This document shows positions 1 to 20,000 of a DNA stretch of 20,000 bases, piece by piece. A program made the position numbers and the translations under genes. Position 1 is the first letter of the stretch. Each line of letters opens with the position of its first letter. The DNA is from an uncultured virus (IMG/VR IMGVR_UViG_3300044637_001305) (Duplodnaviria > Heunggongvirae > Uroviricota > Caudoviricetes). The stretch is from the IMG/VR virus record IMGVR_UViG_3300044637_001305; one strand, written 5' to 3'. The notes under the pieces are model-generated. The model made no database searches, had not been told where the DNA came from, and was given only the letters and a program-made list of their open reading frames with translations.

Positions 1-1044
1 TATCGTATTAATGAATTTGAAACCCCTCAGAAAGCTTTAGAATATTTGGATAAAAAAATTCAAAGATCCTTTACACCAAAAAATGCTAAAACAGTTAAAC
101 TATATGTTAATTGGGATGAGGTAACTAATGGAACAAAGGAAAGTGCTGAACTTATGGATAGGTACCTTAAAGAAACTGGAAACCCCAACCCCCTAACCCC
201 ACCAGGAGGTACCTATGTTTGGGCACATGGGGATATGTTTAATACTTGGGCTAAAAAAAACGAAGACACTATTGATGAAAAATATTTTAGGACAGGTGTA
301 GAATCTCAAACAATAATTAAAAACCTATATAGTCCTGATGTTAAAAAAAGAACACTATTAATGACTTTAGAGGAGACAAGACAACATTATATAAAAAATA
401 AACAACCAACTGAACAAGTAGACAGATTAATAAGTAAAATAGAAAATTTGGATACTGAAAAATTAAATCTTTTTTTAAAAAATAATGTAGATGATCCATT
501 ATTAGGGTATAGTATTAAAAGATCTGCACATAAACTATCGTATTTTTTAAATATCCAAGAAATAGAGGCCGATTTTACTGCATTAATAAGAGAATTAATG
601 GATAAAGGAACCAATAAAGAAAATATTGGTTTTGCTAGTTGGTTAGTTGAGTATTTAAAAAAAAGTAACAAACTAGAAACTTTGTCAAAATTATCAGATG
701 AGGAAAGCCTATCAAAACAAATAATGATGTATATTACAAATTTAGGTAACATTAATAAAAATAAGGCACAAAAATACGCCAATAATACTTCATCATATTT
801 TTGGGAATTTTTAAATCGTATAGAGAGTGAATATAAAAAAGTTTATCCTGATGATACACAAAAACTATATAGTAAACTTTACAAACAAGCGTATGAAATA
901 ATTAGTAAAGGGTTTCCTGTTGTTGCCGGTGTTGTATTTGCAGGCAAATCGTTTTTGGACGATGATAAAGAAATAACAACCGAAAACACTAAAAGATTGA
1001 GTCTTTTAGAGATATTTAAAAATACTTATAATTTACAAACCTAA
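1..1044 (+). CDS. Hypothetical protein, 5'-truncated by the window edge (probable virion-associated protein)
   Basis: Frame is open from base 1 (YRINEFETPQKALEYLDKK...), so the TTG at 46 is not necessarily the start. Ends TAA at 1042-1044. C-terminal hydrophobic stretch FPVVAGVVFAG. Confidence 0.8.
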   Translation, partial: YRINEFETPQKALEYLDKKIQRSFTPKNAKTVKLYVNWDEVTNGTKESAELMDRYLKETGNPNPLTPPGGTYVWAHGDMFNTWAKKNEDTIDEKYFRTGVESQTIIKNLYSPDVKKRTLLMTLEETRQHYIKNKQPTEQVDRLISKIENLDTEKLNLFLKNNVDDPLLGYSIKRSAHKLSYFLNIQEIEADFTALIRELMDKGTNKENIGFASWLVEYLKKSNKLETLSKLSDEESLSKQIMMYITNLGNINKNKAQKYANNTSSYFWEFLNRIESEYKKVYPDDTQKLYSKLYKQAYEIISKGFPVVAGVVFAGKSFLDDDKEITTENTKRLSLLEIFKNTYNLQT

Positions 1045-1085
1045 TATTTTTTTTAACATATTTATTTAAATAAAACAATTTGATG
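1043..1085 (+). repeat. 43-bp leader repeat, copy 1 (contains TATTTAT motif and start codon)
   Basis: AATATTTTTTTTAACATATTTATTTAAATAAAACAATTTGATG; 41/43 identical to 4211-4253. Confidence 0.9.
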
Positions 1086-4000
1086 AACGATCTAGATTCC
1101 GTAATAAAAAAAATACTTCTTAATATGAATTATGACTCAAAAAAAACTTTGAGTGAAAATGTCCATACCACAGAAAAAAAATTAATAGACAATAGACCAT
1201 TAATAAAAAAACGTTTTTTAAATGAGGGTAGGTGTGAAGATGCTGGATATTTTATTCCTGTTGGTATGGCGGAAATTATGAGATTCCAACATTGGGTTTT
1301 TGAAGTTTTAGAAAAAGATGCTAAAATAGTGGGATCAAAAAAATGGAGTGATGGTGCGTCATATAATACATATAATTCAATACTTTGTAGTTCCCCTTGT
1401 ATCTACAAAGAGGCGGTTGATGGCGCCTTTGGTTCGTCCCCAACTGCTAAAACATATAGCGCTTGGCAAAAATATGGTGAAACATATAAAAAAACATTTC
1501 CAGATTGGTGTATACCTCAGAATAAATTCACATATATGGCAACAGGTGTGGATAGACCCGTACAAGGAATGACTCAAATAAAAAATTTCCAAAAATGGTT
1601 TTTAGAGCATTATGAGAAAAATTTAGATCCAACCAAAACACCTACAGTTCTATGTGGAAATAAGACATGTTGTAAAGAGGGTGTTGGGTGTGCTATTGAT
1701 GGATCTTGGGGCGCAGGAACAGAAGCGGCTTGGAAACATACCATTCAACCAATAACTATAAAAACTTGGGACCCTATTACTCAAAAATATGTACAAAAGG
1801 GGTTAACAGATTGGTGGTACGGTAAACCTGCGGGTGATGCTTATACTAAATTAAACCCTAATTGGGGTGAACAAATAACATGGGATTTTGTTGAGGAAAA
1901 AAAGAAGGAAGAACAAAAAACAGTAGTGAATGCAACATTACAAATGGCGTCAACATTAAAAAATATAAAGAATTTTATGAACGACCCATCTGGTTGGGAT
2001 GGGGTGGCGGTTAGAGACCCCATTAATCCTAGATATCAAGATTGGAATAATTCAACATATTGGAAAACCAACCCTAAAGACGTTTTTCTTCGTGAAGGAT
2101 ATGGATGGGATTATGATGTTTCAACATACCCAATGCCTAAAAAATATACCTCAGAAGAAATGGGTATTTTTCGTGTTACAAAAACTGACGGAAAAGAGCA
2201 AGGGAAAAAAATTGACCCAAATGTTGCATCAACAACTGCAGTTAATAACATTTATACACCGTTTAAAGATGATTGGATGAAATTAAGTCCCGAAGAGGCC
2301 TCAAAAATGGAGGTGTGGAGAGCAATGACTAAATTTAACAACGATCTTGATAAACAAAAAACAAGAATAGATGGTGTTTGTAAACCTATAAGGGTTGGTG
2401 TTGACGGATCAAAGACTAAAAACGGCAAAGGGTATAATAAATGGATTAGTCCTCATGATATTTGTATCACGGCTGGTGGTTTATGGGCATATGAAAAAGA
2501 TGGTGTAACATCTTGTGGTTGTAGAGATATGACCGCACCGTCAATTAATGGTCCTGCATCACAGGGAACAATGATATGGAGTTCTGGTGAAGGTATTGAA
2601 ACTTTTTTTAGTATGCCTTCAGCAGTTAGTCTTTTAGAATATAAAACTAAAATAAATACTCTTTTTGTAAAACCGCTTTCTGAATATACATTAAAAGATT
2701 ATGCGACAGTAGTTAGTGAAGTTACAATGCCATTGACTTTTGCCACTATGGTACTTTTTCCTGCTTTTGGTGTTAGTAAATTAACTACCGAATTGGTTTT
2801 ACTTTCGTATGATTTGGTAGATGCCGCGGCGTATATGGTTTTAGATAATCCATATGGTGTTGGGTTATCATTGACCATGGCCGTTATTGGTGCACCTAAT
2901 GTTATAAATAAAATTCCAGCAATAAGGGCATTTACTGATGGTACTAATGCGGCAAAAACAAAACAATTCATTAAAGATTTTTCAGAAGCATTAATTCAAA
3001 ACAGCCCTAAATTAATGACTATGTATAAAAATGTCTGTGAAGAACTTTGGGTTAATACTGCGTGGATAAAAATGATGGTTAGTTCACGAGCACCTAAATT
3101 GGTTAAAGGAGCTAAAACGGTTGCTAAAGTTAGTAAAGGTATTATAAATATCTCTAAATTTAGCGGACAAAAAATGTTAAATTTTACAAAGTTTTTGTTG
3201 ACTACAGATAAAAAGGGATGGTCATTTTTTAGAAATTTAATAATAAACTTCCCTTTACCTATATATGCTTGGGATCAATTGGCATATCGTATGGGGTATT
3301 GTAATAGTATGCCATTTGAACAAGTTGTTGAAATGAATGACCGTATTGAAAAATTAGAAACAGAAAAAAATCCATTAGACTATACTGATGAAGATAAAGA
3401 AATGATAAAAAGTAAACCGTGGAAAGCATTTGTTTTAATGGCCAAAGGTGCAGCACCTTTTCAGACCGAGACAGAACCATGTAAAAAATTAAATCTTTAT
3501 CACAATGCTCTTGAAAAATTTAAAGGTGGTGGAGATGAGGCATTTAATCTAGCTAAAAGTGAAATTGAAGAACTTAAAAAACAACTTGAAGAAGGTGGTT
3601 TTGGTTCTAAAATATTATTACAATTAAATGACGCTACTGAATCATCATTTACAACCGGAACCGTTGACACGATTTGGGATTTAAATGTATATGCGGTTCA
3701 AGCGGCATTAAATCATTTTATTGGGCAAAAAAGACCAACAGAAACAAAAATTACTGAATATGGTTATATGGATGATGAAACAAAAAACGCAATAGTACTA
3801 TTTAAAGAATATTCTGGTTTAATAAAACCGACTACAATATCAAATTACATTGAGGATGAAAAAATAACTAATGATTTTTTAACAAAGTTAAAAGATTATA
3901 TAACGGTAAATGCGAGTTCAATTGTGGACCCTAAAGTAATTGATTATAGTAGTGAAGATATGCAGAAATCAAGTTATGAAAAAATATATAAAAAGTATAA

Positions 4001-4178
4001 CGTTTTAAAAGGGTTAAGTTCTGAGCCACCTAAAGACACTACCGTTTATCAAGAATATTTTATAAATAAAATAGATGAACTTACACCAGAACAAAAGAAA
4101 AACTTAATCCAAAGTTCTGAGGATGGTATGGATGATACTTGGTTAGACGATATGTACGAAAGGTGGGGTAAACAATAA
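1083..4178 (+). CDS. Large hypothetical virion protein with three peptidoglycan-binding-like (PG_binding_1-type) motifs and a hydrophobic hairpin
   Basis: About 1031 aa (ATG 1083; TTG 1080 alternative). Motifs IMRFQHWV..VDGAFG..TYSAWQKY, IKNFQKWF..IDGSWGAGTEAAWK and VYAVQAALN..YGYMDDETKNAIVLFK resemble the PGBD pattern Q..L...DG.FG..T..A. Hydrophobic segment at about 2710-2900. Confidence 0.6.
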   Translation: MNDLDSVIKKILLNMNYDSKKTLSENVHTTEKKLIDNRPLIKKRFLNEGRCEDAGYFIPVGMAEIMRFQHWVFEVLEKDAKIVGSKKWSDGASYNTYNSILCSSPCIYKEAVDGAFGSSPTAKTYSAWQKYGETYKKTFPDWCIPQNKFTYMATGVDRPVQGMTQIKNFQKWFLEHYEKNLDPTKTPTVLCGNKTCCKEGVGCAIDGSWGAGTEAAWKHTIQPITIKTWDPITQKYVQKGLTDWWYGKPAGDAYTKLNPNWGEQITWDFVEEKKKEEQKTVVNATLQMASTLKNIKNFMNDPSGWDGVAVRDPINPRYQDWNNSTYWKTNPKDVFLREGYGWDYDVSTYPMPKKYTSEEMGIFRVTKTDGKEQGKKIDPNVASTTAVNNIYTPFKDDWMKLSPEEASKMEVWRAMTKFNNDLDKQKTRIDGVCKPIRVGVDGSKTKNGKGYNKWISPHDICITAGGLWAYEKDGVTSCGCRDMTAPSINGPASQGTMIWSSGEGIETFFSMPSAVSLLEYKTKINTLFVKPLSEYTLKDYATVVSEVTMPLTFATMVLFPAFGVSKLTTELVLLSYDLVDAAAYMVLDNPYGVGLSLTMAVIGAPNVINKIPAIRAFTDGTNAAKTKQFIKDFSEALIQNSPKLMTMYKNVCEELWVNTAWIKMMVSSRAPKLVKGAKTVAKVSKGIINISKFSGQKMLNFTKFLLTTDKKGWSFFRNLIINFPLPIYAWDQLAYRMGYCNSMPFEQVVEMNDRIEKLETEKNPLDYTDEDKEMIKSKPWKAFVLMAKGAAPFQTETEPCKKLNLYHNALEKFKGGGDEAFNLAKSEIEELKKQLEEGGFGSKILLQLNDATESSFTTGTVDTIWDLNVYAVQAALNHFIGQKRPTETKITEYGYMDDETKNAIVLFKEYSGLIKPTTISNYIEDEKITNDFLTKLKDYITVNASSIVDPKVIDYSSEDMQKSSYEKIYKKYNVLKGLSSEPPKDTTVYQEYFINKIDELTPEQKKNLIQSSEDGMDDTWLDDMYERWGKQ

Positions 4179-4179
4179 C

Positions 4180-4240
4180 TATTTATCTAAAAATAGGTAT
4201 TTATAAACTAAATATTTTTTTTAACATATTTATATAAATA
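4180..4240 (+). promoter_or_regulatory. Cluster of three TATTTAT motifs (putative phage late promoters)
   Basis: TATTTAT at 4180, 4198 and 4227. The last is part of the perfect palindrome TATTTATATAAATA (4227-4240). Confidence 0.6.
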
Positions 4241-4253
4241 AAACGATTTGATG
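4211..4253 (+). repeat. 43-bp leader repeat, copy 2
   Basis: AATATTTTTTTTAACATATTTATATAAATAAAACGATTTGATG; two mismatches to 1043-1085. Confidence 0.9.
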
Positions 4254-7055
4254 GAAAAACAAATATTAAATGAAATTGTAAGAATTAGACAAATGATGGG
4301 TTTAGGATCTGTTTTGTCTGAAGGACCTGAAAGCTATTGTCCTTTTTGTGTTGAATTTTTTAGTCAAATTAGTAAAATACTTGATCAAGCGGCAAAAATT
4401 GGAGACGACGCTAATGTAACAAAACAACTAGAAGATATAAGATCAAAAATTGATAGTTCAGGACTCAATTTGAATCAAAAAGAAACACTAAAAAAGATTT
4501 TAGATGATGTAACGCTTGAGTATAAAAACACAAAAAGTATTACAAAATTACAAGATGATATAAAATTAAAAATTAAAAATGAAGCATTATCTGATATTGT
4601 TCAGCCAAATGTCGTTGTTAAAAATATAGTTGATCCGGACATAATAATAAAAGATATTAATTTTGCAACAGAATTATTTGATTCAGGTGCAAAACATCAA
4701 ACATATAAAACTGAAATTGAAACAACCCTTGATACTGTAATTGAGTTCGCAAATAAAAATAAAAAATCAGATGTATCATTAAAAGACGCAACAATCGCAG
4801 AACTTGATTCTTTTATTCGTGAAAAATATGCCACCGATGGCTTGGATCCAGAATTAATTAATAATTTGATGCCAAAATGGAAAGAATGGATTGAAGGTTT
4901 GGAAAAAATTAAATCTATGGATCTTGGTAAAATTGAAAGAAGCATACCATATAAAGGTACCGATACTTTGGATGTAAAATATTCAAATAAATTTTTTGAA
5001 ATAATTAAAAAGACAGGTGACGATTTAACCGAAAGTGAATTGGCGTTCAAAAAACTTGTTGAGGATTGGAAGGCAGGTAAAGATATCACTGATGTGGATT
5101 TTGAAGCCGCTTTGAAAAAAATTGACGAGGATTCCGTTAAACCAAAGCCGGAAGATGAAGTTATTGACAATAATGTTACACAAAGTGATGATATTGTTGA
5201 TCCCGTACCTGAAACAAATAATTTCTTTGATGTTTTTGCTAATGAAAGTTTAATAGATTCTGAGTTCATTTCAGAATTTCATAGGTTTAGAATGGTAGCT
5301 GGAAATTCAGATAATGATTTCTACAAAAAATGTGTTAAAAATATTGAGGACGGTAAAAAATTGTCGTCAGCAGACATATTAAAATTAAACGACGAAATAT
5401 TTAGTAAGTTTCCAAAGGTTAAAGATCGTTTATTAAACCCTAAGAAAACAAAACTCAATATATGGCAAACATTTTATTGGTCAACGGTTGAACCACTTGT
5501 AAGACAGTACAGAGCACTTTGGAGACAGGGCGATACTAAATTTGAAAAAATGGCAAGAGAATCGGTCAACGAGTCAGGTGAACAAATTTATAAAGAAGGG
5601 GCTAATTTTACATTTTATGCGGATGAATTTCTTAAAAAACTTGAGGGAGCTATAACATTTAGTGAAAACATAACAGGGGCACAAATAAAACAATTAAAAG
5701 ATCGTTTTGTTAGATTGTCTGCAAATAATAGTGAAACTTATAGGATTTATTATGATAAATTATGGAAAGATTTAGATGAGTATTTGAATAATAATTTAGA
5801 TTCTGCCGCAAAAAATAATTGGAACAAACTAAAAGAAAAAATCGCAACAGAAAAGGAAAGTAATTGGAGATATCTTACTTGGTCTGAAATTACGGGTGAC
5901 CCTTCTCTAATTAAAAAGGCTCAAGAAATTTTAGATAAAGAAAAGGCTCTTAAAACTGGAATCAGAAAAGAGTTGGGAAATATTGATAATTATATAAATG
6001 CTGCTATATCATATGTTATGAGAAAGTTTGGCGGTAACATTATAAGTTATTTTATAACAGGTAATTTTAGAACACCTAGACAAATGATGGAATATATGGT
6101 TAAAAACGGGTATCAAAAATCAGGAGTTGGTTGGTTAAAATTGAGTGCTGAGGCTTCAAATTATATGCAAATGAAACTTTTCAAATATCTGTATCTACCG
6201 GTTATTGCCAGTTTAGGGATTTACATATCAAGTTTATTATCATCGACAGTCACTTTAACCGGTGATGAGATAAGTTTTCTTGAAACTTTTTGGGGTCAAC
6301 TAACAGGAAAAGATGATGGGGGATTAGAAAAAACCATTAAGTCTATTGGAGGTTTTATTTGGGACGATTTTTCCAAATATTCTCCTGAGTGGTATAAATG
6401 GTACAAAGAATATGGTATTTCTATGCCTCTTTCACCAGCAGGTAAATCACTCGTTTATTTAACGGCAATTGCACAATCAGACCTACCAACACAACAACAA
6501 AGACAAGAAGAGGCTGAAACCAAAACATTCAACGAAGTAAATAAAAAATTGGAAACTAATTGGGATAACGCAACCCCTGAACAACAACAAAAAGCAAGGT
6601 CTGAATCGGCATATGCAAAACTAAGAGGTGGTTTAAGTGAATATAAATACCCCGATTTGACTGCAGATGAACAAAAGTTAATATACAGTAGATTGTCGTT
6701 TGAACCCGGTATAACAAGAGACGAAAATTTTGATTCTTTAATTCAAGACAAAGAAAATGTATTAAAGGATAGTGCTGAAAAAGTGGCGTTAGGTCAATTT
6801 GATCCTAAATCAATTAATGTTAAAGCAATAAAAGGTTATGGTTTAATTGAAGGTAAAAGCGGAAATAAATATAAAGTGGTTCCTGTTTTTAGAAATAATG
6901 ACCCGTATTCTTTATATGGAAAAACATCAGACCCGAATATAAAAGATTATTGGGCTTGGTTGAAGCCACCACATGACGAGATAACAAGTAAAGATTCCGT
7001 CCAACCATTTAGTATGAAGCAATTCATAGAAGAATATAATACAGGTAAAAATTAA
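4251..7055 (+). CDS. Large hypothetical helical protein, probably capsid-internal/ejection protein
   Basis: About 934 aa (ATG 4251; TTG 4248 alternative). N-terminus MEKQILNEIVRIRQMMGLGSVLSE has (I/L)-x-E sites; TM-like segment YLYLPVIASLGIYISSLLSSTVTL. Function is inferred. Confidence 0.55.
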   Translation: MEKQILNEIVRIRQMMGLGSVLSEGPESYCPFCVEFFSQISKILDQAAKIGDDANVTKQLEDIRSKIDSSGLNLNQKETLKKILDDVTLEYKNTKSITKLQDDIKLKIKNEALSDIVQPNVVVKNIVDPDIIIKDINFATELFDSGAKHQTYKTEIETTLDTVIEFANKNKKSDVSLKDATIAELDSFIREKYATDGLDPELINNLMPKWKEWIEGLEKIKSMDLGKIERSIPYKGTDTLDVKYSNKFFEIIKKTGDDLTESELAFKKLVEDWKAGKDITDVDFEAALKKIDEDSVKPKPEDEVIDNNVTQSDDIVDPVPETNNFFDVFANESLIDSEFISEFHRFRMVAGNSDNDFYKKCVKNIEDGKKLSSADILKLNDEIFSKFPKVKDRLLNPKKTKLNIWQTFYWSTVEPLVRQYRALWRQGDTKFEKMARESVNESGEQIYKEGANFTFYADEFLKKLEGAITFSENITGAQIKQLKDRFVRLSANNSETYRIYYDKLWKDLDEYLNNNLDSAAKNNWNKLKEKIATEKESNWRYLTWSEITGDPSLIKKAQEILDKEKALKTGIRKELGNIDNYINAAISYVMRKFGGNIISYFITGNFRTPRQMMEYMVKNGYQKSGVGWLKLSAEASNYMQMKLFKYLYLPVIASLGIYISSLLSSTVTLTGDEISFLETFWGQLTGKDDGGLEKTIKSIGGFIWDDFSKYSPEWYKWYKEYGISMPLSPAGKSLVYLTAIAQSDLPTQQQRQEEAETKTFNEVNKKLETNWDNATPEQQQKARSESAYAKLRGGLSEYKYPDLTADEQKLIYSRLSFEPGITRDENFDSLIQDKENVLKDSAEKVALGQFDPKSINVKAIKGYGLIEGKSGNKYKVVPVFRNNDPYSLYGKTSDPNIKDYWAWLKPPHDEITSKDSVQPFSMKQFIEEYNTGKN

Positions 7056-7060
7056 AAAAA

Positions 7061-7927
7061 ATGAGTAAAAGATTTGACGAAGACAATTTTAAACATTGGA
7101 AGGATACTTTCAAGTTTCAATCGTATGACGATGAAAATGGTGAATATAAAGACGTAAAAATCAAAATGGAAGACGTAATGGACAGAATAGATCATTACAG
7201 AAAAAAATATGATGAGGATGATTCTTTTGTAAGGGCGGTGGTTGATACCCACGAAGACGTGGTAAAAATCATGTTTACTAAAGATTTGGCACATCTTACC
7301 GAATCTGTAGAGTTACATGGTCTTGTTAAAATTTTACAAAACATAAGTGAAAGTAGAGGTGAAATGGAAATTTGGTCAGTTGCTAGACCGGCAGACGGAA
7401 ACTGGTTTTTAGTGAAGGGTTCTTTTAATAAAAGACAGTTAGCGAACATGGATTTACACAAAAAAGATAGACCTGATAAAGAAACTGAACATAGAGAAAA
7501 ACCCGAACAAGGGTTAAAAAAAAAAGAGGAAAGCGCAATACAAACACTAAAAACTAACGAAGAGCAAGGTTTAAAATTACTACCTGTTAAAATACAACAA
7601 AAAGTTAAAGAAAAAATGGCAAAGGGTTGGACGACAGAAACACCCTACCAATTCTTTAATGAATTTTACGATGAAAGTGAAATAAATTCAGTTTTCAATG
7701 AAAAGATTAAAATTTTCAAACTGAAACCTACTCACGAATTTTTTAACAAATTAAAAGAAAATTCTGCTAAAATTTCTTTAAAAAGAGGTTTTTGTAGATC
7801 AATATATTTATCCAAAAATGATTCAGACATTAATCAAGAACAAGAAAAAGTAGTAAAACATATCTTAACAAGATGTGACCAAAAGTTTGAGGGTAAAATA
7901 GGAATTTATAGATCGGAACCGAATTAA
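7061..7927 (+). CDS. Hypothetical protein
   Basis: 288-aa ORF starting 5 nt after the upstream stop; K/E-rich; no recognisable domain. Confidence 0.8.
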   Translation: MSKRFDEDNFKHWKDTFKFQSYDDENGEYKDVKIKMEDVMDRIDHYRKKYDEDDSFVRAVVDTHEDVVKIMFTKDLAHLTESVELHGLVKILQNISESRGEMEIWSVARPADGNWFLVKGSFNKRQLANMDLHKKDRPDKETEHREKPEQGLKKKEESAIQTLKTNEEQGLKLLPVKIQQKVKEKMAKGWTTETPYQFFNEFYDESEINSVFNEKIKIFKLKPTHEFFNKLKENSAKISLKRGFCRSIYLSKNDSDINQEQEKVVKHILTRCDQKFEGKIGIYRSEPN

Positions 7928-7953
7928 ATAAAATTATCAAATATTTATTGTAA

Positions 7954-10464
7954 ATGAAAAAGAGTTTACAAATAAGTGAGGAAGAAAAAAGAACTATTCT
8001 CATAAAATATAATTTATTAGAAGATTCTAAAAAAGAACCTAAAATAAAATCAATATCTTGTTTAAAGGATGACCCAAATGGTGCAACTGCGTCTGATTGT
8101 ACTATCGTTTATAAAAATGGTAATAAATTTGAAGGTCGTTTAAAAAATGGATTTCCTGAATTAGGTAAGTTTACATTTTCTGACGGGCACTTTTATGAAG
8201 GTTCATTTGCTGGTACTACAAGTCATAGTAAGATTCATTATTCGGGTGATGCTATGGATGCAAACCGAAGAAGGGTTGTTAACACAGAAGATTTATTGTT
8301 GTATCATGAAGAAAATTACGATCCGGAAGAGGTTATTGACCCAACAGACAATGAAGAAATAGAACAGACAAATACTGATGGTGACAAAGTAGTTTACGAC
8401 GAAAAAGAAAAAAAAGTTATTATTCCTGCAAGTATAAAATCAAAATGGAAAGGTTGTGGCACACAGGATAAAGATTTCTATTTTGATGGTACTATGGGTT
8501 CAACCGATTTAGGTTATTTGTTGGAACCACCTGAGATGGGTAACGCAAAATATGAAGGTACTTTAGAATTAGAAGAAGTCTTATTTGGTAAGACGATTAA
8601 ATTCACAGGTTGTTTTGATAAAAACAATATGATTTATGGTGAAGAGTCTGGTGGAAGAGGTAATTTTGAAGGATACTATTATACTGAAGATGTAAGTAAA
8701 AAATTTTTTAGTGGTGATGTAGGTAAAGCCAACAAATTCATGTATGGTAAATTATCTAATAACTATGACTATGAATTTTATAATGCAGTATGGGCCTACA
8801 CTGGTTTTTTTGTTAATGGTAAAATAGACGGTACCTCAACTGAAATACCTGCAGGTTTTGATGAAACTAAATTTGGATCAATATTGTTTGGTGATAATAA
8901 TCGGTATGACGGAGACTTTAAAGGGGGTAAAATAGAAGGTAAAGGTGTTTTCTATTTTTCAGACGGTATGAAACTTGAGGGTGATTTTAAAACCGAAGAG
9001 GCTGAAGAAATCACGATGAGTGTAATAACAAATGGCGGTAAATATATATCAGATATTTTTGAATATAATCGTAATTACAAAGAGTCGGAAAAAAAACCTG
9101 AAGAAGACAAAGAATTAAAAACAATAGGAGCGGTTAAAACTTCAACATTCAACGGTAAAACATTTTTCAAATTTCAAGTAAAAAATCAAAAAACTGGTAG
9201 TGATAAAGATTTTAAAAATTTATTAGGAAAAGTTTTTATAAGAATAACAAATAAATCAGATAGAAAAATATTTTTTGAAACAACTTCAGACGAGTTTGGA
9301 TCTTTTAAAATAGATAATGTTCCTTTCGGAACTTATAAGATTTTATGTGTTCTTGGTAATAAAAGAAACGGATTCTTATTTAGGAAAAAAGATTTTATAA
9401 TTGATAAGGGTAATGAAAAGGTAAGCATATTTTTAAAACCTGTAAGAAATACACTTAATTCAATTAATAATGAAATTAAGAGATACGAAAAATCAACAAA
9501 AAAGAATGCAGATGGTAAAAGAATTGATTATTCAGGAGATGAAATAATGGATTTCTTTTCAATGACAAATGACGAAATGAAAGAGTACTTAAAAAATAGT
9601 ATTAAAACAGAAACAAGTACGGGTAATTGGGTTTCTGATATGGTTGCCGGTAGGTTTGAAAAAAAATACGGAAAAGTAACAACAAAAGAGGCCTGTTTAA
9701 GGGAATTTAAAGATTATGCCGATATTATCAGAAAAATACAAAATGGTGAGATAAATTTAGAAATACTTAAAACGCCTGGAAATAATTTACAACCAACAAA
9801 AAATTATTTGAAGGACTGTCTTAAAACTTATGGTAATCAAATAACAGACAAAGAAGATGTAAAAATTGTAATGAATCCACCAGGAGAAGCATACGGTTTT
9901 GGGGTAAGATTAGAAAATAATAATAAACAAAATATTTATAAAGACATGGCACTTTCAAGAACAATTAATAAAGTAGTAACCGAACACGCAGACAAAAAAA
10001 AGTCTTTAATTCAAGAATCAAGAATTATTAATAATAGACTAAGAACAATTACTGAAAGCTTTAATTTAAATCGTAAATCGGAGAGAAGATTAGCGTTTAA
10101 CGAATTAAGAAATGAAAAAATAAAATTAATAAGTTTGGGTTACGATAGAAATATTGTAAAAGAATCGTTCATTGAGGTTATGAAAAGTTTATTTGGTAGT
10201 TCAGGTCAAGATCCTGTTAGTGACTTTAAAAAAGGATTAAGTGAAAAATTATCAACACCGATAGATTTGAAAGTGATTGCGAATGAACTTGATGCTGCGA
10301 TTATAGAAGAAGCGTTTAAAACTGAAAACCCAAAAGATTTAATATTAGAAACCATAATAGAAAAAATAAAAGAAAAGATAGATCCACAAATTGATGTTGT
10401 ATTTCAAAATATTAATAAAAAAATGGATGACTTTCGCAATGCCGTTGGCGGATTACAAGTATAA
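7954..10464 (+). CDS. MORN-repeat-containing protein with a prealbumin/CarboxypepD_reg-like beta domain and a helical C-terminal domain
   Basis: MORN-like repeats YKNGNKFEGRLKNG, FSDGHFYEGSF, FGDNNRYDGDFKGGKIEGKGVFYFSDGMKLEGDFK. TTSDEFGSFKIDNVPFGTYKI fits the CnaB/carboxypeptidase-regulatory-like signature. TATTTAT at 7942. Confidence 0.7.
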   Translation: MKKSLQISEEEKRTILIKYNLLEDSKKEPKIKSISCLKDDPNGATASDCTIVYKNGNKFEGRLKNGFPELGKFTFSDGHFYEGSFAGTTSHSKIHYSGDAMDANRRRVVNTEDLLLYHEENYDPEEVIDPTDNEEIEQTNTDGDKVVYDEKEKKVIIPASIKSKWKGCGTQDKDFYFDGTMGSTDLGYLLEPPEMGNAKYEGTLELEEVLFGKTIKFTGCFDKNNMIYGEESGGRGNFEGYYYTEDVSKKFFSGDVGKANKFMYGKLSNNYDYEFYNAVWAYTGFFVNGKIDGTSTEIPAGFDETKFGSILFGDNNRYDGDFKGGKIEGKGVFYFSDGMKLEGDFKTEEAEEITMSVITNGGKYISDIFEYNRNYKESEKKPEEDKELKTIGAVKTSTFNGKTFFKFQVKNQKTGSDKDFKNLLGKVFIRITNKSDRKIFFETTSDEFGSFKIDNVPFGTYKILCVLGNKRNGFLFRKKDFIIDKGNEKVSIFLKPVRNTLNSINNEIKRYEKSTKKNADGKRIDYSGDEIMDFFSMTNDEMKEYLKNSIKTETSTGNWVSDMVAGRFEKKYGKVTTKEACLREFKDYADIIRKIQNGEINLEILKTPGNNLQPTKNYLKDCLKTYGNQITDKEDVKIVMNPPGEAYGFGVRLENNNKQNIYKDMALSRTINKVVTEHADKKKSLIQESRIINNRLRTITESFNLNRKSERRLAFNELRNEKIKLISLGYDRNIVKESFIEVMKSLFGSSGQDPVSDFKKGLSEKLSTPIDLKVIANELDAAIIEEAFKTENPKDLILETIIEKIKEKIDPQIDVVFQNINKKMDDFRNAVGGLQV
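9946..10464 (+). CDS. Possible nested in-frame product (172 aa, MALSRTINKVVTEH...)
   Basis: TATTTATA at 9933-9940 followed by an in-frame ATG at 9946, with spacing close to that of the real gene starts at 7954, 10584 and 17856. Confidence 0.45.
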   Translation: MALSRTINKVVTEHADKKKSLIQESRIINNRLRTITESFNLNRKSERRLAFNELRNEKIKLISLGYDRNIVKESFIEVMKSLFGSSGQDPVSDFKKGLSEKLSTPIDLKVIANELDAAIIEEAFKTENPKDLILETIIEKIKEKIDPQIDVVFQNINKKMDDFRNAVGGLQV

Positions 10465-10506
10465 CGGTAGAAACTTTGGGTAGAATCTTAGTTTCATAAA
10501 CCTTAA

Positions 10507-10531
10507 AGAAAGGGAGGTGTTCTAAATCTAA
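10507..10531 (+). promoter_or_regulatory. Orphan extended Shine-Dalgarno-like element complementary to the Bacteroidota 16S rRNA 3' tail, followed by ATC-TAA
   Basis: AGAAAGGGAGGTGTTCT versus AGAAAGGAGGTGTTCC, the reverse complement of the Bacteroidota 16S end (...GGAACACCUCCUUUCU, recalled from memory). Confidence 0.5.
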
Positions 10532-10532
10532 G

Positions 10533-10564
10533 AAAGGTGTTCCGAAAGGGATACCTTTTCTTTT
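10533..10564 (+). terminator. Rho-independent terminator
   Basis: Stem AAAGGTGTTCC / GGGATACCTTT (two G-U pairs), GAAA tetraloop, then TCTTTT. Confidence 0.8.
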
Positions 10565-10583
10565 ATTAGGGTATTTATTATAT

Positions 10584-10940
10584 ATGGAATTTAATATCAG
10601 AAAAAGGGCAACGTTACCATATTTAGAAGTTGATTTGTTTAAATCAGGTAGATTAGATTATAATTTTAAAAATACTAACTTATCTGGATCAACAATTTAT
10701 TTGTATATGAAAAATGTTGAGACGGGGATATATAAAATCGCTAAAGGTGTTTGTGTGTATTCACAAGAAAATAATTCAATATATTATCAATTTACAAAAA
10801 AGAATACATCAGATATTGGTAGGTTTGAGGTTGAGTTTAGGGTGTTAAACAATCAAGGTGAAATTATTTTACCATTAACTGAAAAAATATTTGTTAATAT
10901 TTTGGAGTCTTTTTCAAATAGTGATTTTTGTTGTTCATAA
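10584..10940 (+). CDS. BppU N-terminal-like (baseplate upper / fibre attachment Ig-like) protein
   Basis: Pattern F.I...ATLP.L...LSG.TI...MK...IYYQF..NTSDIGRFEVEFRV...GE..LP; lies directly before the tail fibre. TATTTAT at 10572. Confidence 0.6.
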   Translation: MEFNIRKRATLPYLEVDLFKSGRLDYNFKNTNLSGSTIYLYMKNVETGIYKIAKGVCVYSQENNSIYYQFTKKNTSDIGRFEVEFRVLNNQGEIILPLTEKIFVNILESFSNSDFCCS

Positions 10941-10974
10941 AAATCACAAAAAACTATTTATTAAATAAAATAGA

Positions 10975-13900
10975 ATGGCTAATAAAAAAATATCGGAATT
11001 ACCATATATTAACGGTGGTGAAATATCAGGAAACACTTTGGTTCCTTTGGTTACTTATTATAGTGCCACGACAGGTGATACTGTACACACATATATAACA
11101 GACTTACAAAATTATTTAACTAGTGGAATAACAGGATTAACAGGAAGTACTCTTGTTGGTGACTTTTTACCTTTAAGTGGTGGTACAGTAAGTGGACAAA
11201 CATTTTTCACTTCTGGTGTATCAATAACTGGAGATACTCTTATTGTTGATCCATATGGAAATATTAGTGTGGACACAACAAGTAGGACATTGTATGATAG
11301 TGCAGGAAACCTTGTTGTTGATTGGATTAACTTAGAATTATTAGATTCGACAGGTGTGTCAATTAATTGGGCATCTAGAGTTTTATCAGATTTTTTTGGT
11401 GGCCCTTCTATTGAATGGCAAAATAGAAAACTTTATAAATCAGGAGGAACCTTATCTTTTGATTGGGAAAATGGAATATTGACAGGTCAAACAAATATTG
11501 AATCCTCAACAATATCAGCAACAACTTATCAGAATTTACCAATAAGTGGATTAACGGAAGGAAACAACATCAATATAAGTGGATCTAACGGTAACTATAC
11601 AATATCAGTTACAGGGTCAACATCAACCGTAAGTGGGGATTTTTTACCATTAAGTGGTGGAACAGTAACGGGTAATACAAGTTTTACTCAAAATATATCT
11701 GTAACAGGAGGAACCGGAACCAATTGGTTTAGTGGGAACACTTCTACAGATTTATTAAGAGTAACTCAAACAGGAACAGGAAATGCTTTTGTTGTTGAGG
11801 ATTCAACAAATCCCGACACAACACCGTTCATAATAAACTCAGCAGGCACAACAAATATTGGATCAACAAATGTTTATACCGACCCATCAAATTTAGCAGC
11901 AAAATTACAAGTCTCTAATGGTGTTTTTGGTGGATCATTATCTGGGTTAGTATCATCTACAACGGCCCTCATACAAGCAAACACAACTAATTCATTAGGG
12001 TTATTATCACCAAACGCGAATACCTCAACATTATACTTTGGAACTCCGTCAGATGTTTATGGGTCAATAATGCAATGGCAGTATACTAGTAAAAGACTTT
12101 ATTTTGGTACCCAATCAAGTAATGGTGAAATAAGGTTTACCACCGATAATGGTACGGAAAGAGTTATATTTGACGAAAATGGAAATGTCGGTATAGGAAC
12201 TTTAACTCCAACAGAAAGGCTTAATGTTTCGGGTAACGTATTAATAAGTGCTAATTTAACCGCAACAACAATATCGGCAACAACGTATCAGAATTTACCT
12301 ACAGCAACTTTTTCAGGAGGAACCGTTACCGGACCAACAATTTTCACAAACGGTTTAACTGCGAACACAATTTCTGCAACTACCTACCAAAACTTACCTG
12401 ATAACGTTATAGGTAAATACCTACCTTTAAGTGGTGGTACAGTAAGTGGGGCGACTAAATTTTTGAGCGGGTTAACTGCAAATACAATAAGTGCGGATAC
12501 TCTAACTGTTACCGATAACATTAGTTCAACTAATAGAACATTATATCGAGCAACCCCACTAATTGGGTTTTCAGAAAGTGTTGATTATGGAAATAGTAAA
12601 TTATGGGGTGTAAATGCCCCATCAATTGATTGGGAATTAAGACAAATTTACGATGAACAATCAACAATGGCTATTAATTATTCTGGAGTTACAAGATATT
12701 TGATAGATGATATTGGTCAAACATCTGTAGATTGGCAGGCAAGAAAATTATACACCACTATTGGTCAAGAAGTTTTTGATTGGGAAAATGGAATATTAAC
12801 AGGTCAAACAAATATTGAATCTTCAACAATATCTGCAACAACATATTTAAATTTACCAACATCTAACGTAACAGGAGATTATCTACCATTAAGTGGGGGA
12901 ACAGTAACAGGAGGAACAATTTTTAATAGTGGTGTTACGGCAAACACCCTTAATGTTACAGGATTAACACAAACAAAGGGAATAACATCAACAGGAGGAA
13001 TTACATTTAAACAAGTAACTATTAATGGCTCGTATACCGCAACTACCGATGATTATATGATTGACGTTACGGGAGGAACATTCACCGTTTCTTTACCAAC
13101 CGCAGTTGGGGTACAAGGAAGATTAATTGTTGTAAAAAATAATGGTGGTGGTGCGGTAACCGTAGATCCGTTTGGTAGTGAGACTATTGATGGTAAATCT
13201 TTTATAATTTTAGGTGAGACAAACTCAATTCAATTGGCAAGTAATGGATCCGAATGGGTTGCTTTAGGATATAATATATCAACAGTAAATTCATCGACAG
13301 GTGTATTTGAGTTTACGGGTTTATCAATTGCATCAACAACAACATTTAACGTCGCACCTGTAAAGGGGTGGATTGTGGACGACACAACGAATCCTTTAAG
13401 TCCTCAACTTTATTATGTTGATTATAGTGGTGGAACACATACCGCAACATATGTCAATACATCAACAGAGACTTGGGTATATCTTACAAGTGGTGGTACT
13501 ATTAGTCAATCAAATATTGAGTTAACTGAACAACAGAGAAGACAAAATATATTTTTAGGTAAGTTAGGACACGCAAATAAAACAAATATTATTAACGCAT
13601 TTAGTCAACCTGATTTTGTGTTATCACCATTATCTCAACTTAGGGATATGTTTACACCTATTAATCTTATAAATGGAGGGATATACGCATCCCCCAATGG
13701 TGTTAATTTAAGTTTTAATACAAGTGCCGGTTATCTTTATGGTTTAGGTATTAATTTTGCTAATGACACGTTAAATCCTAACTCATTATATGTGTCAGGA
13801 ACCACCCCTTGTACTTTTCAATATAGAACACAAACAGGCGGTACCGCATCAAATACAACATCTATTGACCCTACTAAATGGGATGTTGGTGGAGTTGTTA

Positions 13901-15561
13901 CGCTAATTTCAGGTACAAAAGCAACCAACCAAAGAATTTATTTGGTTCAAAACGGTATATTTAGAGTTCAATATGGTCAAACAGAATATAATCAGTTAAG
14001 TGCGGCAATTGAAGGTATTGCAACAGAACAATTTAACACATTTAGTAATTTTACAAATAATGGAATTTTAATTGGTGTATTATCTGTTTTGAGTACCGCA
14101 ACTGATTTAAGTGACACTTCTAAAGCACGATTCTTTTTCACATCAAAATTTGGTGAGACTGTTGGGGCTGCTGGAGGAATTTCAACAACGACACTCCAAC
14201 AAGCATATAATAATTCGGTAACTCCTGAAATAACCACTAATTCTACATTAGGTCCATTAAGTGTTAAAAATGGTGCTGGAACTGCAGATAACGTCACAAA
14301 CGTATTTGAGGGTGTAAATTCAGGAGGAACGACAACATCATATGTCCGTGCTGATGGTTTTATTAGTGGTAATTCGTTAAACGCACCTAATTTAATTATT
14401 TCAGGTGGAACACAATCAATATTTTCGGGTAATAGTTCTTCAGATTTAGTAAGAATAACACAAACAGGAGTAGGAAATGCGTTTGTGGTTGATGATTCAA
14501 CAAATCCAGACTCAACACCATTTGTTATAAATTCTGGTGGTAGTGTTTCAATAGGAACCACAAGTGTATTTTCTGTTGGTGGTGGTGCAGAAACTAAATT
14601 AAATGTATCAACAGGATCATCTGGCGTGGCAACAACAGGACTATCCGTTTCAACGCCTGTAATAATTGAGTCAACAGTTGGTACAAGTATTGGTTTATTT
14701 AATCCAGATGTTGCAAATTCACAAATGTATTTTGGTACACCATCAGATGCGTTTGGTGCTTTTTTAAGATGGGATTACACAAATAGAAATTTAATTTTAT
14801 CAACCGCAAATGGTACTGGTAAGTTAATTTTCCAAACGGCCAACGCTGTTGAAGCGGCAAGAATAGATCAAAGTGGTAATTTTGGGATTGGTCTTACAGG
14901 TGCAACACAAAAATTTGAGGTTAGTGGTAATTCTGTACTAAATGGGTCTGTAACTGCAGGAACTACAACTATAAATGGTAATTTAACGGTAACAGGTAAT
15001 ACGAATGTAAGGGCATTTACCGGAACGACGGGTTACATTTCAGGGTCAGGTCAAAATATTCTAACTGTTATTGGTTCTGGAAATTCAACAACTTCACCAT
15101 TATTTTCAGTTCAAGGATCAAACGGTGAATTATTTAGTGTTACCGATAGTTTGGTTGGTTCATTATTTAGTGTGAATGATATATCAGGATTACCGATTTT
15201 AGAGGTATTTTCTGATAATACAACATTGATAGGTTCGTATCTGGCACCATCATTAAATACAACAACAAAGGTGACTTTAACTGCCGGAACAAATACCGTT
15301 TATTCAATTCCAACAAGTGCGTACACAGGGGCATTTATTGATTATACGTTAGTTAGTACGGGAACAACGGGAGCAAGAGCGGGAAACATTATGACAATAT
15401 GGAGTGGAACAACCGCACAATACACAGAAACATCAACAAACGATATTGGTAATACCGCTGGTGTAACATTCTCAGTTGCGGTATCAGGAAACAATGCGGT
15501 TCTTAGTAGTTCGGCAACGACTACCGGATGGACATTAAAGACAATTGTGAGGAGTATATAA
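10975..15561 (+). CDS. Long tail fibre / adhesin-like structural protein
   Basis: 1528 aa, extremely T/S/G/N-rich. N-terminal KISELP motif, four (F/Y)LPLSGGTV junction motifs, four TISATTYxNLP motifs, GNVGIGT..P.E.L.VSGN motifs typical of phage fibres. TATTTAT at 10955. Confidence 0.8.
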   Translation: MANKKISELPYINGGEISGNTLVPLVTYYSATTGDTVHTYITDLQNYLTSGITGLTGSTLVGDFLPLSGGTVSGQTFFTSGVSITGDTLIVDPYGNISVDTTSRTLYDSAGNLVVDWINLELLDSTGVSINWASRVLSDFFGGPSIEWQNRKLYKSGGTLSFDWENGILTGQTNIESSTISATTYQNLPISGLTEGNNINISGSNGNYTISVTGSTSTVSGDFLPLSGGTVTGNTSFTQNISVTGGTGTNWFSGNTSTDLLRVTQTGTGNAFVVEDSTNPDTTPFIINSAGTTNIGSTNVYTDPSNLAAKLQVSNGVFGGSLSGLVSSTTALIQANTTNSLGLLSPNANTSTLYFGTPSDVYGSIMQWQYTSKRLYFGTQSSNGEIRFTTDNGTERVIFDENGNVGIGTLTPTERLNVSGNVLISANLTATTISATTYQNLPTATFSGGTVTGPTIFTNGLTANTISATTYQNLPDNVIGKYLPLSGGTVSGATKFLSGLTANTISADTLTVTDNISSTNRTLYRATPLIGFSESVDYGNSKLWGVNAPSIDWELRQIYDEQSTMAINYSGVTRYLIDDIGQTSVDWQARKLYTTIGQEVFDWENGILTGQTNIESSTISATTYLNLPTSNVTGDYLPLSGGTVTGGTIFNSGVTANTLNVTGLTQTKGITSTGGITFKQVTINGSYTATTDDYMIDVTGGTFTVSLPTAVGVQGRLIVVKNNGGGAVTVDPFGSETIDGKSFIILGETNSIQLASNGSEWVALGYNISTVNSSTGVFEFTGLSIASTTTFNVAPVKGWIVDDTTNPLSPQLYYVDYSGGTHTATYVNTSTETWVYLTSGGTISQSNIELTEQQRRQNIFLGKLGHANKTNIINAFSQPDFVLSPLSQLRDMFTPINLINGGIYASPNGVNLSFNTSAGYLYGLGINFANDTLNPNSLYVSGTTPCTFQYRTQTGGTASNTTSIDPTKWDVGGVVTLISGTKATNQRIYLVQNGIFRVQYGQTEYNQLSAAIEGIATEQFNTFSNFTNNGILIGVLSVLSTATDLSDTSKARFFFTSKFGETVGAAGGISTTTLQQAYNNSVTPEITTNSTLGPLSVKNGAGTADNVTNVFEGVNSGGTTTSYVRADGFISGNSLNAPNLIISGGTQSIFSGNSSSDLVRITQTGVGNAFVVDDSTNPDSTPFVINSGGSVSIGTTSVFSVGGGAETKLNVSTGSSGVATTGLSVSTPVIIESTVGTSIGLFNPDVANSQMYFGTPSDAFGAFLRWDYTNRNLILSTANGTGKLIFQTANAVEAARIDQSGNFGIGLTGATQKFEVSGNSVLNGSVTAGTTTINGNLTVTGNTNVRAFTGTTGYISGSGQNILTVIGSGNSTTSPLFSVQGSNGELFSVTDSLVGSLFSVNDISGLPILEVFSDNTTLIGSYLAPSLNTTTKVTLTAGTNTVYSIPTSAYTGAFIDYTLVSTGTTGARAGNIMTIWSGTTAQYTETSTNDIGNTAGVTFSVAVSGNNAVLSSSATTTGWTLKTIVRSI
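11458..11541 (+). repeat. 84-bp intragenic direct repeat, copy 1 (copy 2 at 12775-12858)
   Basis: Both copies encode FDWENGILTGQTNIESSTISATTY(Q/L)NLP; about 7 mismatches by manual comparison. Confidence 0.85.
11728..12237 (+). repeat. 170-codon duplicated fibre module, copy 1 (copy 2 at 14422-14931)
   Basis: Both run FSGN.S.DL.R.TQTG.GNAFVV.DSTNPD.TPF.INS.G ... YFGTPSD..G....W.YT ... GN.GIG......VSGN, and both are 510 nt. Confidence 0.85.
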
Positions 15562-16260
15562 ATGAGTTTCAATTATTCACCAAAAATCATTACCGACGGA
15601 CTAGTATTATATTTAGATGCGGCGAATATACGTTCATACGTTTCCGGTTCAACAACATGGAATGATATAAGTAGAGTTGGAAATAATGGTAATTTAATTA
15701 ATGGTCCTACGTTTAATTCTGCGAATGGAGGATCAATTTTATTTGATGGGTCAAATGATTTAGTTGAAATAACAAACTCAACCTCATTAACTTCTTTTAC
15801 TATATCAATGTGGTTTAAAATGACGGGCCCCGGTAGTACCGGAGGTGCTTCAAATACTATTTATAATTCTTTATTTGGGATTAATAGTGGACTTAGACGA
15901 ATACTAGTATCGACATCGGCCAATACGGGAACCGAAGGTTTAATTTTAGTACAAATGGGTGGATCAAATTATTTTAGTTCATCATCCACGGCTACAGTAA
16001 CAAATCGTTGGAATAATGTTGTTTATACTTGGCAATCAAATACTGCTATTATTTATATAAATGGAATTGCTGAAACACCTCAAACAAATAGTAGTGTTAC
16101 ATTTCCTGCCGCTAATTTATTTTTAGGTGCGTATAGTAATCCGGTGGTGGCGTATGCGATGAAAGGAAACATCGCTCAAACCTCTATATATAACAGAGTT
16201 CTTTCTGCCACACAAATTTTACAAAACTATAACACACTAAAAACAAGATTTGGATTATAA
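15562..16260 (+). CDS. LamG/concanavalin A-like lectin domain protein, paralog 1 (putative receptor-binding)
   Basis: TDGLVLYLDAAN..SY.SGSTTWND...NGPTFNSANGGSILFDGSND...FTISMWFK...IYING...IYNRVLSATQILQNY. Starts immediately after the fibre stop. Confidence 0.8.
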   Translation: MSFNYSPKIITDGLVLYLDAANIRSYVSGSTTWNDISRVGNNGNLINGPTFNSANGGSILFDGSNDLVEITNSTSLTSFTISMWFKMTGPGSTGGASNTIYNSLFGINSGLRRILVSTSANTGTEGLILVQMGGSNYFSSSSTATVTNRWNNVVYTWQSNTAIIYINGIAETPQTNSSVTFPAANLFLGAYSNPVVAYAMKGNIAQTSIYNRVLSATQILQNYNTLKTRFGL

Positions 16261-16922
16261 TGGCAGGAAATGTTGCACCAAATATGGTTACAGATGGGTT
16301 GGTCTTATATTTAGACGCAGCAAACACTAAATCATATGTTAGTGGTAGTACCAGATGGAATGACATATCAACCGGAGGTAATAATGGGTCTTTAACTAAT
16401 GGACCAACATTTAATAGTGGAAATGGTGGAAGTATTGTGTTTGATGGGACTAATGATTATGTGATAGGTAGTATACCTACAATAACTAATTGGACAATGT
16501 GTTTATGGTATCTTTCAACAGACATAATATCCCAACCAGTTTTCTATCCATTTGGAGGGACATCAGGTGGAAATGGTTTAGGATTTGGTGGAACTTTCTC
16601 AATAGATACAAACAATAGATGGTACTTTTTTGACGGTTCTGCTATCTTTAGTAATATATTAATGTCTGTAGTTATAAATAAGTGGTATAATTTAGTTGTC
16701 ACTAAAAATTCAACAACATATAATCTATACACTAATGGTCAACTATCAATGAATACAACTGGTGTGGATTTAACATACACACAATATACTTTAGGAAAAA
16801 GAGGAGATGTCTTTGGAGGATATGCTAAAGGAAATATTTCTAATGCATCTCTTTATAATCGATCACTCTCCGCATCTGAAGTCCTACAAAACTATAACGC
16901 AACTAAAGGAAGATATTTATAA
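16260..16922 (+). CDS. LamG/concanavalin A-like lectin domain protein, paralog 2
   Basis: Same N- and C-terminal signatures as paralog 1; TAATG stop/start overlap. Confidence 0.8.
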   Translation: MAGNVAPNMVTDGLVLYLDAANTKSYVSGSTRWNDISTGGNNGSLTNGPTFNSGNGGSIVFDGTNDYVIGSIPTITNWTMCLWYLSTDIISQPVFYPFGGTSGGNGLGFGGTFSIDTNNRWYFFDGSAIFSNILMSVVINKWYNLVVTKNSTTYNLYTNGQLSMNTTGVDLTYTQYTLGKRGDVFGGYAKGNISNASLYNRSLSASEVLQNYNATKGRYL

Positions 16923-16924
16923 TT

Positions 16925-17191
16925 ATGGAAACACAAGAATACCCAAACAGAGAATTTATGATATTCAACGTATCAGAATTAAACACAATAGACTTTACAC
17001 AAGTCTTAGAAACATCAATTGATACGGTTAGAAGATCTGTTGACGGAACAAAGACATTTGTAAAATGGGATGGAAATACAACACCATCAAGTGTTGATAA
17101 TTTAACAACAAAGGAAGGTCCTTATACATATGATGAAATATTAACAATATTGGGTGGTCCTGAATGGACTTCAAATGATGAATTAATATGA
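16925..17191 (+). CDS. Small acidic hypothetical protein in the fibre cluster (possible fibre assembly chaperone)
   Basis: 88 aa, IDFTQVLETS.DTVRRSVDGTKTFVKW..GPYTYDEIL..L..PEW. TATTTATA at 16914; ATGA overlap with the next gene. Chaperone role inferred from position only. Confidence 0.7.
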   Translation: METQEYPNREFMIFNVSELNTIDFTQVLETSIDTVRRSVDGTKTFVKWDGNTTPSSVDNLTTKEGPYTYDEILTILGGPEWTSNDELI

Positions 17192-17841
17192 GTACGGTAC
17201 AAGGTGGACCAAGAAATATTGTAACTAATGGGTTAGTGTTGTATTTAGATGCCGCTAATCCTCGTTCATATATTAGTGGTTCTACCGTATGGAATGATTT
17301 AGCAGGAACAAATAACGGGACATTAATAAATGGGCCTACATTTAATTCTTCAAATGGTGGAAGTATTGTATTTGATGGTGTAGATGATTTTGTAAGTGGA
17401 TCTTGTACTACTGTCAATGCGAATGTTGGGATGACAACTTTTATTTGGGTTAGGACTACAATAACGTCCCCTCAAGTTTTTTTTAGTTGTACTTCCGGTG
17501 TAAATAATGGTTTTAGGTTAGAAATTGACGGGGGTCAATTTTTACTTACCTTTGGTGGTGTTGCTAATTACTCATCAGGAAATAGTGTTTCTGATGGGAA
17601 TTGGAAGCAGTTAGTAGTTACAACAGTCGGAACAACAGGAAGAATTTATATAAACGGAAATTTAGTCGCCTCACCAACAGTGGGAACAATGCAGGGAACA
17701 CCGAATCAATTTGTAATAAGTGGTTCAACAATAAGATTTTTAAATGGTAATGTTGCATCCGTTATTTTATACAACCGAGCACTCTCCGCATCAGAAGTCC
17801 TACAAAACTATAATGCAACTAAATCACGTTTTGGTCTTTAA
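17188..17841 (+). CDS. LamG/concanavalin A-like lectin domain protein, paralog 3
   Basis: VTNGLVLYLDAAN...NGPTFNSSNGGSIVFDGVDD...IYINGNL...LYNRALSASEVLQNY. Confidence 0.8.
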   Translation: MSTVQGGPRNIVTNGLVLYLDAANPRSYISGSTVWNDLAGTNNGTLINGPTFNSSNGGSIVFDGVDDFVSGSCTTVNANVGMTTFIWVRTTITSPQVFFSCTSGVNNGFRLEIDGGQFLLTFGGVANYSSGNSVSDGNWKQLVVTTVGTTGRIYINGNLVASPTVGTMQGTPNQFVISGSTIRFLNGNVASVILYNRALSASEVLQNYNATKSRFGL

Positions 17842-17855
17842 TATATTTATATGAT

Positions 17856-18350
17856 ATGGCAAATGAGTTAAACATAAAAAACGGAATAATTACAACAATA
17901 ATAAGTGCAAACACTTTAAGTTTAAGTGGATCACAGTTAGATACCTCTTGGACATCTTATGTTCCGGTTTGGACTGCTGCGTCTGTTAATCCTGTAATTA
18001 ATAATGGGACAATAGAAGGATACTATAAACTAATCGGTAAAACTTGTTTTGTAAGAGGTAATATTGCGATGGGTAGTACGACAACATTTGGTACTGGTGA
18101 GTGGTACGTGTCAATGCCGTTTACTGCTGCTAATGCGGATGCAATATTAATGACTGCGACTTTATTGGATAATGGATCTGCTTGGTATAATGCAACTATG
18201 GTAGGGGGTAGAGCTGGATTCAATAATAAAGCACCCTTACAATATGTAAATTTTACAAATGGAACTGCAAGTGATGTAAACGCAACTCAACCATTTACTT
18301 GGGCAAGTACTGATAGATTTATTTGGAACGGTTCATACGAAATTGCTTAA
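17856..18350 (+). CDS. Short tail-fibre tip / receptor-binding head-domain-like protein
   Basis: WTSYVPVWT...NGTIEGYYKLIGKTCFVRGNIAMGSTTTFGTGEWYVSMP...GSYEIA resembles fibre C-terminal beta-sandwich heads. TISANTL motif shared with the long fibre. TATTTATA at 17844. Confidence 0.6.
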   Translation: MANELNIKNGIITTIISANTLSLSGSQLDTSWTSYVPVWTAASVNPVINNGTIEGYYKLIGKTCFVRGNIAMGSTTTFGTGEWYVSMPFTAANADAILMTATLLDNGSAWYNATMVGGRAGFNNKAPLQYVNFTNGTASDVNATQPFTWASTDRFIWNGSYEIA

Positions 18351-18824
18351 TTCAAAATATATCCGTTCTTTAGTACCAACCATCTGTTTATACCACAACC
18401 CTTTATCATCCATCCAAACATAAGGATCATCAGGATTATCGGCCCAACCGTGTTTAGAATAATAGTCAAAATCCTTTCTTAATAAATTAGCCCTATGAGA
18501 AGAGTGGAATTCCTCACAACCCAACCAATGAGGTAAAATAAACTCACCTTCAATTACTTCATACTCCATAGTATTTTTAAAACCACGAGATTTCCAAACG
18601 TCAATTGAGTCGTTGTAATATTGTTTAAGGACATTTACATAATCACGCCACATAACAGAACACGGATGTGATGTCCAACCTTTATAGGGTTGTCCATTCT
18701 TTTTTGGTCTGCCCGTTATTGCAGATATAATTTGGTAAGCCTCAACACGTTGTTTACCTAAACGTTTATTGTCTAAGGATTCTAATGATTTTCTAAAATC
18801 TGAATATGGAAGGAATGTTTGCAT
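18333..18824 (-). CDS. Pyrimidine dimer DNA glycosylase / endonuclease V superfamily protein (MSMEG_6728-like)
   Basis: MQTFLPY..F..S...LD.KRLGKQRVEA.QI...GW..HP...MW...P.WLG...FH.SHR.NLLRKD..YY signature. Likely start is the ATG at 18824 rather than 18842. Overlaps the convergent gene by 18 nt. Confidence 0.85.
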   Translation of the reverse strand: MQTFLPYSDFRKSLESLDNKRLGKQRVEAYQIISAITGRPKKNGQPYKGWTSHPCSVMWRDYVNVLKQYYNDSIDVWKSRGFKNTMEYEVIEGEFILPHWLGCEEFHSSHRANLLRKDFDYYSKHGWADNPDDPYVWMDDKGLWYKQMVGTKERIYFELSNFV

Positions 18825-18828
18825 ACCA

Positions 18829-18836
18829 CAAAGATA
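18829..18836 (-). promoter_or_regulatory. Bacteroidota-type housekeeping -7 promoter element (TAnnTTTG)
   Basis: Minus strand reads TATCTTTG-TGGT-ATG. The -33 element appears degenerate (ATCGG where TTTG is expected). Confidence 0.7.
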
Positions 18837-18917
18837 CAACAATTTTTGATATAACCGATTGACTTAAATGATTTTTTATGATATATATTATATAAATAAA
18901 CGTTTAATTTTTATAAA

Positions 18918-19088
18918 ATGAAAAAGTTAGTATTAGTGTGTCTTACGGTTTTGACCACAATTTCTCTATTGACTTCTTGTGGTGAAAAAACGGCAACTCA
19001 AAATGCTACACCTAACGCAACAACTGAAGCAGTTGCTGATTCAACAGTTAACGCGACAGACGTGGTTGCTGACACAACAAAAAAGTAA
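18918..19088 (+). CDS. Small lipoprotein (56 aa), absent from the ORF track
   Basis: MKKLVLVCLTVLTTISLLTSC|GEKTATQNATPNATTEAVADSTVNATDVVADTTKK: basic N-terminus, hydrophobic core, lipobox LTSC (Cys21). A-rich leader and downstream terminator. Confidence 0.85.
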   Translation: MKKLVLVCLTVLTTISLLTSCGEKTATQNATPNATTEAVADSTVNATDVVADTTKK

Positions 19089-19111
19089 TTTTCTATTTCT
19101 CTAGAAAGTTG

Positions 19112-19143
19112 ACCTCACTCTTAATAAGATGTGAGGTTTTTTT
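19112..19143 (+). terminator. Rho-independent terminator for the lipoprotein gene
   Basis: ACCTCAC-TCTT-AAT-AAGA-T-GTGAGGT followed by a T run. Confidence 0.8.
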
Positions 19144-19149
19144 GTGCAT

Positions 19150-19175
19150 AAAAAAACCCACCTGTGGAGGTGGGT
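19150..19175 (-). terminator. Rho-independent terminator on the minus strand (probably for the tmRNA transcript)
   Basis: Minus strand reads ACCCACCT-CCAC-AGGTGGGT followed by TTTTTT. Confidence 0.75.
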
Positions 19176-19219
19176 GAAATTTTACTCATTTCCTAAATAT
19201 TTATATATAAAATATAAAT

Positions 19220-19621
19220 ATGAACTGGGAATATATTAGTGGGTTTTTTGATGCGGATGGTCATATAACCTTAAGCGGTCTTAAAAATAAAGAAAAAACA
19301 ACACATGTCGGTTTTACTAACATAGATTTAGTTTTACTTGAGTCTGTACGTAATTTTATATTATCTGAAATTAATGTCAAAGGTGTTATTTCTAAACGGA
19401 CATCAAAAAAAGAAAATCACTCGGATTGTTATAATTTAGTTTACCGATACGACGCCGCGTTAAAAGTTTCTGAAAAATTAAATTCAAGACATTATAAAAA
19501 GAAAGAAAAAATAAAATTGGTGTTGAGTACTTATAAATCTGTGACGCCAAGAAATGGTAAATATACTGAAGAATTAAAAGAAAAAAGGGAGAAATTTGTG
19601 AATGATTTTTTCTCCCTTTAA
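19220..19621 (+). CDS. Free-standing single-motif LAGLIDADG homing endonuclease
   Basis: N-terminal YISGFFDADGHI motif, then VGFTN.D..LLE....I...GVI. 133 aa. TATTTATA at 19198. Confidence 0.85.
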   Translation: MNWEYISGFFDADGHITLSGLKNKEKTTHVGFTNIDLVLLESVRNFILSEINVKGVISKRTSKKENHSDCYNLVYRYDAALKVSEKLNSRHYKKKEKIKLVLSTYKSVTPRNGKYTEELKEKREKFVNDFFSL

Positions 19622-19622
19622 T

Positions 19623-20000
19623 TGGTGGACCTAGAGGGCTCCGACTCCCTCGTCCGGCTCATCTTGTTTAAAAGACGACTACATGTTTAGGTTGGCATTT
19701 TCTAATACCCCAAAATATTTGATTTTTGTCTTGACCAAAAACAAGGTTAATTTGTTCTTCACTATCGTAAATTAACAACCAATAGACCATTCAATTTCGG
19801 GTTTAATGGTAATCCACCTTAGTCACTTCTGTTCCTGAGCGTATGTGAACCGGCTCGCGTATCCGTAAACTTATTAAGCTACAGTTACTTCTTGAGTTGA
19901 GATTAGACCCAAAGTCTCAAGGTTGTTTAGCACATTGCCATTTGTAGTGTGAATCAGTTTTTAACGAGATTAATTCAGTCCCGACATGCTTCTTTTATTC
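19623..20000 (-). ncRNA. ssrA: tmRNA (5' end lies just beyond the window)
   Basis: Minus-strand 3' end GGAC-GAGGG-AGTCGGAG-CCCTC-TAGGTCC-A-CCA (U at position 70, A discriminator). Helix 2 halves AAAAGA-A-GCATGT and ACATGT..TCTTTT. pk1: CGGGA/TCTCG with TGAATTA/TGATTCA. Tag frame follows pk1 and ends GCT TAA TAA. Confidence 0.9.
19874..19939 (-). other. tmRNA tag reading frame: (A)GNVLNNLETLGLISTQEVTVA*
   Basis: Resume codon GGC after ACAAAT, downstream of pk1; 21 codons then TAA TAA. Resume codon assigned by position. Confidence 0.75.

Follow-up and report, generated by a model that had tools for sequence, protein, structure and literature searches.

A conserved, structured candidate RNA element of phages that probably infect Bacteroidia, with an extended complement of the 16S rRNA tail and a possible likeness to rpsU initiation regions

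The plus strand of the window (the whole stretch of 20,000 nucleotides analysed here, IMG/VR virus record IMGVR_UViG_3300044637_001305) carries, at about 10433-10565, an element that is probably a folded RNA without a gene, able to grip the normally hidden 3' tail of the host's 16S rRNA. The explanation that we prefer, at a probability of roughly 45%, is that this element is a conserved non-coding RNA of large freshwater phages of Bacteroidia, a mimic of rpsU lacking an open reading frame, which would bind the anti-Shine-Dalgarno (anti-SD) sequence and act in the bS21 circuit. We base this reading on the strength and uniqueness of the predicted duplex with the 16S tail, the conservation of the element, structure that fits the plus strand, likeness to host rpsU leaders, and the co-occurrence of phage bS21 genes; from the sequence we infer its transcription, its binding and its effect. 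The element is bigger than first described, the sequence-only reading having missed a pseudoknot at its upstream end (10433..10468).

In order along the plus strand, the element consists of an H-type pseudoknot, a hairpin, an open stretch resembling a Shine-Dalgarno (SD) sequence, an AUC-UAA and an intrinsic terminator. The pseudoknot (10433..10468) is built of helices S1 (10433-10437 with 10448-10452) and S2 (10441-10446 with 10463-10468) and overlaps, in the window, the final codons and the TAA stop (10462-10464) of an upstream plus-strand ORF of 836 aa. Hairpin P1 (10470..10495, GAAACT...AGTTTC) has eight pairs and a mostly conserved GUAG loop, and leads into a conserved linker, CATAAACCTTAA (10495..10506). 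The extended SD-like stretch AGAAAGGGAGGTGTTCT (10507..10523), with its GGAGG core at 10513-10517, is the complement of the 16S sequence ...GGAACACCUCCUUUCU; it is followed by AUC UAA (10526..10531), 8 nt past GGAGG in the window, and there is no ATG, GTG or TTG between the motif and the terminator hairpin. The motif ends 7 nt 5' of the terminator stem, whose 5' arm begins 4 nt past the AUC and contains a shortened second copy of the motif, AGAAAGGTGTTCC (10531-10543). The terminator as a whole occupies 10530..10564, with a stem at 10530-10562, a GAAA loop (10544-10547), a 3' arm (10548-10562) and the U-tract TTTTCTTTT (T-tract 10556-10564); the terminator listing gives it as 10532-10559 with 12 pairs. 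Beyond it lies a promoter-like TATTTAT (10572-10578, in a plus-strand feature at 10572..10586), 5 nt 5' of the ATG (10584) of a conserved plus-strand ORF of 118 aa. The positions first given for the motif, the ATC TAA, hairpin P1 and the second copy in the terminator arm were all correct.

The window has a G+C content of 32% and carries nearly all of its genes on the plus strand. The PHROG and Pfam matches in it are few and phage-like in kind: three tandem Laminin_G_3 proteins of virion type, a fibre-like protein of 1,528 aa, a pyrimidine-dimer glycosylase and a LAGLIDADG endonuclease. A partial tmRNA lies on the minus strand at 19623-20000, and ARAGORN returned no match. A BLASTN comparison of 9800-11200 with cultured phage records likewise gave zero matches. 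Contigs of two public runs (4-5% shared words) cover 10231-10363, from an RNA library, and 10482-10660, from what is probably a DNA library; being contigs, they are silent on expression and on RNA ends.

The strength of the match to the 16S tail sets the motif apart from the rest of the window. With the tail GGAACACCUCCUUUCU (or GGAACACCTCCTTTCT), taken from a Prevotella lacticifex 16S locus, AGAAAGGGAGGTGTTCT is predicted to form a duplex of -23.5 kcal/mol, with 14 contiguous pairs of which two are G-U, against a mean of -4.5 kcal/mol (sd 2.8) for all 24-nt windows in the 20 kb, so that its description as an extended complement of a GAAC-type tail holds. The runner-up sites on either strand reach -16.4 and -16.3 kcal/mol, the latter being the second copy of the motif. 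Gene leaders had been said to lack SD sequences, and this was borne out: the regions upstream of 13 window genes give duplexes of only +0.8 to -8.6 kcal/mol with the tail, the sole moderate SD among them being a GAGGAG before the gene at 15562, and the window is therefore SD-poor. Over 53 distinct copies of the element (described below), the duplex energy with the GAAC tail averages -23.2 kcal/mol (range -15.6 to -26.2), and the same copies average -19.5 with a GAUC tail and -21.3 with a GAAU tail; the A-to-G variant of the core still pairs with U1537, as G-U. In silico, then, the pairing of the element with the 16S 3' tail is of the length (9-13 or more consecutive pairs) that characterises an extended SD of the rpsU type.

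Folding of the window RNA indicates how accessible this stretch would be. The computed cost of opening 10507-10522 is 6.8 kcal/mol, leaving a net binding energy of about -17 kcal/mol, which is within the range of host rpsU sites. The mean unpaired probability of GGAGG is 0.16 in the nested-structure ensemble, a local hairpin, itself weak (-4.3 kcal/mol; CCUU/AAGG plus CAU/GUG), impinges on the motif, and in the single-sequence fold of the window, checked by hand, four of the ten core bases are in weak local pairs. According to these computations, the SD-like stretch is loosely structured, not fully free.

We collected relatives of the element in several ways. A search with the 118-aa protein yielded 12 viral contigs at 58-97% identity, a terminator pattern yielded 18 viral contigs with one match each, and a pattern of two conserved blocks yielded at least 120 metagenome stretches, some of them unrelated coding sequence, of which 80 were taken as loci. 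Requiring the terminator left 82 copies, which collapse to 53 distinct sequences; some contigs occur in both collections, and the copies are thus non-independent. CATAAAC and ATCTAAGAAAGGT belonged to the later search patterns and are bound to be unchanged throughout the large set, but both were already invariant in the nine distinct sequences found through the protein. The SD-like core, on the other hand, was absent from every search pattern that gathered the 53 copies, and GG(A/G)GGTGTT(C/T) is retained in 52 of them, the core reading GGAGGTGTTC in 32, GGGGGTGTTC in 18, GGGGGTGTTT in two and GGAGATGTTC in one. The SD-like motif is more than chance.

The setting of the motif is conserved as well. 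The gene 3' of the element is the same one in all 53 distinct copies, which come from phage and metagenome contigs, and in five related contigs of 120-281 kb GGRGGTGTTC (searched as GGRGGTGTTY) occurs exactly once per contig. The spacing from the core to AUC-UAA is 8 nt in 15 sequences and 9 nt in 38. Both copies of the motif are retained in all 53 distinct sequences, which excludes a recent duplication of the terminator arm. The element keeps 78-96% nucleotide identity while the downstream protein drops to 58% identity; in the distant relatives its nucleotide identity to the window is 0.78-0.93, and that of the first 354 nt of the downstream gene is 0.69-0.74.

Several readings of these alignments were tried and rejected. 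The GGAGATGTTC core of L007 and L013 might have been a covariation with the Chryseobacterium-type tail (GAACAUCUCA, Table 2 of PMC6107228), but the otherwise identical L078 has GGAGGTGTTC; since this twin reads GGAGG, the L007 outlier is best taken as a recent single change. A small ORF running through the terminator was set aside because the loop differs by 1-3 nt in length between copies and no frame is conserved. Short ORFs follow the TATTTAT of L012 and L066 among the copies with their own promoter-like motif, but L065, L072 and L075 are without them. Nor does the motif serve as a split ribosome-binding site for the 118-aa gene, as 29 nt remain between the SD and the ATG after removal of the hairpin.

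The alignments also argue for a folded RNA read from the plus strand. RNAalifold, applied to 16 and to 53 sequences, predicts two hairpins, P1 and the terminator, with the SD-like stretch unpaired between them. In the 53 sequences, 90.6% of the cells of P1 are paired and six of its eight pairs have changes on both sides, and all cells (100%) of the 13 terminator pairs are paired, four of the pairs with changes on both sides. Both hairpins had been proposed from the single sequence, and both show compensatory changes, although P1, called weak there, is a well-supported helix. The terminator has the G+C stem-loop, the U-tract and the compensatory changes of an intrinsic terminator. Counted together, P1 and the terminator have 96.4% of cells paired, versus 88.2% in shuffled alignments and 50-63% in slid controls, with ten double-changed pairs, and the G-U pairs are compatible with the plus strand only.

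For the pseudoknot, 92.8% of cells are paired, compared with 78.5% after shuffling and 23-63% when the partner is slid, and 11 of 11 pairs are double-changed, in a test set (alignment A4) of 24 distinct sequences picked by eye from 55 upstream contexts. In these 24 chosen sequences it has the crossing helices, each with covariation, of an H-type pseudoknot, so that compensatory changes are found in all three structures. It lies entirely past the stop in L004 and is retained in L009, which has no upstream ORF, and is therefore a part of the RNA element rather than of the protein. In 11 of the 55 upstream contexts a different 5' hairpin, starting 4-7 nt past AATATTTAT, replaces it. The local hairpins CCUU/AAGG and AGGU/AUCU were predicted as well, with zero double changes, and AGGU/AUCU is gone from the consensus of 53 sequences. 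The single-sequence fold of 10428-10570 has z = -2.5, and in Rfam 15 no family matches at the gathering threshold (best match 19.3 bits, against a threshold of 80). The pseudoknot, the GUAG loop, CAUAAAC and the invariant AUCUAAG go beyond what a simple sponge explains.

TATTTAT appears to be a promoter-like motif. Nine of its 14 copies on the plus strand of the window fall within 1,111 non-coding bases, it stands 4-17 nt before the ATG in eight of 12 plus-strand genes, and it is also found 5' of phage bS21 genes. In some relatives the element has a promoter-like motif of its own, which suggests that it is a small RNA gene there.

These observations bear on the proposal that the element toggles read-through into the tail module. 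As a ribosome-sensing attenuator it would let an anti-SD-exposed ribosome dock with AUC-UAA in the P and A sites and cover the 5' arm of the terminator, giving read-through into the tail genes, with termination otherwise. The geometry by which ribosome and hairpin would exclude each other is suitable, with fixed distances from the core to the AUC (8-9 nt) and from the AUC to the stem and an invariant AUCUAAG, and with the 5' arm blocked the first copy of the motif is predicted to form a helix with the 3' arm at a mean fold energy of -14.4 kcal/mol. This pairing is available in 94.9% of cells, and to that extent the proposal stands, but 95.0% is expected from shuffles, the alternative helix has no double changes, and the terminator fold is better by 6.5 kcal/mol on average. 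All 16 sequences whose alignment reaches the next gene (alignment A2), moreover, have an unchanged TATTTAT between the terminator and its start codon, so that this gene seems independent of read-through. The leader ORF or leader peptide, the covarying antiterminator and the dependence on read-through that mark a ribosome-mediated attenuator were not found, and the mechanism needs fast co-transcriptional docking by ribosomes that are normally blind to SD sequences. We regard an attenuator as quite unlikely.

Whether the motif suits its host depends on the host's 16S tail, and the statement that the tail of Bacteroidota reads GAAC proved too broad for the phylum while fitting the likely hosts. 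In a phylum sample of 151 genomes, the 38 with a match divide into 12 with GGAAC and 26 with GGATC. In Amin et al. (PMC6107228), GAACACCTCCTTT accounts for 489 of the 20,495 tails of Table 2, and among the rows of their S2 table the GAAC form is found in Bacteroides, Alistipes, Cytophaga hutchinsonii and Polaribacter, whereas that of Saprospira and Sphingobacterium is GAAT. In a family sample, built around a genome whose bS21 has the same N-terminus as that of PDB 7jil, 26 of the 41 genomes gave a total of 39 matches, every one of them GGAAC, so the GTTC of the motif suits the likely hosts. We infer a Flavobacterium-like member of the Bacteroidia as host. The phage bS21 proteins point the same way: they are of Bacteroidia type, with chain z of PDB 7jil as best solved relative (E 9e-13), a structure that Chen et al. 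identify as the Flavobacterium johnsoniae ribosome (PMC9723584), and the seven matches of the phage bS21 profile to genomes are all in Bacteroidota.

The suggestion to look for bS21 genes was fruitful, as six of the nine related contigs searched (four of five large ones and two of four further ones) carry a Ribosomal_S21 gene. These genes encode proteins of some 62 aa in which residue 54 is His or Tyr, and have no SD themselves. The three related contigs without a bS21 match are an estimated 96%, 32% and 27% complete, the element in the last sitting 12 kb from the contig end, and the phage bS21 profile gave no match in a 281-kb contig at E up to 10. Because there is no match in the 96%-complete contig, the RNA is not strictly tied to phage bS21.

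In the F. johnsoniae ribosome, the 16S tail is described as buried by bS21, bS18 and bS6 (PMC7797042). In wild-type Bacteroidia ribosomes, an occluded tail counts against RNA binding. rpsU is presented as the sole gene with an extended SD, and as one translated by ribosomes without bS21 (PMC9976891). A 13-bp SD-ASD helix on rpsU mRNA is reported to exclude bS21, and 65% of wild-type complexes to have the helix formed and bS21 gone (PMC13000457). We drew rpsU upstream regions from phylum, order and family samples. In the family sample, where four of 30 rpsU loci were unparsed, 25 of the 26 parsed leaders have a duplex below -15 kcal/mol, with a mean of -19.6 and a best value of -22.1, and 24 of the 25 have 9-10 nt between GGRGG and ATG. 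Examples of such leaders are ...TTAAAGAAAGGAGGTG... and ...CCTTAACGAAAGGAGGTGTCTATATT ATG, and some have AAGGGAGG or GGGGG, as in the phage variants. The phage element reads CCTTAAAGAAAGGGAGGTGTTCTAAATCTAAG, with flank and core as in the host rpsU leaders, and its AUC-UAA (at 8-9 nt) occupies about the site of the host AUG (at 9-10 nt). The similarity beyond the part complementary to 16S, as judged by reading, is suggestive.

The rpsU-like appearance might also mean that the match to the anti-SD is secondary and that the element has another partner, either as a captured relic of an rpsU leader serving as a binding site for a protein (bS21 or a phage regulator) or as a seed for another RNA. bS21 is reported to bind an SD-ASD mimic helix in OLE RNA (PMC12054373), the 3' arm of the terminator, GGGAUACCUUUUCUUUU, is similar to the 16S tail (six of 16 positions differ, all by transitions), and the conservation of the pseudoknot, of the GUAG loop and of CAUAAAC suggests recognition by something other than a bare rRNA tail. 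A true anti-SD mimic, however, would need CCUCC, and CCTCC has zero occurrences on the plus strand of the whole window, element included; no second site with the complement GAACACCYCC turned up in five related contigs, and the invariant GTTC prolongs the match precisely over the GAAC linker in the 16S of the presumed hosts, a feature that the binding of a protein would not demand. Another partner is thus, in our estimation, unlikely.

Under the preferred reading of an rpsU mimic, the SD-like stretch would form pairs with as many as 14-16 nt of the tail of the 16S rRNA, normally buried under bS21, bS18 and bS6, and the AUC-UAA in the place of the start codon would mean that no protein is made. 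The extended helix on rpsU mRNA is reported to be preferred by bS21-free ribosomes and to be sterically incompatible with bS21. The RNA may compete with host rpsU mRNA for bS21-free ribosomes, in which case host bS21 would not be replenished; alternatively, or in addition, it may strip bS21 from ribosomes and so favour the uptake of phage bS21. The earlier suggestion of a 30S decoy survives in this form, as a sequence-based proposal, and gains from the likeness to rpsU leaders. In the window the RNA would come from the upstream late transcript, at its 3' end; some relatives would make it from a promoter-like motif belonging to the element.

With such a source in mind, one might propose a simple stabiliser of the STAB-SD kind, in which a parked 30S subunit keeps exonucleases off the small RNA, or off the upstream late mRNA at its 3' end, while ribosomes are otherwise unaffected. 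There is a reported precedent in the orphan SD of cry3A (PMC4113751), and here too there is no ORF and protective structures flank the element. Yet the motif lies about 10 nt before the terminator, leaving almost nothing downstream to protect, the hidden anti-SD of the host ribosomes would make the device inefficient, and both the likeness to rpsU leaders and the AUC-UAA are left unexplained. Such a role strikes us as very unlikely.

A bolder version of the rpsU mimic, which we hold to be rather doubtful, is a device for bS21 exchange. A high-copy, start-less copy of the rpsU region would extract the 16S tail, expel host bS21, starve the rpsU loop and let the ribosomes be refitted with phage bS21; where the phage has no bS21, the ribosomes would be left poor in bS21 and biased towards nearly leaderless late mRNAs. 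If this were true, it would be the first known viral RNA to remodel ribosome proteins through rRNA-tail mimicry of a host mRNA. The matter is of some interest because Bacteroidia hide the anti-SD, one host gene, rpsU, is known to use the hidden tail for bS21 regulation, and many aquatic phages carry bS21. How phage bS21 enters ribosomes is presented as an open question in PMC9976891, whose authors speculate that phages may encode products aiding bS21 exchange, and the element offers a concrete candidate open to in vitro tests, for which F. johnsoniae ribosomes, bS21-depleted strains and a cryo-EM system are at hand. It also adds a class of structured phage RNA (pseudoknot, hairpin, open SD, terminator) that lies outside the Rfam models.

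We found no published description of a phage RNA of this type, although subscription journals or supplements may hold one; a search for 'phage' in PMC13000453 gave no description of such an RNA. Among known systems, the extended SD of rpsU, as described in PMC9976891, PMC13000457 and PMC7797042, shares with the element a long uninterrupted complement to the 16S tail (9-13 bp in rpsU, 14 pairs in the phage), SD-poor surroundings, a similar flank (TTAAAGAAAGG.AGGTG) and a similar distance to the P-site codon. Unlike rpsU, the phage element has no AUG 7-10 nt downstream to open an rpsU frame, and indeed no rpsU ORF, having AUC-UAA and a terminator instead; it is phage-encoded, it is framed by a pseudoknot plus hairpin and by a terminator, and its match covers more of the GAAC linker. 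The STAB-SD of Bacillus thuringiensis cry3A (PMC4113751) is reported to be an SD-like sequence that binds 16S rRNA, starts no translation and blocks RNase J1, and the phage element, in silico, likewise pairs an SD-like sequence with the 16S 3' end without a translation start. The STAB-SD, however, is described as 5'-proximal in a long mRNA whose body, further downstream, it protects from RNase J1, in a Gram-positive host that uses SD sequences, whereas the phage element lies at a transcript 3' end or in a small RNA, with no protected mRNA body downstream, and its host hides the anti-SD.

The P6 SD-ASD mimic of OLE RNA (PMC12054373) is, by that account, also non-coding, also imitates part of the SD/anti-SD pair and is also linked to bS21, but it belongs to a bacterial RNA of 600 nt, has an exact CCUCCU paired intramolecularly and binds a protein. 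The phage element instead presents the SD side in the open and has neither a CCUCC nor the intramolecular helix with an exact anti-SD, CCUCC(U), of the OLE type. The freshwater phages that encode bS21 and infect Bacteroidetes (PMC9723584) are by all signs the group to which ours belong, given related contigs as long as 281 kb and a bS21 of some 62 aa in which position 54 is His or Tyr; that work treats the bS21 protein gene, and an RNA element of this kind does not figure in its abstract or in its sections 10 and 15. Set against these systems, what is new here is the pseudoknot, the form with a promoter-like motif of its own, the placement of AUC-UAA relative to host AUGs, the occurrence of bS21 in six of nine related contigs and its absence from a near-complete one, the lack of covariation in the proposed antiterminator, and the narrowing of the GAAC claim.

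Across the window, the heptamer TATTTAT is strongly linked to gene starts: nine of the 14 copies on the + strand of the whole window lie in non-coding sequence, which makes up just 5.6% of the bases; examples near gene starts are found at 7942, 10572, 10955, 16914, 17844 and 19198. The distance from TATTTAT to the ATG falls into two classes, 4-5 nt or 13-17 nt, and if TATTTAT is a -10-like element, the short spacing would lead us to expect nearly leaderless mRNAs. Two nearly identical 30-nt blocks on the + strand, TTTTTAACATATTTAT[T/A]TAAATAAAAC[A/G]AT (1050-1082 and 4218-4250), sit upstream of two genes of 1,032 and 935 aa, the largest ones without a known function, and the blocks look like a common promoter plus leader.

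The sole gene leader in the window that is even moderately SD-like (15547-15561, duplex energy with the GAAC-type 16S tail -8.6 kcal/mol) belongs to the gene at 15562, where GAGGAG lies 8 nt upstream of the ATG. There is a strong strand asymmetry in the core motif itself, with 19 copies of GGAGG on the + strand of the window versus no copies of CCTCC on that strand, and the majority of these GGAGG copies fall within the Gly-rich fibre gene. The 15562 gene opens a run of three tandem Laminin_G_3 (concanavalin-like) paralogues of 217-232 aa (15562-17841, + strand), whose N-termini are near-identical (...TDGLVLYLDAAN...) and which are probably exchangeable receptor-binding tips. Further along, a G+C-rich palindrome, ACCCACCTCCACAGGTGGGT (19156-19176), separates the LAGLIDADG gene region from the glycosylase gene; it contains GGAGGTGGGTG and is scored as a terminator whichever strand is read.

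Upstream of the candidate non-coding RNA element, the window has an 836-aa MORN-repeat gene that is missing from some relatives; in two such contigs bearing copies of the element (L009 and L012), a homologue of the window's 288-aa gene adjoins the element instead. In the Flavobacteriaceae-like family sample, 17 of the 41 genomes have 2-3 Ribosomal_S21 matches each, the extra match being weak in two of those 17. The window itself carries a partial tmRNA gene on the - strand (19623-20000; Rfam RF00023, 49.8 bits versus a gathering score of 47), which is truncated by the window end and received no ARAGORN call. Counting this tmRNA together with the bS21 of the relatives, the phage group has several translation-related genes.
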